Of a stretch of 64,000 nucleotides of DNA, positions 1 to 64,000 are shown piece after piece (the first letter of the stretch is position 1; the number at the start of each line of letters is the position of its first letter). The notes beneath the pieces were generated by a model. It did no database searches. It was given only the letters and a program-made list of their open reading frames with translations, and was not told where the DNA came from. Made by a program: the position numbers and the translations under genes. This DNA is from Candidatus Binatia bacterium (lineage in GTDB: Bacteria; Desulfobacterota; Binatia; HRBIN30). Location: contig JBBRSP010000024.1 of NCBI GenBank assembly GCA_038245295.1, positions 20,877-84,876 of the forward strand, in the 5' to 3' direction.

Positions 1-259
1 ACGCCGAAAATATCCCGAGGCTGATGGCGACACTGACGGTGAGCTCGTCCACCGTCACTGCACCGTCCACGTTGCAATCCCCAGGGCAGGCAGGTTGCTG
101 CGCCGTCCGATCCCACTGCCATGAAGTTGGCTCAGCGCCGTCCGTTCCCGGGCGCATCTCGCGCACCAGATGCGCCCCGTTCACCGCTGCTGCAGGTGTT
201 GCCCCCCCGACTAACAGCGCGACAAGCAGCACCGAGGCGGCATAGTTGGACGCTTTCAC
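1..259 (-). CDS. Secreted protein with dockerin-like domain (partial, runs off the left edge)
   Basis: Hand translation from GTG at 259: MKASNYAASVLLVALLVGGATPAAA (signal peptide)...CPGDCNVDGAVTVDELTVSVAISLG. Not in the ORF track because the stop lies outside the window. Confidence 0.7.
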   Translation of the reverse strand, partial: MKASNYAASVLLVALLVGGATPAAAVNGAHLVREMRPGTDGAEPTSWQWDRTAQQPACPGDCNVDGAVTVDELTVSVAISLGIFSA

Positions 260-420
260 GATCCGTGTATGCGCCGTTCGCGCGGGCGTCTCGAGTTGGA
301 ATCGAGCAATTCGTAGTGAGGAAGGAGGCAGCGTATTGCGCCCGGCGTGCCGAGGGTCGCGCCGGGCGCGGTTCGGCGTCACAGCCGACGTGCGCCAAGA
401 AGACGCGATCGTCCTTCATA

Positions 421-474
421 GCGGGCGCGCTTTTGAGGCGGCCGAGTCTGACTTCACCACGAAGAGCACGACGC
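421..474. repeat. Left arm of a perfect 54-bp inverted repeat (partner 1113-1166)
   Basis: 421-474 is the exact reverse complement of 1113-1166. Confidence 0.9.
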
Positions 475-647
475 TGGCTGTGGCCCACAACCCAACCCGA
501 GGGCTCGCTGCCAAAGATGAATGGGATGAACACAGATGGCTTGCCAACGGCCATGGTCTGCATCTGTGTAACAGACGTTCCAAATCTTGTCGGTGCGCGA
601 AGATTTTCTCGGTGCCGTATTTTGTCACCCCGTCATCCCGGCGAAAG

Positions 648-801
648 AGTGTGTCGATTTACTCGGAAACCATCTTCGAAACCGAACAGACCCGTCATAC
701 CGGCGAAAGCCGGTATCTCGCCAGCTTCCGACGCTTCCAGCGCTGGGAGATCCCGGTTTTCACCGGGATGACGTTGCTCCACTGTGGTTTTACGACACAC
801 T
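648..801. mobile_element. MITE inserted in a CGTC-type REP hairpin (host REP doublet 631-871)
   Basis: TIR agtgtgtcg...cgacacact; CGAAAG direct repeats at 642-647 and 802-807; near copies at 28933-29090 and 37459-37616. Confidence 0.75.
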
Positions 802-1112
802 CGAAAGCCGGGATCTCCTCGGCCGGAATCGCAGAAATGCTGAGGAGATTCCGGCTTTCGCCGGAATGACGGAGGTAGGGCTGGTTGGCCTGAGTTGGCT
901 CCGGCTGGAAGCTGGGCTCTGTCCATCTGTGGCAAAGAACCGCTGGGTGGTTCGAGGATGGCTCAATCGCCGCAGGACGCGCAATTTAACAGGATGGGCA
1001 GGACATACACGATGAACACGACAACAACGCGTCCCCTGTTCCATCCTGTTTATCCTGTCCATCCTGTTGAATTCGTTCTGCGGGGCGTGGGGTTAGGTTG
1101 CGGGCAAAGCCC

Positions 1113-1166
1113 GCGTCGTGCTCTTCGTGGTGAAGTCAGACTCGGCCGCCTCAAAAGCGCGCCCGC
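1113..1166. repeat. Right arm of the 54-bp inverted repeat, overlapping the 3' end of the TonB-dependent receptor gene
   Basis: Reverse complement of 421-474. Confidence 0.9.
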
Positions 1167-3286
1167 ACCCCGCCGTAGCCCATGAGCGGTGTGCCGTTCT
1201 TGAAGATGCCGCCACCGCGGTCGACGATGTATTGCCGGTCGAGAAGGTTCTCGGCGGCGAGGAACACTTCGCCATCGATCACCGGCAGCCGGCGCGACAG
1301 GTAGCCATTGAGGATGAAGAAGTTCGGCAGGCGTTCGCGGTTCTCGGCGTCTTCGTACTGATCATCGACGAAGCGTCCTTCGAGGCCGATGGTGAACCAT
1401 TCCGGGTTGTCGTAACGCGCGCCTGTGGTGAAGGCGTGGCGTGGAATCTGGGCTAGGCGCTTTCCTTTCAGTTGCAGGATCGGCTCGCCGTTTTCCGCTT
1501 CGTCGGGCAACAAGCCGCGACGCGCTGCCGCCTGGGTGAGGGTGGCGTCGGCGAACAGGTAGCTGCCCGACAGCGTCACGTGCGGTAGCGGCTCGTAGAC
1601 TCCTTCAACCTCGGCGCCGACGGTGCGTGCCAATCCGAGGTTCTTGCGCGTGCGCTCCGTCACCACACCTTCCTCATTGATCTGGGTGTCGACGTTTACG
1701 ATCGGGTCTTCGACCTCGTTCCAGAACCCTGTGGCGCGAATGTCGAGGTTGTCGAGCAACGGCAGGTCGACGCCGCCCTCGGCGCCGTTCAAGTGTTCGG
1801 CACTGAGACTCGGATTGTTGAGGATCTGCAACTCTTCCACTTCGCTGCGCCGATAGAGCTCGGCCATCGTCGGAGCGCGAAAGGCGCGATAGGCGGCGGC
1901 GCGCAGTGAGACCCAACGGGCGGCGCGGTACAGGGCGCTCAAGCGTGGGCTGAACGACGCTTCCGACTTGCTGGCGAACGCGGTTCGACTCGCCGGGGCA
2001 TCGTCGGGCGCCACGTCGAGACGACCGTCGTAGTTGGTCCACACGTCGACGCGCCCGCCGAGGGCAAACTCCCAGCGCTCGGCCGGTGTGTAGATGCTTT
2101 GCACGAAGATGCCGGTGAGGAGTTGCTTGCCGCGCGCCCGTTGGCGTTCTTCGACGTCGCAGCCCGCCTCATCAAAGTGTGCATCGCGATTCTCGCCGTC
2201 GATGAAATGCAGATCTAACCCGGCGGTCACCAGCAGCCGCTTCTGCACGACACGCGACCACACCAGCGAGCCACCGACGTCGGTGTATGGTGTCTCTTGA
2301 TACAGCGTCCGGTGTTCCGTGGTGCGCAGCGCGTCGGCTTCGGAGAACTGGATATCGAAACTTTGTAGCCGCGAGAAGATACCGAGTCGCCAGTCGCTAC
2401 CGTCGTCGGTGTGCGCCACACCGCTAAGGTCGATGAGCCCGGCGTTGGTCGAGCTGTGGCGCAAATGTGTTCCGTCGCGGTGTTCTTCGTCGAAGTACTG
2501 ACCGTGCAACGAGACGGAAGCGTCGGGTCCAACGGCGTAGCCGACGCGGCCGTTGAACGTTTCGTGGCGCGAGCTCGATTCACCATCGATGGGGCCACGC
2601 TGATCGGGGCGCGTCGTGTTGAACCCATCCGTATTGAAGAAATCGCCGCCCAGGCCGAGGGTGAAGTCGCCGTGACGGCCGCTCAACGCGACGCTGTCGT
2701 CGGTGAGCCCGTGGGTTCCATAGGTTGCCTTCACGGCGGCGCCGTTGCTCGTCGGTTGGCGCGTGAAGATGTTGATCACGCCGGCCATCGCGTAGTTACC
2801 CCATAGGCTGGCACCGGCGCCGCGCATGACTTCGATGCGTTCGATCGAATCCTTGGGGACCTTGCTCCAGTTGACGGTTCCATCGAAGCCATCGACCAGG
2901 GGCACACCGTCAACCAGCACGAGGGCCCGACTGGCACCGCTTGGCCCGATGCCGCGTAGGGTGACGCCCTGGGCTTCCGGGTCGAGATTTGGACTGGTGA
3001 CCATGCTGCTCGAGCGCCGGTACAGACTGAACCCGGGGATAGTGCGCAGGACGTCGTCGACCGCGACATTGGCGGAGGTTTCGACGTCGCGCTGATCCAG
3101 AACCGTCGTGCTCGTCCCCGCGGCCGTGGTCGCGAGATCGCTGCGGGTGGCGGTGACGACGACGGGCTCGAGGCGCAGCGCGTCGGCCGGCTGCCGTTCC
3201 GATTCGGCACGACTCCCCCCGGCGATAGCGGCAAGCACGACTGGGATCACGACAACCCGTGTCACGCGTACAAACTCCACCCTCAC
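1151..3286 (-). CDS. TonB-dependent outer membrane receptor
   Basis: Signal peptide, TonB box-like EPVVVTATR, plug motifs (LVLVDGVP, IERIEVMRG..SLWG), AENLLDRQY, C-terminal Phe. Confidence 0.93.
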   Translation of the reverse strand: MRVEFVRVTRVVVIPVVLAAIAGGSRAESERQPADALRLEPVVVTATRSDLATTAAGTSTTVLDQRDVETSANVAVDDVLRTIPGFSLYRRSSSMVTSPNLDPEAQGVTLRGIGPSGASRALVLVDGVPLVDGFDGTVNWSKVPKDSIERIEVMRGAGASLWGNYAMAGVINIFTRQPTSNGAAVKATYGTHGLTDDSVALSGRHGDFTLGLGGDFFNTDGFNTTRPDQRGPIDGESSSRHETFNGRVGYAVGPDASVSLHGQYFDEEHRDGTHLRHSSTNAGLIDLSGVAHTDDGSDWRLGIFSRLQSFDIQFSEADALRTTEHRTLYQETPYTDVGGSLVWSRVVQKRLLVTAGLDLHFIDGENRDAHFDEAGCDVEERQRARGKQLLTGIFVQSIYTPAERWEFALGGRVDVWTNYDGRLDVAPDDAPASRTAFASKSEASFSPRLSALYRAARWVSLRAAAYRAFRAPTMAELYRRSEVEELQILNNPSLSAEHLNGAEGGVDLPLLDNLDIRATGFWNEVEDPIVNVDTQINEEGVVTERTRKNLGLARTVGAEVEGVYEPLPHVTLSGSYLFADATLTQAAARRGLLPDEAENGEPILQLKGKRLAQIPRHAFTTGARYDNPEWFTIGLEGRFVDDQYEDAENRERLPNFFILNGYLSRRLPVIDGEVFLAAENLLDRQYIVDRGGGIFKNGTPLMGYGGVRARF

Positions 3287-3368
3287 CTCCCGAGCTAAGC
3301 AACGAGGGTGCGTTCTATGCCAAGACCATGCTGCGGATCAAATGGCAGCGGTGGAGGCGGCCTCTCAG

Positions 3369-3440
3369 CGCAGGCTCAAGCCTGCGCCTACCATGTGGCG
3401 TTTCAGGGTGTGTATCGGTAGGCGCAAGCTCCAGCTTGCG
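3369..3440. repeat. GTAG-type REP doublet
   Basis: cgcaggctcaagcctgcgcctacc with inverted ggtaggcgcaagctccagcttgcg; same family at 6321-6455, 56786-56860 and 63838-64000. Confidence 0.75.
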
Positions 3441-3508
3441 CCGCGGAATCGCCAAACCCGAAGCGCGGGCGTCAGCGGTTCTCGAACCGCCACGGCCGCG
3501 CTAGTCTG

Positions 3509-4195
3509 ATGCGCATGGTGAAGCTCATGTTCTTCTGTCGTCGGCGCGCCGACATTACACACGATCAATATGTGGACATGCTGCTGCGCGACCATGTGCC
3601 GTTGGCTCTGCGCCACCATCCGAGTATGCTGCGCTACACGGTGAACATCGTCGAGCTGTCGCCGAGTGAGGCGGAGGCGGACAGCATCGGCGAGCTTTAC
3701 TTCGACAAACTGAGCGACTTCCACGAGCGACTCTACGATTCACCGGCCGGCGAGAAAATCATTGCGGCCGACGTGCAGCGCTTCATGGGGCACGCTGATG
3801 CCTACGTCACCATGGAGCATATTCAGAAGGACGAGCAGCGGCCACCGGTGATGGGACAAGAATCGCCGTCGGTGAAGATGGTCTTCCCGATGCGTCGGCG
3901 CGCCGACATCACACATGACCAGTTTGTCGACCACTGGTTGGGCACGCACGCACCGCTAGCGTGCAAGCATCATCCTGGTCTGAGCAAGTACGTCACCAAC
4001 GTCGTCGACGCGCGCCTGTCGCCAAATAGTCCCGAGTGGGATGGCATCGCCGAGTTGCATTTCCCGAGCCTCGAAGCGCTGGCGACCGGCATGTTCGACT
4101 CGCCCGCCGGCGAAGCGATCATACGCGCCGATATCGAGCGCTTCATTGGGCCGATGTCGACCTACCGCGTGCGCGAGTTCGTGCAGCGTCGGTGA
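3509..4195 (+). CDS. Protein with two tandem EthD domains
   Basis: Two internal repeats of RRRADITHDQ...H.PLA..HHP...Y..N.V...D.I.EL.F. Confidence 0.85.
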   Translation: MRMVKLMFFCRRRADITHDQYVDMLLRDHVPLALRHHPSMLRYTVNIVELSPSEAEADSIGELYFDKLSDFHERLYDSPAGEKIIAADVQRFMGHADAYVTMEHIQKDEQRPPVMGQESPSVKMVFPMRRRADITHDQFVDHWLGTHAPLACKHHPGLSKYVTNVVDARLSPNSPEWDGIAELHFPSLEALATGMFDSPAGEAIIRADIERFIGPMSTYRVREFVQRR

Positions 4196-4201
4196 TTCGC
4201 A

Positions 4202-4951
4202 ATGGCCCGCGTTCTCATTCCTCTCCCCGATCGCGACTTCGACGTTACCGAAGTGGCCGTCCCGTGGCGCCTGCTGACGCGTGCCGGACACGTCATCGCG
4301 TTTTGCACTGAGAGCGGCGGCGCGACGCCGCAAGCTGATCCGCTGTTGCTCACGGGAGTCATCTTTGGCCAACTCGGCGCTGAACCCGAGCCGTGCACCT
4401 TCTATCGCGAACTGCAGCAGGACGACGCTTTTCGCCAGCCGTTGTCCTGGGGGACAGTCGACCTCGCCGCGTATGACGGTCTGCTGCTGCCCGGAGGCCA
4501 CGCACCGGGCATGCGTCAGTATCTTGGTTCTACCACGCTACAGCAACGCGTCGCCGAGTTCTGGGCTCTGCAACGTCCCGTCGGCGCAATCTGTCATGGC
4601 GTGTTGTTGCTGGCGCGATCGAAGGATGCGGCGACCGGTAAGAGTGTCCTTTGGAACAAGCGCACTACCTCTCTGACCAAGATCCAGGAGCGCACGGCGT
4701 ATTGGCTGACGGCGTGGAAGTTGGGTCGCTACTACCGCACGTATCCGGCCTACGTCGAGGACGAGGTCAAGTCGCTGCTCGCGAATCCCGCGCAACAATT
4801 CCAGCGCGGCCCGATCAGCCTGACGCAGCGCGATACACAGGAGAATAACGAGCCGGCGTTCGTCGTGGTCGACGATAACTACGTCTCGGCGCGCTGGCCG
4901 GGTGATGCCTACACCTTCGTTCGCACCTTTGAGCGAATGCTGCCGCCTTGA
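4202..4951 (+). CDS. DJ-1/PfpI family (class I glutamine amidotransferase-like) protein
   Basis: DFDVTEVAVPW, LLPGGHAPG, GAICHG nucleophile elbow. Confidence 0.88.
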   Translation: MARVLIPLPDRDFDVTEVAVPWRLLTRAGHVIAFCTESGGATPQADPLLLTGVIFGQLGAEPEPCTFYRELQQDDAFRQPLSWGTVDLAAYDGLLLPGGHAPGMRQYLGSTTLQQRVAEFWALQRPVGAICHGVLLLARSKDAATGKSVLWNKRTTSLTKIQERTAYWLTAWKLGRYYRTYPAYVEDEVKSLLANPAQQFQRGPISLTQRDTQENNEPAFVVVDDNYVSARWPGDAYTFVRTFERMLPP

Positions 4952-5007
4952 GACCTCAGCCGTGTGCGTCCGGCGTCGAGGGCGCGCCGTTTACCGCGCC
5001 GTCGGCC

Positions 5008-5149
5008 GGATGCGGACCCTCACCCTAACCCTCTCCCACGGCCGACGATTCGATTGGAGGTGGGAGAGGGGACTCGCGGGACACTCCCTCTCCCGCCACG
5101 TTTGGAATCACAGACGGCGGGAGAGGGTCGGGGTGAGGGCGCGCAATGG
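5008..5149. repeat. REP doublet (CCCTCACCC..CCCTCTCCC family), left direct repeat flanking the DUF559 gene
   Basis: About 142 bp, near-identical to 5547-5688, internally palindromic. Confidence 0.85.
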
Positions 5150-5198
5150 ATTCCTTGCAGCCATTGCGGCTGGCACACCGCCACAACATCATCCGAGG

Positions 5199-5567
5199 AT
5201 GAATCACCCCGATCGCACAGCGCGTGCGCGTGTCCTTCGGCACAACCAGACGGACGCCGAATCGCTTCTCTGGCGGCATCTGCGCGCTCGCCAGCTGGCC
5301 TCGGCTAAGTTCCGGCGCCAACACGTTATTGGGCGCTTCACCGTGGACTTCTGCTGCGTCGAGCACAGGCTCGTTATCGAGGTCGACGGTGGCGGTCATG
5401 CCGATCGCGCGGCATATGACACGGAGCGGACTCGCTGTCTCGAAGTCTGTGGGTTTCGGGTGATTCGATTCTGGAACCATGAGGTTCTCACCTCACTAAA
5501 TGCGGTGCTTGAGCAGATCCTCGACTGCCTGACCGGGCCATCGCCAGGATGCGGGCCCTCACCCTAA
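5199..5567 (+). CDS. DUF559 (Vsr-like) endonuclease domain protein
   Basis: ARVLRHNQTDAESLLWRHLR, KFRRQHVIG.FTVDF, LVIEVDGGGH, GFRVIRFWN; ATG at 5199 after GAGG. Confidence 0.88.
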   Translation: MNHPDRTARARVLRHNQTDAESLLWRHLRARQLASAKFRRQHVIGRFTVDFCCVEHRLVIEVDGGGHADRAAYDTERTRCLEVCGFRVIRFWNHEVLTSLNAVLEQILDCLTGPSPGCGPSP

Positions 5568-5688
5568 CCCTCTCCCACGGTCGACGATTCGATTGGAGGT
5601 GGGAGAGGGGACTGTGCGACCGCTCCCTCTCCCGCCACGTTTGGAATCAACGATGGCGGGAGAGGGTCGGGGTGAGGGCACGCATTGG
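5547..5688. repeat. REP doublet, right direct repeat flanking the DUF559 gene
   Basis: Near-identical to 5008-5149; supplies the TAA stop of DUF559. Confidence 0.85.
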
Positions 5689-5753
5689 GTCCACTCGAGG
5701 CTCGCGAAATCGGAGCGCGTCGCGTAGATTCGCGGCGACAGGAGGCCGATCGC

Positions 5754-6041
5754 ATGTGTCGCAACATCAAGACGCTCTTCAATTTCGAGCCGCCGGTGAC
5801 GCACGAGGAGGTGCACGCCGCTGCCTTGCAATTCGTGCGCAAGATCAGCGGCTTCACCAGACCCTCGAAAGCCAACGAGGGGATCTTCCTCGCTGCGGTG
5901 GAAGACATTGCCCATATCGCCGAGCATTTTCTCGATTCACTCGAGTCGAATTCGGCGCCCAAGAATCGTCAAGAAGAGGCGGCGAAAGCCAAGGCGCGCG
6001 CCGCGGTGCGGTTTGGTGGGGAGAAGCGGAAGAGTGGCTAA
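5754..6041 (+). CDS. DUF2277 family protein
   Basis: MCRNIKTLFNFEPP...AAALQFVRKISGF signature; AGGAGG RBS. Confidence 0.88.
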   Translation: MCRNIKTLFNFEPPVTHEEVHAAALQFVRKISGFTRPSKANEGIFLAAVEDIAHIAEHFLDSLESNSAPKNRQEEAAKAKARAAVRFGGEKRKSG

Positions 6042-6042
6042 A

Positions 6043-6279
6043 CTAGGCTGCGGCGACGGCCGCGCGGCCCAGGTCGGTTAGCGAAAACACGGCGGTTGGG
6101 TCGTCGAAGACAACCAAGCCATCCTTAACCAGGCCCTCCATCAGCTCGGAGAACGCCTGATGCCCGGCCTGGTAGAATACCAGGCTGTGCGTGTGCAGCT
6201 CGCGCATCGGTATGGCGCCGCCCTTCTTCAGGATGAACTTCATCAGTCCTTGACGTGCCGCTTGCGGGTCGGTGGTCAT
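6043..6279 (-). CDS. Small hypothetical protein, possible winged helix
   Basis: GAGGAG RBS; C-terminal LVKDGLV...FSLTDLGR resembles a wHTH wing. Confidence 0.6.
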   Translation of the reverse strand: MTTDPQAARQGLMKFILKKGGAIPMRELHTHSLVFYQAGHQAFSELMEGLVKDGLVVFDDPTAVFSLTDLGRAAVAAA

Positions 6280-6320
6280 GGGCGATCTCCTCGCACGAAG
6301 CTGTCGCCTCGTCGAGACCG

Positions 6321-6455
6321 CGCAGGCTAAAGACCTGCGCCCACCCCGCTCGCAGCGCCGCGGTGGGCCACACGGCGCAGGCTAAAGACCTGCGCCTACC
6401 TCCGACCCGGCGCGCATCGGCATTCGTTCCAGGTAGGCGCAAGCTTCAGCTTGCG
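6321..6455. repeat. Cluster of three GTAG-type REP hairpins
   Basis: cgcaggctaaagacctgcgcc(c/t)acc twice plus inverted ggtaggcgcaagcttcagcttgcg. Confidence 0.75.
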
Positions 6456-6517
6456 GAGAAAGGCACGGGCCGTCATGCCTTTCGCGTCGCCACGATTCGT
6501 GTGTTAGCTTCGCCGTC

Positions 6518-7369
6518 ATGCGCGTTGTCGGAATTGTCGCCAAACGGGGCTCGCTGCAGGCCGAAGAGCTGGCGCGGCAGCTGGTCGACTGGCTGCTGCA
6601 GAAACAGTGCACGCCGTTGACGGAGAACGATGATGCGGCGCCGTTGCCGCCGGCGGAAGCCGTCTCGAAACACGCCATGATCGAGCGCGCCGATCTCATC
6701 GTCGCCCTGGGAGGCGACGGCACGTTGCTCAGCGTCGCACGGGTGATGGACGAGCGCGCCGTGCCCATCCTTGGCGTAAATCTCGGCGGCCTCGGCTTTC
6801 TTACCGGTTTCACCGTCGAAGAGCTGTTCCCGGCCATGCAGCGTTGGCTCGATGGGACGGTGGTGATCGACGAGCGCATGACCTTGCAGGTGTCGTTGGT
6901 GCGCGATGGCCATACGATCGAGCAGCGGTTTGTGCTGAACGAAGCAGTGGTCAACAAGGGGGCGTTGTCGCGAGTCATCGATATCGAGACCACCGTCGAT
7001 GGCCTCGAGCTCTGCACCTACAAGGCCGATGGTCTTATCGTCACGACGCCCACCGGCTCGACGGCCTACTCCCTGGCCGCCGGCGGTCCCATCGTTCATC
7101 CTTCGGTTGGCGTCATGGTGCTGTCGCCGATTTGTCCGCACTCACTCACCTATCGGCCGCTGGTTCTGGCCGACACCGCGGTTGTCCGCATCATGGCGCG
7201 GTCGCCGGATGAAGACGTCTTCCTGACCCTCGATGGGCAAGCTCCGATTCCGATGCGCGGTCGGGATATCGTCGAGATTCGCAAAGGCTCGGCGCGCATC
7301 CCGTTGGTGCGCTCGGATCGCGGCTACTTTGAACGGCTGCGCAGCAAGCTGCGCTGGGGCGAGCGCTGA
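6518..7369 (+). CDS. nadK: NAD kinase
   Basis: GGDGT, GVNLGGLGFL, LNE, DGLIVTTPTGSTAYSLAAGG; upstream of recN. Confidence 0.96.
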   Translation: MRVVGIVAKRGSLQAEELARQLVDWLLQKQCTPLTENDDAAPLPPAEAVSKHAMIERADLIVALGGDGTLLSVARVMDERAVPILGVNLGGLGFLTGFTVEELFPAMQRWLDGTVVIDERMTLQVSLVRDGHTIEQRFVLNEAVVNKGALSRVIDIETTVDGLELCTYKADGLIVTTPTGSTAYSLAAGGPIVHPSVGVMVLSPICPHSLTYRPLVLADTAVVRIMARSPDEDVFLTLDGQAPIPMRGRDIVEIRKGSARIPLVRSDRGYFERLRSKLRWGER

Positions 7370-7375
7370 GCATCG

Positions 7376-9067
7376 ATGCTGCGGTCGTTGCGTATCAGTA
7401 ATGTCGCCATCGTCGACGAGCTGGAGATCAGCCTGGCGCCGGGCCTCAACGTGCTCACAGGTGAAACCGGTGCCGGTAAGAGTATCATCACCCGCGCCAT
7501 CGGCTTGTTGTGTGGGGAGCGCGCCTACACCGATCTGATTCGCACGGAATCCGACGAGGCGGAGATCGAAGGTCTCTTCGATCTGGCTCCCAGCGAGGTC
7601 GCCTTGCTCACCGATGCCGGCATCGCGGCGGCCGACGAGTTGCTCATTCGCCGCACCATCCAGCGCTCCGGCAAAGGCAAAGTGTGGATCAACGGCAGCC
7701 TGGCGACGGCGACGATGCTGGCCCAACTCGGGCGCGCCCTCATCCATCTGTACGGCCAACACGAGCAGACGCTGCTCCTGAAGAGTGAGAATCATCTCGA
7801 CGTCCTCGACGAGTTCGGCAGAGTCGGTGCCGAGCGTCTGTCGATGGCCGCAACGTATGCGTCCTTTCGCGAGGCAGCCGATCGACTGACCAAAGCGAAA
7901 TCGAGCGGCGACGCGGCGCGCCAGCGCGCCGAGCTGTTGCGTTTCCAGAGCCAGGAGCTGCGCTCGGCGAACATCGCGGCGGGTGAAGAGACGTCGTTGC
8001 AACAAGAACGCGAACGCCTGCGCCATGCCGAGAAGCTCGGCCGCGCTTGCCAGGATGGCGAGGAGGCCCTCTACGCCAGCGACGATGCGATCGTCAGCGC
8101 CATCGGACGTGTGGCGGCGCAGGTCGAAGAAGCGACACGCATTGATGCCGAATTCAAAGCCCCTGGTGACCTGCTGCGCCAGGCGAGCATGCAAATCGAG
8201 GAAGCGGCTCTGCAGCTGCGACGCATCGGCGGGCACATCCACGATGACCCGGAACGCCTGGCGGAGATCGAAGAACGTCTGGCCCTGATCAGCCGGTTAC
8301 GCCGCAAGTATGACTGTGACGCCGACGTACTGGCCGTGCGACTGGCGACTGTCTCTGACGAGCTCGACGAGCTCGACGCGCTGACCTCGGATCTCGGCGG
8401 CGTGGAAGAGACGGTACGAGAACGGGCGGCGACGGCGTGGGATTCGGCGCGTGCCTTGTCGACGGCGCGACAGAGCGCCGCGAAGAAGCTCGAGCGTCAG
8501 ATGGCCAAGGAGCTTGGTGTGCTCGGCATGGAGGGTGGCGTGTTTCGCGTCGTCTTCACTGTCCGCGGTAGCGATGGGCCGCCGACGGGTGCCGACACGT
8601 CCGGCCTCACCAATCTTGGTGCCGACGTCGTCGAGTTCTATCTTTCCGCCAACCCCGGTGAAGATCCTAAGCCGCTGGCGCGCATTGCCTCAGGCGGCGA
8701 GCTGTCGCGCATCATGCTGGCGCTCAAGACGCTGACGTCGAGCCACGGTGAGGACGCGACGCTGATCTTCGACGAGGTCGATGCCGGGATCGGCGGTACG
8801 GTCGCCGATGCCGTCGGCAAGCGTCTGCAGATCCTGGGCAAGTCGCGCCAGATCCTCTGCATCACCCACCTGCCGCAAATTGCCGCCCTCGCCGACCATC
8901 ATTTTGGCGTCCAGAAACAGGTGGCGCGCGGCCGCACGACGAGTCAGGCGCGCGCCTTGGAAGGCGACGATCGCGTTCGCGAGATCGCCCGCATGCTGGG
9001 CGGCAATGACAGCGATTCGGAGCGTTACGCGCGCCGGCTACTCAATCCTGGCGGCAAACGTGCCTAG
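7376..9067 (+). CDS. recN: DNA repair protein RecN
   Basis: Walker A TGETGAGKS, ASGGELSR, FDEVDAGIGG, CITHLPQIA. Confidence 0.97.
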   Translation: MLRSLRISNVAIVDELEISLAPGLNVLTGETGAGKSIITRAIGLLCGERAYTDLIRTESDEAEIEGLFDLAPSEVALLTDAGIAAADELLIRRTIQRSGKGKVWINGSLATATMLAQLGRALIHLYGQHEQTLLLKSENHLDVLDEFGRVGAERLSMAATYASFREAADRLTKAKSSGDAARQRAELLRFQSQELRSANIAAGEETSLQQERERLRHAEKLGRACQDGEEALYASDDAIVSAIGRVAAQVEEATRIDAEFKAPGDLLRQASMQIEEAALQLRRIGGHIHDDPERLAEIEERLALISRLRRKYDCDADVLAVRLATVSDELDELDALTSDLGGVEETVRERAATAWDSARALSTARQSAAKKLERQMAKELGVLGMEGGVFRVVFTVRGSDGPPTGADTSGLTNLGADVVEFYLSANPGEDPKPLARIASGGELSRIMLALKTLTSSHGEDATLIFDEVDAGIGGTVADAVGKRLQILGKSRQILCITHLPQIAALADHHFGVQKQVARGRTTSQARALEGDDRVREIARMLGGNDSDSERYARRLLNPGGKRA

Positions 9068-9208
9068 GGGCGGAAATCCTTTTCCAAGTGCGCGGTCGAG
9101 TCGTCTTGACATGTTTGTGGCCGCCGACGTACTTAGGCGGCCATTGCAAGTCGAATTGGTTGATCGCGCACGCGGGCGGGGCAAACTCCGTCTGACGTAA
9201 GGAGGGCG

Positions 9209-10057
9209 ATGATGGGTGCAGTGCAAAAATGGGTATCCGGCACGGTTGCCGTTCTTTCCATCTGTGGCATGGCCAAATTGGCCAATGCTGCCGAGGTGAC
9301 GGATGTGGACCGGTCGTACGGAAACTTCGTGCGGGAAGCGGCCACAGTCGGCGAGCAGCAGGTGCGTCTCGAAGTGCGCGGCCTTTCGCTCAATGATGAA
9401 GGCAAGACGCGTATCGACATTGTCGGTCGCCGTATCAAGGCCGATTCTCTGGCCGGCGGAAAAGTCGAAGCATTGGCTTCGTACGGTGTCTTTAAGGGTT
9501 CTGAGATCGGCATCGATGTGCCGATCATTGCCCAGTCGGTGACGGTCAACGGCCAAAACCTCAGCACCAACGGCGATCCGGTTCCTGGGTCGACCACTGG
9601 GTTGGGCGACATCTCGCTCTACTGGAAGTTCAAGCAGCAAGTCGCCGAGCATTGCGCCGTCGGTGCCGGCGTCGAAGTGCAGACACCCAGCAACACCAAT
9701 GACAAGATTGGTACGCGCGAGGTCGGCTTGAACGGCTTCGTCGGCACACGTTACACGCATGGGGCGTTTGGCATCGGTCTGAACACCGGCTACCAGTTCT
9801 TTAGCGGTGACGTTGCCAACGTCTACAACTTCGGTGTCACCACCCACATCAAGGGCGGCGAGAACTGGGGGCTGCGTACAGAGCTCGTCGGCCGCATCTT
9901 CGACCAGGCCGGGCTGCGGAATCACGACGTCAGCATCCTGCCGGGTATCGACTACAACATCAGCAGAAACTGGGTGTTCCGCCCGACGGGCATCGTCGGC
10001 ATCACCAGCACCTCGCTCGATTGGGGCATCGGCGCCGGTCTAGCGGCGACGTTCTAA
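9209..10057 (+). CDS. Putative outer membrane beta-barrel protein (MetA-pathway/transporter-like)
   Basis: Signal peptide, TGLGDISL motif, amphipathic strands, terminal Phe. Confidence 0.65.
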   Translation: MMGAVQKWVSGTVAVLSICGMAKLANAAEVTDVDRSYGNFVREAATVGEQQVRLEVRGLSLNDEGKTRIDIVGRRIKADSLAGGKVEALASYGVFKGSEIGIDVPIIAQSVTVNGQNLSTNGDPVPGSTTGLGDISLYWKFKQQVAEHCAVGAGVEVQTPSNTNDKIGTREVGLNGFVGTRYTHGAFGIGLNTGYQFFSGDVANVYNFGVTTHIKGGENWGLRTELVGRIFDQAGLRNHDVSILPGIDYNISRNWVFRPTGIVGITSTSLDWGIGAGLAATF

Positions 10058-10078
10058 GTCGTTATCACTGCCTTTGAA

Positions 10079-10116
10079 GAAAGAGGGGATTCCCGGTTGC
10101 CGGGGATCCCCTCTTT
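10079..10116. terminator. Probable bidirectional intrinsic terminator
   Basis: aaagaggggattccc-gg..cc-ggggatcccctcttt hairpin just after the 10057 stop. Confidence 0.65.
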
Positions 10117-10285
10117 GCGTTGGCGCTTCTTTGAGAAGCATTCGTGGCAGCAAGATATCGCTCGATTCGAGTATCCATAAAGCCAGCAAGTTTTCAGAAT
10201 GAGAACCGTGAACTTAACGACATTGGGGTTTTGGGTGACGGTTGGTCTGTGAATCCGCAACCCCTGCGGGCCCTCACCCCGACGC

Positions 10286-10614
10286 CAATGTCGTTAAGTT
10301 AGTGAGAGAAGTGCGTCGTCCCGGCGGAGGAGACTGGCGATTTTCTCTGATTCATCGTTTAAAACTGCGCAAACACCTCCGTCATACCGGCGAAAGCCGG
10401 TATCTCCCCAGCATTTGTGGTTTCCTCTCGAGGAGATCCCGGCTTTCGCCGGGATGACGTTGCTCCATTTCTATTTATCGACAGTCTCGGAGGCCGGAAC
10501 CCAGTGATGGAATAGAATCTGCGCGTGATGCTTGGGTTCCATCTCTGGATACCGGCCTCCGCCGGTATGACGAGGCTCCGCAGTGGCCCCCACCTCGCTA
10601 ACTTAACGACATTG
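10286..10614. mobile_element. Composite MITE with CAATGTCGTTAAGTT termini, containing a nested second MITE (10331-10487)
   Basis: Outer TIR caatgtcgttaagttag/ctaacttaacgacattg with flanks ccccgacgc/ccccgaccc; inner TIR agactggcga/tcgacagtct with CGGAGG duplication. Confidence 0.75.
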
Positions 10615-10727
10615 CCCCGACCCACCCCGACCCTCTCCCACCATCTATCTGTCCGCTCGATGCGGGAGAGGGGGCGCTTCCCTTGCATCCCACATGATGA
10701 CTGTTTGGTGGAGGTTGGCTGCTGGGC

Positions 10728-11459
10728 TCAATAGTCGACGCGTGTCAGGCACAAGCCTTCTGGCGGCGCCGTTGCCGCGGCCTGCCCACGGTCGCGTGCC
10801 GCCAACAGGCGCGGCATGTCATCCACCGGCCGTACCCCCAGTCCAATCTCGGCCAGAGTTCCCACGATGGTTCGCACCATGTGGCGCAGAAACGCCGTCG
10901 CCTCGATGTGGTAGGACAACAGCTGTTCGTCGCGCTGCCATTGGCTGATGAAGATGCGCCGCACCGATGTCCGAGCATCACATGTCGAGGCGCGCAGAGA
11001 TTCGAAATCGTGGTCGCCAAGCAGGTCGTTGGCTGCCTGCTGCATTGCCTCTAGATCGAGCGGGCGCTGCACATGCCAGGCGAATCGTTGCCAGAAGGGC
11101 GATGGGTAGGGCGTGTTCCAGATGCGGTAGACGTAGGCTCGGCGCCGCGCCATCCGGCGCGGATCAAAGTCGTCGCTCGCCACGTCGAGTGTGCGTAGTG
11201 TAATCGCCGGCGGCGTCAGCGAATTGAGGGCGCGGTGCAGTTTGCGCGCTGTGATGTCGCGTTCAAGGTTGAACGAGATGACTTGCCCCAGTGCGTGAAC
11301 GCCGGAGTCGGTGCGGCCGGCGGCGAAGATACGTACCGGGTGGCCAGCCACCTGTTGCAGCGCGTCTTCGATAGCCGCCTGGATGGTTGGGCCGTTCGCT
11401 TGGGTCTGCCAACCGCAGAACCTGGTGCCGTCGTACTCGACGATCGCTCGGTAGCGCAT
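10728..11459 (-). CDS. truA: tRNA pseudouridine(38-40) synthase
   Basis: EYDGTRFCGWQ, AGRTDSGVHALGQ, AFLRHMVR, APPEGLCL. Confidence 0.96.
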   Translation of the reverse strand: MRYRAIVEYDGTRFCGWQTQANGPTIQAAIEDALQQVAGHPVRIFAAGRTDSGVHALGQVISFNLERDITARKLHRALNSLTPPAITLRTLDVASDDFDPRRMARRRAYVYRIWNTPYPSPFWQRFAWHVQRPLDLEAMQQAANDLLGDHDFESLRASTCDARTSVRRIFISQWQRDEQLLSYHIEATAFLRHMVRTIVGTLAEIGLGVRPVDDMPRLLAARDRGQAAATAPPEGLCLTRVDY

Positions 11460-11478
11460 GGCGTCGGTTCTACGGTGG

Positions 11479-12507
11479 TTACTTGCCGAGATGGTCGCGG
11501 ATCAGGATTTCGGCGATCTGCACCGCGTTGACTGCCGAGCCCTTGCGTACACTGTCGGTAGCGACCCAGAGATCGATGTGCGGATGAAGTTGGCTGACAC
11601 GCAGGCGGCCGACGACCGTCGCATCGGCGCCGACCACGTCGGCCGTTGTCGGATAGGACGTCGGATCATCTTCTTCATCGAGAAGGATCCCCGGAGCGGC
11701 ACGTAGGAGCTCGCGCACCTGGCTGTCGGAGGGCATCTGCTGCATCTCGACATGCAGCGACAGACACGCCCCGAAGAACACTGGCACGCGGGCGCGCGTG
11801 ATGCTGATCGGTGTGGCAGTGTTTGCCAGCAACCGTTGTAAGGCGTGCACCGACTGTTGTTCGCCGAGCGTGTTGCCGCCTTGCAGAATCTCGCCGATCT
11901 GGGGGACGACATTGAAGGCGAGCCGGTGCGGGAAGACCTCCGGCTCGGGACTGGAGCCACTGAGCAGCTCGGTGACCTGGGTTTGCAGCTCGCTGATCCC
12001 GCGCCGACCGGCACCGGCGGCGGGTTCGAAGGTGGTGGCCACGACATTGGTGAGCGGTGACGTCGTTTGCAGTGCCGCCAAAACGACCGCCAGGGGGATA
12101 GCGATGGGATCCGGGCTGGTGATGAATCGCTGTGCTGCGTAGTCGCCGATATCGGCGGCATTTACTTCGGGAACGACCAGGGGAATCGCGTTGTTGTCGG
12201 CAAACAGACCACTGGTGTCGATGGCGATGGCGCCACTGGCGCGGACGCGTTCGCGCCACTCCGCGGTAACCTGTTGGCCGGCGGCGAGGAAGACGATGTC
12301 GAGCCCGTCGAACTTGGCGGTGTCGTCGAGCGGGAGAAGCAGTGGGTTGAAGCTACCGCACTCCAGACGCTCGCCCGCCGATTCATAGCTGGCAAACACA
12401 CGCAGCTCGCTGAGCGGAAAGCCGCGCTCCCGCAAGGCCGTCAGGATCTCGGAGCCAACGATACCGCTGGCGCCGATGACGCCGACACTGTACGAGCTCT
12501 TACTCAT
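11479..12507 (-). CDS. asd: Aspartate-semialdehyde dehydrogenase family protein (Usg-like; catalytic Cys not evident)
   Basis: [47 protein letters not shown]; the NPNC motif reads SPDP. Confidence 0.75.
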
Positions 12508-13598
12508 GAGCCGGAGCCGACTCGTCGCGCCACTTCGGCTCCCATCTCACGGCAGCCGACGATCTTGCAATTGGGCTGCCCGATATCGGGTGTGCGCCAG
12601 CCGTCGGCCATCACGGCTTCGACCGCCGCTTCGATCGCTTCGGCCGCCGCCGTCTGCGCCAGCGAGTAACGCAGCATCATGGCCACCGAAAGAATCGTGG
12701 CGAGAGGATTTGCCTTATTCTGCCCGGCGATGTCTGGGGCGCTGCCGTGGATAGGCTCGTACAAGCCGCGCGGTAATCCAAAGCTGTTCTTGGCATCACC
12801 AATCGACGCCGAGGGCAGCATGCCCATGGAGCCGGCCAACATCGAGGCTTCATCGGTGAGGATGTCGCCGAAGAGGTTTTCGGTGGCGATCACGTCGAAG
12901 TCGCGCGGCCGTCGCAGCAAATGCATAGCCATGGCGTCGACGAGTACGTCTTCGTACTCTACGTCGGCATACTCCTCACGCACTTCATGCGCCACATCAC
13001 GCCACAGCCGCGAGGTCGACATCACATTGGCTTTATCGACTGACGTAACCTTGTTGCGCCGCGTGCGAGCCAACTCGAAGGCAACGCGCATCAAGCGTGC
13101 GACTTCCTGCTCCGAGTAGAGGCACGTGTCGACCGCCTCGCGCGAACCCGGCGTGCCGCGTTGCTCGCTGGGTTTGCCGAAGTAGATGCCGCCGGTGAGC
13201 TCGCGGATGACGACGAGATCGACGCCTTTGAGAATTTCCGGTTTGAGCGGTGCCGCGTCGATGAGCTGCGGCACCACCTTAACCGGGCGCAGATTGGCGA
13301 AGAGCCCCAAGCCTTTACGGATGCCGAGCAGGCCCTGCTCGGGGCGCACCGCGGCTTTGGGGTTGTCCCACTTCGGCCCGCCGACGGCGCCGAGCAGTAC
13401 TGCGTCGCTCGCCAGACCAGCCGTCAGTGTTGCTTCAGGAAGCCCAGTGCCGAACTGATCGATGGCGCTGCCGCCGATGCTGCCTTCCTCGAACGTGACC
13501 TTGAAGGCAAACCGCGTGGCGATCGCTTCGAAAACGAGTCGCGCCTGAGCAACCACCTCCGGGCCGATGCCATCACCGGGGAGAACCAAAATGCGCAT
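12504..13598 (-). CDS. leuB: 3-isopropylmalate dehydrogenase
   Basis: [49 protein letters not shown]. Confidence 0.97.
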
Positions 13599-13689
13599 TC
13601 GGATTTCCTCTCTAGGAGGGTGTTCGGTGTTGGCTGTTAGGGGGGAACAAGCGACCCCTAACACCCTGACAGCGTAACACCCTGGTGCC

Positions 13690-15246
<1,557 letters not shown>

Positions 15247-15318
15247 CGTCCTATCCTCCTTCGGGCTCCTGGACCCGAAACTAAGAAGGGCCACGGGGGA
15301 CGCTGCCCGTAGCCCTGC

Positions 15319-15361
15319 AAAAACACAAATGCCACGGAGCAGCTAGATCCCGCCCGTGGCA
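15319..15361 (-). terminator. Attenuator terminator of the leu operon
   Basis: Minus strand tgccacgg...ccgtggca stem followed by tttgtgttttt. Confidence 0.75.
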
Positions 15362-15384
15362 CCTTCGGTTGACGTTGATTTTGA

Positions 15385-15471
15385 CTACACAACCCAAGGC
15401 GCTGCGGACGGGCACGGAAGAAGTAGCCCGAGGAGGAGTAGTCCGGCAACGATTTGAGGTCTTGCAGTCAC
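15385..15471 (-). CDS. Leucine-rich leader peptide (28 aa)
   Basis: MTARPQIVAGLLLLGLLLPCPSAAPWVV; 7 Leu codons in an 8-codon window, including two CTA; directly upstream of the terminator and leuA. Confidence 0.72.
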   Translation of the reverse strand: MTARPQIVAGLLLLGLLLPCPSAAPWVV

Positions 15472-15478
15472 GTTGGCC

Positions 15479-15507
15479 TAACTACGAGACGGGCAGGGTT
15501 GAGTCAA
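15479..15507 (-). promoter_or_regulatory. Putative sigma70-type promoter of the leu leader
   Basis: TTGACT-17 nt-TAGTTA, 7 nt before the leader GTG; -10 is imperfect. Confidence 0.45.
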
Positions 15508-15676
15508 GATGCGACCACGAATGTGGGATGGTTGGGAGTTCCATCTACGTCGGGCACGGGCAAGGCCACGGGCAAGGATCATGCGCCGCGATTGACTGCC
15601 GCGGCGTCCCATCAGCCGCGGTTCTTGCGCGAGAGTGTGTGCGTGGGCGGCGCCTTTCTGGAGCGCCGGTACCGAG

Positions 15677-15892
15677 CTAGAGGAGGAAGACTTCACCGGT
15701 CTCAGATGGCTCGCGGCCCGGGATCGGTCCAAACAGTCGCTGCATCGACTCCAGGAAGCGGAGGTAGTCATCGAGGCTGGGTGGATGCTGCCGGTGCCAA
15801 GCTTCCGCGGCACGTTGACCGGCCTCGATGTCCGCGCGGCGCTGCTCGTCGCGCGACTCTTCCAAGAATGATTGCGCCTCGCTCGCGTTCAT
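15677..15892 (-). CDS. Small hypothetical protein coupled to the nucleotidyltransferase
   Basis: ATGA overlap with the upstream gene; 71 aa, helical and charged. Confidence 0.6.
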   Translation of the reverse strand: MNASEAQSFLEESRDEQRRADIEAGQRAAEAWHRQHPPSLDDYLRFLESMQRLFGPIPGREPSETGEVFLL

Positions 15893-16425
15893 CGTTTCAT
15901 CCGACTCAGTCGCTCCTCGAAGTCATCTTCGCGGTCGAATAAACGGAAGTACTCACGAGCTCGCCGCAGATCACCATCACTGAGGGACGGCAGGATGCGA
16001 TCGATGTCGGCAAGGTCGACAGCCGCCCGCCGTGGGTCATTTACTGCCGCTTGAAGTTTTAATCCGACGATGTCGGCTGCTTGCACGACTTTCACACTGC
16101 GGCCGGCAATTGTCATCGGCCGAGCGGCCGCGAGCATCGCCAGCGAATGCGGTCGGTGCGCAAATAGCAAATCAACACTGCCTAGACGCGTGTCGTCGGA
16201 GCTGTAGTTGGCGGCGTTCGGCGAACGAAAGAGAGTCTCGAACCCGACCTCTTTGAGGATGCGATCCGCGTCGTCGGCCCGCAGGCCAGGGACGAGGAAA
16301 TCCAGATCGCCTGTGGCGCGCAGAAAACCCAGGGCCGCCATCGCGAAACCACCGATCAACGCATGGTCGATCACGGCCGCGGTGAAGCGTTCCTCGATTT
16401 GTTCCAACACCCAGGCGAAGTCCAT
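15889..16425 (-). CDS. Pol-beta-superfamily nucleotidyltransferase (AbiEii/NTP_transf-like)
   Basis: LIGGFAMAALG..RATGDLDFLV, D.VGLKLQA, DLADI; GGAGG RBS lies slightly further upstream, so the start is uncertain. Confidence 0.78.
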   Translation of the reverse strand: MDFAWVLEQIEERFTAAVIDHALIGGFAMAALGFLRATGDLDFLVPGLRADDADRILKEVGFETLFRSPNAANYSSDDTRLGSVDLLFAHRPHSLAMLAAARPMTIAGRSVKVVQAADIVGLKLQAAVNDPRRAAVDLADIDRILPSLSDGDLRRAREYFRLFDREDDFEERLSRMKR

Positions 16426-16581
16426 CGCTTCGGAGGTTCGCATAACGGAAGGCTTGGCGTCCAGCTCTGAAAGGCGGAGGCAAGGGCGACGGCGCGGGCG
16501 GGGGACCATCATCTACCGGTCGAAACAGATTCCACAGCCGGGGCAGCACTACGATTGCCACCCGGCTATACCGGCGCCTCT

Positions 16582-17433
16582 ATGCATCGAGGTTCTGTCG
16601 AATTTGTTGGTCATGAAGGTGTACATCTGCGCGGCGATGCGTTTGGTGATCCGACTCATCCGCCGGTGATTCTGTTGCCGGGCGGCGGCCAGACGCGCCA
16701 CTCCTGGGGCGGTACGGCCAAACGTCTGGCAGCCGATGGTTGGTACGCCTTGTCGATGGATCTGCGCGGTCATGGCGAGAGTGATTGGCCGGAGAGCAAG
16801 GATTACTCGCTTGACACGTTCGTCGCCGACCTGCTGGCGATGACGAGCCAGCTCAAACAACAGCCGGCGTTGGTCGGCGCTTCGCTGGGCGGGCTCACCT
16901 CGTTGCTTGCCGCGGGCGAGCGGGCGCCGCAGGCGTTTGCGGCCCTCGTCCTGGTCGACATCGCCCCACGTATGGAAATGAAAGGCGTCGAGCGCATCAT
17001 CACATTCATGCATCAACACCTCGACGGATTCGCCGATCTCGACGAAGCCGCCGCCGCCATCGGTGAATACATGCCGCACCGGCCGCGCCCCAAGGATGTT
17101 GCCGGGCTGAAGAAGAACCTGCGTCTGTGTGACGACGGCCGTTACCGCTGGCACTGGGATCCCGATTTCGTGTTGGGGAAGAAGGGCCCGAGCGCCACCA
17201 TGCAGACCGATCGCCTGCTGCGCGCCGCATCGCAGCTGACCGTCCCGGCGTTGCTGGTTCGCGGCAAGTTGAGCGACGTGATCAGCGAGCAAAGCGCCCA
17301 CGAGTTCCTCGCGGCGGCACCGCAGGCCCGCTTCGTCGACATCTCCGAGGCCGGCCACATGGTGGTTGGCGACAAGAACGACATCTTTGCCCAGGCGGTG
17401 ATCGACTTTCTGCGCACGGTGCGGGCGTTGTAA
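16582..17433 (+). CDS. Alpha/beta hydrolase (non-heme peroxidase-like)
   Basis: GGGQTRHSW, DLRGHGES, GASLGG, AGHMVVGD. Confidence 0.9.
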   Translation: MHRGSVEFVGHEGVHLRGDAFGDPTHPPVILLPGGGQTRHSWGGTAKRLAADGWYALSMDLRGHGESDWPESKDYSLDTFVADLLAMTSQLKQQPALVGASLGGLTSLLAAGERAPQAFAALVLVDIAPRMEMKGVERIITFMHQHLDGFADLDEAAAAIGEYMPHRPRPKDVAGLKKNLRLCDDGRYRWHWDPDFVLGKKGPSATMQTDRLLRAASQLTVPALLVRGKLSDVISEQSAHEFLAAAPQARFVDISEAGHMVVGDKNDIFAQAVIDFLRTVRAL

Positions 17434-17472
17434 CCAAACCCAACGCAGGAGCATGAACCGTTGCCTCCCCTC

Positions 17473-19005
17473 TCAGGAGTAGCGCTGCGCCAGCTCGTGC
17501 TTGCGCACCTTGCCTTGCGGCTCGCGCGGTAGCTCGGCGACGAGCTCGATGCGCTTCGGGCACTTGTAGTGCGCCAACTCTTGGCGTGTGTGCTCGAGGA
17601 GCTCAGCCGCGGAGGCCTGGCTGCCCACACGAAGCTCGACGACGGCGAGAACGGCTTTGCCCATGTCGGCATCGGCGATGCCGACGACCGCCGCATCGGC
17701 GACCGCCGGATGCTGCATGAGCACGGCTTCGACTTCTGCCGGATAGATATTGGCGCCGCCGCTGATGATCAGGTCGGTCCGCCGGTCGGCAATGTAGAGG
17801 TAGCCGTCGGCATCCAGGTAGCCGAGATCACCGGCGGTGAAATAGCCATCGCGAAACGCCGCTTGGTTCTTCGCCTCGGCGTCGCGGTAATGGAAATTCA
17901 GGACCGGGGACTTCACGTAAATGAGCCCGATCTTGCCCGGCGGACACTCCTTGCCATCATCGTCGAGAATCTTGACCGTGTGGCCGGGCCACGGTGTGCC
18001 GACACTGCCGGGCTTCTTCACCCATTCTTCCGCCGTGATCTTGGTGAAACCGCTTTCCGACGAGCCGTAGAATTCGGTGACCGTGTTGGGCGGCATGACT
18101 TCCATGATGCCGCGCTTGATGTGGGGCGGACAGGGTGCTGCCGAGTGCAAGACGAACCGCAACGACGAAAGATCGCGGCGCGAGCGTTGGTCGGCCGGGA
18201 TCTGCAAAATGCGCGCAAAGTGGGTCGGAACCATGAAGCTGTTGGTGACTCGATACGCTTCGATCAATCGCAATGCCTCCGCAGCGTCGAAGTGCGACAT
18301 CAAGACGACCTGCGCGCCGATCAGCAAATGCACCTGCGCGTAGCTGCTCGGGGCGGTGTGGTAGAGCGGGCCATTCACCAGGTGCACGTCGTCCGGCGTC
18401 AGCTGCCACAGCTGTGCGATGCCGAGCAGTTGCAGATGGCCGCGTGCCGGGTCGACGTCGCGATCGACGCCTTTCGGTCGGCCCGTCGTGCCCGATGTGT
18501 AGACCAGTGCATTGAAGCCGCCGCCGATGAAGGCATCGCTTGGCTCGGCGGTAGATTCAGCCGCCAGCAGCGCCTCGTAGGATTGCCCGCGCCAGGGTGC
18601 GGCATTACCGACCACCCACAGACGGTCGTCGCTCCAGCCGAGCTGCTCGAGCGCCCGATCGATTTCGTTGCGCACGCTGATGTCGCCGAGCATGACCCGG
18701 GCCCGCGAGTCCGTGACCATGTAGGCGATCTCGGGCGCTTTGAGGCGGTAACCGATCGGCACCAGACGCGCCCCGAGTTTGCCGGCGGCGTTGAGCAGCT
18801 CGAACCACTCGACGCCGTTCGGTAGTGCCGCAGCCACGGTATCGCCGACGTTGACCCCGACGCGGCGTAGCGCATGAGCCAATTGGTTGACGCGTCGATT
18901 CAGTTCGCCATACGACACCAGGCGCTCGCCAAACGAGATCGCCAGGCGCGACGGGAACTCACGCGCGTGATGCGTCAAACCGAGCGATGATGGATCGAGA
19001 GTCAT
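17473..19005 (-). CDS. Acyl-CoA synthetase / AMP-binding enzyme
   Basis: YTSGTTGRPKG, YGSSE, AGDLG, ISGGANIYPAEVE. Confidence 0.93.
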   Translation of the reverse strand: MTLDPSSLGLTHHAREFPSRLAISFGERLVSYGELNRRVNQLAHALRRVGVNVGDTVAAALPNGVEWFELLNAAGKLGARLVPIGYRLKAPEIAYMVTDSRARVMLGDISVRNEIDRALEQLGWSDDRLWVVGNAAPWRGQSYEALLAAESTAEPSDAFIGGGFNALVYTSGTTGRPKGVDRDVDPARGHLQLLGIAQLWQLTPDDVHLVNGPLYHTAPSSYAQVHLLIGAQVVLMSHFDAAEALRLIEAYRVTNSFMVPTHFARILQIPADQRSRRDLSSLRFVLHSAAPCPPHIKRGIMEVMPPNTVTEFYGSSESGFTKITAEEWVKKPGSVGTPWPGHTVKILDDDGKECPPGKIGLIYVKSPVLNFHYRDAEAKNQAAFRDGYFTAGDLGYLDADGYLYIADRRTDLIISGGANIYPAEVEAVLMQHPAVADAAVVGIADADMGKAVLAVVELRVGSQASAAELLEHTRQELAHYKCPKRIELVAELPREPQGKVRKHELAQRYS

Positions 19006-19087
19006 GGTCGAAGCGTCGGCTAATCACGCCACACGCCGCCCTGGCAAGAGACGGCGGCGGTTCGAGCGGTCCCGCAACCCCCCGTCG

Positions 19088-19168
19088 AAATAGCCAAATG
19101 GCCAAATGACCAAATGGCAAGATGACGAGATGACAAGATGGCCAAATGGCAAGATCGCCAAATGGCCA
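19088..19168. repeat. Degenerate 8-bp tandem repeat (ATGGCCAA)
   Basis: About 10 units; same unit at 25781-25905 and 29200-29232. Confidence 0.75.
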
Positions 19169-19173
19169 TTGTC

Positions 19174-19890
19174 TCAGCTGACATACCCGCGTGGCCCCGA
19201 GGCGACGATGACGGGATCAGCGTACAAGAGGCTGCCATCGTTGCCGATATCGACCTGCTGCAGGCTGATCTCGAAGCGCCCGAGCGGCGATTGGATCATT
19301 ACGGCGAGACGCGCGCCGGTTTCGCTGCGTGCGATCGCCGGCTGATAGGCCTCGACCGGATGGATAACCGTCCAATCCGGCGAGCTGGTGATCTGACTCA
19401 ACTCTTCCGCCGAGGCGATGACGTGTGAGTGGGTCCACCGGGCGCTCGCCCACAACTCTTGCATCGCTACCCAGTAGTCGAAGAACCCGATCGCCGAGTC
19501 TTCGTGGTAGAAGTGCCGGTAAAGAAGCTCGAGGTCTTGTGTCGGCGCGTAGCGTTGCGCCACGGCTGCCGAGTCGGGAGCCGGGTGCCATTCGAGCAAA
19601 CGTCGCACCGGGGTAACATCGGTGCTCAAGCGGGCGACGAACGGCCGAACCAAGAGATCGCGGCCCTGTTGACCAAAGTAACAATAGCGGACGACGAAGC
19701 CCGGCGGCAGCGTCACATTGCCGAGAGCGGCGAGCACTTCGGCGGCATTGGTCTCGAACAGGTTGAGCCAATACGTGGCTGACTCGCGTTCTGGGACTGG
19801 TCCGCAATGCTCAATGGCACGGGCGCGTCCGGCTTCGACGCGCTGCAAGGTTTCCCGCACGTGTTCGACGGGGATGAGGTCGACCGACAT
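19174..19890 (-). CDS. Hypothetical protein
   Basis: Long ORF with protein-like composition; no family recognised. Confidence 0.65.
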   Translation of the reverse strand: MSVDLIPVEHVRETLQRVEAGRARAIEHCGPVPERESATYWLNLFETNAAEVLAALGNVTLPPGFVVRYCYFGQQGRDLLVRPFVARLSTDVTPVRRLLEWHPAPDSAAVAQRYAPTQDLELLYRHFYHEDSAIGFFDYWVAMQELWASARWTHSHVIASAEELSQITSSPDWTVIHPVEAYQPAIARSETGARLAVMIQSPLGRFEISLQQVDIGNDGSLLYADPVIVASGPRGYVS

Positions 19891-20083
19891 GCGCGCCACG
19901 ATGTCGCAACTGGGCCGACGGAGCAACCCGTAGGGCATGCGCGGCCGACGGATCCAGACCAATCGCCGGCTCACGGCGTGAGGGCACGCCGACTCCTTCC
20001 CCGCAATCTATTGGGAGGTGCCCGAAAAATGGCCACAACTGGTTGACGCCTCCGGCTGAGAACGGTAGACCAAACGCGCGACA

Positions 20084-20228
20084 TAGGCCTAATCCCCGGA
20101 GACGGGGAGCGGAGGACCCAAGCAACAAAGGGGTGTGTCTCGGTGGCTCGGAGTAGGGGCCGGGTACCGAGAGGGACAACTTCTTGAGTCCTAACCCGAC
20201 AGCTAACTTCGCCGGCCTTCAAGGAGAG
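20084..20228 (+). ncRNA. c-di-AMP (ydaO/yuaA) riboswitch
   Basis: AAUCCC..GGGGA.GGAGGACCCA..GGGGUG..CCUAACCCGACAGCUAAC..GGC in the ydaO order; upstream of a peptidoglycan peptidase; TTGACG-17-TAGACC at 20043-20071. Confidence 0.82.
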
Positions 20229-20350
20229 GCGCCACCTTCCGGGTGGCCGCGGGAATACCCTGCGGTCGACGGTCCGTGGCGGCCGAAGACAGCGTAATCG
20301 CGTCTGGTGCTGCCTCTCCACCATTTATGTCGCCGGGAAGGGAGAGGCTA

Positions 20351-21661
20351 GTGGTGCATCTCAAACTTCAGGGCGTGTGGCGAGGTACCGCATTCGGGCT
20401 GGCGTTGTTGCTCGCGTTGCTGGCGCATACCGCCTACGCGCGGACGACCAAACCGAAGGCGCATAAGCCCTCGAAAACTTCAAAAGCGAATCCCAAAGCG
20501 CCCAAGGTGTCGGTTTCCAAGCATATTGTTCAGGGCGGCCAGACCTTGACCAGTATTCTCTCGGACCATGGGTTGTCGCAACACGAGATCAACCAGTGGG
20601 ACGATGCGATGCGCACTGCGGCCGGCAACTTTCAGCTCAGCCCCGGCCACGTCTTGAACTTGCGCGCCGACAACGCCGGCCATGTGCTCAGCCTGAGTTA
20701 CGAAGTTGATGACCTGATGCGCGTGTTGGTTGAGAAGCGCGGCTCGCAGCTGCGTGGCCGCACCGAACCATTGCAGGCGCGGGTGAAAATGGTCGCCGCT
20801 GAGGGTACGGTCCAGAAGAGCTTCTTCCAGGCGGCGCGCCAGGCGAGTATTCCGGACCGCATTGTGTCGCAGATGGCCGACATTCTGGGTTGGGACTACG
20901 ACTTCCGCCGCGTCCGTCCAGGCGACCGCTTCCGCGTTCTGTACGAACGCCGCGTCAGTGCCGATGGGCGCCCACTGCCGCCGGGCAAGGTGCTGGCCGT
21001 GGAAATTCGCGGCGCGACACGCACCGCGCAAGCCTTCTATTATGATGATGCCGGCGAGGCGATCTATGTCGACGAGACCGGGCGCACCGTGTCGCGTGGG
21101 TTCTTGCGTTATCCCGTCGAGTTCTCGCGCATCAGCTCGCACTTTGCCAAACACCGCTTTCATCCGATTCTGCAGGTCGGTCGTCCTCACAACGGCGTCG
21201 ACTTCGCGGCACCGCAAGGAACGCCGGTGCGCGCGGCGGCGGACGGGGTTGTGACCATGGCCGGCCGCAACGGCGACTTCGGCAACCACATCGAGATCAA
21301 GCACGAGGATTCGTGGGTGACGACGTATTCGCATCTGCACGACATCGTCACTACGGTGCAGGTTGGGCAACGGATTCATCAGGGCACGGTGATTGGCCAT
21401 GTCGGCCAAACCGGTCTGGCGACCGGAGCGCATCTGCACTTCGCGCTCTTCAAGGGGAGCCAGTACCTGGATCCGCTGACCGCAACGGTCGACATCCATC
21501 GCAATGTCAAAGATGCGAAGCGATTCGCATCCGTGAAGCAAGTTTTACTACGTCAGATTGCGATGCTGGTGCGGCCACCGGCACCACTCACGGTGGCACC
21601 GATTCAGTTGGCGAGCCTGGCACCATCGCAGCAGCCAGGACCCATCACTCTGACCCAGTGA
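20351..21661 (+). CDS. M23 family peptidoglycan DD-endopeptidase (MepM-like)
   Basis: Signal/anchor, LysM-like segment, HNGVDF, YSHL, TGAHLHF; start uncertain. Confidence 0.92.
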   Translation: MVHLKLQGVWRGTAFGLALLLALLAHTAYARTTKPKAHKPSKTSKANPKAPKVSVSKHIVQGGQTLTSILSDHGLSQHEINQWDDAMRTAAGNFQLSPGHVLNLRADNAGHVLSLSYEVDDLMRVLVEKRGSQLRGRTEPLQARVKMVAAEGTVQKSFFQAARQASIPDRIVSQMADILGWDYDFRRVRPGDRFRVLYERRVSADGRPLPPGKVLAVEIRGATRTAQAFYYDDAGEAIYVDETGRTVSRGFLRYPVEFSRISSHFAKHRFHPILQVGRPHNGVDFAAPQGTPVRAAADGVVTMAGRNGDFGNHIEIKHEDSWVTTYSHLHDIVTTVQVGQRIHQGTVIGHVGQTGLATGAHLHFALFKGSQYLDPLTATVDIHRNVKDAKRFASVKQVLLRQIAMLVRPPAPLTVAPIQLASLAPSQQPGPITLTQ

Positions 21662-21714
21662 AGGAAGAGAAGCGCTCTTAGCGCTCACTTCGGGACGGGA
21701 AAGACGGCCGCGCG

Positions 21715-21927
21715 TCAGGCGCGACCGTCTTCGCTCAGATTCAGGTTGACCAACGCGAAAAACAGCTCGTCGATCGATTGGTAGCGAAAGCCGGCGGGAA
21801 TCATCGGGTAGAGATCACCCGGGTCGACGCTGAAGCCCGAGCGCTCGTCGCCGTAGACTGGAAACACTTCCAATCCAACTTTGAGTAGCTGCGCGTGCTG
21901 TCCACGATCACCCACGTTTGCCGTCAT
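21715..21927 (-). CDS. Small hypothetical protein
   Basis: 70-aa ORF with protein-like composition and an AAGGGA RBS. Confidence 0.5.
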   Translation of the reverse strand: MTANVGDRGQHAQLLKVGLEVFPVYGDERSGFSVDPGDLYPMIPAGFRYQSIDELFFALVNLNLSEDGRA

Positions 21928-22147
21928 CGGGTTTCCCTTCATGTCTCAAGCGCCTCCGGCGCGCGCTATTTAAGAGCACGAGCCGTGCCAGTGTCTGATG
22001 GTTGGCGTGGTTGGGTCGATGCGCTGCATTCTACGGCATGGACAAGAAGAAGCCTGCCGAAATCTGACGCCGAGCGGTGAAATTGTGCAATGTCCGGACT
22101 GCGGCTGAGTGTCTCAGTGTGCCGCGGTTGCGTCTCACCGGCGCAGG

Positions 22148-23071
22148 CTACGCGGACAGTGATGGCAGTTTTGCGCGGCGTGGGGTGCCGTTGGGTTCGA
22201 GTGCAGTAGGCGCCAAAACCCCTGCAACAAAACTTCGGAATTCCCTGGCAAACGCATCCGGGTCTTCGAGAAACGCCGCGTGGCCGGCGTCGAAGAACCG
22301 CACGCTCATGTGCGGGAAGCGCTCGGCGCCTTGCCGGCTCTGCGACCAAGGGAGGATGCGGTCTTTCTTTGCCCAGGCAAACAGCGTCGGGCAACCCACC
22401 TGGGCTGCCAGCGAGCGAAGATCGCTACGCGAGTCGGCGAAGCTCGCCCAGGCTTGCGTCAGGATCGGAGCAACGTCGCGAGCTGCCGCGACGATTCTCT
22501 GGCGCTGTGGCCGTGCCGCCGCCTGTGGGAGGACCATTCGGTAGTACAGGTTGAAGGCGAAAGGATACCACGAGGTGCCACGGGCGCCGGCGGCGAAGAA
22601 CGACTGCAGGCGACGGATCGCGAAGCGGGCAAACTTGTTGATGGGTGCCAAGCCGCCCGGGTTGCACAGCACCAGCGCTCGGACCAGATCCGGCCGTCGT
22701 GCCGCCAACTCGATTGCCGCGGCACCGCCGATGGAGCAGCCAATCACGATGACCGGCTCCCCACCGAGCTGTGGCACGAACCGCTCGATCAACTCAGCGT
22801 AGCGCCAGGCACTCGCGGGTGCTGTTTCGCGCGGGCTCCTGCCTTGGCCCGGCCAATCAACGGCGATGACTTCGAAGGTATCGCCAACACGTTCGGCAAA
22901 CGATTCGAAGTCGCGCCCACCGTGACCAGTCGCATGCAAGCATACGACGCGAGGTCCGCGTCCGCGCCGCGCGATCGCGAGCTGCACCCCGTCGACGTTG
23001 TACCGTTCCACCGGATCCCAGACGCCGACCGCATCCAGGCGACTTCTGCTGTTGTCTGATGTGATAGACAT
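22148..23071 (-). CDS. Alpha/beta hydrolase
   Basis: CLHATGHG, DWPGQGRS, GCSIGG, AGHAAF; divergent from a TetR gene. Confidence 0.88.
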   Translation of the reverse strand: MSITSDNSRSRLDAVGVWDPVERYNVDGVQLAIARRGRGPRVVCLHATGHGGRDFESFAERVGDTFEVIAVDWPGQGRSPRETAPASAWRYAELIERFVPQLGGEPVIVIGCSIGGAAAIELAARRPDLVRALVLCNPGGLAPINKFARFAIRRLQSFFAAGARGTSWYPFAFNLYYRMVLPQAAARPQRQRIVAAARDVAPILTQAWASFADSRSDLRSLAAQVGCPTLFAWAKKDRILPWSQSRQGAERFPHMSVRFFDAGHAAFLEDPDAFAREFRSFVAGVLAPTALEPNGTPRRAKLPSLSA

Positions 23072-23076
23072 ATCAC
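23061..23076. promoter_or_regulatory. Candidate TetR operator palindrome
   Basis: GTGATA-gaca-TATCAC overlapping the hydrolase start codon. Confidence 0.55.
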
Positions 23077-23101
23077 TTTGGTTCCTATAGAGAGTCAAGG
23101 C

Positions 23102-23689
23102 ATGAGTCAAGCAGCAACGAAGAAGCGGGAGTCCGACGTGGGAAGGTCGGCGCGTCCGCGTGGCGCCGGCCGTGAAGCTTTGATCGTAGCGGCGCGCGCC
23201 GAGTTCGATGGTGTTGGGTTCGACGGAACCGATACGAATCGTATCGCGCGGCGCGCCGGTTATGCGCCGCAGACGTTCTATCGGCACTTCGCCGACAAGA
23301 CGGCGATTTTTCTGGCGGTCTACGATCGCTGGCTCGAAGGCGAGATGCGTGATGCTGATCGTGCGGCACGGCGTGGACCGGTCGCCGCGGCGCGCGTCGT
23401 GTTGCAGCACCACGCCAAACATCGGGAGTTCCGTCGCAGTTTGCGCCACCTCACTATTCTGGATCCGCAGGTCCGCCGAGCCCGTGCCGCGAGTCGTCAA
23501 CGTCAGATCGAGTTGCTCGGCGCGCATGCCTTCCGCGGCGTCGATGAGCAAGCGCGCGTTGCGCTGATTCTGTGCATCGAACGCATCGCGGATGCGGCTG
23601 CCGACGGTGAGCTGAAGGATCTTGGCCTGAGCGCCAAGGCGCAGGCGGAGTTACTGGCGCATGTGATGGCGAAGCTCGGGCGACCGTGA
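23102..23689 (+). CDS. TetR/AcrR family transcriptional regulator
   Basis: GFDGTDTNRIARRAGYAPQTFYRHFADK HTH. Confidence 0.92.
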   Translation: MSQAATKKRESDVGRSARPRGAGREALIVAARAEFDGVGFDGTDTNRIARRAGYAPQTFYRHFADKTAIFLAVYDRWLEGEMRDADRAARRGPVAAARVVLQHHAKHREFRRSLRHLTILDPQVRRARAASRQRQIELLGAHAFRGVDEQARVALILCIERIADAAADGELKDLGLSAKAQAELLAHVMAKLGRP

Positions 23690-23993
23690 TGGTGGCGCTC
23701 GGACGCCCTCGCCGTTCGGGGCTCTCGAACACGAGATGCGGGCCTTCTTCGAAAGACGTCGCGATCTACACCGGCGCGCCCGGCGCGCGGTAGATCGATT
23801 GACGATGCACGTGTGAGCTAAGCCCCCGGAAGCGCTCGGCGCGAAAAGGGCAGCCGTCTCAAAGAGGGCGCGCCCTCCGTAGCGCGCAGCGCGAAGGAGG
23901 GTATCCCAGCCTCGCTCGTCGTGGTACGACGCCGCGCCACGACGGGCGGGGGCCCTTTCCCCGCAGCCGTCGCGCAACAGGAGAGGGCACACG

Positions 23994-24905
23994 ATGATGA
24001 AACCAGCATTGAGCTTGGCCGCGATGAGCGGCCGCCGTCAGGCAACCCTGGATCTGGCGCGCGACATCGAGCGCCGCGGCTTTCAGGGGATTTACTGCCC
24101 GAGCTTCGGCGACTGTGTCGGTCTGTGTGAGGCACTCGCCTTTGCCACGAACGAGATCCATTTCGGCACCGCGATCGCCAATATCTACATGCGTCATCCC
24201 AGCGATTATGCGCTGACGGTGACCATGATCCACGAGCTGTCGAAGGGGCGTTTCCGTTTCGGCGTCGGCGTCAGTCATGCCCCGGTCAATTCGCGTCTGG
24301 GTTTCAAGACCGGCAAGCCGACCGAAGACATCCGTTCGTTCGTCGACCAGCTCAAACAAGGCGCTCAACGATGGGGTGACCTGCCGCCGATTACCCTGGC
24401 GACGTTGCGCAAGAAAATGGTGCAGCTGTCGGCCGAGATCGCCCAGGGCGCGGTATGGGCCAACGCGTCGCGCTCACATATGGGTAAGTCGCTCGCCTTC
24501 CTTGGCGACGCCGGCGCCAAAGCGAAGAAGGGCGAGTTCTTTGTCGGCAATATGATTCCGATCTGCATCGACGACGACCGCGCCGCGGCGGCGGCCGTAA
24601 ACCGCAAGACGCTCGGCGGATACGTGATGCTGCCCAACTACCAGAACTACTGGATCGAAGCGGGCTACGAAGAAGAGATGCTGGCCATCCGCCAGGCCAT
24701 CGCCGCCAAACAGTACGACAAGATCCCGGGTTTGATGTCGGACAAGTGGCTGAGCGACTGCACACTGTACGGCAGCGTCGCCGAAGTCCGCGCCGGCCTC
24801 GAAGCCTGGTGCGACGCCGGCGTGAGTACGCCGATCCTCGTGCCGTCGTCGACCAAGGGCGGGCAGCTGAAGGCAATCGAGGAAGTGTTCGCCGCGTTCG
24901 ATTGA
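23994..24905 (+). CDS. LLM-class flavin-dependent oxidoreductase
   Basis: FGTAIANIYMRHP, SKGRFRFGVGVSH. Confidence 0.88.
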   Translation: MMKPALSLAAMSGRRQATLDLARDIERRGFQGIYCPSFGDCVGLCEALAFATNEIHFGTAIANIYMRHPSDYALTVTMIHELSKGRFRFGVGVSHAPVNSRLGFKTGKPTEDIRSFVDQLKQGAQRWGDLPPITLATLRKKMVQLSAEIAQGAVWANASRSHMGKSLAFLGDAGAKAKKGEFFVGNMIPICIDDDRAAAAAVNRKTLGGYVMLPNYQNYWIEAGYEEEMLAIRQAIAAKQYDKIPGLMSDKWLSDCTLYGSVAEVRAGLEAWCDAGVSTPILVPSSTKGGQLKAIEEVFAAFD

Positions 24906-24962
24906 TGGCCGCATTGATCGACGGTCTTGACTCTCAACCCTCAACCCTCGACTCTCCGCGGC

Positions 24963-25778
24963 ATGCGCTTCGCCCTGCACATCGATCCACCGTTGGCGCA
25001 GATTCCTGCGCTCTTGAAGGAAGCGGGCGTCGACGCCTTCCAGACGACACTGCGCAACCCGCAGCGTTTTGGGAAGGATGGCGTTCCGGATGCGGCCGAC
25101 CAGGCGGTATTCAAATCGACCCTCGGAGATCTCTGGGGTATCGTTCACGGCACGCTACTCATCAACCTCGCCAGCACCGATCCGAAGATTCGCAATGCGT
25201 CGTCGTCGGCGCTTCTGGGTGACGTAAAGCTGGCGGCGCAGCTCGGCCTTGCCGGCGTCTGCTTCCATGTCGGCTACGCCAAGGGACACACCAGCGTCGA
25301 CGCTGCGCTGAAAGAAGTCGTGCGCAAACTCACCCAGGTGCTCGATGCGATGCCGGAAGGCGCCTGCGCTGTGATCGAGAACAGCTGCGAAGGCACGGAG
25401 CTTGGCAAAGAGATCTGGGAGATCGGCCGTATCGTGCGTGACATCGGCGCGCCGAAAGAACGTCTCGCCGTATTGATCGATACGTGTCACCTCCACGCCG
25501 CCGGATTCGATCTCGGCGTCGACGACGCCGGTGATCGTCTGGCTGATGAGTTGGAGAAGGAGCAACTCCTCGATCGTCTCGTCGCCTTTCATTTCAACGA
25601 CTGCCAGGGCGAAGTCGGCTGCAAACGCGATCGCCACGCGGCTCCCGGCGAAGGTTCGATTCAGGAGGGTCTACATTCCGTGGCCAACCATCCTGCCTTT
25701 GCCACGCTGCCGCTGATTCTCGAGATCGATCCTGAATCCGCCCGCCGCGGCATGACGTATATGATGGGAAGCCGGTGA
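24963..25778 (+). CDS. nfo: Endonuclease IV (AP endonuclease 2 family)
   Basis: HG..LINLAS, FHVG, IEN, DTCH, HFND, DRH, ILE metal ligands. Confidence 0.85.
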   Translation: MRFALHIDPPLAQIPALLKEAGVDAFQTTLRNPQRFGKDGVPDAADQAVFKSTLGDLWGIVHGTLLINLASTDPKIRNASSSALLGDVKLAAQLGLAGVCFHVGYAKGHTSVDAALKEVVRKLTQVLDAMPEGACAVIENSCEGTELGKEIWEIGRIVRDIGAPKERLAVLIDTCHLHAAGFDLGVDDAGDRLADELEKEQLLDRLVAFHFNDCQGEVGCKRDRHAAPGEGSIQEGLHSVANHPAFATLPLILEIDPESARRGMTYMMGSR

Positions 25779-25780
25779 AC

Positions 25781-25905
25781 CATTTGGCCAACTAGCCATT
25801 TTGCCATTTGGTCATTTGATCTGTTGGGTGGAGCGGCGATGATCAATCGAACCAACAACCAGACGGCCAAATGACCAAATGGCCAAATGACCAAATGGCA
25901 AAATG
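25781..25905. repeat. Inverted pair of 8-bp tandem arrays
   Basis: catttggc-type units, a spacer, then gaccaaat/gccaaat-type units. Confidence 0.7.
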
Positions 25906-25918
25906 AAAAGGTGGCCCG

Positions 25919-26836
25919 ATGACTCTTATCCTGCACCACTACGATACGTCGCCGTTCAGTGAGAAGATCAAAACGATCCTGGCGTACAAGAATCTCGAAT
26001 GGCGCGCCGTCGAGCAGCCGACCATCATGCCGAAGCCGCTGTTGACGCCGCTAACCGGCGGCTATCGCCGCATTCCGGTGCTGCAGATCGGCGCCGACAT
26101 CTACTGCGATTCGCAGCTGATCGTGCGCGTTCTGGAGCGCCTGCATCCGCAGCCGACGATTTATCCGGGTGACAGCGAAGGCACCTGCCACGTCTGGAAC
26201 CTTTGGGTCGACCGGCTGATGTTCTTCCAGACGACATCGATCCTCTTCGCGCTGATCGGTGACAAGGTCCCCAAAGCGTTTATCGACGATCGCACCGCGA
26301 TGATGCCGGGGCGTGCCAACTTCGCCGAGATCCCGAAATTGGCGCCACACTCGAAGGAGCAATGTCGGGCCATGGCGCAGCTCATCGCAGTGCAGCTGCA
26401 GAGCGGCCGTCCGTTTCTTCTCGGCGACGAGTTCAGCCTGGCCGATGCGGCGTGTTACCACCCGGTGTGGTTCCTGCGAAACTTTCCGCCGGCCGCCGTC
26501 GTCTTCGACGAGTTTCCAAAGTTGATCGCCTGGTCGGAGCGCATCCGCGCCATGGGACACGGTCGCCGCAGCGACATGTCGCCCGAGGAGGCGCTGCGCA
26601 TCGCCAAGGAGAGTGAGCCGTCTCGCCCCGGCACCGCGGATGCTGCCGAGCCGAATGGCTGGAAGCCGGGTGATCGCGTCACCGTCACCGCCGATGATTA
26701 CGCCTTCGATGCGATCGACGGAACAATTTCGTCGAGCTCGGTGCACGAGATCGCCGTCCGCCGCAACACTCCCGAGACCGGAGAGGTTGTGGTTCACTTC
26801 CCGCGCATTGGCTTCCGGGTTCAGACGAACGCCTAG
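25919..26836 (+). CDS. Glutathione S-transferase family protein
   Basis: SPFSEK, LTGGYRRIPVLQIGADIYCDS, SLADAA. Confidence 0.92.
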   Translation: MTLILHHYDTSPFSEKIKTILAYKNLEWRAVEQPTIMPKPLLTPLTGGYRRIPVLQIGADIYCDSQLIVRVLERLHPQPTIYPGDSEGTCHVWNLWVDRLMFFQTTSILFALIGDKVPKAFIDDRTAMMPGRANFAEIPKLAPHSKEQCRAMAQLIAVQLQSGRPFLLGDEFSLADAACYHPVWFLRNFPPAAVVFDEFPKLIAWSERIRAMGHGRRSDMSPEEALRIAKESEPSRPGTADAAEPNGWKPGDRVTVTADDYAFDAIDGTISSSSVHEIAVRRNTPETGEVVVHFPRIGFRVQTNA

Positions 26837-27241
26837 TTCGGCTGGCGCGTCCATCACGCGAGCGCAGAAGACGATACACCACGACGCGGCGTTGCCCGCC
26901 TGGTATTGCTTATTACGTTCGAATTGGTTGCGGCGCGCGAAGATTGAGCGACCTACACACCACCAGCCGCTCTTTGCCACGGATGGACACGGATGCACAC
27001 AGATGCGGGCCCGTCGGGCCTGCGATGCTGGCGATGTCTGTTTACAAGCCATCTGTGTTCATCCCATTCATCTGTGGCAACAGGCGTGCGTTGGGTTGCG
27101 GGCAAAGTGTCCTTCGGGTTGTGAGATCAACCGTGGCGGCTGACCCACGGGAACGCTCTCCCTATGCACCCTCGCATCTTTGCGCGAGGTCACTATTTTC
27201 TCGCTAGAACCGCCGCGCCGCAGGCGATATGGAGATGCGTG

Positions 27242-28609
27242 GTGAACGCTCCACGCTTGTGCCCCCTGGCGGCACTTTGGATTCTGCTGATCGCCTCTGT
27301 TGGTGCGGCCCAGCCGCAACCGACTCCCAGCGCTACGCCACCGCTGATCGCCGACTGCTTCGTCTACTTTTCCAGCGATGTGCCGAAACCGATTCCGGAC
27401 AACAGTAGCGTCGATTCGCATCTGACGTTGCCGTCGATCGGCGCGCTCAGTGACATCAACGTTATCGCTCTGTTCGGGCAGCACCCGTTTGTGCAAGATC
27501 TCGAGTTCCACCTGATCAGTCCACGCGGTACCGACGTCATCATCGTCAAACGCGGCTGCGCCGAATCGCGCGACTTCGATCTCTCGCTCGACGATCAAGC
27601 CGAGACCGGCATCCCGTGTCCACCGACCGACATGAGCCCACACCAACCGGATCAACCGCTATCGACTTTCGTCGGCCAGTCGTCGGGTGGGGTTTGGACG
27701 TTACGTATCTTCGATCGGGACCCACATGATGCCGGCCTCGTCGAGTCATGGGGCCTGCAGGTCTGTGTCGCGGCTACGCCGCCACCAACCATCACCTCAC
27801 CGACGTTGACGCCGACGCGCACGCCGACCAAGACCCGCACGAACACGCGTGGCCCAAGTCGCACGCCGACCAATTCGCCGACCCCAGCCTTTAGCCGCAC
27901 CCGCACCTTCAGCGCGACGATCACGATGACGCCGACGGCGACGCCGTCGCAGCGACCGTCGCCGACACCGACGCCATCTCCAACGATCTCCGGTACGATC
28001 ACACTGACGCCGACGGTTACACCAACCGCGACGGCGACGTGTGTCGCCTTTTCCTGCCCCGGTGACTGCAACTGCGACGGCGAGGTGACGGTCGACGAGA
28101 TCCTGCGCGGCGTCATCATCGCCCTCGGCACCGGGCGCTACGACCGCTGCCCGGCGATGGATCGAAATGGCGACGGCGAAGTCACCATCGATGAGATCAT
28201 CGCTGGTGTTGGTCACGCGCTTGGAAGCTGTGAAGCGTCAACGCCGGTTCCCACACCAGCAGCCACCCCAGCTGGCGACTTGGGCTTTGCCCGGGTGACG
28301 ATTCATGTGTCCGATGTCTCGTCCCCTTCCGGAAGCCCAATCGGCGGAGCGACAGTGACCTTTTCGCGGCGTGCAGGCGGAGGCTTTCAACACGGCCCAA
28401 GAGCATACTCGGGATCAGCCAGCAGTGATCTGCGAGGAATTGCTCAGTTCGACATCTTTCTGCACGACACGGATGAAGTGACGTTTGGTGCTGCAGCCGT
28501 CGGCTTCCTGTCGGGCAAACTCGTCTTCGGTGGAAGCCTCGGTTTTGGAGGCAATGAAGTTTACAACTCGGATCGAAGCTTCGAAATCAAACTGCAGTCA
28601 GTCGGCTAG
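27242..28609 (+). CDS. Secreted protein with proprotein convertase P-domain, Thr/Pro linker and dockerin-like domain
   Basis: Signal peptide; IPDN...DLEFHLISPRGT...GVWTLRIFD..DAG.VESWGL; TPT repeats; CPGDCNCDGEVTVDE and DRNGDGEVTIDE. Confidence 0.82.
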   Translation: MNAPRLCPLAALWILLIASVGAAQPQPTPSATPPLIADCFVYFSSDVPKPIPDNSSVDSHLTLPSIGALSDINVIALFGQHPFVQDLEFHLISPRGTDVIIVKRGCAESRDFDLSLDDQAETGIPCPPTDMSPHQPDQPLSTFVGQSSGGVWTLRIFDRDPHDAGLVESWGLQVCVAATPPPTITSPTLTPTRTPTKTRTNTRGPSRTPTNSPTPAFSRTRTFSATITMTPTATPSQRPSPTPTPSPTISGTITLTPTVTPTATATCVAFSCPGDCNCDGEVTVDEILRGVIIALGTGRYDRCPAMDRNGDGEVTIDEIIAGVGHALGSCEASTPVPTPAATPAGDLGFARVTIHVSDVSSPSGSPIGGATVTFSRRAGGGFQHGPRAYSGSASSDLRGIAQFDIFLHDTDEVTFGAAAVGFLSGKLVFGGSLGFGGNEVYNSDRSFEIKLQSVG

Positions 28610-28727
28610 ATCTCCGGTTGACCCGTTCCTTAGGACGGCACATTCATTCCATGGCGAAGCGTCTGCTTACGGCGAACAACCTTCTCAACGTGGTCGATCC
28701 GCGCTGAGCGAACCCTCACCCCGACCC

Positions 28728-29135
28728 CAATGTCGTTAAGTTCGCGAGGGTGAGGGCCAAATGCTGAGCGTCGTCATACCGGCGGAGGCCCGCCAGCCCA
28801 CCGAAGCCCTGCGAAGGTGGGGTATCCAGTGATGGGACCGAAGCATAACGCGCAGATTCTATTCCATCACTGGGTCCCGGCCTCCGGGACTGTCGATCAA
28901 CTGAAATGAAGCAACGTCATCCCGGCTTTTCGAGACTGTCGTAAAACCAAAGTGGAGCAACGTCATCCCTGTGAAAACTGGGATCTCCCCCTGCTGGAAG
29001 CCTCGGAAGCTGGCGAGATACCGGCTTTCGCCGGTATGACGGATAGGTCTGCTCGGTTTCAAATATGGTTTCCGAGTAAATCGACACACTCCTCCGCCGG
29101 GACGCCCCACTCCTCTTGCTAACTTTACGGCATTG
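28728..29135. mobile_element. Composite MITE (CAATG...CATTG termini) with nested inner MITE(s) at 28887-29090
   Basis: Flanks accccgaccc/accctgaccc; interior is an inverted relative of 10286-10614; inner CCTCCG duplication at 28881-28886 and 29091-29096. Confidence 0.75.
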
Positions 29136-29231
29136 ACCCTGACCCTCTCCCGCGTGATGTGCGAGAGAGGGCAGCTTCGTCTTCAAATATGCAGATGGAG
29201 GAGATGGCCAAATGGCCAAATGGCCAGATGG

Positions 29232-30398
29232 TCAGATTCGCTCGATGATCGTCCCCGTCCCGAGTCCGCCACCGCAACACATCGCAATCAAGCCGTAACG
29301 CTGCCCGGTCCGCTCAAGTTCGTGTAGAGCGGAAGTGATCAATCGTGCCCCGGTGCAGCCCGTCGGATGTCCGAGCGCAATCGCTCCGCCGTTCGGGTTG
29401 ACACGTTCCGGATTCGGTCCGCATTCCTTCATCCACGTCAGCACCACCGAGGCGAAGGCTTCGTTCACTTCGAACGTGGCGATGTCGTCGATGCTGAGTC
29501 CGGTCTGCTTCAGCACCTTGCGGGTTGCCGGGACCGGACCCTTGAGCATGGTGACCGGATCAACGCCAACCAGGGTCGTGGCGAGGATGCGACCGCGAGC
29601 TTTGAGACCCAGTCGCTTGGCCGCTTCGGGTGAGGCGAGCAGGACAGCCGAGGCGCCGTCGGATACTTGCGATGACGTGCCGGCGGTGTGCAGGCCATCT
29701 GGTTCTACCGCTTGCAACGCGGCGAGCTTTTCCATCGATGTCGAGCGCAGACCTTCGTCCTTGCTGATCGTGCGCATCTCGCCGGTCGGGTTGCCGGCTT
29801 CATCGAGCACCGGCGATGCAATCGGCACGATCTCGCGCGTGTAGCGTCCCTCGGCCCAGGCTTGTGCCGCCAGGTTCTGGCTGCGCAGGCCAAAGCTGTC
29901 GGTGTCTTCACGCGTCAGCCCGTACTCCTTGGCGATCAGCTCGGCGCCTTTGAACTGCGAGGCGAAGGCGTAGTGGTTGCGGTAACTCGGCGGCAAAGGC
30001 CGTGCCCCCTTGGCGGAGTTGGAGCCGAGCGGCACACGCGTCATCATCTCGATGCCGCAGGCCAGGACGACATCTTCGATTCCCGAGCCGATCAGCCCGG
30101 CTGCCAGAGTCGTGGCCTGCTGGCTCGAGCCGCATTGGCTATCGACGGTGGTCGAGGCGACTTCCATTGGTAAACCCTGCGCCAGCCACGCGGTGCGCGC
30201 GATGTTGAACGACTGCTCGTTGACCTGCGACACACAGCCGCCGAGCACCTGGCCGACGCGCGCCGGATCAATTCCGGAACGCTCGACGGCGGCGCGTTGC
30301 ACCTGCCCGAGCAACTCGGCGGGATGGATCCCGGCGAAGCCACCTTTGCGTTTGCCGATCGCGCTGCGCACCGCCTCGACGATGAGTACTTCCTGCAT
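29232..30398 (-). CDS. Thiolase (acetyl-CoA C-acyltransferase)
   Basis: QCGSSQQA, NEAFA, GGAIALGHP, MCCGGG. Confidence 0.94.
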   Translation of the reverse strand: MQEVLIVEAVRSAIGKRKGGFAGIHPAELLGQVQRAAVERSGIDPARVGQVLGGCVSQVNEQSFNIARTAWLAQGLPMEVASTTVDSQCGSSQQATTLAAGLIGSGIEDVVLACGIEMMTRVPLGSNSAKGARPLPPSYRNHYAFASQFKGAELIAKEYGLTREDTDSFGLRSQNLAAQAWAEGRYTREIVPIASPVLDEAGNPTGEMRTISKDEGLRSTSMEKLAALQAVEPDGLHTAGTSSQVSDGASAVLLASPEAAKRLGLKARGRILATTLVGVDPVTMLKGPVPATRKVLKQTGLSIDDIATFEVNEAFASVVLTWMKECGPNPERVNPNGGAIALGHPTGCTGARLITSALHELERTGQRYGLIAMCCGGGLGTGTIIERI

Positions 30399-30592
30399 GA
30401 TGTCCTCCTGGCGCCTTCGGCGCAGGCTTGGACATAGGCTGAGGCTTAGGCTTAGGGAAGACCGCGGGGCGCACCGCTTCGCGAACCGCCCCTACAATGT
30501 TGGTTTCACCGAGGCGTTGCTTCCCCGACTTGCCCTAAGCCTCAGCCCAAGCCTATGCCTATGCCTGCGCCGAAGGCGCCCAAGGAGATTCA

Positions 30593-31408
30593 ATGGACCC
30601 ACTCAAAGGACGCGTCGCTGTCATCACCGGCGGCGCCGGCGGCATCGGTACCGCCATCGCGACGGCGTTTGCGGCGCGCGGCGCCAAGCTGGTGCTGGCC
30701 GATCTGAATCAGCAGGCGCTGAGCGCCACAGTAGACCAGTTCACCAAGGCCGGAGCCGAGGTGATCGGTGTTCACACGGACGTCACCAGCCTCGACAGTG
30801 TCAAGGCATTGGCAGCAACGACGGTGAAACACTTCGGTGCCGCCCATGTCATCTGCAACAACGCCGGCATCGCGCTGTTCGGGATGATGAGCGACGCGAC
30901 GCACCACGACTGGCACTACACGATGAACGTCAACTTCTGGGGCGTTGTGCACGGTGTCGAAGCCTTCACGCCGATCCTGATGCGGCAAGGGCAGGGCGGA
31001 CACATCGTCAACACCGCTTCGATGGCCGGTCTCGTCGGCATGCAGTGGCTCGGCATCTACTGCGCTTCCAAGTTTGCCGTCGTTGGCCTCACCGAGGCGC
31101 TGCATCGCGAGCTCAAGCCGAGCGGCATCGGTGTCAGCGTGCTGTGCCCGATGATCGTCGACACCAATATCAACGAGAACTCGGTACTCATGCGTCCCAA
31201 GAGTCTCAGCAACGGCGGCGAAGAGGTGATCATTCCTCCGGCGGCGGAGATGAAGGGCGGCGTGATCAAGCCCGAGGAAGTGGCGCGCCGTGTCGTGCGG
31301 GCGATCGATCGTGGCGACCTGTACATCCTGACGCATCCCGAGCAGCGCGAGTTCCTGCGCCGCCGGGCCGGCAAACTGGACTCAATGTTCGAGGAGAAGA
31401 ACTGGTGA
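30593..31408 (+). CDS. SDR family oxidoreductase
   Basis: TGGAGGIG, NNAG, YCASK. Confidence 0.92.
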   Translation: MDPLKGRVAVITGGAGGIGTAIATAFAARGAKLVLADLNQQALSATVDQFTKAGAEVIGVHTDVTSLDSVKALAATTVKHFGAAHVICNNAGIALFGMMSDATHHDWHYTMNVNFWGVVHGVEAFTPILMRQGQGGHIVNTASMAGLVGMQWLGIYCASKFAVVGLTEALHRELKPSGIGVSVLCPMIVDTNINENSVLMRPKSLSNGGEEVIIPPAAEMKGGVIKPEEVARRVVRAIDRGDLYILTHPEQREFLRRRAGKLDSMFEEKNW

Positions 31409-32172
31409 AAGATTTATTTTCGGTTCGCGACAAAGTCACTCTGGTCACCGGCGGCTCGCGCGGCATCGGTCTGATGATCGCCCGCGGTTTCGTCGAGAAC
31501 GGCGCCAAGGTTTACATCTCGTCGCGCAAGAAGGAGACGTGTGACAAGGCGGCGGCCGAGTTGTCGAAGCTAGGGACGTGCATCTCTCTTCCAGCCGATT
31601 TGTCGACCGAAGCCGAGGCCAATCGGCTCGCCGCCGAGATCGCCTCGCGTGAACCGGCGCTACACGTGTTGATCAACAACGCCGGTGCCAACTGGGGCGC
31701 GCCGATCGCAGAGTATCCAGATTCCGCGTGGGATAAGGTTCTGGCCATCAACGTAAAGGGAGTCTTCCACCTGACGCGGGCGCTCATTCCGATGTTGGAG
31801 AAGGGCGCCAAGCCGGGCGACCCGGCGCGTGTCATCAATATCGGCTCGATCGACGGCCTGCGCGCGCCGCTGCTCGAGACCTACGCCTACTCGGCCAGCA
31901 AAGCCGCGGTGCACCACCTGACACGCGTGTTGGCGATGCAGTTGGCGAGCCGTCAGATCACCGTGAATGCCGTCGCTCCCGGTCCGTTCGAAAGCAAGAT
32001 GATGGAAGCGACGCTGAATCAGTTCCGCGATGCGATTGTTGGATCGTGTCCGCTGGGACGTATCGGCGAGCCGGAGGATATGGCCGGCGTGGCGATTTAT
32101 CTTGCGTCGCGGGCCGGGGCCTACGTCACGGGAGCGGTGATTCCCGTCGATGGAGGGATCTCGACGCGTTGA
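31405..32172 (+). CDS. SDR family oxidoreductase
   Basis: GTGA overlap start; TGGSRGIG, NNAG, YSASK, PVDGG. Confidence 0.92.
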   Translation: MKDLFSVRDKVTLVTGGSRGIGLMIARGFVENGAKVYISSRKKETCDKAAAELSKLGTCISLPADLSTEAEANRLAAEIASREPALHVLINNAGANWGAPIAEYPDSAWDKVLAINVKGVFHLTRALIPMLEKGAKPGDPARVINIGSIDGLRAPLLETYAYSASKAAVHHLTRVLAMQLASRQITVNAVAPGPFESKMMEATLNQFRDAIVGSCPLGRIGEPEDMAGVAIYLASRAGAYVTGAVIPVDGGISTR

Positions 32173-32300
32173 TGGAATGCAGTCCCACTTGCCCTTGCCG
32201 CCTGCCCACCGAAGCCATGCGAAGGTGGGTTGCCCTTGCCCTGGGGCGGCGGAGGTCGGGTGCGGCGTTGAATTGGCAAGGGCAAGGGCACGGGCAAGGG

Positions 32301-33092
32301 ATGATGAAAGAATATCCAGTAAAAGTAGGCAGCATGCTCTTTACCATGGTCGATCCGCACCAGGGCCACGAGAAGGAGTACAACCGCTGGTACGAACGCG
32401 ATCACTTCTACGCCGGCTGCATGATCGGCCCGTGGCTGTTCGCCGGCTCGCGTTGGGTGTGCACCAAGGCGCTCAAGGAGCTCCGCTTTCCGGAGGACAG
32501 CACGATCGCCAAGCCCAGCGTGCAGGCCGGATCGTTTCTGGCCTTCTACTGGATCCACGCTGACCACCACGCTGACCATCACGCTTGGGCCAACCCGCAG
32601 GCGCGTGCCCTGTATCAGCAGAACCGCGGCTTCAACGAGCGCACGCATGTGCACACGCTGATGTACTCGCTCGATTGGGTGCAATATCGCGATGCCGATC
32701 CGGTGCCGCTTGAGCTGTCGCCGGATCACCGCTTCGCCGGACTCGTCACGGTGGCGATCGAGCGCAACGAAGGCGTCGATCAAGCCGAGACCGACGCGTG
32801 GTTCCGCGACAAGTACCTGCCGGGATTCTTCAAAAGATCGCCTGTCGCCTCATGCGCCACCTGGTCGCCGTTGCCGCAAGGCGAGGGGCCGATGAACATC
32901 CCGAAGGTCGAGCGCCCGCAGCTGCTCGATATGCAGATGTACTTCATCGATACGGCGGCGGCCGATGTGATGCCGAAGTTTCGGAAGCTGGCGGAGGACT
33001 TTGCGGCGACCGGCCTGGGGCGCATCGTGTTTGCCTCACCGTGGCTGCCGACGGTCGTCGGGACCGATACATATACCGACCAACTCTGGTAA
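32301..33092 (+). CDS. Conserved hypothetical protein (possible dimeric alpha-beta barrel)
   Basis: HEKEYNRWYERDH resembles EthD/DUF4286-type proteins. Confidence 0.7.
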   Translation: MMKEYPVKVGSMLFTMVDPHQGHEKEYNRWYERDHFYAGCMIGPWLFAGSRWVCTKALKELRFPEDSTIAKPSVQAGSFLAFYWIHADHHADHHAWANPQARALYQQNRGFNERTHVHTLMYSLDWVQYRDADPVPLELSPDHRFAGLVTVAIERNEGVDQAETDAWFRDKYLPGFFKRSPVASCATWSPLPQGEGPMNIPKVERPQLLDMQMYFIDTAAADVMPKFRKLAEDFAATGLGRIVFASPWLPTVVGTDTYTDQLW

Positions 33093-33117
33093 CGCGGCCC
33101 GATCTGTTGCGAAAGCA

Positions 33118-33230
33118 AGAACGGAGTCGGGCTGGTTCATCTCCGAAGCGCGCGGCGCGAAGGGGAGCCCTCAGCCCGCGGTCTGCGGGATCCATCTTCG
33201 GCGGCGTGAGGGCACGCCGACTCCGTTCTG
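33118..33230. repeat. Palindromic element with 13-bp terminal inverted repeats
   Basis: agaacggagtcgg...ccgactccgttct; relatives at 38997-39076 and partial at 19974-19996. Confidence 0.7.
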
Positions 33231-33286
33231 CGTTTTGTCACTCGGGGAGGTCCATTGGTTCCCGCTGGAAGCCGGCCTGAGGTTTC

Positions 33287-34621
33287 CTAGTCCTCATTCC
33301 TTGGCTTGCCCAGGTACTTCCCAAGCATGTCATGGAAATGCGCGATGGTGCTCTCCTGCACTGGATTGATGGTAGCGGCGCGGAAGCCGCGTGACTTCAC
33401 GCCGCGGTTCACCGCTTCCAGATTGGTGAAATCTTCTTCGAGGAACTCGCATTGGCCTTTGAACGCTTCGAAGCCGTGGAAGAGCTCCTGCTGCACCTCG
33501 GGTTCCTTGCCGGGGGCGAAGCGGCCGAGGGACCAGATGTCGACGATGGAGCTGTCATGGTCATCCCCGTTCGGACGCATGCGGTACCACAATGCGCCAT
33601 CGAAGGTGGGCAGGACGATGCTGTTGGGGAAGATGTGCCAATCGAGACCGGCGGCGACCCAGGTCTCGAGCGTCAGATTCTCCGGCCAGGCAACGCCGCG
33701 CTTCTCCAGTTCTTCGCGGTGATATTCGAAGAGTTTAGTCATGATCTCGTCGAGAGACGCGTCGATAGGCAGCTGGCGTAGTCGCTCCAAGGCCGCCATG
33801 CCCGGTTCCAGGGTCATCGCGCCGATCGTGTGGTGCAGATGGCCGAAGTTCACCCACATGTTCTCGTGCAGCGATTGCGGCCTGACCCAGCGGCCGTCGG
33901 CCGTCTTGTACTCGGTGAACGGCCCCGGCTCGCCGTACAACATGGAGTGATTGCCGAAGATCGCGGTTGGCATGCGCGCTTCGCGATAGTTGATGCCCGA
34001 CGTGTGCGTCGAGCCGCTGTGATAGGCCTCGATGAAGGCTTCGACGACGATCTTCCAATTGACCGGGGCGATGATGGTCTTCCACCACAGGGGCCGCATG
34101 GTTTGCGGCGAGAACGGATCGAGGAAGTGCGGCACCATTCCGAGAAATTGCTCCAGCGGCTCCGCTTCGGGATCCTGATTGATCCAGATCCACCCGCCCC
34201 AGCGTGCGAGCTTGACCTTGGGCAAACCCAGCGCCGCCTTGTCGAAGGCCGGGCAGCCCTGCCAGTCCTCCTCGAAGTGCGCCTGGATCAGCTCTCCTGT
34301 GCGGCTGTATTGCCAGCCATGGAAGCGGCAAAGGATGGCGGCGCCGATGTGTCCACGCGCTTCGTCACGCAGCCGACGGCCACGATGCTGGCACACATTG
34401 TACATGGCGGTGACGTCGTCTTCTCCGGCGCCGGTGCGGACGATGAGGATCGAGTCGTCGAGGATATCGTAGGCGACGAAATCTCCCGGTTGTTTCAGCT
34501 CCGCTTCGCGACACGCCATCTGCCAGATGTGCGGCCACAGTCTCTCTCGTTCGAGGCGGTCGATGTGAGGATCGCGGTAGTCAGAGGCGGGTATAACGAT
34601 GCGCGGGGTCGAGTCTTCCAT
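33287..34621 (-). CDS. Rieske aromatic ring-hydroxylating oxygenase alpha subunit
   Basis: CQHRG...CRFHGW Rieske motif; NWK..VEAFIEAYH...TH iron site. Confidence 0.93.
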   Translation of the reverse strand: MEDSTPRIVIPASDYRDPHIDRLERERLWPHIWQMACREAELKQPGDFVAYDILDDSILIVRTGAGEDDVTAMYNVCQHRGRRLRDEARGHIGAAILCRFHGWQYSRTGELIQAHFEEDWQGCPAFDKAALGLPKVKLARWGGWIWINQDPEAEPLEQFLGMVPHFLDPFSPQTMRPLWWKTIIAPVNWKIVVEAFIEAYHSGSTHTSGINYREARMPTAIFGNHSMLYGEPGPFTEYKTADGRWVRPQSLHENMWVNFGHLHHTIGAMTLEPGMAALERLRQLPIDASLDEIMTKLFEYHREELEKRGVAWPENLTLETWVAAGLDWHIFPNSIVLPTFDGALWYRMRPNGDDHDSSIVDIWSLGRFAPGKEPEVQQELFHGFEAFKGQCEFLEEDFTNLEAVNRGVKSRGFRAATINPVQESTIAHFHDMLGKYLGKPRNED

Positions 34622-34819
34622 CTTGGGGGTCCTTCCGTGTAACGAACATTCCAGATCCACCCTTGAGAAGAAACCACGGAGGCACAGAGACGCGGAGCCA
34701 GGAGGAGTCACGACGGTTTGTTCATGGCGCGCGCCGACAAGGCCCTACGACTCCTCCGACCTCCGTGTCTCCGTGGTGAGTACTTTGCAGATGTTGACTC
34801 GGTGATGGTGAGTTCGTCC

Positions 34820-35449
34820 TCAACTCGACGCCGGCGGTTCTGCCGCACCGCCACGCAGATGCTGCGCCACGGCACGCGCCGAGCGGCGCATGCCGCGGTA
34901 AAGCTTCGGTGCGAACCACACGACGACGCCAATAAAGATCAGGACCAGCACCAACATGGCAATGGGATGCGCAAACGCCAGCCATAGGGCGACCAGGGAA
35001 AAACCGTCTTCACTGAAGCTGAGGGCGAGATTGGAGAAGGGTTCAGGGCTGCCATTCACCAACAGGCGTGCACCCGCCTTGGCTGCGTGGCTGGAGAAGG
35101 CAACCGTCCCGCACAAGAGGATCACGACGGTACGGAGTGCCGGGTCGATATCGCCGAGCGCCGTGGCGGCGAGAACGACGGCGCCGAGCGGACGGAGCAC
35201 CGTGTGCACCGCATCCCAGGCGCTATCGACCCACGGAATCTTGTCGGCGAGCAGCTCGATGACGCACAGAAAGCCGGCGGTGATGACGATCAGCGGATGA
35301 CCCAAGACCGCCAGTTGCGACAGACGCGGGTCGAGATGCAGCAGGCCCGCTTTGATACCGAGGCCAACCACGAACACGGTGGCATAAAGGCGGATGCCGG
35401 CGACAAAAGAGAGTCCCATCAGGGAACCGAGCAACGTCAGGGTTTCCAT
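34820..35449 (-). CDS. DUF4126 family membrane protein
   Basis: AGIRLYA, ELLADKIPWVDSAWDAVHT, SPEPFSN. Confidence 0.88.
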   Translation of the reverse strand: METLTLLGSLMGLSFVAGIRLYATVFVVGLGIKAGLLHLDPRLSQLAVLGHPLIVITAGFLCVIELLADKIPWVDSAWDAVHTVLRPLGAVVLAATALGDIDPALRTVVILLCGTVAFSSHAAKAGARLLVNGSPEPFSNLALSFSEDGFSLVALWLAFAHPIAMLVLVLIFIGVVVWFAPKLYRGMRRSARAVAQHLRGGAAEPPASS

Positions 35450-35517
35450 CGTACTAAGCCTCCCGCCGCAGTATTCTAGGATCGGCGCACAATCGGCACC
35501 CTTCCTCCGGCGCGAAC

Positions 35518-35958
35518 CTACTTCCGTGGATGGCGTAACGGATTGCGCCAGCGCAACCCGGGGAAGCGTTCGAAGTCGTTGTCGTTCGAGTGCAACTCGC
35601 ACTGGTGTTCGATCGCAATCGCAGCCAGATGAGTATCGGTGGTGAGTCTTCCGGCAACCTTGGTTGCGGCGAAGAGGGTTTGGACAATTGCCAGATGACG
35701 AGGCCCGGGGTCGAGGGGTTGGACACAGGGCTGATCAAACCACGTGGTGACGCAGGCGAGGGCGGCGGTTGGGTCGAGTGGTGCGGTAAGCACCGCGGGG
35801 TGCGTCACCAGACGAACAAAGCCGAAGGTGACGGCCCAGGGTACCCCGACGGGCTGCTCACGGGCCACCAGATCCTCCCACCACCGGCGTGCCGCTTCGT
35901 GGAGAGGCGCAGCGGCGTTGTGCGCATAGACCAGCAGGTTGATGTCGGGAACGATCAT
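35518..35958 (-). CDS. vapC: VapC PIN-domain toxin
   Basis: PDINLLVYA, DTHLAAIAIE, DNDFERFPGL. Confidence 0.9.
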   Translation of the reverse strand: MIVPDINLLVYAHNAAAPLHEAARRWWEDLVAREQPVGVPWAVTFGFVRLVTHPAVLTAPLDPTAALACVTTWFDQPCVQPLDPGPRHLAIVQTLFAATKVAGRLTTDTHLAAIAIEHQCELHSNDNDFERFPGLRWRNPLRHPRK

Positions 35959-36218
35959 CGCTTCGCACGCCTGGCGGCTTGCTCGACTTCGAGATCGTCC
36001 GAGAGCTGATTCAATCGTAACGGATCGACACCGGCACGAAAGGGACTGCGAAAAACATCAACGCGAAAGCGTTTGTTGCTGGTCCGATGCGCCTCGGGAG
36101 CCACGAAGCCGCGGCGCAACACCGTGTTGACGGCTTCCTTAAACGGGATCTTCTTGCGCCGAGTCAGATCCTTCAGCTTGGCAGCTACATCGTCGTCGAG
36201 GGTCAGCGTAGTGCGCAT
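35955..36218 (-). CDS. vapB: VapB antitoxin (RHH/CopG-like)
   Basis: MRTTLTLDDDV; ATGA overlap with the PIN toxin; gcatcgtgatgc palindrome just upstream. Confidence 0.85.
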   Translation of the reverse strand: MRTTLTLDDDVAAKLKDLTRRKKIPFKEAVNTVLRRGFVAPEAHRTSNKRFRVDVFRSPFRAGVDPLRLNQLSDDLEVEQAARRAKR

Positions 36219-36339
36219 TTGGGCATCGTGATGCGACGTTGCGATGATGTCAAGATGCTCGTCCCGGCTACCTTGTTCCGCTTTCGCTGGCAGCGTTACG
36301 TCTAAACCTGCCTCAGCTGTCGAGGCTTGCCGGATCGTT

Positions 36340-37383
36340 CTAGAACGTTTTCGCGTCGATCACGAAGCGGTACTTCACGTCCCCTTTGACGGTGCGGTCG
36401 TAGGCCTGGTTGATCTTGGTCGCGGGGATCAGCTCGATGTCCGAGTACACCTTCTTCTTGGCGCAGTAATCGAGCATCTTCTGCGTTTCTTTGATGCCGC
36501 CTATGAGCGAGCCGGCCAACGTTCGTCGACCGAAGATGAGGGCGAACGCGGCCAGGCTATTCGGTTCCGGCGCCGCCCCGACGAGCACCATCGTGCCGCC
36601 AAGCTTTAGCGATTCCATGTAGGGAGTAAGGTCGAGCTTCGCCGAAACGGTGTTCAGGATGAAATCGAACTTGCCGGCCAAGGCCGCGAAATTGGCGCGA
36701 TCGCGTGTGACCACGAAGTGCTTGGCGCCGAGCTTCTTGGCGTCCGCTTCTTTCTTGGGCGAGGTGCTGAACACGGTGACTTCGGCTCCCATTGATTTGG
36801 CGAGCTTCACTCCGATGTGTCCTAACCCGCCGAGTCCCACGATCCCCACTGTTTGCCCTTTTTTGACACCGTACCGCTTGAGCGGCGCGTAGGTCGTGAT
36901 GCCGGCGCAGAGCAACGGCGCGACGCGGGCGAGGTCCAACCCCTTCTTCAACTTCAAGACGTAGGAGTCCTTCACTACGATATGCGAGGAGTAGCCGCCA
37001 TAGGTCGGGGTCTTTCCGTCCATCTCCGTGCCGTTGTACGTGAAGGCTGTATGTACGGTACAGAACTGCTCCTCGTGGTTCTTACAGTTCGGGCACTTTC
37101 CGCAGGAGTCCACGAAGCAGCCGACGCCGACATCGTCGCCTTTCTTGAAGCGTTTCACCTTTTTCCCTACCGCGATGACCTTGCCGACAATTTCGTGGCC
37201 GGGCACGAGCGGGTAAGTGGTCGGCCCCCACTCGCTGCGGGCGGTGTGGATGTCCGAATGGCAAATTCCCGAGTAGGTGATCTCAATCACAACGTCCTTG
37301 GGCTTGGGGTCGCGCCGTTCAAACTGAAACGGCTGAAGAGGGGAGGTGGCACTGTGGGTAGCGTAGGCTTTGGCTTGAATCAT
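36340..37383 (-). CDS. Zn-dependent NAD(P) alcohol dehydrogenase (cinnamyl ADH-like)
   Basis: GICHSD, PGHE, CxxCxxC(7)C, PLLCAGIT, GLGGLG. Confidence 0.94.
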   Translation of the reverse strand: MIQAKAYATHSATSPLQPFQFERRDPKPKDVVIEITYSGICHSDIHTARSEWGPTTYPLVPGHEIVGKVIAVGKKVKRFKKGDDVGVGCFVDSCGKCPNCKNHEEQFCTVHTAFTYNGTEMDGKTPTYGGYSSHIVVKDSYVLKLKKGLDLARVAPLLCAGITTYAPLKRYGVKKGQTVGIVGLGGLGHIGVKLAKSMGAEVTVFSTSPKKEADAKKLGAKHFVVTRDRANFAALAGKFDFILNTVSAKLDLTPYMESLKLGGTMVLVGAAPEPNSLAAFALIFGRRTLAGSLIGGIKETQKMLDYCAKKKVYSDIELIPATKINQAYDRTVKGDVKYRFVIDAKTF

Positions 37384-37458
37384 GGGACCTCATTTATAGG
37401 CGAGAAATTGGCTGGGCCAAGGTCAGGGGCGTCACGACCTCCTCCATTCCGGCGAAAG

Positions 37459-37616
37459 AGTGTGTCGATTTACTCGGAAACCAAATTTGAAACCGAGCAG
37501 ACCTTTCCGTCATACCGGCGAAAGCCGGTATCTCGCCAGCTTTCGAGGCTTCCAGCAGGGGGAGATCCCGGTTTTCACCGGGATGACGTTGCTCCACTTT
37601 GGTTTTACGAAAGTCT
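37459..37616. mobile_element. MITE in a CGTC-type REP, copy of 648-801
   Basis: CGAAAG at 37453-37458 and 37617-37622; left end agtgtgtcg. Confidence 0.75.
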
Positions 37617-37784
37617 CGAAAGCCGCAATCTCCCATGCATTCCGCAGTTTCCATCCAAGGAGATCCTGGCTTTCGCCGGAATGACAGATCGGGATGACAA
37701 GATACGGCACCGATAGCTCAAGCAACAGGTTGAGAGCTTGCGGCCTACGCCCGGAGCACAAGTCGTAAACCCCTGGCTAGGGCT

Positions 37785-38960
37785 TCAGACCCCGACAATC
37801 GAGACGAAGCTGACACAGCGCCCCGGCGCGCCGCCAAGGTTGTGGGTCAGCCCGAGCTTCGGCTTGGCAATCTGCCGCGGACCGGCTTCGCCGCGCAGTT
37901 GCAGCCACATCTCGTACATCATGCGGAGGCCGCTAGCGCCGATCGGGTGGCCGAAGCTCTTCAGGCCGCCGTCGGGATTAACCGGCTGTGCTCCTTCGCC
38001 GTCGAAGCGGCCTTCCATGACGTCCTTCCAGCCCTGACCGCGCGGTGAGAAGCCCATGTCTTCCATCAGTACAAGCTCGGTCGGGGTGAAGCAGTCGTGC
38101 ACTTCGGCCATGCTGATCTCGGAGCGTGGATCTTTGACGCCGGCTTGCTTGTAGGCATCCTGCGCGCTGGCCACCGCTTCGGGGAACGAAGTGAAGTCGT
38201 ACTCCTGGCTGAAGGCTCCCTCAGCGGGGCCGGCGGCGAACGATAGCGCTTTTATGAAAATTGGATTCTTCGAGTACTTGTGTGCGTCTTCAGCGCGGCA
38301 CAGGATCGCCGCCGCAGCGCCGTCGCTGACACCGGAGCAGTCGAAGACCCCGAGCATGCCGGCAATCGGCGGCGACTTGGCGATCGTCTCCATCGGTACT
38401 TCTTTGCGGAACTGCGCCTTCGAATTCTTGGCGCCGTTCTTGTGGTTCTTCCAGGCGATGCGTGTCAGTACCTGCTTCAGCGTCGCTTCATCAACGCCGT
38501 ACTTCTTGGCGTACGCCGGTGCGAGCAACGAGAACGTTGCCGGCGCCGTCATGCTGGAGTTGGTTCCGTCATTCGGCGGTGCCGCGCCGACGAGTCCGGA
38601 GAAACCGGAGTCCTTCAGCTTCTCGACGCCGATCGCCATGACCAGATCATAGGCGCCGCAGGCCACCGCGTAGGCGGCGTTGCGAATCGCTTCGCTGCCG
38701 GTGGCGCACATGTTCTCCAAGCGGGTGACCGGCTTGTAGGGAATCTTCAGGGCTTCGGAGAGCATCAGGCCGGAGATGCCGCTGGCCATCGTACCGAGCC
38801 AATACGCGTCGACCGCATCCGGAGCGATGCCGGCGGAGGCGTACGCGTCTTTGGCCGCATCGACGAGAAGATCGTCGGCACCCTTGTTCCAGTGCTCGCC
38901 GAAAGGCGTGCAGCCCATGCCGACGATCGCGACTCGATCCTTGATTCCGTTGCTTGCCAT
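37785..38960 (-). CDS. SCP-x/PhlC-type thiolase family protein
   Basis: ENMCATG, EVHDCF, GHPIGASG, HNLGG. Confidence 0.9.
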   Translation of the reverse strand: MASNGIKDRVAIVGMGCTPFGEHWNKGADDLLVDAAKDAYASAGIAPDAVDAYWLGTMASGISGLMLSEALKIPYKPVTRLENMCATGSEAIRNAAYAVACGAYDLVMAIGVEKLKDSGFSGLVGAAPPNDGTNSSMTAPATFSLLAPAYAKKYGVDEATLKQVLTRIAWKNHKNGAKNSKAQFRKEVPMETIAKSPPIAGMLGVFDCSGVSDGAAAAILCRAEDAHKYSKNPIFIKALSFAAGPAEGAFSQEYDFTSFPEAVASAQDAYKQAGVKDPRSEISMAEVHDCFTPTELVLMEDMGFSPRGQGWKDVMEGRFDGEGAQPVNPDGGLKSFGHPIGASGLRMMYEMWLQLRGEAGPRQIAKPKLGLTHNLGGAPGRCVSFVSIVGV

Positions 38961-38996
38961 GTGAGTTCTCCTTACCTGTCAATCGCCATCAGCTTC

Positions 38997-39076
38997 GAGA
39001 CGGAGTCGGGCTGCCCTCAGCCCGCGGTCGATGGATTCCACCTTCGGCGGCGTGAGGGCACGCCGACTCCGTTCTG
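38997..39076. repeat. Palindromic element (same family as 33118-33230)
   Basis: acggagtcgg...cggcgtgagggcacgccgactccgttct. Confidence 0.7.
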
Positions 39077-39080
39077 AGGG

Positions 39081-40466
39081 TCAGCGCATCGGGCGCGCTT
39101 TCCAGAAGTAGTTGTGCACACCTTGACCAGTGTACAGCCGTCGGAACGTCATCTCCAGATTATTTCCGATGGCGACCTCTTTCGGGTCGACGTCGGTGAG
39201 GTCACAACTGAAGCGCCCGCCACCCTCGTAGTCGGCCACTGCCACAACGACCGGCGGCTGCAGGGTGTAGGCGAGGTGGTCGACGGTATACGTCGCGATG
39301 CGACACGAGGTGTCGGCGAAGCGTTCTTCCTTCATCTCGTCGATGGCGCCGCACTTCACACAGACGCGCTGTGGCGGCAGGTGTCCCGTCTGACACTTGG
39401 TGCAGCGATTGCCGACGAAGGCCAGCTTCCAGCGTTCGTGACGCCGCATCGGCGGCGCCGCGGGACGTTCCGGGTCGGGACGTCGCGGCGGCTCGAAGGG
39501 CAGGATGCCGCGCCACTTGAGGTAGGCGTTGTAGGCCAGGTCGTTGCGCTTCGAGGCGATCCAGCGATCGACTTTACGCAGCGGCGTGTTGCCGCTGATC
39601 TTGTCGGTGACTTGGAAAATCAGAACGTCCGCGCCATCAGACTGCGAGATGACCAGAATGCGGTCGCCCGTCTTGGCAGTGTCGAGCGCGCGCGCCAACA
39701 GCAGGCCGGCATGAGCGACACCGCTGCGCCCGACGCTCGCGGCAAGTGTGTCGGCGATCTGCTCCGGCTTGAGCCCGAGCGCCTTCGGAAGTCCAGCCAG
39801 CGAACGCGGGTTCGTGCCGTCGAGGATCACGGTGGAGAGCGACGCCGGATCGACGCCCGCAGTCTTGAGCGCTCGCCCGGCGGTCTCGGCGATGGCCGGG
39901 GCCATCGTGTCGGCGGTGAAGCGTTCTTCCCACTGCTTGGCGAAGCGATCTTCTGGAAGTCGCCAGACGTCGAGGATCTCCATGGTCAGCGAGGAGCGGC
40001 CGATCAACTTGGCGATCGCCTCGTTGTCGGGTCCGGTGACGAAAGCGACGGCAGCGTCGCCACCCTGGCTCTCGCGTCCGCCGCCGGGTGCGCCGATGAC
40101 GACGTCGCTGGCGCAAACGAGAGCCCGTTGGCCGGCGGTCGCCAGATCGACACCGAGCAAGAGCCCGGCGAGTCCCATGCGCGACGAACCAGCAAGCTCC
40201 ACCGAGGTCAACGCCTCGGGCAGGTCGAGTGCCGCCTGGATGGTCGCCGCATTCAGCTTCTCGGCGTAAGGCGGGCTGGTGGTGGCGAACAGCAGGGAGT
40301 CGAGCTTGATGCCGCCACGCAGCGCATCACGCGCCGCCTCGACGGCCATCGAGACACTGTCCTCGTCGTAACTGGCAGCGGCGCGTTCGCCCTTGCCGGC
40401 ACCGATGGCGGCGCGCGTCAGGCGGAAATAGGGGACGTAACTTCCGTAGCGGATGATTCCGGCCAA
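39081..40466 (-). CDS. HMG-CoA synthase-like domain fused to a DUF35 Zn-ribbon/OB-fold
   Basis: YGSYVPYFRL, DEDSVSMAVEAA, GGDAAVA; C-terminal CTKC...PPQRVCVKC and MTFRRL..YFWKA; TTG start with GAGGAGG RBS. Confidence 0.87.
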   Translation of the reverse strand: MAGIIRYGSYVPYFRLTRAAIGAGKGERAAASYDEDSVSMAVEAARDALRGGIKLDSLLFATTSPPYAEKLNAATIQAALDLPEALTSVELAGSSRMGLAGLLLGVDLATAGQRALVCASDVVIGAPGGGRESQGGDAAVAFVTGPDNEAIAKLIGRSSLTMEILDVWRLPEDRFAKQWEERFTADTMAPAIAETAGRALKTAGVDPASLSTVILDGTNPRSLAGLPKALGLKPEQIADTLAASVGRSGVAHAGLLLARALDTAKTGDRILVISQSDGADVLIFQVTDKISGNTPLRKVDRWIASKRNDLAYNAYLKWRGILPFEPPRRPDPERPAAPPMRRHERWKLAFVGNRCTKCQTGHLPPQRVCVKCGAIDEMKEERFADTSCRIATYTVDHLAYTLQPPVVVAVADYEGGGRFSCDLTDVDPKEVAIGNNLEMTFRRLYTGQGVHNYFWKARPMR

Positions 40467-40619
40467 AATGAGCCCTCCTCAGAAATCGAAGGGTGAAGGG
40501 TGAAGAGCGAAAGGGGGAAAAAACGCGCCGGACGCATCCATCCACCTTTCACCCTTCACATTTCACTCTTCGTAGAGCGGTATTGCCCACATCCGAAATT
40601 GTGGCAATCCCCAGCGCGG

Positions 40620-41564
40620 CTACCAGGGTAGATGGTCGAGATCGACGTTGCCGCCGCTGAGGATCACGCCAACACGCTCGAGTCCTTCGAGAGCGCGAAA
40701 CTCATCGGTCAGCACGGCGGCGACGGCAACTGCCGAGCTAGGTTCGATGAGCAGCTTGGCGCGCTCCCAGCACAGACGCATGGCGGCGACGATCTGTTCC
40801 TCGGAGACCGGGAAGATCTGTTCGACGTGGTCCCGGATGATCGGCCAGTTGAGTTGCCCAAGGCTGGTGAGCAGGCCATCGGCGATGGTCTGCGGACCCG
40901 TTTGCGGGATGAGTACACCAGCTGCCTTCGAGCGGATGGCATCGTCGGCCCCGGCCGGCTCGCCGGCAAACACCCGTAGGCGACGCGTGCTGTGGCGGGC
41001 GACGATGGCGGCGCCGGAAAGCAATCCGCCGCCACCGACGGGAGTGATGATGGCATCGAGGTCGGGAACATCCTCGAAGAACTCGAGGCTCGCGGTACCT
41101 TGCCCGGCGATCACCCACGGGTTGTCGTAGGGATGAACCATCGTGGCGCCGGTTTCCTGCTGTACCTGTGCCGCGGTGGCTTCGCGTGCCTGCAGGGTTG
41201 GCTCGCACAGAATCACGCGTCCGCCATATCCGGCGACGGAGCGCTGCTTCACGCCGGAAGCATTGTTGGGCATGACGATGTGAGCGCTGATGCCGCGCAG
41301 CTTCGCCGCGAGTGCCAGCGCCTGCGCATGATTGCCGGAGCTATGCGTGACGACGCCACGCGCGGCTACATTCTCTTCCAGCGCCATGACGGCATTGCAG
41401 GCGCCGCGGAACTTGAAGGCGCCCACCTTCTGTAGGTGCTCGCACTTGAAGAACAACCGGCGTCCGGCCATCGCGTCGAGGGTCGCGCAGGTCAGCACCG
41501 GGGTTCGATGGGCGAACGGCGCGATGCGCCGCCTGGCTTCGATCACGCCGTCCATCGTCAACAA
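40620..41564 (-). CDS. PLP-dependent threonine/serine dehydratase (serine racemase-like)
   Basis: QKVGAFKFRGA, HSSGNHAQ, GGGGLLSG, LSGGNVD. Confidence 0.93.
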   Translation of the reverse strand: MLTMDGVIEARRRIAPFAHRTPVLTCATLDAMAGRRLFFKCEHLQKVGAFKFRGACNAVMALEENVAARGVVTHSSGNHAQALALAAKLRGISAHIVMPNNASGVKQRSVAGYGGRVILCEPTLQAREATAAQVQQETGATMVHPYDNPWVIAGQGTASLEFFEDVPDLDAIITPVGGGGLLSGAAIVARHSTRRLRVFAGEPAGADDAIRSKAAGVLIPQTGPQTIADGLLTSLGQLNWPIIRDHVEQIFPVSEEQIVAAMRLCWERAKLLIEPSSAVAVAAVLTDEFRALEGLERVGVILSGGNVDLDHLPW

Positions 41565-41597
41565 CGGTTGTTCCTCGTTCGGGGCAGCGCCAAAACG

Positions 41598-41625
41598 GTA
41601 GGGGCGGTTCGCGAACCGCCCCTAC
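41598..41625. repeat. Perfect 28-bp GTAG palindrome
   Basis: gtaggggcggttcgcgaaccgcccctac; identical at 61755-61782, partial near 30478-30495. Confidence 0.85.
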
Positions 41626-41744
41626 GCATCGCTGTCCTCGTCGGCGAGGCGATAGAACTCCTCCTCGCTGACGTTGGGCTTGACGACCAGGTACGGCGGC
41701 TCAACGTCGAGCTGCAAACGCCACTCAGCCATTGCAGCGGCCAT
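41622..41744 (-). pseudogene. N-terminal fragment of a probable Uma2/DUF820 endonuclease
   Basis: VSEEEFYRLADEDSD resembles Uma2 N-termini; the stop comes from the REP palindrome. Confidence 0.5.
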
Positions 41745-42042
41745 ACCGCCCTCACCGGCAAGGCGCAACGGTCGTTGCCCCCGTGCGCACGTACTCACTG
41801 TGGTGCATGCGATGTTGTCGGTGTGACTCAGTTGCTTGCCGTGACCGGACGGCTCGTGGCGGCAAGCGTTTGGATTCCGAGAAGGGATGACACCTACATG
41901 ATGCCCTCTACGCCTGGGCCGATTTGCTGCGCCTGCACAATCTGCGCGGCGACCTCGCCATCCACCGGTCCCCCGTCTGGTCAACCGGGCGCCAGTCTTC
42001 ATCTGGAGATCATCCAGCTGCACGACGGCGCAGCCTTGTCGG

Positions 42043-42810
42043 TCAGGCGATCCGTAACCTCGCCAAGCGCGACAACACACGTGCCGACACGTCGTTCCAC
42101 ACCAAGACGGAAAGCATCCACCACAAGACGATCCACAGCGGTACGCCGCCGAGCCAACCGAGGTGATACCGGTGTAGTCCGCCCACCTGAATGAAGAGCA
42201 CTTCGACCAGCGGCCCAACGGTTGCGGCCAGCGCCACGAGCCGTCTTTCCGGCGCCGTGATGCCAAACAACGCGGCGTAGGCGAGCAATCCGAGCCCGAA
42301 CGGCAACCAGGACAGGATCGGGGCAGTGTAATGCCGGTAGATCATCTGCCGCGTCACAATGACCAGTGTGAGCTCGATCGTGACACGCATGAGCGGTCGA
42401 TCGGGTTGAATGGGCCTGGCAACGGAGCGCCGTATGCGCTGGCAGAGGCTCGCGACAAAGCGCAGGATCATTCCCCAATACAGAAGCATCCAGAACGGGA
42501 TACGTCCCGCCGGCGGCACCGCGTAGTCGTAGATGCGGTGTCGCACCACCGAGTTCCAATCGTTGCCGGCTCCCAGCACCATACACAACGTGAAGAAGGC
42601 CAACTCGGCGCCGACGGAGAGTTCGCGTTCACTCAGCGGCAATCGGCTCCAAGCGCCGAAGCGTAAAGCCAGCACCGCCGGTACCAGCGCCGTCATGAGG
42701 GTTAGGCGATTGCTGGCCAGGCAGATCGCGACGCCGACCGCCGCCGTCGCAGCGGCGTCGATGGCAAAGACTCGCTCACCGTGCGGTGCTGGTTGCGGGT
42801 CTGCCGGCAT
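42043..42810 (-). CDS. Multi-pass membrane protein (DUF2878-like)
   Basis: About 8 hydrophobic segments; duplicated Y...G.(I/V)P.W(M/I).L.W motif. Confidence 0.7.
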   Translation of the reverse strand: MPADPQPAPHGERVFAIDAAATAAVGVAICLASNRLTLMTALVPAVLALRFGAWSRLPLSERELSVGAELAFFTLCMVLGAGNDWNSVVRHRIYDYAVPPAGRIPFWMLLYWGMILRFVASLCQRIRRSVARPIQPDRPLMRVTIELTLVIVTRQMIYRHYTAPILSWLPFGLGLLAYAALFGITAPERRLVALAATVGPLVEVLFIQVGGLHRYHLGWLGGVPLWIVLWWMLSVLVWNDVSARVLSRLARLRIA

Positions 42811-44080
42811 GACGTCTTCCCCGAACCAGGTCACTGATGTCACGAATCAGGCTCGTCGGATGTTCGAGACCGTAGGCGTAGGTGTCGGTCGAGTAGTTCT
42901 GCGCCCAGTTGCAGTTGGCGCCGCACTGCGCCGTTCCCGGACCGTGAAACCCGGTCGGATCGATGCGTCGCGCTGCATACGCATACATCGAGTCGACGTC
43001 GTCGAAGTCGAGCACGTTCACCCGTTCCGGCTGGACATGGACACTGGCTTTGCACGGCCAGAAGACCCGGCCATCGTGATCGATATGCGGCTTGAGCGTG
43101 TTGCGACAGGTGAGCGCTTCGGAGTGCAGGAGACGCTGCAGCAAACGGGCCGAGCCGGTGATCGGGTATCCCTGCGCTTTGCGCTCCAAGATGGTCTTGA
43201 CCAACGCGTTGTACTCGGAGTCGTGTCGCAGAGCAGCGTGAACCGCCGGGCCGGTGTTCATCGGCACCGGGCAAAAGGCGATACCGAGATCGTTGGCGAA
43301 GTCGAGCACGTCGCGCGCATGTGCGATTGCTTCGGGCTGAATCACCGTGTTGACCATGAGCTTGAAGCGCATGACCTCGGAGAGCTCGTGCAACAGCAGC
43401 AGATTGCGCAGCACCCTCTCCGGATGCGGATAGACCCACATGTCCTGCAGGGTTGGCAGGTGCAGGGCGTCGAGACTGACGATGATGATGTCGATGTCGG
43501 CCAGCCACGATCTCCAGGCATCCTGCTGCAGCAGGCTGTCGATCACGCTGCCGTTGGTGTTGATGAGAATCGGAAAGTAGTCGAGGTCACGTGCCGCGCG
43601 CGTCAGCTCCGGCAAGTCTTTACGCAAGGTCGGCTCACCGCCGGAAAAGTACACCGACGACGTACCGGTGCGCATGACACGAAGCAGACGAAGCCCCTCG
43701 TCGGTGCTGAGCGTACCGTCCTTGGGCAGCTCCGGGTAACACTGTCCGCGGTGGTCGTCGCAGTAGACGCAGCGGAAGTTGCACGTCCGCAGCAAGGTCC
43801 AGATGAAATACAACGGCCGCAGGTCTTCGCGGCCTTGCTTGAACAAGCGCCGATTGACGAGATAGTTGCCAGCGGCGGTGGCGTAGGCCCGTCGCCGCCG
43901 CCGCCATTCACCCCAACCGTTCCGCGGCACCTCGAGTCGAGGCAAGAGCTGATGGGCAAGACGCTTCGCTTCCGCCTGTAACTGCGGCCAGTCTGGATGA
44001 CCGCGAAGCGGCGAGTACAGGCGAAACTGCGGCAGACTCACCGGAGCGAAGACCCTTTTGACAGTCTCACCATACGCCAT
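42776..44080 (-). CDS. Radical SAM protein with C-terminal Cys cluster (twitch/SPASM-like)
   Basis: CNFRCVYC, FSGGEPTL, NTNG, VSLD, DGRVFWPC, CGANC. Confidence 0.88.
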   Translation of the reverse strand: MAYGETVKRVFAPVSLPQFRLYSPLRGHPDWPQLQAEAKRLAHQLLPRLEVPRNGWGEWRRRRRAYATAAGNYLVNRRLFKQGREDLRPLYFIWTLLRTCNFRCVYCDDHRGQCYPELPKDGTLSTDEGLRLLRVMRTGTSSVYFSGGEPTLRKDLPELTRAARDLDYFPILINTNGSVIDSLLQQDAWRSWLADIDIIIVSLDALHLPTLQDMWVYPHPERVLRNLLLLHELSEVMRFKLMVNTVIQPEAIAHARDVLDFANDLGIAFCPVPMNTGPAVHAALRHDSEYNALVKTILERKAQGYPITGSARLLQRLLHSEALTCRNTLKPHIDHDGRVFWPCKASVHVQPERVNVLDFDDVDSMYAYAARRIDPTGFHGPGTAQCGANCNWAQNYSTDTYAYGLEHPTSLIRDISDLVRGRRHAGRPATSTAR

Positions 44081-44401
44081 ATGCCTGTGTCTCGCAGGCA
44101 ACGTGCCAGTACGGCCGGGCTGCTGAATCCTGGGAAGACGCCTCCGGCTTTCTCATGCCTGGCAACGCGGCCACTGGCGTTTGGCGATGATTCGTGCACA
44201 GCGCGGGCTGAGGCCTGCAACCCAACGTCCCTGCACCCTGACCCTCCTCTGCGCCATCATCACGGCGCGGAGGAGGGTCCGTATACGGGTCGACAGTGCA
44301 CGATTCGAGCTTTCGAACATCGTCTGATACCTACCCTTATATGTCGCTCACTCCCAAATAGGGCGTTTAATGCAGGCTATCCCCTCGAGGAGAAACGCCC
44401 C

Positions 44402-45130
44402 TTGAGTCTTCCCGAACCGACGAGCAGAACGTCGACTGACCGCGGCGCCGATCGCACCAGCGCCCAGGAGTAGGCCCGAATTGCCGACCTGCTTGGCCTG
44501 CTGCCTACCTCCGGCGGGGTCGCACTCGACATCGGCACGAGGGATGGACACATGTCGCTTCGACTCGCGGAGCGAATGGAGTCGGTTGTGGCCCTCGACC
44601 TCGAATGCCCCCCGATCTCACATCCGCGTGTCCTTCCGATCTCTGGCGACGTCGCGAACTTGGAATTTACGGATCGGTACTTCGACGTCGTCCTGTGCGC
44701 CGAAGTACTCGAGCACCTGTCTCCCAATCGACTTCCGAGGGCCTGCGCCGAGCTCGCCCGCGTTGCGCGCGGGGTCGTCGTCATTGGCGTCCCCTACCGG
44801 GAGGACCTTCGCTGCGGCCGCACGACTTGCCAGCATTGCGGCGCAAAGAACCCACCATGGGGCCACGTAAACAGCTTCGACGAGCCAGCGCTGCGAGAGT
44901 TGTTTTCGACGCTCGAGTGGACGACCGTCTCGTACGTGGGACGGAAGCGAGAGCGTACGAATGCCTTGTCGACGGCCTTGCTCGATTTTGCCGGCAACCC
45001 ATTTGGAACGTACGACCAGAGCGAGACTTGCGTGTATTGCGGCCACACGCTCGGATATCGGGGTCGACGTACGCCACTTCAGCGCGTCGCTCCACAGCGG
45101 TCGCGGCCTCGACGGTTCGTTCGAGCTCAG
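44402..45130 (+). pseudogene. Class I SAM methyltransferase, interrupted by in-frame TAG at 44471-44473 and apparently 3'-truncated
   Basis: SAQE*ARIADLL..LDIGTRDG continues in frame into FDVVLCAEVLEHL; the frame runs on antisense into mscL. Confidence 0.6.
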
Positions 45131-45570
45131 CGGCTCTTCAAGAGGTCGCGGATTTCGCCGAGCAGGAGAACGTCCGCCGGCGGAGCGGGCGGGGGCGCCG
45201 GCTCGGCCTTTTCCTCGGCCGCGATTCTCGCCTTCAACGCGTTGACCCCGCGAACCACCATGAAGACCGCAAACGCGAGGATCAGGGTGTTGATCGCAAC
45301 GGTCATAAACTGCCCGTAGCCAAGCGCGACCACGCCGGAAATCTTGCGGGCTTCGGCCAGCGGGGTGCCTTCGGCAGCGACGCCCTTGATCACCACGTAC
45401 ATGTTCGAAAAATCGACTTTGCTGACCAAACCCGTGAGCGGAATAATCAACTCGTCGACGAACGATTTCAGGATACTCCCGATCGCGCTTCCGACGATGA
45501 GACCCACGGCAAGGTCGATCGCGTTCCCCTTGCCGATGAAATCCCGAAAATCCTTCATGACTGAGCCCAT
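45127..45570 (-). CDS. mscL: Large-conductance mechanosensitive channel
   Basis: FRDFIGKGNAIDLAVG, YGQF, LLGEIRDLLK. Confidence 0.96.
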   Translation of the reverse strand: MGSVMKDFRDFIGKGNAIDLAVGLIVGSAIGSILKSFVDELIIPLTGLVSKVDFSNMYVVIKGVAAEGTPLAEARKISGVVALGYGQFMTVAINTLILAFAVFMVVRGVNALKARIAAEEKAEPAPPPAPPADVLLLGEIRDLLKSR

Positions 45571-45747
45571 GTTCCCTCCCTGAGTGTGTTGGTGGATTTT
45601 GAATCGCCTGCGGTTCTCTACCGCCAGTTACCGGTCGAACCGAATCGCTCATCGCCAGCCGATCGGTTCGTAGCCCTTCTCCCGCAAGCATTGCTCGACG
45701 AAGTTCACGAGAACCGGGTCCGAAGACTCGGACCGTCGCCCGACGGC

Positions 45748-46035
45748 TCAGCTTCCGAGCGTACTCTTCAACTTGTTGAGCGTGTCGAGGTTCTTCTGCA
45801 GCGCGTCGACGTGCTGCTGCATGTCGACGATGGCCGTCCCGAGCTCGACCGCGGAACCCACGGCGCCGCCGGATCCAGCGGCCTTTTCCACTGCTTCCTT
45901 GCCAAGTCCCTTGCCCAGGTCGCCCATCTGCGCGTTGGCCCACTGGTGGTTGACTGAACCGAAGAGAAAACCGGCCGCGAAGATCGCCGCCAGCAGCCCC
46001 ATCCGCATGCCGCCCCTTGCTCGATTGGTTCTCAT
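45748..46035 (-). CDS. Small exported hypothetical protein
   Basis: GGAAAGGGAA RBS, signal-like LLAAIFAAGFLFG..ANA, coiled-coil C-terminus. Confidence 0.65.
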   Translation of the reverse strand: MRTNRARGGMRMGLLAAIFAAGFLFGSVNHQWANAQMGDLGKGLGKEAVEKAAGSGGAVGSAVELGTAIVDMQQHVDALQKNLDTLNKLKSTLGS

Positions 46036-46349
46036 GATTCTTCCCTTTCCCTGAGTTGCCCCCGCCTGATTGCGGGACGTTTCGATCTCACGATCGTGGT
46101 TGTCGCGGTTCTTTGACCCGCAGCAGACCGCACTTCGCGTTCCCGCGCCTTGCGCGACTCCCGATACCGCTTCTCCCTGCCTGGCAGCCAAGTAGAGCAT
46201 GGCCCGTGCCAAGGTGGCATGGATTCCGCATGCCCGCTTCCGTGCGATGTCCTTCCGGGCTCGATCTCACGCCAGACACACCGGCGGGAGCGCGTGAAAC
46301 AGGCCCGTGAGACAATCGGGCCGCCCCGGGGGGCGGGGGCAGGTGTCGC

Positions 46350-46545
46350 CTTCGAGTCGCAAACGTCTTGCGGGGGGCGAACCCGCTGCGCACCGCCTCG
46401 CCGATGAAGACGAGCAGGCTGAGCATGACGGCGATCACCGCGAAGCCCGTCAGCCCGAGCCACGGCGCCTGCAGGTTCGACTCGCCCTGTGCCAGTAACT
46501 CGTCGAGCGACGGCGATCCCGGCGGCATGCCGAAGCCCTTGCGGT
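46350..46545 (-). pseudogene. C-terminal fragment of an ABC peptide transporter permease (YejE-like)
   Basis: GFGMPPGSPSLDELLAQGESNLQAPWLGLTGFAVIAVMLSLLVFIGEAVR..F.PRK. Confidence 0.7.
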
Positions 46546-46664
46546 CTTCGCGGGCGCGACCATCCCGGCGCGCTGATTGCAAGTCGGCGCAGCATAGGCC
46601 ATGGGAACCGCGGCGGCGGCCGTGACGATCGCGCCAGTTGTGCTGTGCTGGAGGTAGCTTGATT

Positions 46665-47330
46665 CCGCCCGACAAGCGGGTCGGCAGCCAGGCCAGGTCT
46701 CCGTCCAAGCGCGGGCTCTGCCAGAAGCGCGCATGTAGGCGCGCCAGGGTTGCGACCAGGTTACGGATCGAGTCGACGGGAACCTCGCTGGTAGAGTTTG
46801 GAAAGCGGACGCCGCGCAGGGTGAGATCTTCCATCACCATTCCGAACCGCCGGCTCCTCTCGTCGAAGAGCCCGCCGAATGCCCGCGGCGCCTCGATGTC
46901 GAGTTCGGGGCGGATCTCTGTATAGAAGCGCACCTCGTTGAGGTACATCGGATCGGGCGCGTGCGGGAAGTAGCGTTGAAAGACCCCGACGAGCACGAAC
47001 AGCAGTGAGCGGGCACCCGCACCGACGACCGGAAGTGATTCAGCGACGCGCGAGGCTCTTGCCAGCGACAACACTGCCGGCAACCCGAAGCGCAGGACCG
47101 GGTGGAGCAGCAGTGTCTTCAAGATCATGCGCGACGGGAGACCGTGATCGTGCCCTGGGGCGAATTGGACTTCCAGCGTGATACGATCGGCAGTGGAGGC
47201 GATGCCGTCGCCGCAACGTGCGTGCTCCACCACCTGAACCGTCTCGACGACTACGTCAGGGTGGAGCCGGCGCAGCATCGTCTGGACGGTCGCGGGGTCG
47301 CCTGCTCTCGGGTTGGGGATTCCTGGTCGA
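46665..47330 (-). pseudogene. Truncated EcKinase/APH-like phosphotransferase (N-lobe only)
   Basis: LPSRMILK, NEVRFY.EIRPEL.IEAP, MEDL, LARLHARFW; no HGD/DWQ catalytic loop follows. Confidence 0.65.
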
Positions 47331-47652
47331 TTTCGTCTTCCGGCCCGAATCCATCATCGTGTCAATTCGCATCGAGCATCCCTCCGTCGTCGACGCGCAA
47401 CTTGCATAGGTCCGACGACGCGACAACGCCGCCACCGGCCGAGGACCCGCCCGGGATGGTCGAACATGCTGTAAGCGGAGAGCCCTTAGGTAGCTCACGG
47501 CCAAATCGGGGGCGAGAAGGGGACGCGGACCTTGTGCGGAAATCCGGTATTCCCTGGAACCAATGAGGACATCTGGTGACGCTCTGCTTTCGGCGCCCAG
47601 AGACCTTACGACTTCGTTGCCGCGATACCGCCAAAATGGTAGGTTTCGTTCC

Positions 47653-47916
47653 ATGAAAACTACCATGGATTCCGCCGGACGCCTGGTAATCCCGAAGGAG
47701 TTACGCCGCGAGGCACGGCTTCAACCCGGAGCGCCTTTGGAGGTGCGATGGCGTGATGGCCGCATAGAGATAGAGCCGGCGCCTCTGCCGGTGACGCTGG
47801 AGAGACGCGGCAAACTCACGGTAGCCGTAGCGCCTCGTGCAATGCCGCCTCTGACGGCGGACGACGTCGAGCGGGTTCGTCGACAGACGCGCCGCGAACG
47901 CGGCGGGCGCGAATAA
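47653..47916 (+). CDS. AbrB/MazE/SpoVT family antitoxin
   Basis: MDSAGRLVIPKELRREARLQPG. Confidence 0.88.
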   Translation: MKTTMDSAGRLVIPKELRREARLQPGAPLEVRWRDGRIEIEPAPLPVTLERRGKLTVAVAPRAMPPLTADDVERVRRQTRRERGGRE

Positions 47917-47919
47917 CAG

Positions 47920-48351
47920 GTGCCGCGTTTCATGCTGGATACGAGCTGCATGGTGGCCGCGCTGTGCAGTTGGCATTCACACCACGAGCGTGTTGCGGCG
48001 GCGCTCCATCAGCGCCTGAAGCACCAGAGCATGATCGTCGCCGCACCAACACTGATCGAAACGTATGCGGTCCTCACCCGGTTGCCGCCACCGCATCGCC
48101 TCTCGCCGAGTGTTGCCCACCAACTGCTCGAAGCCAATTTTATCGGGGCGCCCACGGTCGTCACCCTCAACAGCTCCAGTTACCTCGCCATCCTCACCGG
48201 CGCGGCAAAGCGCTCGATCGCCGGCGGACGCACGTACGATGCCGTAATCGCGCAATGCGCGGTCGCGGGAAAAGCCAGCGCCCTCCTCACTCTCAACGAC
48301 TCCGACTTTCGCGCCCTCGCTATCCCGGATCTCGACATCGTCGTCCCGTAG
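47920..48351 (+). CDS. vapC: PIN-domain (VapC-like) toxin
   Basis: LDTSCMV, ETYAVLTRLP, GGRTYDAVIA, LTLNDSDF. Confidence 0.88.
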   Translation: MPRFMLDTSCMVAALCSWHSHHERVAAALHQRLKHQSMIVAAPTLIETYAVLTRLPPPHRLSPSVAHQLLEANFIGAPTVVTLNSSSYLAILTGAAKRSIAGGRTYDAVIAQCAVAGKASALLTLNDSDFRALAIPDLDIVVP

Positions 48352-48615
48352 GACGGCCGCGCCGTTGGTCGAAGCGTACAGAAACTCCGCCCTTGAAAGA
48401 CGCTCGCAGGTGCTTGACTCTCGACACACCCGCGACTGCTCAGCTCCCCAAGATGGTGGGAGTACGCGTACTGTTGTGTAGCTGTACCATGGCCAGGGAC
48501 ACCTCCGAGGGGCTGGATCTTCTGCCGTTCGAGCACCGTGCCGTCATAGAGAAGATCCTTCGTCACCTTGGTCTGCCGACTGACACACCGCGAGCCATCC
48601 TGCCGTCTTTATCTC

Positions 48616-50208
48616 TCATCGGTGCACCAGATGGTGACCGTCGCAGTGACCGATTCCGTAGCGCCAGGCATACGGGCGAAAGCGCAAGCCGCGACGCCGG
48701 CAAAACTCGCGGACTTCGTCGGAAAGCGCATCTTGTGCGCCGAAGACCCGTGAAGAGGTGAGATCGAAACAGGTGACGCCGGCGGGCAGATGGAGCGGCT
48801 GTGGTGCACCAAAGGCTAGGATGACCTGGCGGCCAGCAGGCAAGGGAAGCTCACCCCACTCGGGCAAGAAGCGTACATCCGCCGAGCCTGCGAGCGCCAG
48901 CTCGACACCGCCGTCGCAGTCGTGACGCTGCACCTTGAATCCACGTTCGCGCAGTGCGTTCGCCATCTCTGGCATGAGCTCATCGATGAGCATCTTCTTC
49001 TGTTCGGCCAGCGACGGGGCGCTGATGTGGCGGATCACTTGCGCCGGCACGCCTCCGACCATCGTCGAGGCAGCCACGTTGACGGCGACGAAGGAGTTGA
49101 CCATCACCGTCGCGCCGTCGGCAATGCTCACCCCGGGGAATACAAACGCCTGATTTCCAATGAACACGTGGTTGCCGACTTGAATCGGACCGAACAACGA
49201 GCGGTAGCCGCGCAGCACCGATTGCCAGTGACTGTGTGTGAACAGCATGGCACGCGAGCCAATGCACACCTCGTCGCCCAACGTGATCGGATGACAGGGG
49301 TTCAAGTAAGCGCCCTCGCCAAAGAAGCAGGCATCGCCGGCACGTAAGTGCGCCCCTGCCTCGTCGCTGCCGCCACCGCCGATCACCACGTCGTCTTTCG
49401 ACCACAGCGCTGCGCCGATCTCGATCGAACGACAACGGGCCCGCGTGCGCTTGCCGAAGGCGGCTAGCGGTCTGAGGCTAAGGCGCTCGCACTCGATGCT
49501 CGAATCGGCACCGATGATCACGCCGTCGCCGAGGTGTACCTCCGCCGCGAGTAGGATGGCGCCGCTGTCGAGGCGCACGTGCTCGCCGATGTCGGCACCG
49601 TGCTCGCGATAGAGGCGCAGCTTGAGGTCGGAGGAGAGCGCCCGGAAGGCATTCGAATCGCGTCGCAAGTCATCGAGAAAGGCGGCGTCGAGTCGACCCT
49701 TGGCTGGCGCCACACCGACGCGAACCGCCGCTTCGACGTCACTAGCGGTAATCTCGCCACGGACACCGCTGCCGTGAATCGAGTCCAACGCTACGCCGCA
49801 TTCGCCCGCCAATCGTCGTGCCGCCGGAGAAGCGGTCGGGCGACGTGCCGACGCCGCGGGCCGCACGCCGGTTTCGTTCAGTGTCGCCCGATCTGTCGGA
49901 TTCGACGCATCGGATGGATTTGCAAGGCCGTTCGACATCCCCAGCCAGGTTTCGCGGTCGGGAACGACTTCGTCGGCAGATCCGATGAAAGCTAGCACTT
50001 CGAGCACCGCGACTCGCTGGCCGACCGGGACGACAACTCTGCGTAAGATTCCGGACGTTTCAGCTTCGACTTCAACGTTGATCTTGTCGGTTTCGACCTC
50101 GAACAGCGGCTCGCCCGCCTGCACGGCGTCGCCTTCGACCTTCATCCAGCCGCGAATGACACCATGGGTCATGTTGGCGTCAAGGATCGGCAGAGTCACC
50201 GCTTGCAT
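48616..50208 (-). CDS. Lipoyl domain + E1/E3-binding domain + hexapeptide-repeat acyltransferase fusion
   Basis: EVETDKINVEVEA; ASPAARRLA..GSG.RGEIT.SDV; LbH with LFTHSH, IGNQAFVFPGVSI, GGVPAQVI. Confidence 0.85.
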   Translation of the reverse strand: MQAVTLPILDANMTHGVIRGWMKVEGDAVQAGEPLFEVETDKINVEVEAETSGILRRVVVPVGQRVAVLEVLAFIGSADEVVPDRETWLGMSNGLANPSDASNPTDRATLNETGVRPAASARRPTASPAARRLAGECGVALDSIHGSGVRGEITASDVEAAVRVGVAPAKGRLDAAFLDDLRRDSNAFRALSSDLKLRLYREHGADIGEHVRLDSGAILLAAEVHLGDGVIIGADSSIECERLSLRPLAAFGKRTRARCRSIEIGAALWSKDDVVIGGGGSDEAGAHLRAGDACFFGEGAYLNPCHPITLGDEVCIGSRAMLFTHSHWQSVLRGYRSLFGPIQVGNHVFIGNQAFVFPGVSIADGATVMVNSFVAVNVAASTMVGGVPAQVIRHISAPSLAEQKKMLIDELMPEMANALRERGFKVQRHDCDGGVELALAGSADVRFLPEWGELPLPAGRQVILAFGAPQPLHLPAGVTCFDLTSSRVFGAQDALSDEVREFCRRRGLRFRPYAWRYGIGHCDGHHLVHR

Positions 50209-51179
50209 GCGAACATCTCCTGCACGGTGCGCACGATATCGGCGCGCTGCGGCAGCGCCACCGGCTCGAGAGCCGGGCTGAACGGAATCGGCGTATCGGT
50301 TGCACCGATACGCCGGACTGGAGCATCGAGGTATTCGTAGGCATGCTCGGCAATCAGAGCGGCGATCTCGGCGCCGACACCACCCGTACGCGGCCCTTCT
50401 TCGATGCAGACGAGGCGCCCGGTCTTGCGCACCGAATCAACAACTGTGGCGACATCGAGTGGCGCCAGACTGCGCAAGTCAACGACTTCGGCATCGATGC
50501 CCAGCGCAGCCAGTTCCTCCGCCGCGGCCAGAGCCACACCAGTGTAGTACGAGTACGACACCAGGCTGACGTCGCTACCGCGGCGGCGCACGATGGCCCG
50601 ACCGAGCGACAGGCAGTAGTCTCCCTCCGGCACGTCACCAATACTCGCGTACAGGAGCTTGTGCTCGACGAACAACACCGGGTTGTCGTCGCGTATCGCC
50701 GCCGTCAGCAGACCCTTTGCATCGGCCGGCGTCGACGGTGCAACGACCTTGAGACCGGGCACGTGTAGAAACCAGGCTTCGAGACTTTGCGAGTGCGTCG
50801 CCCCATAACAGCGACCGCCGCCCGCCGGCGTACGGATGACCAGCGGCACGCGCGCCTGTGGGCCGTACATGTAGCGAAATTTGGCAGCGTGGTTGGTAAG
50901 CTGGTCCATCGCCAGCGTCAAGAAATCCATGAACATGATTTCGACCACCGGCCGCATGCCGGTGAGCGCCGCGCCGGTTGCCGCGCCGACAATGATGGCT
51001 TCCGAGATCGGTGTGCAACGCACGCGCTCCGGCCCGAACTCGTCGAGCAGCCCGCGTGTTACCCCGAAGGCGCCGCCATAGGCACCAATGTCTTCGCCCA
51101 TCAAGAACACCGTCGAATCTTGGCGCATGGCATCGCGAAGAGTTTCCTGCAGGGCCTGCCAGTAGGTGAGCTCACGCAT
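50196..51179 (-). CDS. 2-oxoacid/acetoin dehydrogenase E1 beta subunit
   Basis: MGEDIG.YGGAF, TPISE, EIMFMDF, ATHSQSLE, DLRSLAPLD. Confidence 0.93.
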   Translation of the reverse strand: MRELTYWQALQETLRDAMRQDSTVFLMGEDIGAYGGAFGVTRGLLDEFGPERVRCTPISEAIIVGAATGAALTGMRPVVEIMFMDFLTLAMDQLTNHAAKFRYMYGPQARVPLVIRTPAGGGRCYGATHSQSLEAWFLHVPGLKVVAPSTPADAKGLLTAAIRDDNPVLFVEHKLLYASIGDVPEGDYCLSLGRAIVRRRGSDVSLVSYSYYTGVALAAAEELAALGIDAEVVDLRSLAPLDVATVVDSVRKTGRLVCIEEGPRTGGVGAEIAALIAEHAYEYLDAPVRRIGATDTPIPFSPALEPVALPQRADIVRTVQEMFACKR

Positions 51180-51203
51180 ACGGACTGTCCCGCTCCGTCG
51201 AGT

Positions 51204-52181
51204 TCATTCCCTCGCCTCCGCAAACACGCCTTCCGTCGCTGCCGAGGGCGGCGGAAACGGGCTTGCTTGCGCAAAGTCGACAGCCGTATCGACAGCGGCG
51301 AGAGCTTGGCGCGCGAGAGCATCCAGCTCGGTGGCCTTATCCAATCCATTCTCGAGCATGGCTTCGCGCAATCGAATGATCGGGTCACGTTGGCGCCACG
51401 CCGCCTCTTCCTCACGCGAGCGGTAGACACGCTGGTCGCTCTTGGAGTGACCGAGAAAGCGATACGTCTTGCACTCGAGGAGCGTCGGCCCGCGGCCGGC
51501 ACGAGCCCGCTCGACGGCGCCTCGCATGGCATCGCGGACGACAACAACGTCCATGCCGTCGACTTGAACTCCGGGCATTCCGTAGCTCGCGGCGCGCTCG
51601 GCGAGCTGCTCGATCGCGCACGCTTGACGCACCGACGTGGACATCGCGTAGCCGTTGTTCTCGCAAACGAAAATCACCGGCAGATGCCAAAGCGCAGCTA
51701 GGTTGAGCGACTCGTGAAAGGTTCCCTGATTGGTCGCGCCGTCCCCGAAGAAAACGGCCACCACCTGGTCGGTACCACGCATCTTCGCCGACAGAGCGGC
51801 GCCGGTGCCGACGGGTATGCCGCCTCCGGTAATGCCGTTCGAACCGAGGTGGCCGACCGCGAAGTCGGCCATGTGCTGCGTGCCGCCCTTGCCGCCACCG
51901 TAACCAGCGATCTTGCCGAAAAGTTCGGCCATCAGCCGGTTGGGATCGCCGCCTTTAGCCAGCAGATGCCCGTGGCCGCGGTGCGTGCTGACCACCCAGT
52001 CGTCGCGCCGTAGAGGAAAGCAGGCGCCGACCGCGACCGCCTCCTGGCCGACGTACGGATGAGTCGTACCGCGGATGCTGCCATCGCTCACCAGCTTGAG
52101 CATGCGTTCTTCGAACGCACGAATGAGGAGCATGAGATGCATCATCTGGCGCCCCTCCGCGGTAGTCAGCGACAGGCTCAT
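51204..52181 (-). CDS. TPP-dependent dehydrogenase E1 alpha subunit
   Basis: GQEAVA, THRGHGH, GDGATNQG...ENN, TYRFLGHS. Confidence 0.93.
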   Translation of the reverse strand: MSLSLTTAEGRQMMHLMLLIRAFEERMLKLVSDGSIRGTTHPYVGQEAVAVGACFPLRRDDWVVSTHRGHGHLLAKGGDPNRLMAELFGKIAGYGGGKGGTQHMADFAVGHLGSNGITGGGIPVGTGAALSAKMRGTDQVVAVFFGDGATNQGTFHESLNLAALWHLPVIFVCENNGYAMSTSVRQACAIEQLAERAASYGMPGVQVDGMDVVVVRDAMRGAVERARAGRGPTLLECKTYRFLGHSKSDQRVYRSREEEAAWRQRDPIIRLREAMLENGLDKATELDALARQALAAVDTAVDFAQASPFPPPSAATEGVFAEARE

Positions 52182-52876
52182 CGCCGCCCCGCCTCGGGAA
52201 TCGTCGACAGTTCTTTCACCACTTCAAAAGCCTCGGCGTAACGCCGGCCCATCTGGAAGCCGCGATGCGCGGCGCGCCCACGGATGGCTTCGAGCCATTC
52301 CCGACCGTACCGCGACAGCTGCGTCTTGTAGGCTTCGAGACACGCCATCTTGGTGTCGATCGTATCGCTGATGTCGACGAACTTCTGGGCGCGGAACGAG
52401 TGGGGGGTGATGCCGCCGGGAATCGTCGCCTCATACATGTAGACCGAGCATAGGTTGCGCCGCGTCGCCGCCAGCACGGCGCGCGACAAGGCTACGTGCT
52501 CGGGATGGCTGTCGCCGAGCCATTGCGTGTAGACGGCGGTCGGGCGCTCGCGGCCGAGAAGCTCGTCGATCACCCCGACGAGATGGGCATTGGGCTGCAG
52601 CGCGTGCCGCGGCATACCCAAGCTCATGAGCTCAGCACCGAGCAAGCGAGCTGCTTCGTTGGCTTCGGCGCGCCGGTGCTCGCGCTGATCATGACAGCGG
52701 TCGTCGCGACCGCCGGGAACTCGAAAGTTCACCATTACTACCCGGTGACCGCGGTGTACGTAGGCGGCTATCGTTCCCCCGGCGCCGATTTCGGCGTCGT
52801 CAGGATGCGCACCGAAGACGATGACTCGCTCCGCACCATTGCCCGGAACAGAGCCGGTTGCTGGCGAGTCATCCAT
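52178..52876 (-). CDS. PIG-L/LmbE family N-acetylglycoside deacetylase
   Basis: AHPDDAE, DSHPEH, FVDIS..K..YKTQ, YAEAF. Confidence 0.9.
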   Translation of the reverse strand: MDDSPATGSVPGNGAERVIVFGAHPDDAEIGAGGTIAAYVHRGHRVVMVNFRVPGGRDDRCHDQREHRRAEANEAARLLGAELMSLGMPRHALQPNAHLVGVIDELLGRERPTAVYTQWLGDSHPEHVALSRAVLAATRRNLCSVYMYEATIPGGITPHSFRAQKFVDISDTIDTKMACLEAYKTQLSRYGREWLEAIRGRAAHRGFQMGRRYAEAFEVVKELSTIPEAGRR

Positions 52877-53140
52877 GAGGCGACCGCAAGCACCGGTTTG
52901 TGCCCAACCTTTTTGTTCTCATCCAACCCTTCGAGGTGCAAACTTCTTACCGTTTGCCTCAAGAACGTCTGCGGAAGGGAATCCGCTTTCGGGATGATCG
53001 AAATCAGAGCTACGATTCCGGTCCGCAGAAAGCATTTGGCTCCATTTCCCAATAGATGCGACCGAACGAGAGGGTCGCGCCGGTGCCGTTCCTAGCCCGT
53101 TCGCATGCGGATTCTTCCGGCGTGGCGAGTCCGGAGGCGG

Positions 53141-53608
53141 CTATCCTGGGAAGTGCCCGAGGTCGCGGAACGCGGCGACCATCCCGCTGTAGTCGCTTGG
53201 CTGCCGCGGGAACTGCAGGCGCTCGGGTGGAGTCTTCACCCAGGATTGTGCGCTCTGCGTCCAGATGTCGCCCACCGGTGTGACCCAGGTGCGATCGTCG
53301 AGTGTCCCGGTGCGTAGGCTGAGGACGCCGTTCGTGGGCTCCTGGCCGTGCGCGATGCGACAGCCGCAGTGGCCGCAGATCCAACCGAATCGCTTGGTGC
53401 CAGAGTCGGCCGACCACTCGACCTTGCGCGGCTCACCCTTGGTGAAGCGAAAGGTGCCTTCGAGAATCGTTGCGGGCGTGGAGAATGCGCCACCGCTGAT
53501 GCGCTGGCAGTTGGTGCAGTGGCAGTTGTAGACCATCATCGGCGGTGCGGTGACTTCGTAGCGCACGGCGCCGCATTGGCAGCCGCCGGCAAGTGGCAGA
53601 GTCGTCAT
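53141..53608 (-). CDS. GFA (CENP-V) family protein
   Basis: GGCQCGAVRY, CHCTNCQR, CGHCG. Confidence 0.92.
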   Translation of the reverse strand: MTTLPLAGGCQCGAVRYEVTAPPMMVYNCHCTNCQRISGGAFSTPATILEGTFRFTKGEPRKVEWSADSGTKRFGWICGHCGCRIAHGQEPTNGVLSLRTGTLDDRTWVTPVGDIWTQSAQSWVKTPPERLQFPRQPSDYSGMVAAFRDLGHFPG

Positions 53609-53768
53609 CCGTAGTCCTCCCGCCCCGCCGCTACCACGCGTGCGAGGTTCGGAGAAGCCAAGATCGAGATTGGCTGGCGCAACGAACGTGCTGACACGTC
53701 CCCTTGCTGCTCCCGCTTGCTGCGCCGCTTAACGAGTTCGTGATCATGAATTAGGCGCGTTCTCGATC

Positions 53769-53900
53769 ATGAAGCCGATTCAGGTATACGTCGACGAGGA
53801 AGAATTTAGGCGCCTCGACGAATGGGCCAGCAAGCGTGGCTGGACGAAGTCGCAGGCTGTGCGCGCCGCGATTCGCGGGCTCGTGCGCGGAACGTCGGCC
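53769..53900 (+). pseudogene. RHH/CopG antitoxin-like fragment
   Basis: MKPIQVYVDEEEFRRLDEWASKRGWTKSQAVRAAI, then reads on antisense into the DUF1902 gene. Confidence 0.5.
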
Positions 53901-53930
53901 TCGCTGCACGTCGGGAGAGTAATCCGCCAC

Positions 53931-54173
53931 TCACGCCACCGCGCGCGGTGCCTCGAGCTTCTCCGCGACAACGCGGAACGCCGCTCGCGCAGCGTCTTGC
54001 GCTGAGAGCACGCCGTTGAGCTCCAACATCTCCGGAACCATTACGCGCAACTTGTCGAGTAGTTTCTCGAACGTCGACGCTTCGGTTACGAGACCGGGGA
54101 CGTCTTCACTTGTGGCGAGCCAGACTGCAGCCTCGTCATCGTATTCGACTTTGACGGTGTACGGCTTACCCAT
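53931..54173 (-). CDS. DUF1902 (HicB-like) protein
   Basis: YDDEAAVWLATSEDVPGLVTEA..PEMLELNG. Confidence 0.88.
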   Translation of the reverse strand: MGKPYTVKVEYDDEAAVWLATSEDVPGLVTEASTFEKLLDKLRVMVPEMLELNGVLSAQDAARAAFRVVAEKLEAPRAVA

Positions 54174-54471
54174 AGGCCACCTACCTTGCCGGCGACATTA
54201 CCGAATTGAGCGGTCCTTGTCTGCCTCTTGCTGCTGGGCCAGCCGTGCGGTCGATTGGCGAGTGCGATGAGATCAATGGCTGGCTGATATGCCGCGTGGC
54301 TCAAACGGCCGCCTACACGCGGGCTTGCTCGATTGCAGAGTCAATGAGGCAGATTCGGCAAGTGGGCGCTCCCGATTGACGTGGGGGAGGCCGAGGTAGG
54401 GACTCCGGGTCATTCGTAGTGCTTCGACGATTCTTGGAAGAACTCTTTTCCCTTCTGGGCAGCGAGGAGGA

Positions 54472-55299
54472 TTACTCCGGATCAAACATCGGCGTCCAAT
54501 TGTCCAGCATGAGTCCGCCGTCGGCGACGATCGCCGCGCCGTTGATGTAGCGCGCGGCCGGTGAGCAGAGGAACAGGGTGACGCCTGCCACTTCGTCGGG
54601 ATCCGCCAGGCGATGCGACGGGATGTCGCGGATGGCGATCGCTTCGTAGTCGCTCTGCTCGGCGTGGGCGAACTCTTCTTCGCGCAAGCCGCGCGTTGCG
54701 ACCGACCCGGGCGCCAGGGCGTTGATGGTGACGCCGCGCCGCGCCCAGAAGTAGGCGAGGGAGCGCGTCATGCTCACGACGCCGGCGCGCGCCGCGCCCG
54801 AGTGCGCGAACACCGGGGCGCCGCGTTCGAACGAGTAGATGTGTACGATGTTCACCACCGAGCCGCTGCGCCGCTCGAGCATGTGTTTGCCGACACGGCT
54901 GCACATGTTCCAGGTGCCGTTGAGATTGAGATCGACCACGGCGCGCCAGCCGCGGTCGCTGATGTCCTGCGGCATGGCCGGGAACTGTCCGCCGGCGTTG
55001 TTGATCAGGCAGTCGATGGCGCCGAATTTGTCGATCGACTGCTGCACTAGCGACTCGACCTGATCAACCTCACGAATGCTCATCGGCACCGCCAGACAGC
55101 CGACGCCAAGTGCTTCGATCTCAGCCTTGGTCGGCTCGAGATTTTCCATGTTGCGGCTGGCGATGACGACGTTGGCCCCGAGCTTGGCGAACCCAAGAGC
55201 GATGGCGCGGCCGATGCCGCGGCCGCCGCCGGTGACCAACGCCGTCTTGCCGGCGAAGAGATGCTCGGAAAAAGTACTGAGTGGATCCAGGTCACTCAC
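54472..55299 (-). CDS. SDR oxidoreductase (peroxisomal 2,4-dienoyl/trans-2-enoyl-CoA reductase-like)
   Basis: TGGGRGIG, NNAGGQF, HSGAARAG. Confidence 0.9.
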   Translation of the reverse strand: MSDLDPLSTFSEHLFAGKTALVTGGGRGIGRAIALGFAKLGANVVIASRNMENLEPTKAEIEALGVGCLAVPMSIREVDQVESLVQQSIDKFGAIDCLINNAGGQFPAMPQDISDRGWRAVVDLNLNGTWNMCSRVGKHMLERRSGSVVNIVHIYSFERGAPVFAHSGAARAGVVSMTRSLAYFWARRGVTINALAPGSVATRGLREEEFAHAEQSDYEAIAIRDIPSHRLADPDEVAGVTLFLCSPAARYINGAAIVADGGLMLDNWTPMFDPE

Positions 55300-55303
55300 A
55301 GCA

Positions 55304-56716
55304 TCACCACGAGGTCGCCCAGTGCGGATGCCACGGCCGCTCTTGCTCAAACGCCCGCGCCGCTTGCAGCACCAGATCGTCGCGATGTCGCGGGCCGACG
55401 ATCTGCATGCCCATCGGCAACTGGTTGCGCGACAGGCCGACGCGCACGGTCGACGCCGGATGCCACGACATGTTGAACGGGATGGTGAAGGCCGCGACCC
55501 CAGCCAATACCTGGGCGCGCCCCTCGGTCTCTTCCGGGAACGGTCCACCCGCCGGCGGCGCGTCGTACGGCACCGTGGGTGTCACCAAGACATCGACCTG
55601 ATCAAACAGCTCGGCACACCAACGATTGAGTTTCTCGCGCTGCCGCGCCGCCACACCCCAATTGTCGGGGCGTACTTCCCAGGCCAGCTTCAACCCTCCG
55701 GCGAAAGCACGACCGAATTCTTTCTCGCGCTCCGGGAAGAACTCGTGCAGGTGCGAAGCAAGCTCGAAGACCCCGGATACAGCCCACTCGCGTCCCAACA
55801 GCGGCGGACCACCCTTGATTGGCACTACCGTGTGGCCGAGTTTCTCGAACACTTTGACGTTCTTTTCGACGGCCGCTGCAATATCCGACTGGACGACGGC
55901 ATACCCGAGGTCAGGGGAATAGCCGACACGCAGCTTACTCGGCAGACCGCGTCGGACCGCTTCAAGATACGAGATCCCTGGATGCGGCAGAGAGTTCGGA
56001 TCGAACGGCGAGGCGCCCACGACCTGGTCCATGAACAGCGCGGCGTCTTCGACCGTCTTCGTCGTCGGTCCGTAGACCGCCGTGTCCTGGAACTCCCAAT
56101 GCTGAAACGGTCCGCGCGGGATGCGGCCGAACGACGGCTTGTGGCCGAAGCATCCGGTGAAACTGGCGGGAATACGAATCGATCCACCACCGTCACTCGA
56201 CGTCACCAGCGACAACACGTTGGCCGCCATGGCGGCCGCCGAGCCGCCGCTCGATCCGCCGGGGGTGTGCGCCAGATTCCACGGCGAGCGCGTGACCCCG
56301 TAAACGAGGTTCTTGGTGATCGCGGTGTAGCCGAACTCCGGGGCGTTCGTTTTGCCGACAACGATGGCGCCGGCGCGGCGCAGGCGTTCGACCTGCGTCG
56401 AGTCTTCCTGCGCCACGTTGTCCTTGAAGATCAGCGAGCCATGCGAGGTGATCAAGCCTTTGGCGTCTTCGAGATCCTTGACGCCGAGCGGCACGCCTTC
56501 GAGCGGACGCGCCTCGCCGCGGGCGATACGCGTCTCCGCCTCTTGGGCTTCGCGGAGCAGTTGATCCCGATCGTACATGGCGACCACGGCATTGAGATCC
56601 GTGTTGGTCTCGTCGATGCGCGCAAACGTCGCCTGCATCAATTCAACCGGTGAAGCCTTCTTGTTGCGCAAGCGCTCGGTGAGCTCGATCAACGTGAGGC
56701 CGAGAAGTTCGTTCAT
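55304..56716 (-). CDS. Amidase signature family protein
   Basis: GVKD, GGSSGGS, SDGGGSIRIPAS. Confidence 0.94.
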   Translation of the reverse strand: MNELLGLTLIELTERLRNKKASPVELMQATFARIDETNTDLNAVVAMYDRDQLLREAQEAETRIARGEARPLEGVPLGVKDLEDAKGLITSHGSLIFKDNVAQEDSTQVERLRRAGAIVVGKTNAPEFGYTAITKNLVYGVTRSPWNLAHTPGGSSGGSAAAMAANVLSLVTSSDGGGSIRIPASFTGCFGHKPSFGRIPRGPFQHWEFQDTAVYGPTTKTVEDAALFMDQVVGASPFDPNSLPHPGISYLEAVRRGLPSKLRVGYSPDLGYAVVQSDIAAAVEKNVKVFEKLGHTVVPIKGGPPLLGREWAVSGVFELASHLHEFFPEREKEFGRAFAGGLKLAWEVRPDNWGVAARQREKLNRWCAELFDQVDVLVTPTVPYDAPPAGGPFPEETEGRAQVLAGVAAFTIPFNMSWHPASTVRVGLSRNQLPMGMQIVGPRHRDDLVLQAARAFEQERPWHPHWATSW

Positions 56717-56785
56717 ACGCAGTCCTCCAAATGATGAAGACTCGTACTATGCGCGTCACCAGCGGAAGGCAACCGCGGCGCCGGA

Positions 56786-56860
56786 GGTAGGCGGAGGTCT
56801 TCAGCCTGCGCCGTGTGGTCCAATGCAGCGCTACGCCGCAAGCTGAAGCTTGCGCCTACC
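56786..56860. repeat. GTAG-type REP doublet
   Basis: ggtaggcggaggtcttcagcctgcg and cgcaagctgaagcttgcgcctacc. Confidence 0.7.
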
Positions 56861-56877
56861 GTCGCGCCAACGCTCCG

Positions 56878-58167
56878 TTACGCTTGATGCGTGCGGCGGA
56901 TCTCGCGCATCAGGGCGATGTTGTCCGAGTGTCCGGTCTTGTGCGCCGTGATCTTGCCCTGCAGCGGTCGACCCAGAAGGTAGGAGTCGCCCATGATGTC
57001 GAGAATCTTGTGGCGCGCCAACTCGTCGGGGAAACGCAGCGTCGTATTCACGACCTTCTCGTCGTCGATGAGGATGAAGTTGTCGAGGCGACCGCCGTTG
57101 GCCAGACCCATCGAAGCCAGCGCCTTCATGTCCTTCAAGAAACCGAACGTGCGGGCCGGAGCGATTTCGTTGCGGAAGGACTGTGGACCGCGATGGTCGT
57201 AGGTGTAGTCCTGCGCCCCGACGGGGCGTGGGTAACGCAATTGATAGGTGATGCTGAATCCGTCGCTCGGCTCGATGGAAATCCACTCGCCGTCAGGATT
57301 GCCGACCAGCAAACGTTCGCGGATGACGATCGGCTCGGAGCGGGCGGCCTGATCTTCCCAACCGGCGCTGTCGAGCAGATCGCAGAAGGCGACCGCCGAG
57401 CCATCCATGATCGGCACTTCGCCCTGCATCTTCACCAGCAAGTTGGTGATGCCGTAGGCGTGACAGGTGGCGAGCAGATGTTCGATCGTCTTCGCCGTGA
57501 CGCCGTTGCGATGCAGGGTCGTGGCGTAGCCGGTCGAGTCGACCCAGGTGATGTCGGCCGGAACGATCTCGTCGGTCGACAAGCCGGTGAACTGGATGCC
57601 GCTGCCGGCGGCGAGCGGTTGCAGGATCAAGCCGGTTTTGACGCCGCTGTGCAGGCCGACGCCGCTCGCGACGACGCTGCGACGGATGGTGCGTTGACAG
57701 CGCGGTGTGCAGCCCGCGATGAGCGCGGGATCGCTGATGGAATCGGTATTCGTGGCCGGGCCGGGTGTATTGTCGCCGAGCGACTCTGTGGCGACGGAGG
57801 CGGGTTTGTGGTCGAGGGCGCGATTGACGACGCGCAAGAACGCGTCGAGGGAGAACGGCTTCTCGATGAAGTCGAAGGCGCCGAGGCGCGTTGCCTTGAC
57901 GGCGGTCTCGATGTTGCCGTGGCCGGAGATCATGATCACCGGCGGCGCCGACGGCTCTTCCTGTAGCTTCTCGAGCAGCTCCAAGCCGTCCATCTCCGGC
58001 ATCCAGATGTCGAGGATTACCAACTGCGGGCGTTCGCGCCGCACTGTCTCGAGCGCGGCGCGGCCGTCTTCGGCTTCGAGTACACGCAGGCCTTCTTCGG
58101 CGAGAATTCCGCGTAGCGAGGTGCGAATCTTTGGCTCATCGTCGACAACCAGAACGGTTTGCATCAT
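56878..58167 (-). CDS. lpxC: Receiver domain fused to UDP-3-O-acyl-N-acetylglucosamine deacetylase (REC-LpxC)
   Basis: REC: VVDDE, LDIWMP, ISGHG, EKPF. LpxC: QRTI..GVGLHSG, TIEHLL, EVPIMDGSA, ARTFGF, RHKILDIMGD, TGH. Confidence 0.92.
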   Translation of the reverse strand: MMQTVLVVDDEPKIRTSLRGILAEEGLRVLEAEDGRAALETVRRERPQLVILDIWMPEMDGLELLEKLQEEPSAPPVIMISGHGNIETAVKATRLGAFDFIEKPFSLDAFLRVVNRALDHKPASVATESLGDNTPGPATNTDSISDPALIAGCTPRCQRTIRRSVVASGVGLHSGVKTGLILQPLAAGSGIQFTGLSTDEIVPADITWVDSTGYATTLHRNGVTAKTIEHLLATCHAYGITNLLVKMQGEVPIMDGSAVAFCDLLDSAGWEDQAARSEPIVIRERLLVGNPDGEWISIEPSDGFSITYQLRYPRPVGAQDYTYDHRGPQSFRNEIAPARTFGFLKDMKALASMGLANGGRLDNFILIDDEKVVNTTLRFPDELARHKILDIMGDSYLLGRPLQGKITAHKTGHSDNIALMREIRRTHQA

Positions 58168-58174
58168 TCCTCCG

Positions 58175-60415
58175 TTACGCTTGCACGGCAGCGCGTTCGG
58201 GCGCCGTCCGCTTTCCGGTCGGTAGTTCGATCAAGAAACGACTACCACGCGGTTGGTTATCGAGCACCCGAACGTAACCCTGGTGATCGCTGACAATGGC
58301 GGAGACGATGGCCAGACCGAGGCCGGTGCCGTCTCGTTTGGTCGAGAAATAAGGTTCGAATAGGCGCATTTTCACTTCACGCGACATCCCGGTGCCATTG
58401 TCCGCCACCTCGATCCGCACGACGCCGCGCTCCGGAATGAACCGCGTACTGAGCGTGATGCGGCCCGGATCCGCAACAGCCTCGCACGCGGATACGGCGT
58501 TGTCGAGCAAGTTGATCATGACCCGTTTGATGGCGGCGCGATCGAGACGCAGCTCGGGGACTGTGGAACCTCGATCGAAGGTGAAGTCGATCTGCGGATG
58601 CCCCTCGCGAAACAGCACGAGCGCTTCGTCGATCAAGCCGTTGAGATCTTCGACGCCGAGCTCAACGGCCGGCAGGCGGGCGAAGGTCGAGAACTCGTTT
58701 ACCAGTCGCTTCATCTCGTCGACCTGCGACACGATCGTCGTGGTGCACTCGTCGAACACTTCGCGATCGTCGGCGGGAATCTGGTTCAGGTAGCGCTTGC
58801 GCAGTCGTTGTGCCGACAGTTGGATGGGTGTCAGGGGATTCTTGATCTCATGTGCCAGACGGCGCGCCACTTCGCGCCACGCCTCCATGCGCTGCACGCG
58901 CAGCAGGTGGGTGACGTCCTCGAAGAACAACAAGACGCCGCGATAGGCACCACTGTCGTCGGAGAGAGCCGTCGCACTGACGAGGGCGGTCATGATCTGC
59001 TCGCCGCCGGTCAGCTTCACTTGTTGTTCGACTTCACTATGCGGGTTGGCGGCGGCCTCGGCGACGAGCTCGGCGACGACGGAGAGATCGGACCGTCCGA
59101 GCACCTCCGCCGACGTCTTGCCGAAGACTTGCGTCAATCGCAGCCCCAACATGCGCTCGGCGGCCGGGTTGAGCATGGTGAGTCGGTCGTTGTCGTCGAT
59201 CGACACGACGCCGGCGGCGATGTTGCTGAGGATGCGTGTCAAATAGTTGCGGCGTTCGACGAGCTCCGAGTTGGTGGCGCGCAAGGCTTGCGTCATCTGA
59301 TTGAGCGAATTGCCGAGCGCTTCCGTGTCGCTGTCGCTGCCGGCTTCGAAGCGATAGTCCCAGTTGCCCTGCGCTACCTCGCGCGTGCCTTCGGCGAGGT
59401 TCTGCAGCGGCGTTGTGATGGCCTTCGCCTGCTGGAAGCCGAACCACATGGCGATGAACACGACCACCATGGTGACCAGCGCCATGGTCAGGGTATAGGC
59501 GCTGCGGATCGGTTGCTTCATGGAAGAGAGCTGGCGGTACTCTTGATACGACTTGGTGATCTCGCGTGCCTCATCGCTTACATCCCGCGGCACGATGTAG
59601 TCGACGACCACGGCGCCAACGGGGCTGCCATCGTCGGCCGTGGCGAGGATGCCGCAGCGCACTACGTGGCCGCGTCCGAGCTTTTCGGTGCGTGAGACCT
59701 CGTGTACGGAGAACAGCTCGCTGACGACCTCGCTCGTCAGTTCCGGCATCTGGGTCGCGTCTTCGCTCAAGGAACGACTGAGCGTTTGGCGCTCCGGGCT
59801 CAGAAGCGTGAGCCCGGCCAGCCCGTATTCGGCCCGTTTGGCGTCGACGTACTTCTGTCTCGCCTTTTGCGAGCGCGGATCGAACAGATCGTGTTCGGCG
59901 GCATCGCGGCCGACCTGGCGGGCGAAGAACAAAGCGTTGTTGGCGGCCGATTGATAATAGGTTTGCGCCACTTCGATGGCACCGCGCAGCGCATTGTCGA
60001 CGCGTAAATTGAACCAACGATCAAAGGCGGTGTTGAGGAGTCCTTGCGCCACGATGAACAGGAGGACGCTCGGGGCCAGAGTGAGTCCAAGGAAGGCAAA
60101 CGCCAAACGCGTGCGCAGGCGCGAGCCGAAGATGCCCCGCCGTCGTTCCAGCACCAGTTTTACGGCTTGCCGCGTGACCAGGAACATCACCAGCACGAGC
60201 AGCAACAGGTTGAGGTTGATGAGCAAGAAGAAGGTGACGTTGCCCGACCAGGAAGAGCTGTTGGTCAGGTGCACGAGCCGCGTCTCGAAGATCGCCAAAG
60301 CAAGGAAAATGGCGGCGACCGCAGCGATGAGGATCGACTCACGTCGTCGCCGCCGCCGTTCATCCGGTTCCACGGGTAAACGGCCACCGGCCAAGATGTC
60401 CCACCAACGCGCCAC
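58175..60415 (-). CDS. NtrY-like sensor histidine kinase (TM-HAMP-PAS-HisKA-HATPase)
   Basis: AWREVARRLAHEIKNPLTPIQLSAQRL H-box, NLLDNA, DNGTG, FEPYFSTK, GTGLGL; start uncertain (60373-60451). Confidence 0.92.
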   Translation of the reverse strand: MARWWDILAGGRLPVEPDERRRRRRESILIAAVAAIFLALAIFETRLVHLTNSSSWSGNVTFFLLINLNLLLLVLVMFLVTRQAVKLVLERRRGIFGSRLRTRLAFAFLGLTLAPSVLLFIVAQGLLNTAFDRWFNLRVDNALRGAIEVAQTYYQSAANNALFFARQVGRDAAEHDLFDPRSQKARQKYVDAKRAEYGLAGLTLLSPERQTLSRSLSEDATQMPELTSEVVSELFSVHEVSRTEKLGRGHVVRCGILATADDGSPVGAVVVDYIVPRDVSDEAREITKSYQEYRQLSSMKQPIRSAYTLTMALVTMVVVFIAMWFGFQQAKAITTPLQNLAEGTREVAQGNWDYRFEAGSDSDTEALGNSLNQMTQALRATNSELVERRNYLTRILSNIAAGVVSIDDNDRLTMLNPAAERMLGLRLTQVFGKTSAEVLGRSDLSVVAELVAEAAANPHSEVEQQVKLTGGEQIMTALVSATALSDDSGAYRGVLLFFEDVTHLLRVQRMEAWREVARRLAHEIKNPLTPIQLSAQRLRKRYLNQIPADDREVFDECTTTIVSQVDEMKRLVNEFSTFARLPAVELGVEDLNGLIDEALVLFREGHPQIDFTFDRGSTVPELRLDRAAIKRVMINLLDNAVSACEAVADPGRITLSTRFIPERGVVRIEVADNGTGMSREVKMRLFEPYFSTKRDGTGLGLAIVSAIVSDHQGYVRVLDNQPRGSRFLIELPTGKRTAPERAAVQA

Positions 60416-60520
60416 GGAGGGGATACTAGGGGGGGCGTCCGGTAGCCGCAAGGATTGGGTTGGGCGTCAGCTGGCGCTGTGTCGAGACTCCGGGATCAAA
60501 CCTGTGCTACAGACCGCGCG

Positions 60521-61732
60521 ATGTCAGCCTCGCCCTCGGGGAATTTGCCGTTGTCCGGCGTTCGCGTGCTCGATCTAGGCACGCGTATCGCCGCGCCGTT
60601 CGCAGCGACTCTGCTGGCCGACTTTGGCGCTGAGGTGATCAAGGTCGAGTTGCCAGGCAAGGGTGACTTCATGCGCGGCATTGGCCCATTCGACGAAGGC
60701 TACTCGTTGTGGTGGGCGGTGGAGGGGCGCGGCAAGAAGTCGATCACACTGGATCTACGCAAACCGCAGGGGCAAGCATTGCTGAAGCGTCTGGTACAGA
60801 TCTCCGACGTGGTCGTCGAAAACTTCCAACCAGGAACGCTCGAAGAGTGGGGCCTCGGCTATGCCGACCTGAAGGCCGTCAAGCAGGACATCATCCTGAC
60901 GCGCGCCTCGGTGTACGGACAGGATGGCCCGTACCGCGACCGCCCTGGTCTCGACCGCAACGGCATCGGCTTTGGTGGCCTGTTGTATCTCACCGGCTAC
61001 CCGGATCGGCCGCCGGTGCGCCCCGGGATCATCATCTCCGACTATCTCACCGGCGTCTTCAACGCCTTTGCCATCCTGATGGCGTTGTATCATCGCGATG
61101 TGCACCGCGGCGGTGGGCAATGGGTCGACCTCTCCTTGTACGAGTCGATCTTCCGTATCCTTGAACACACGGCGACGAGCTACGATCGTCTCGGCATCGT
61201 CCGCGGGCGCGAAGGCAACCGGCTGAAGAACTCGGCACCGCTCGACAACTACGAGACCAGCGATGGTCGGTTCGTTTGTATCGTCGCCGCCGGCGACGGC
61301 CTGTTCCCGCGCCTGGCGAAAGTCATGGGTCGCGAAGATCTGCTGCACGACGAACGCTTTGGTGATTTCCGGGCACGTGTGGCCAATGCCGACGCCATCA
61401 ATCAGATTGTCGCCGATTGGGCTCGCACGCGCAGTGCCGCCGATATCGAGGCGCAATTGGTGGCCGCCGAGGTGCCGGTGTCACGCGCCTACTCGATCGC
61501 CGACATCTTTGCCGATCCGCATTATGCGGCCCGCCAGGATATCGTTACGGTCGACGACCCGGTTGCCGGACCGCTGAAGATGTCGGCTGTGTATCCGCGC
61601 CTTTCCGAGACCCCCGGTCGCATCCAAAGCGGCGCCCCCGAGCTCGGAGCGCACAACCGCGAAATCTATGGAGAGCTGCTGGGTCTGACGGAGACGGAGC
61701 TGGAGGGACTGCGACGTGACGGGATCATCTGA
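60521..61732 (+). CDS. CaiB/BaiF CoA-transferase (family III)
   Basis: PLSGVRVLDL, LADFGAEVIKVE, ENFQPG, APELGAH. Confidence 0.93.
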   Translation: MSASPSGNLPLSGVRVLDLGTRIAAPFAATLLADFGAEVIKVELPGKGDFMRGIGPFDEGYSLWWAVEGRGKKSITLDLRKPQGQALLKRLVQISDVVVENFQPGTLEEWGLGYADLKAVKQDIILTRASVYGQDGPYRDRPGLDRNGIGFGGLLYLTGYPDRPPVRPGIIISDYLTGVFNAFAILMALYHRDVHRGGGQWVDLSLYESIFRILEHTATSYDRLGIVRGREGNRLKNSAPLDNYETSDGRFVCIVAAGDGLFPRLAKVMGREDLLHDERFGDFRARVANADAINQIVADWARTRSAADIEAQLVAAEVPVSRAYSIADIFADPHYAARQDIVTVDDPVAGPLKMSAVYPRLSETPGRIQSGAPELGAHNREIYGELLGLTETELEGLRRDGII

Positions 61733-61754
61733 TGATTGGGTGAATCGGGCGAAT

Positions 61755-61782
61755 GTAGGGGCGGTTCGCGAACCGCCCCTAC
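61755..61782. repeat. Perfect 28-bp GTAG palindrome
   Basis: Identical to 41598-41625. Confidence 0.85.
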
Positions 61783-61827
61783 AGCATCGCCGCGTGCGTC
61801 GGGCCAACGGATGGGGAGGGAACAGCG

Positions 61828-62505
61828 ATGCAAGACGATCCGATTCTAAGCGCGGTGGCGGCCAGCGCCCTGAAGCATGTCTCCGACGGGGCGATTGTTG
61901 GGCTCGGCACTGGTAAAGCGGCGAGTGCCTTCGTGCGTGCTCTTGGCGAGCGCGTGCGCGCCGGATTGAAGGTGCGTGGTGTGCCCACCTCGGTCGCGAC
62001 GGAACAGTTGGCGATCGAGCAGAAGATTGCGCTGGTCGAGCTCGATCAGGTCGACTCGATCGATGTGACGATCGACGGCGCCGACGAGGTCGACCCGCAT
62101 CTCAACCTCATCAAAGGATACGGCGGCGCGCTGGTGCGCGAGAAGATCATCGCTTCGGCGTCGCGACGCTTCATCATTCTCGTCGGCAGCGAGAAGCTGG
62201 TGCAGCGGCTGGGTGAGCGCGGCAAGCTGCCGGTCGAAGTGATTCCCTTCGCCGTTTCAGTGTGTCGCCGCCGTCTGACCGAGATGGGGCTGAGCCCAGT
62301 GCTGCGGCTGCAGGGCGACAAGACGTTTGTCAGCGACGGCAACAACGTCATCCTCGATTGCGGTGTGAAAGGTCTCGATGCGCCGCAGCGTCTCGAGGCG
62401 GAGTTGCGCGCCATTCCCGGTGTCGTCGGAACCGGCATGTTCTTGCAGATGGCCGACGCGGTGCTCGTCGGCGAAGCCGGTGGCGTGCGCGAACTGACGC
62501 GGTAG
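61828..62505 (+). CDS. rpiA: Ribose-5-phosphate isomerase A
   Basis: GLGTG, IDGADEVD, IKGYGGALVREKI, LPVEV, IPGVV.TG. Confidence 0.95.
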   Translation: MQDDPILSAVAASALKHVSDGAIVGLGTGKAASAFVRALGERVRAGLKVRGVPTSVATEQLAIEQKIALVELDQVDSIDVTIDGADEVDPHLNLIKGYGGALVREKIIASASRRFIILVGSEKLVQRLGERGKLPVEVIPFAVSVCRRRLTEMGLSPVLRLQGDKTFVSDGNNVILDCGVKGLDAPQRLEAELRAIPGVVGTGMFLQMADAVLVGEAGGVRELTR

Positions 62506-62510
62506 CCGTC

Positions 62511-62948
62511 ATGGAACATTGGGAGTTGGTGGCGCGCGAGAATGTGCGTAACACGATGGGGCGCTACGCCCACGCGGCGGATGGCGGCCGATTCGACGAC
62601 CTGGTGGCGCTGTTCACCGACGATGGGGTGATGGCCATCGCCGGCCGCGAACCGTTGGTCGGGCGTGAGGCGATTCGTCAGTTCGTCACACAAACCAAGA
62701 GCAGCATCCACACGACACTCGAGAAGCCGTACATCCGACACCACGTCAACAGCATCGCCATCGACGTGCTCAGCCACGACACGGCGACGGCGTCGAGTTA
62801 TTTCCTGGCAATCACCGAGCGGGGCCCCGATCATTGGGGCCGCTACCGCGATCGCCTGGTGCGCGTCGGCCAGGTGTGGCTGTTCGCTGAGCGCAAGGTG
62901 CGCGTCGATGGCCACGCCGCGACATCCTGGCGCGCCACGAGAGCATAA
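62511..62948 (+). CDS. SnoaL-like / NTF2 family protein
   Basis: RYAHAADG, LFTDDG, GREAI, RHHV, GRYRDRL..W. Confidence 0.88.
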   Translation: MEHWELVARENVRNTMGRYAHAADGGRFDDLVALFTDDGVMAIAGREPLVGREAIRQFVTQTKSSIHTTLEKPYIRHHVNSIAIDVLSHDTATASSYFLAITERGPDHWGRYRDRLVRVGQVWLFAERKVRVDGHAATSWRATRA

Positions 62949-62955
62949 GGGCAAC

Positions 62956-63825
62956 ATGCAACCACTGATCATCGAAGCCGCCATCAACGGCGCGACGCCG
63001 CGAGCGATGAACCCGCATGTGCCGCGCTCGGTGGACGAGATCACCGCTTGCGCCGTTGCCTGCCTCGATGCCGGCGCGGCGATTGTTCACCACCACAATG
63101 ACGACGGCTTGTTCGAAGCGCGTCATGCCAGCGCGCCCTACCTGGCGGCTTGGCAGCGCATTCGCGCCAGCCATCCGCATGCCATTCTCTATCCGACGAT
63201 GGGCGGGGGCGGCGCCCACACAACGATTGACGAGCGTTATACGCATATCGAAGAGCTCGCAGCCGCCGGTGCGCTTAGCATGTCGATCATCGATCCCGGC
63301 TCCGTCAGCCTTGGTCCGCTCGATTCCGACGGCGTGCCGATGCCTCTCGCTCTTGTCTACCAGAATACTTTCGCCGATGTCCGCCACATGGTGGATGCAT
63401 GCACGCGGTTCGGGTGTGCCGCTCACGTGTCGATCTTCGAGCCCGGCTTCCTGCGCGTCGCCCTCGCGTATCATGCCGCCGGGCAACTGCCGCCGGCGAA
63501 GATCCAACTCTACTTTGGCGGACCACTGCTGCCGTTTGGCCTGCCGCCGACACGTCCCAGCCTCGACGCGTATCTGGATATGCTTGCCGGGACGGATCTG
63601 CCGTGGATGGTGGGTGTGCTTGGCGGCGATGTAACCAGCACGCTCGCCGAGATGGCAATCGAGCGCGGCGGGCACCTGCGCGTGGGGCTCGAGGATTACG
63701 CGGGCCCGCGGACCCCGAGCAATGAAGAGCTCGTCGCAGAAATCGCCGCACTGGCCGCGCGCCACGGTCGGCGCGTCGCCACATCCGCCGAAGCGGCGGC
63801 AATGATCGATAAGCGGATGGCGTGA
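62956..63825 (+). CDS. Beta-keto acid cleavage enzyme family (DUF849/Kce-like)
   Basis: IEAAING, NPHVP, AGAAIVHHH, GGHLRVGLED. Confidence 0.9.
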   Translation: MQPLIIEAAINGATPRAMNPHVPRSVDEITACAVACLDAGAAIVHHHNDDGLFEARHASAPYLAAWQRIRASHPHAILYPTMGGGGAHTTIDERYTHIEELAAAGALSMSIIDPGSVSLGPLDSDGVPMPLALVYQNTFADVRHMVDACTRFGCAAHVSIFEPGFLRVALAYHAAGQLPPAKIQLYFGGPLLPFGLPPTRPSLDAYLDMLAGTDLPWMVGVLGGDVTSTLAEMAIERGGHLRVGLEDYAGPRTPSNEELVAEIAALAARHGRRVATSAEAAAMIDKRMA

Positions 63826-63855
63826 GGGCGCGGCTCGGGTAGGCGCAGGCTCCAG

Positions 63856-63987
63856 AGGGTGTCTCAAAACCTTGCGGAGCCGGCTTCGACAGGCTCAGCC
63901 TGAGCGGGTGCTTGGTTGATTTTCAAAGACATTTTGTCCGCTCGCCCTGAGCCCGTCGAAGGGTGAGCCTATGTTTTGAGACAGCCT
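63856..63987. mobile_element. MITE inserted in a GTAG-type REP
   Basis: TIR agggtgtctcaaaac/gttttgagacagcct; flanks ctccag/cttcag; internal cttcgac..gtcgaag REP doublet. Confidence 0.72.
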
Positions 63988-64000
63988 CTTCAGCCTGCGG

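What the first reader, a model, noticed from the sequence alone, without database searches (positions are those of the whole stretch)
48616..52876. PDH-like module rewired to a hexapeptide acyltransferase and a PIG-L deacetylase
Seen: four tightly packed or overlapping co-oriented genes encoding PIG-L deacetylase, E1alpha, E1beta and a lipoyl(ETDK)-PSBD protein. In the last, the usual CAT-like E2 domain (HxxxDG) is replaced by a long left-handed beta-helix acyltransferase plus an unknown C-terminal domain. No E3 or true E2 is present in the window. Established: E1 acylates lipoyl arms, LbH enzymes acylate sugars, and PIG-L enzymes remove N-acetyl groups from amino sugars. Inference: a CoA-independent 'deacetylate then re-acylate' system, in which an acyl group made from a 2-oxoacid or ketose on TPP passes via the lipoyl thioester directly to a glycan or sugar nucleotide.
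Basis: partly seen in the sequence, partly recalled or inferred. Interest (0 to 1): 0.8.

Follow-up and report, generated by a model that had tools for sequence, protein, structure and literature searches.

The report
Lipoyl-fed amino-sugar acyl-swap operon
Four tightly linked genes encode a sugar deacetylase-family enzyme, a thiamine-dependent E1 pair and a protein whose lipoic-acid arm is fused to a sugar-type acyltransferase, and together they likely replace the acetyl group of an amino sugar with another acyl group, most likely glycolyl cut from a ketose sugar, probably without coenzyme A.

Summary
PIG-L, E1alpha, E1beta and a lipoyl-PSBD-hexapeptide(LbH)-unknown-domain fusion form one packed operon; true E2/E3 genes lie elsewhere in the genome. 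The order is kept in 11 of 11 sufficiently long Binatia loci. The fusion is a wide family (103 of 150 listed 50%-clusters); the lipoyl Lys (105/108) and an LbH His (107/108) are nearly invariant. Distant copies sit with E1 and PIG-L in legionaminic, pseudaminic and other amino-sugar loci, which supports a deacetylate-then-re-acylate role. The E1alpha shares four signature residues with RenH, a QncN-type enzyme proposed to make glycolyl from ketoses, where PDH and acetoin dehydrogenase differ. The donor is therefore more likely a ketose than pyruvate. PIG-L also pairs with lipoyl-free LbH and, in sister lineages, with ATP-grasp ligases. Open points: this genome has no NeuB and no sugar genes nearby, so the acceptor is unknown; the window's E1 lies beside, not inside, the RenH clade; a CoA intermediate is not excluded; nothing was tested at the bench. 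This scan noted the family before on other DNA. Ten literature searches found no description.

The parts
52178..52876 (-). PIG-L/LmbE-family Zn de-N-acetylase (BshB/MshB-like); HPDD and DxHxEH metal-site motifs intact
   Evidence: PF02585; BshB1 model 97.8 bits, below its 182.5 cut-off; His-x-Asp-Asp and the later His invariant in 16 of 16 aligned partners and aligned to solved BshB/LmbE proteins
51204..52181 (-). ThDP-dependent E1alpha; GDG...NN motif and His245 intact; signature residues T39, Q102, S114, K247 shared with RenH
   Evidence: PF00676; TIGR03182 366.9 bits, below its 393.85 cut-off; motif table and tree
50196..51179 (-). E1beta (transketolase pyrimidine-binding plus C-terminal domain); GATHSQ His present
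   Evidence: PF02779, PF02780; NF006667 above its cut-off; sequence
48616..50208 (-). Fusion protein, 530 aa: lipoyl domain - linker - PSBD - long LbH acyltransferase - unknown C-terminal domain
49990..50196 (-). Lipoyl domain (residues 5-73); Lys42 codon at 50085-50083
   Evidence: PF00364; Foldseek matches to solved lipoyl domains; Lys in 105 of 108, biotin-type MKM in 0 of 108
49732..49833 (-). Peripheral subunit-binding domain (residues 126-159)
   Evidence: PF02817 E 1.9e-11; detected together with the other three domains in 78 of 150 listed clusters
49027..49611 (-). Left-handed beta-helix acyltransferase (about residues 200-394); invariant Thr324 and near-invariant His325 (codon 49236-49234); NS.V...GVPA end
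   Evidence: Closest solved relatives are maltose/galactoside O-acetyltransferases, best E 1.7e-13; conservation
48619..49026 (-). C-terminal alpha/beta domain with a conserved basic motif (R..LR..G), no known family; also present in lipoyl-free relatives
   Evidence: pLDDT 90.7; best VIA Z 4.6; no Foldseek hit at E<=0.001

Best explanation
The operon encodes a PIG-L-family deacetylase, an E1alpha/beta pair and a lipoyl-LbH fusion, which likely act as an acyl-swap machine: PIG-L would remove the N-acetyl group of an amino-sugar unit, E1 would likely cleave a ketose phosphate and load the two-carbon piece as a glycolyl thioester onto lipoyl-Lys42, and the LbH domain would pass it directly to the freed amine, probably without CoA. 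His325 is the predicted base. The PSBD would bind E1 and borrow a housekeeping E3 to re-oxidise the arm. Shown: the anatomy, the conserved linkage, the intact motifs, the sugar-pathway context of relatives and the E1 signature. Inferred: every chemical step. The donor is a ketose giving glycolyl at about 60% of this confidence; otherwise it is another hydroxylated donor such as hydroxypyruvate. The acceptor is unknown in Binatia; in many distant relatives it is probably a Leg/Pse/Neu or 2,3-diamino-sugar precursor.
For: (1) Linkage: 11 of 11 informative Binatia loci keep all four genes in order. In 301 class genomes, close PIG-L (>=64%) and E1alpha (>=68%) orthologues occur in 13 of the 14 fusion-positive relatives and in no fusion-negative genome. 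The miss is an 85%-complete genome whose contig ends inside E1alpha. (2) Selection on both ends of the arm: Lys42 105/108, Thr324 108/108, His325 107/108. (3) Context of 26 metagenome loci: E1beta directly upstream in 14 of 17 with >=650 bp upstream, PIG-L in 12 of 26, NeuB or NeuC in 13 of 26. LegB, LegC, NeuB, NeuC, NeuD and PseB pass NCBIfam cut-offs in several. The Chloroflexota copy L055 lies between a UDP-GlcNAc 3-dehydrogenase-like gene and an LbH/DegT pair in a glycosyltransferase locus. (4) PIG-L travels with other acyl-installing enzymes: next to lipoyl-free LbH-C in polysaccharide loci L094 and L095 and in Streptomyces L056, 7 kb from it in L057, and directly behind an ATP-grasp ligase in 4 of 6 sister-PIG-L loci fetched of 13 found. 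(5) A second fusion, lipoyl-PglD_N-Hexapep, joins a lipoyl arm to an amino-sugar N-acyltransferase family and lies directly behind E1 genes in 5 of 5 wide loci read (L059, L104-L107). (6) The best plasmid hit of a Leg-cluster E1alpha is RenH, which a paper assigns by homology to the Qcn ketose-to-glycolyl reaction (PMC13249901, passages). The window's E1alpha shares T39, Q102, S114 and K247 with RenH; the 4 PDH/AcoA references have F, M, A/G and M/F. An AU test rejects grouping with PDH/AcoA, p 0.0025. (7) Re-adding acetyl after deacetylation would be futile, and several loci keep a separate NeuD.
Against: No sugar genes flank the window's operon. NeuB was found in neither G000 nor 13 of 14 positive relatives. 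The window's E1alpha is outside the RenH clade (SH-aLRT 100 on that clade). Its top plasmid hits are E1/E2/E3 operons beside sugar transporters and regulators, not RenH, and grouping with those is only marginally rejected (p 0.044; groups were named after seeing the tree). The His of maltose acetyltransferase-family structures that I recall as catalytic aligns to H327, which is kept in only 19 of 108, not to H325. The NS.V...GxPA end shared with acetyl-CoA users is kept. L055 has no PIG-L within 10 kb, and 3 of 17 metagenome loci (L063 and L065, copies of one apparently broken locus, and L066) have no E1 upstream. The metagenome loci were picked by a motif of another subfamily. RenH's role is itself a homology assignment, and I could not read the primary QncN/L paper.
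Confidence: 0.5

Rival explanations
1. The LbH domain is a convergent E2 core. It moves the acyl group from the lipoyl arm to CoA, making e.g. glycolyl-CoA, and a separate transferase (NeuD/WbpD-like, or the PlsC-like gene behind some Binatia operons) acylates the sugar or lipid.
For: The CoA-user-type NS.V...GxPA end is kept. NeuD- or WbpD-like genes sit next to the fusion in L055 and L069 and within 3 kb of the module in L071 and L080. A PF01553 acyltransferase follows the fusion in 6 of 15 Binatia loci with downstream DNA.
Against: The window's operon and most Binatia operons hold no second transferase. Lipoyl-free LbH-C proteins sit next to PIG-L without E1, where an E2 role makes no sense. 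The parallel lipoyl-PglD fusion points to a sugar acceptor.
Confidence: 0.22
2. The machine is a CoA-independent acetyltransferase: pyruvate or acetoin gives acetyl-lipoyl, which O- or N-acetylates a glycan at another position, and PIG-L is only a neighbour or acts on a different site.
For: The best family scores are PDH E1 models. STHRGHGH is shared with the acetoin-dehydrogenase references. The closest solved LbH relatives are O-acetyltransferases.
Against: Phe-to-Thr and three further changes away from PDH/AcoA, and AU p 0.0025 against that grouping. PIG-L co-occurs tightly with the operon. Acetyl-CoA is already supplied.
Confidence: 0.13
3. In Binatia the operon has been redeployed away from surface polysaccharide: it modifies or breaks down a small GlcNAc-containing metabolite or glycolipid, or detoxifies a compound.
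For: Free-standing operon in varied surroundings; no NeuB. The PIG-L is BshB-like. PlsC-like, alpha/beta-hydrolase and F420-LLM genes follow in some loci. The nearest E1 relatives look catabolic.
Against: No transporter or regulator is conserved next to it. Sister PIG-Ls lie near GT4 glycosyltransferases and, in L118, in a polysaccharide locus. This reading changes the acceptor more than the chemistry.
Confidence: 0.12
4. It is an ordinary extra PDH or acetoin dehydrogenase supplying acetyl-CoA, or a chance fusion.
For: E1beta passes a PDH E1beta subfamily cut-off.
Against: No E2 catalytic domain in 201 members; the architecture is conserved across more than 100 clusters; sugar-pathway context.
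Confidence: 0.03

Closest known systems
QncN/QncL/QncM, SclQ1-4 and RenH/RenI glycolyl-forming E1/E2-like systems (PMC6335953 and PMC13249901, passages read; the primary paper, Peng 2012, was not held)
   Same: E1-type ThDP enzyme plus lipoyl domain diverted into biosynthesis. RenH shares four signature residues with the window's E1alpha and one clade with the E1s of the nonulosonate-cluster relatives.
   Different: They keep the classical PF00198 E2 core (RenI and L085) and load an ACP/PCP for an NRPS. Here the core is an LbH plus a new domain, there is no carrier gene in the operon, and a deacetylase is linked.
Pepteridine pathway, Plu2796 E2-T-C fusion with E1 (PMC5384830, passages read)
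   Same: E1-derived acyl group proposed to end as an amide on a small molecule without acyl-CoA, with E3 borrowed from the host.
   Different: It uses an E2-like subunit, a thiolation domain and a condensation domain; the acceptor is a pterin.
alpha2beta2 2-oxoacid and acetoin dehydrogenase complexes (PDH, AcoABCL)
   Same: E1alpha, E1beta, lipoyl domain and PSBD in the usual order.
   Different: No E2 catalytic domain, no E3 in the operon, and altered E1alpha signature residues.
LbH sugar acyltransferases (maltose/galactoside acetyltransferase, WcaF, NeuD/PglD, LpxA/LpxD)
   Same: Beta-helix repeats, a His-bearing loop and the GxPA end. LpxA/LpxD already take acyl groups from a protein carrier (NCBIfam names, and recall).
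   Different: A much longer helix, the conserved His two residues earlier, an extra C-terminal domain and a tethered lipoyl arm.
PIG-L/LmbE de-N-acetylases (BshB, MshB, diacetylchitobiose deacetylase)
   Same: Metal-site motifs intact.
   Different: Below all named cut-offs; substrate unknown.

Membership tests
2-oxoacid dehydrogenase complex (PDH/AcoABCL type) | E1alpha and E1beta with ThDP motifs | tested here: met
2-oxoacid dehydrogenase complex (PDH/AcoABCL type) | Lipoyl domain with Lys and a PSBD | tested here: met
2-oxoacid dehydrogenase complex (PDH/AcoABCL type) | E2 catalytic domain PF00198 with DHRxxDG | tested here: not met
   no PF00198; 0 of 201 with the motif
PDH E1alpha (TIGR03182) | Score above the curated cut-off and PDH-type motifs | tested here: not met
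   366.9 against 393.85; motif table
QncN/L-RenH/I glycolyl-forming system | E1alpha of the RenH type | tested here: inconclusive
   four shared signature residues, but branches beside the RenH clade, not inside it
QncN/L-RenH/I glycolyl-forming system | PF00198 core plus ACP/PCP acceptor in an NRPS cluster | tested here: not met
QncN/L-RenH/I glycolyl-forming system | Ketose phosphate gives glycolyl-S-lipoyl | not testable with these tools
   needs an enzyme assay
LbH (hexapeptide) acyltransferases | Hexapeptide repeats forming a beta-helix | tested here: met
LbH (hexapeptide) acyltransferases | Catalytic His in the loop at the MAT/GAT position | tested here: inconclusive
   aligned position H327 kept in 19 of 108; neighbouring H325 in 107 of 108; the catalytic role of the MAT/GAT His is recalled
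LbH (hexapeptide) acyltransferases | Homotrimer | not tested
   only a monomer was modelled and scored
NeuD/PglD N-acetyltransferases | PglD_N domain and TIGR03570 above cut-off | tested here: not met
   49.1 against 160.8, no PF17836; met by the separate lipoyl-PglD protein of L059
PIG-L/LmbE de-N-acetylases | PF02585 above cut-off with HxxD and later His metal ligands | tested here: met
BshB1 bacillithiol deacetylase | TIGR04001 above cut-off | tested here: not met
   97.8 against 182.5

The most novel reading that the evidence does not exclude
A widespread, oxygen- and CoA-independent bacterial route to N-glycolyl (or other N-hydroxyacyl) amino sugars and sialic-acid-like nonulosonates. A ketose is cleaved on ThDP, the acyl group rides a lipoyl arm as a third kind of LbH donor beside CoA and ACP, and it replaces an N-acetyl group removed by PIG-L. 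The module is plug-in: the lipoyl arm was fused to two different sugar acyltransferases, and one phage-like contig carries it.
Probability: 0.33. Interest if true: 0.85.

Novelty: new variant of a known kind. Interest (0 to 1): 0.7.

Why it matters
The genes that put N-glyceroyl or possibly N-glycolyl groups on bacterial pseudaminic and legionaminic acids were reported as unidentified (PMC5378307, 2017, passages read). This module gives a concrete candidate chemistry for the glycolyl case that four purified proteins can test. It would add the lipoyl thioester as an acyl donor for beta-helix transferases and extend QncN-type ketose hijacking from peptide antibiotics to glycans. It would also correct many 'pyruvate dehydrogenase' annotations inside polysaccharide loci. 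The C-terminal domain is a well-folded unit with no clear structural match. I did not check whether Tannerella carries the module.

Tried and rejected
A complex prediction of the lipoyl domain on three LbH copies gave no verdict (score 0.00, controls not folded), so it is not used as evidence. No RNA holder was listed for the operon. The promoter and terminator scan gave nothing above shuffles. Two viral-contig scans found no relative. Foldseek of the full model returned only lipoyl/biotinyl domains. The C-terminal domain had no clear match; a weak or missing match does not show a new fold. A biotin carrier was rejected (MKM 0 of 108). A nonulosonate acceptor in Binatia was rejected. My recollection that Acinetobacter LgaI is a deacetylase was wrong: the paper calls it an acetyltransferase (PMC3628348, passages), so it was dropped. 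My early note that His325 aligns with the MAT/GAT His was corrected. The E1beta tree is a quick tree only and does not resolve the question. PMC2663715 (passages) did not let me map T39 onto a substrate pocket, so the pocket reading of F-to-T is recalled and inferred. Literature searches found no paper on a lipoyl-LbH fusion or on E1 genes in nonulosonate clusters. Subscription journals are mostly missing from the library and no supplements were read, so absence from print is not proven. Gene calls in loci come from my own simple scorer and can be off at starts.


Full report
Observation. Pfam gives PIG-L, E1_dh, Transket_pyr plus Transketolase_C, and Biotin_lipoyl + E3_binding + Hexapep with no E2 catalytic domain. 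The flanks, a GFA-family gene upstream and a MazE/PIN pair downstream, are not conserved beside the operon in relatives. The genome is 96.6% complete and has relatives labelled Binatia. It holds two ordinary E2+E3 loci, lipA, and only this one alpha2beta2-type E1alpha. The operon is therefore not the cell's acetyl-CoA supply, and an E3 and a lipoyl synthase are available in trans.

The fusion is a family. Of the 120 listed hits of the first search, 98 (the query included) have lipoyl + LbH + C-terminal domain. Of the 150 listed 50%-cluster representatives, 103 do, and 33 have LbH + C-terminal domain without lipoyl, either fragments or stand-alone forms. Source names include Binatia, Chloroflexi, Saganbacteria, Planctomycetes and Clostridiaceae. 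Among 108 full-length, mostly non-redundant members, Lys42 is kept in 105, Thr324 in 108, His325 in 107, and Gly386 and Pro388 in 108; none has a biotin motif. None of 201 aligned members has the E2 motif. The His of the maltose-acetyltransferase-like structures aligns to H327, kept in only 19 of 108, so the active site is shifted or remodelled. The full model has pLDDT 76.8 with a disordered His loop. The C-terminal domain alone folds at 90.7 but has no clear match.

Linkage in Binatia. The fusion was found in 15 of 301 class genomes, all in the window's order. Of 17 loci examined, 11 reach far enough upstream, and all 11 have PIG-L, E1alpha, E1beta and the fusion in order; 4 of the 6 short ones show E1beta. 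Close PIG-L and E1alpha orthologues occur in 13 of the 14 positive relatives and in no negative genome of the same sample. The one weak E1alpha extra, G251, is 52% identical and has an internal stop. These genomes are kin, so this is not a statistical test. The operon sits in varied surroundings without sugar genes. A PF01553 acyltransferase follows directly in 6 of 15 loci with downstream DNA, often with an alpha/beta hydrolase and an F420-LLM gene. NeuB is missing from G000 and from 13 of 14 positive relatives. G000 has several DegT/Gfo amino-sugar loci elsewhere. The local acceptor stays unknown.

Context elsewhere. The Chloroflexota copy L055 lies between a UDP-GlcNAc 3-dehydrogenase-like gene and an LbH + DegT pair, among glycosyltransferases, without PIG-L. 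Twenty-six metagenome loci of a distant subfamily were fetched by one motif. E1beta is directly upstream in 14 of the 17 with at least 650 bp upstream, PIG-L is present in 12 of 26, and NeuB or NeuC in 13 of 26; many contigs are short. NCBIfam on 42 selected neighbours confirms LegB, LegC, NeuB, NeuC, NeuD and PseB above cut-off in several loci. L083 carries terminase and portal genes, PseB and a PseC-like gene, and a split module with a free 74-aa lipoyl gene. L063/L065 and L066 have no E1 upstream.

PIG-L with interchangeable acyl installers. In 401 Chloroflexota genomes, two further hits are lipoyl-free LbH-C genes directly behind PIG-L in polysaccharide loci without E1. Sixteen Streptomyces plasmids carry a lipoyl-free form; in the two regions read, PIG-L is adjacent or 7 kb away. 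Thirteen genomes of other families in the class carry a sister PIG-L (50-52%) with no fusion hit. In 4 of the 6 loci fetched it follows an ATP-grasp gene. A second architecture, lipoyl-PglD_N-Hexapep, appears in several Atlas clusters (run with homologue P0007) and as 4 full-length hits among 8 in 301 Chloroflexota genomes. It lies directly behind E1 genes in those four and in L059. The simplest reading is that PIG-L frees an amine and a partner installs another acyl group. Here the partner has gained its own acyl generator. This is inference from gene context.

Which acyl group. The best plasmid hit of the L080 E1alpha is RenH of the renieramycin cluster. A paper assigns RenH/I by homology to the Qcn reaction that turns ketoses into a glycolyl unit (PMC13249901, passages; the same account for QncN/L and SclQ is in PMC6335953, passages). 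In a 27-row alignment, the window's clade (5 rows) and the RenH clade (11 rows) share Q102 and S114, which none of the other 11 rows has. They share T39 and K247 (R or T in two rows) with each other and with 5 E1s from E1/E2/E3 operons, several of them beside sugar transporters. The 4 PDH/AcoA references have F, M, A/G and M/F, and human PDH agrees. The window's clade branches between the RenH clade and the rest (SH-aLRT 90, quick tree). AU tests reject joining it with PDH/AcoA (p 0.0025) and marginally with the sugar-operon E1s (p 0.044); the groups were named after seeing the tree. A tblastn with the window's own E1alpha ranks the sugar-operon E1s first. Both neighbours point to a sugar-derived donor. 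That Thr in place of Phe makes room for a hydroxymethyl group is recalled structure knowledge and inference, not tested here.

Mechanism. Likely: a ketose phosphate is cleaved on ThDP, the oxidised lipoyl arm is reductively glycolylated, the arm swings to the LbH site, His325 activates the amine freed by PIG-L, and a housekeeping E3 re-oxidises the arm. A borrowed E3 and a CoA bypass were also proposed for the pepteridine pathway (PMC5384830, passages). The main rival is that the LbH makes acyl-CoA for another transferase.

Novelty. E1-lipoyl chemistry diverted into biosynthesis is known. A lipoyl arm on a beta-helix sugar acyltransferase with a deacetylase partner was not found in ten searches of the held library. 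It fails the membership tests for PDH, QncN/L and NeuD, but probably works like QncN/L at the front and like PglD at the end. Earlier AI notes of this scan describe the same operon and the lipoyl-PglD family on other DNA; my reading was written down before I saw them, and they are not evidence. In the lines shown they name a 2-oxoacid donor. The ketose/glycolyl argument, the PIG-L partner swaps and the missing NeuB in Binatia come from the calls here. Verdict: real, conserved and not found in print; new variant of a known kind; interest 0.7.

Noticed in passing
L083:1389-11780: Phage-like contig (terminase, SPP1-type portal) carrying PseB, a PseC-like gene, a formyltransferase, E1alpha/beta, a free lipoyl gene, LbH-C, PIG-L and the start of a NeuB/PseI-like gene: a possibly phage-borne nonulosonate-modifying pathway.
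   Followed up: partly
L059:1-12914: One nonulosonate locus holds both fusion types, each with its own E1: a fused E1alpha-beta plus lipoyl-NeuD, and E1alpha, E1beta plus lipoyl-LbH-C. This suggests two different acyl groups on one sugar.
   Followed up: partly
L086-L090 (plasmids of Aminobacter, Clostridioides, Brevibacillus, Priestia, Rhizobium): Dehydrogenase operons annotated as PDH/acetoin type, with GT[TM]H and HSKSD motifs, in four of five beside PTS/ABC sugar genes or sugar-binding regulators. They are candidates for catabolic ketose dehydrogenase complexes making glycolyl-CoA; one search found no paper.
   Followed up: partly
L116:7392-8985, L118:8260-9814, L119:7492-9056, L121:8718-10310: Conserved ATP-grasp + PIG-L gene pair near GT4 genes in other families of the class; in L118 and L121 also near ComA-like and argininosuccinate-lyase-like genes.
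   Followed up: partly
P0099: 747-aa member with a NeuD-like domain inserted between the PSBD and the long LbH.
   Followed up: no
L051:1763-5910, L037, L041: PlsC-like acyltransferase, alpha/beta hydrolase and F420-LLM genes follow the operon. An inositol-1-phosphate-synthase-like gene (name recalled from the sequence) lies close in L051 and L053, a lead towards a glycolipid or GlcNAc-inositol acceptor.
   Followed up: partly
window 47563-48351: MazE/AbrB-type antitoxin plus PIN-domain toxin pair right after the operon.
   Followed up: partly
window 56878-58167: 429-aa ORF that appears to fuse a response-regulator receiver domain to an LpxC-like domain, behind an NtrY-like kinase (read from the sequence only).
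   Followed up: no
window 42043-44101: Radical SAM gene (PF04055) followed by a membrane protein with no Pfam match.
   Followed up: partly
L085:1-8976 (Streptantibioticus cattleyicolor pSCAT): Unannotated PKS-like gene, FabH-like gene, ACP-like gene and RenH-type E1alpha/beta with an ordinary E2: a likely glycolyl-using cluster.
   Followed up: partly
L051, L054: Records labelled Margulisiibacteriota and Patescibacteria carry Binatia-like copies (56-64% identity); probably mislabelled or misbinned.
   Followed up: no

Follow-up and report, generated by a model that had tools for sequence, protein, structure and literature searches.

A receiver–LpxC fusion beside an NtrY-like kinase in Candidatus Binatia suggests direct two-component control of lipid A synthesis

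In E. coli the committed lipid A enzyme LpxC is described as being controlled mainly by proteolysis (PMC11046580), and its activity is reported to be tunable by proteins bound outside the active site, namely LapB in E. coli and MurA in P. aeruginosa (PMC11046580, PMC9995270). A 2026 review treats allosteric LpxC control, and how lipid A flux is set outside the enterobacteria, as open questions (PMC13333357). NtrYX two-component systems have been linked to lpxC and to LPS level (PMC7240162, PMC12444477), the effect on lpxC in R. sphaeroides being described as indirect and negative (PMC7240162). For the D. vulgaris pair DVU2931/DVU2934, the single mapped target of the response regulator is lpxC (DVU2917), which has a predicted sigma54 promoter; in S. 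fumaroxidans the orthologous operon has lpxC immediately upstream (PMC3333781).

Here we analyse a locus within a 64,000-nucleotide stretch of Candidatus Binatia DNA (the window) at which an NtrY-like kinase gene is followed by a gene encoding a receiver joined to LpxC (REC-LpxC; Table 1). At the sequence level both proteins have intact catalytic sets and their genes are co-inherited, which suggests that the sensor kinase now controls LpxC directly. No receiver-LpxC fusion was found in the searchable literature.

The operon and its two products

REC-LpxC is encoded by a single open frame of 429 codons, with Pfam matches to Response_reg (residues 5-113, 119 bits) and LpxC (residues 158-423, 276 bits). 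A Pfam search of the protein gave no AAA+ or HTH match, in agreement with the initial annotation, which had also correctly placed GGAGGA in a 7-nt gap behind the kinase gene. The reading frame it proposed stands, but translation probably does not begin at the first ATG: because GGAGGA abuts that codon, the second ATG, at 58164, is the likelier start. This would give a protein of 428 residues, the length also of database entry P0003. Similarly, the linker is present but is about 36 residues long rather than the ~30 first estimated. It is disordered at residues 125-150 (pLDDT <50 in the AF2 model), and its length in other fusions is 24-67 residues (short forms) or 258-348 (long forms). Continuity across the linker, for which the initial annotation had sought read support, is seen in a Logan contig that covers 56827-57931 with 0 differences; this contig comes from the possible source run and is not independent of the assembly's source, and other DNA sequencing runs cover the linker only piecewise. 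GC content at codon position 3 is similar in receiver, linker, LpxC and kinase (0.76-0.84).

Table 1. Features of the kinase/REC-LpxC locus, in window coordinates.
Feature	Position	Strand	Remarks
REC-LpxC open reading frame	56878-58167	-	429 codons
LpxC deacetylase domain	56878..57696	-	aa 158-429; Pfam, TIGR00325, fold match
Linker	57697..57807	-	aa 121-157; unconserved; probable site of ancestral AAA+/HTH deletion
NtrX-type receiver	57808..58167	-	aa 1-120; PF00072, NF051870
Phosphoacceptor D53 codon	58011-58009	-	in receiver
Shine-Dalgarno GGAGGA	58168..58173	-	in 7-nt gap; read from sequence
NtrY-like membrane sensor histidine kinase	58175..60415	-	746 aa; Pfam domains, hydrophobic segments
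Putative sigma70-type promoter TTGCGG-N17-TAGTAT	60423..60451	-	7 nt before kinase GTG

The kinase has three N-terminal hydrophobic segments, a periplasmic region (~130-302) and a fourth transmembrane segment, followed by HAMP (330-380), PAS (392-503), HisKA with His522, and HATPase_c domains. It is called NtrY-like from this order of domains, upstream of an NtrX-type receiver; haem-binding PAS domains are a feature of NtrY kinases. Its H-box is identical to that of kinases in lpxC-ntrY-ntrX clusters and its GTG start aligns with the ATG starts of relatives. The best NCBIfam match is the LIC_11548 family (289 against a cut-off of 750), and no NtrY model is among the best 25 NCBIfam matches listed. 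The H-box and G-boxes are intact in all 34 fused-operon kinases. A generic scan gave no promoters or terminators at the operon ends, and there are no Rfam matches in window positions 54000-62000. The sigma70-type element in Table 1, inferred from its sequence to be a putative promoter, is too weak for the generic scan and is unlisted there; such patterns precede 16/34 fused-operon kinases, against a mean of 1.4 and a maximum of 5 in shuffles. As it lies so close to the kinase GTG, the mRNA is possibly leaderless.

The receiver retains the pocket initially described, with D9, D10, D53 (in LDIWMP), S81, F100 and K103 all present, and it groups with NtrX-type receivers, in line with the initial assignment: NF051870 is its best NCBIfam receiver match, and fused and cluster-NtrX receivers form one group (SH-aLRT 83 on 119 columns). 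With the NtrX receiver 4d6x it shares 50% identity (Z 21.5, rmsd 1.3), and with cluster NtrX receivers 52-62%. Against full-length NF051870, REC-LpxC scores 131 where the cut-off is 600 bits, matching in its receiver part only. The free cluster regulators score 490-534, and are called NtrX-like because they too fall below this cut-off.

The LpxC domain scores 261.1 bits on TIGR00325 (cut-off 187.25) and matches the fold of 3nzk_A (Z 38.1, rmsd 1.7, 273 residues aligned). All motifs listed at first reading are there, TIEH (E229/H230), HKILD (H386/K387/D390) and TGH (H413), and the zinc and catalytic residues align with those of solved LpxC. No second stand-alone lpxC was found, so that the fusion is the sole lpxC of this 96.6%-complete genome, which also has lpxA, lpxB and lpxK; its product is the putative UDP-3-O-acyl-GlcNAc deacetylase. 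DUF4390 (PF14334) gave no match in this genome, and its control gave none anywhere. The E. coli-type C-terminal degron LAXXXXXAVLA is absent, REC-LpxC stopping 16 residues past H413 and most fusions 15-18 past the catalytic His. Residues conserved specifically in fused LpxCs (V166, G179, L244 and K246) lie on strands that neighbour one another in sequence topology, and two changes in the tunnel region mark the clade (GGS to GGR360, V to L366).

Conservation and origin of the fusion

Of 151 class genomes, 139 have full-length Response_reg+LpxC matches, the homologues being labelled Ca. Binatia. A homologue search gave 4,792 hits at E<=1e-100. Fusions also occur in records labelled Desulfomonile, Syntrophorhabdus, Nitrospina and Thermoanaerobaculia, among them a 701-residue form on a 6.5-Mb contig of cultured D. 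tiedjei, whose long form has the accession WP_014811810.1. Database names of plain LpxC or NtrX conceal this family. Synteny with NtrY, a check proposed in the initial annotation, is complete at the loci sampled: the kinase gene lies immediately upstream of the fusion at 30/30 loci, drawn from 39 family- and order-level genomes with a match, our own included. Where the fusion has no adjoining kinase, one orphan ntrY orthologue is found elsewhere (5/5 genomes tested).

Counted over 530 unique in-frame fusions, D53 is kept in 527, K103 in 528, D10 in 528 and D9 in 509, while position 81 (Ser or Thr) and the LpxC zinc and catalytic residues are kept in all 530. All genomic checks set out in the initial annotation spoke for its reading. 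Three class genomes (G057, G097, G135) have the two halves in different frames, as an artefact of assembly or gene calling might produce; the kinase gene is frameshifted in these genomes as well, so the splits are attributed to assembly indels, and the 530 in-frame fusions, including the D. tiedjei form, refute an artefactual origin, to which we give virtually no weight. Gene fission in genus g44 and in G135 was likewise rejected as likely assembly frameshift.

In relatives the gene order is lpxC-ntrY-ntrX, and lpxC is preceded by a palindromic enhancer and a sigma54 box. The sigma54 box precedes 28/60 stand-alone lpxC genes and 0/72 fused genes or operons, and the TGT-N12-ACA enhancer 40/60 and 3/72 respectively, both elements being at chance level before the fusions. 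The DVU2934 motif GTGTG-N5-CACAC was found before lpxC in 5/22 cases, equal to the shuffle maximum of 5, and its enrichment is not clear. In a quick LpxC tree the fused LpxCs form one clade, in which long and short forms interchange at least five times and members of different lineages share as little as 34-50% identity. The long forms are intermediates, REC-(dead AAA+)-LpxC, with GAFTGA and Walker B each in 0/54, compared with 22/24 and 23/24 of free NtrX proteins. A free NtrX-type AAA+ activator is present in 0/27 fusion genomes and in 68/94 others. Judged from these sequences, the receiver probably derives from the NtrX-like sigma54 activator whose gene neighbours lpxC in relatives, a regulator that probably transcribes lpxC there; the fusion would have arisen from a decayed sigma54 activator, probably one acting on lpxC, joined to its target. 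Given the missing cis-elements and free NtrX, regulation of lpxC seems to have moved from its transcription to the protein itself. This series, in which unfused genes give way to a dead-AAA+ fusion and then to REC-LpxC, is new beyond the initial annotation.

Possible consequences of receiver phosphorylation

The reading we lean towards, at somewhat better than even odds, is that REC-LpxC and the kinase work as a cognate pair, with the committed lipid A enzyme as its output, and that phospho-Asp allosterically switches deacetylase activity. The NtrY-like kinase would sense an envelope or redox cue and set D53 phosphorylation; the receiver, docked on LpxC, would then alter deacetylase activity by relief of inhibition or by activation, and receiver dimerisation may play a part. 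Lipid A flux would thereby be adjusted quickly, in place of the ancestral sigma54-dependent lpxC transcription, while a housekeeping-type promoter would drive the operon. Phosphorylation probably raises LpxC activity, a direction we mildly favour since lpxC expression would have gone up when the ancestral activator was phosphorylated; the 8.8-fold rise in lpxC mRNA reported for R. sphaeroides without NtrYX has the opposite sign (PMC7240162).

AF2 models gave a pTM of 0.88 for REC-LpxC and 0.87 for a distant family member whose alignment was non-Binatia, compared with ~0.65-0.77 expected for undocked domains; these values, one summary number per model, suggest that the receiver docks on LpxC. 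A two-chain prediction of receiver (1-124) with LpxC (153-429) scored 0.02 against a mark of 0.32, which by the scoring rule speaks neither for nor against contact. Inter-domain covariation (301 and 530 sequences, Neff 104 and 136) gave scattered, often buried top pairs and no coherent signal, and the receiver has no fusion-specific conserved surface, its conserved positions being equal to those of free NtrX. The range of linker lengths, 24 to 348 residues, is as compatible with tethering as with fixed docking. Structure searches matched single domains only and gave no chain that contains both.

The main rival, which we consider rather unlikely, is that D53 phosphorylation sets the amount or place of LpxC instead of its catalysis, the receiver exposing or hiding a degradation signal (for a LapB-like adaptor with FtsH, ClpXP or Lon) or recruiting LpxC to the membrane or to partner enzymes. 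What the genomes show in favour of a cognate pair holds equally here, and receiver-gated proteolysis has precedent in RssB/CtrA-type systems. The genome encodes a LapB-like TPR/Zn-ribbon protein with a C-terminal Zn_ribbon_LapB (G000:C36; NF008756 E 5.5e-6, far under cut-off), and proteolysis is the main reported LpxC control in E. coli (PMC11046580). Against this stand the missing LAXXXXXAVLA tail, YejM (PF11893), which was not found in the 96.6%-complete genome, and the AF2 models, which point to a docked and not a free receiver. One further Zn_ribbon_LapB match looks by eye like RadA/Sms and was not taken for LapB.

It is improbable that the receiver is a fusion relic, retained to aid folding, solubility or translational coupling, with phosphorylation irrelevant. 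The AAA+ part did decay after fusion, which shows that the family can carry relic parts, and the receiver is conserved at the same positions as free NtrX; however, D53, K103 and Ser/Thr81 were held at ≥99% while AAA+ degenerated and the tree switched between long and short forms, and the kinase is retained with intact motifs even when unlinked. Slightly less probable still is a receiver serving as a phosphate sink, or as a tether through which LpxC or substrate load tunes the kinase, the true output being another response regulator. The conserved phospho-site and the dozens of other receivers in the genome would suit this, as variable linkers would suit a tether, but none of those receivers falls in the NtrX/fusion group (the next best is 45.6% identical), and with no free NtrX found in fusion genomes there is no obvious second output.

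Comparison with known regulatory systems

Kinase architecture is common to this pair and NtrY/NtrX, as is a receiver with DIW[ML]P and SGHG; unlike NtrX, REC-LpxC lacks AAA+ and HTH and hence transcriptional output. The D. vulgaris regulation of lpxC by DVU2934 resembles the unfused state of relatives in target and predicted sigma54 promoter, as the S. fumaroxidans locus does in gene order, but is transcriptional and uses separate proteins. Fold and catalytic residues are those of LpxC (TIGR00325/PF03331), whereas in comparison with the E. coli enzyme the fusion has no C-terminal degron and carries clade-specific surface and tunnel-region changes. In contrast to control by LapB or MurA, the regulator here is a covalently attached phospho-receiver tied to a membrane kinase.

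We see an even chance that these genomes hold a reversible Asp-phosphorylation switch of LpxC catalysis that arose once, by activator-target fusion with loss of ATPase, enhancer and promoter, that is now the sole LpxC throughout the class and in parts of several further phyla, and that has an allosteric site. If true, it would mark such a site on a major antibiotic target, and the one-chain protein, which could be purified and switched (BeF3-, D53 mutants), offers a means of locating it, as well as a simple readout for the signal sensed by NtrY kinases. In this series, with cis-elements lost in step, the passage of a transcriptional circuit to post-translational control is documented with unusual completeness. 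From it follows the prediction that lpxC belongs to an NtrX-like/sigma54 regulon in Desulfobacterota-, Nitrospirota- and Acidobacteriota-labelled genomes.

LpxC also carries a partner domain in LpxC-FabZ (NF009667/PRK13188), for which REC-LpxC reaches 197 where the cut-off is 465; there the partner is metabolic and C-terminal. Response regulators with enzymatic outputs include CheB, PleD/WspR, RpfG and REC-PP2C, and REC-LpxC, also one chain, resembles them in having its receiver N-terminal to an enzyme domain. Their outputs are mostly signalling enzymes, whereas here the receiver is joined to an essential, committed biosynthetic enzyme present as the sole copy.

The fused protein, its kinase and their genome

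The initial annotation had described an NtrX-type receiver (REC) and a full LpxC in one reading frame behind an NtrY-type kinase, and both domains were found with all motif residues intact. The receiver (PF00072, residues 5-113) has a complete phospho-pocket (D9, D10, D53, S81 and K103), and the LpxC domain (PF03331, residues 158-423) has its full set of metal-binding and catalytic residues (E229, H230, H386, K387, D390 and H413); with a score of 261 bits, REC-LpxC exceeds the TIGR00325 cut-off of 187. The kinase combines four hydrophobic segments with HAMP, PAS, HisKA (H522) and HATPase_c domains, and its gene lies 7 nt from the REC-LpxC ATG; the second ATG is a likelier translation start than the first. 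REC-LpxC is the sole lpxC found in the genome of the window (96.6% complete), and a second, stand-alone copy, which the initial annotation had left to be looked for, was not found there. As the genome also has lpxB, lpxK and two lpxA copies over cut-off, lipid A synthesis in this organism should rely on REC-LpxC.

Features of the window and of compared loci
Feature	Position	Strand	Remarks
REC-LpxC gene	window 56878-58167	(-)	single chain, receiver and LpxC
Kinase gene, 746 aa	window 58175-60415	(-)	upstream of REC-LpxC
Sigma70-like pattern	window 60451-60423		before kinase; putative, pattern match
REP-like palindromic repeat	window 56770-56875		directly 3' of REC-LpxC stop
Identical 14 nt	window 58169-58182; 56872-56885		around stop codons of kinase; of REC-LpxC
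Dehydrogenase-like genes	window 48616-52876	(-)	
Two lpxA copies	G000 (genome of the window), C12:51592; C3:195968		both above TIGR01852 cut-off
L171 (TPR protein)	G000:C36:23065-24360		
~190-aa gene	L084, L085, L181, L190; L217, L220		between lpxC and ntrY; upstream of ntrY
Elements upstream of stand-alone lpxC	L079, L084, L085, L142, L144, L162, L166, L169, L179-L192, L126-L168		sigma54 box, TGT-N12-ACA

The REP-like repeat has 52 matches in the genome and may be a terminator or mRNA stabiliser. Kinase and REC-LpxC both terminate in QA. Elsewhere in the window, genes for a PIG-L deacetylase, for E1 alpha and E1 beta, and for a lipoyl/E3-binding protein fused to a hexapeptide-repeat domain where an E2 core is usual make up an unusual dehydrogenase-like module with a possible role in polysaccharide acylation. 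L171 combines membrane segments at its N-terminus with TPRs and, at its C-terminus, a LapB-type Zn ribbon; it is possibly a LapA-LapB-like fusion.

Spread, conservation and origin of the fusion

The architecture and its synteny with the kinase extend across the class and beyond, with the kinase upstream in the class loci inspected; the fusion noticed in the initial annotation is real, ancient and widespread. Exactly one lpxC match was present in 39 of 41 family and order genomes (own included), and all 30 loci retrieved from these were fused, with the kinase directly upstream. The 151 class genomes gave 139 full-length matches (two with an internal TGA), 8 partial and 4 without a match; three partial matches that were fetched have frameshifts in the kinase gene too, and three others stop at contig edges. 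Longer flanks were fetched for 20 class loci, 11 of them overlapping the earlier locus set, and the kinase was upstream in 20/20. Outside the class, a fusion-type LpxC was identified in 23 of 117 phylum genomes, spread over 13 families; 13 of the 23 are full-length matches, 8 were confirmed from the fetched locus and 2 are inferred from long ORFs. Both Pfam domains occur in all of the best 120 homologues, several of which carry the name Ca. Binatia. Among named genome records, 35 of the best 38 loci are in-frame fusions, 2 carry a frameshift and 1 has a stand-alone lpxC, and the remaining 42 were all stand-alone; record titles, which can be wrong for MAGs, were Syntrophobacter, Syntrophorhabdus, Desulfomonile, Nitrospina, Thermoanaerobaculia, Holophagae, Thermodesulfovibrionia and Bdellovibrionales. 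A 701-aa fusion of the long form occurs in the cultured Desulfomonile tiedjei. Two loci titled Syntrophobacter(aceae), L091 and L093, encode a kinase and a REC-LpxC with receivers nested among those of the class, unlike S. fumaroxidans, for which an unfused state is reported; either transfer or mislabelling could account for this.

Across 530 unique fusions (362 short, 166 long and 2 intermediate, gap-rich rows removed), D53 is conserved in 527 and K103 in 528, while S/T at position 81 and the six LpxC catalytic residues are present in all 530.

Three states of the gene were distinguished. In one, lpxC stands alone, and genes for an ntrY-like kinase and a REC-AAA+-HTH regulator often come next; this lpxC-ntrY-ntrX order (cluster loci) occurred at 14 of 17 chosen loci, the other 3 being ntrY-ntrX without lpxC, which is no frequency estimate because the loci were selected for such a receiver, mostly near lpxC. 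The order also occurs in records titled Acidobacteria and Deltaproteobacteria. Another is REC-AAA+-LpxC (the long form, about 680-750 aa), in which GAFTGA, Walker B and the arginine finger are each found in 0/54 proteins and Walker A is retained in 46/54; the corresponding counts in free regulators are 22/24, 23/24, 20/24 and 23/24. Two REC-HTH-LpxC proteins have about 500 aa. The third state is REC-LpxC without AAA+, as in the window.

In a quick IQ-TREE analysis of 116 LpxC domains, in which the class was subsampled, one branch (SH-aLRT 100) parts 70/70 fused or frameshifted rows from 46/46 stand-alone rows. The tree thus needs a single transition between the fused and the stand-alone state, and five or more between the long and the short form. 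Since this tree is quick and has long branches, and its rows were collected by similarity to fusions, a single origin is likely, not proven. All fused receivers group with the cluster NtrX receivers, with modest support (83), and 14 other receivers of the window's genome stay outside this group. A free NtrX-type AAA+ domain was detected in 68/94 non-fusion genomes and 0/27 fusion genomes (one query, E<=1e-95, 121 genomes, the related ones not independent). In 5/5 fusion genomes that lack a neighbouring kinase, a single ntrY orthologue lies elsewhere, and none of the five has a receiver within 1.5 kb of it. In unfused lineages and some fused ones, ntrY is accompanied by a ~190-aa gene whose product has a hydrophobic stretch at its N-terminus and is presumably DUF4390-like; this gene is absent next to the kinase in the window.

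Putative regulatory elements upstream of lpxC

The cis-elements divide along the line between fused and stand-alone lpxC. At 12/22 cluster loci and 16/38 others, stand-alone lpxC has a sigma54 -24/-12 box upstream (at least 10/12 positions, within 150 nt; shuffle means <=0.25), and the box was found before 0/34 fused-operon kinases, 0/38 kinase-less fusions and 0/28 unfused kinases. The palindrome TGT-N12-ACA, recognised post hoc at 18/22 cluster loci, recurred before 22/38 stand-alone lpxC genes of an independent set (shuffle mean 2, maximum 6); it precedes 0/34 fused operons and, at chance level, 3/38 kinase-less fusions. A sigma70-like pattern lies before 16/34 fused operons (shuffle mean 1.4). 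One exception to the split is genome G206 (L078, L079), where a divergent, long-branch REC-LpxC coexists with a stand-alone lpxC adjoining ntrY and preceded by a sigma54 box and enhancer. No free NtrX was detected in G206, which is possibly an intermediate, a transfer or a bin mixture.

Upstream of stand-alone lpxC in records of several phyla, the sigma54 box lies at 30-110 nt and TGT-N12-ACA at about 70-250 nt, so that lpxC may belong to a widespread NtrX-like/sigma54 regulon; we infer that cluster NtrX would bind the palindrome as an enhancer. The split agrees with PMC3333781: in D. vulgaris the single target of DVU2934 is lpxC, for which a sigma54 promoter is predicted, and in S. fumaroxidans the orthologous operon follows immediately after lpxC. 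The DVU2934 motif is spaced unlike TGT-N12-ACA, and DVU2934 is a possible counterpart of cluster NtrX.

Predicted docking, proposed control of LpxC and known systems

AlphaFold2 modelled REC-LpxC with a pLDDT of 91 and a pTM of 0.88, disorder being confined to the linker, and a distant fusion member, with 51 non-Binatia sequences, with a pTM of 0.87. For undocked domains a pTM of about 0.65-0.68 would be expected, and even generous assumptions raise this to no more than about 0.77. Both models therefore put the receiver on LpxC, which gives us some confidence in docking, read from one pTM number per model rather than from inter-domain contacts. Inter-domain covariation gave no informative signal, and structure matches were obtained domain by domain (LpxC, Z 38; receivers including NtrX 4d6x at 50% identity). 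Compared with 121 stand-alone LpxCs, the fused ones have K246 (98% versus 3%, where E is usual) and G179 (99% versus 4%); V166, L244, H236, Y238, C262, Y396 and T411 are likewise common in fused and rare in stand-alone enzymes. Part of this set may form a docking face, or clade ancestry alone could explain it. In fused LpxCs, R360, F/C364 and L366 take the place of the S, A and V that are otherwise conserved in the GGS..A.V motif (residues 360-366); we take these positions to border the acyl-chain tunnel of other LpxCs, and chain specificity or gating may differ for that reason.

We lean towards a model in which the kinase determines the phosphorylation state of D53 and the docked receiver would then switch the deacetylase, probably upwards, taking over from sigma54-dependent transcription. 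Against the upward direction, loss of NtrYX in R. sphaeroides raises lpxC mRNA and LPS, according to PMC7240162. The main rival, in which kinase and receiver control LpxC turnover or localisation, seems to us unlikely though worth weighing: the genome encodes a weak LapB-like protein, yet REC-LpxC lacks the E. coli-type degron and the genome has no YejM match. Selective retention of receiver and kinase during AAA+ decay fits less well with a receiver that is a neutral relic, which we consider improbable, or one acting as a phosphate sink or tether, which we rate slightly lower still.

Receiver domains joined to enzymes are a familiar architecture. LpxC itself is controlled allosterically by LapB and MurA, as PMC11046580 and PMC9995270 describe. 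The full-text literature searched contained no mention of a receiver-LpxC fusion, NtrX + LpxC fusions included; subscription papers and response-regulator censuses lay outside this search, so an earlier passing mention is possible. Within the portions seen, the review PMC12444477 has no match for fusion or fused, the review PMC13333357 none for fusion, receiver or two-component, and PMC4114195 and bioRxiv 2021.11.05.467447 mention only the D. vulgaris operon.
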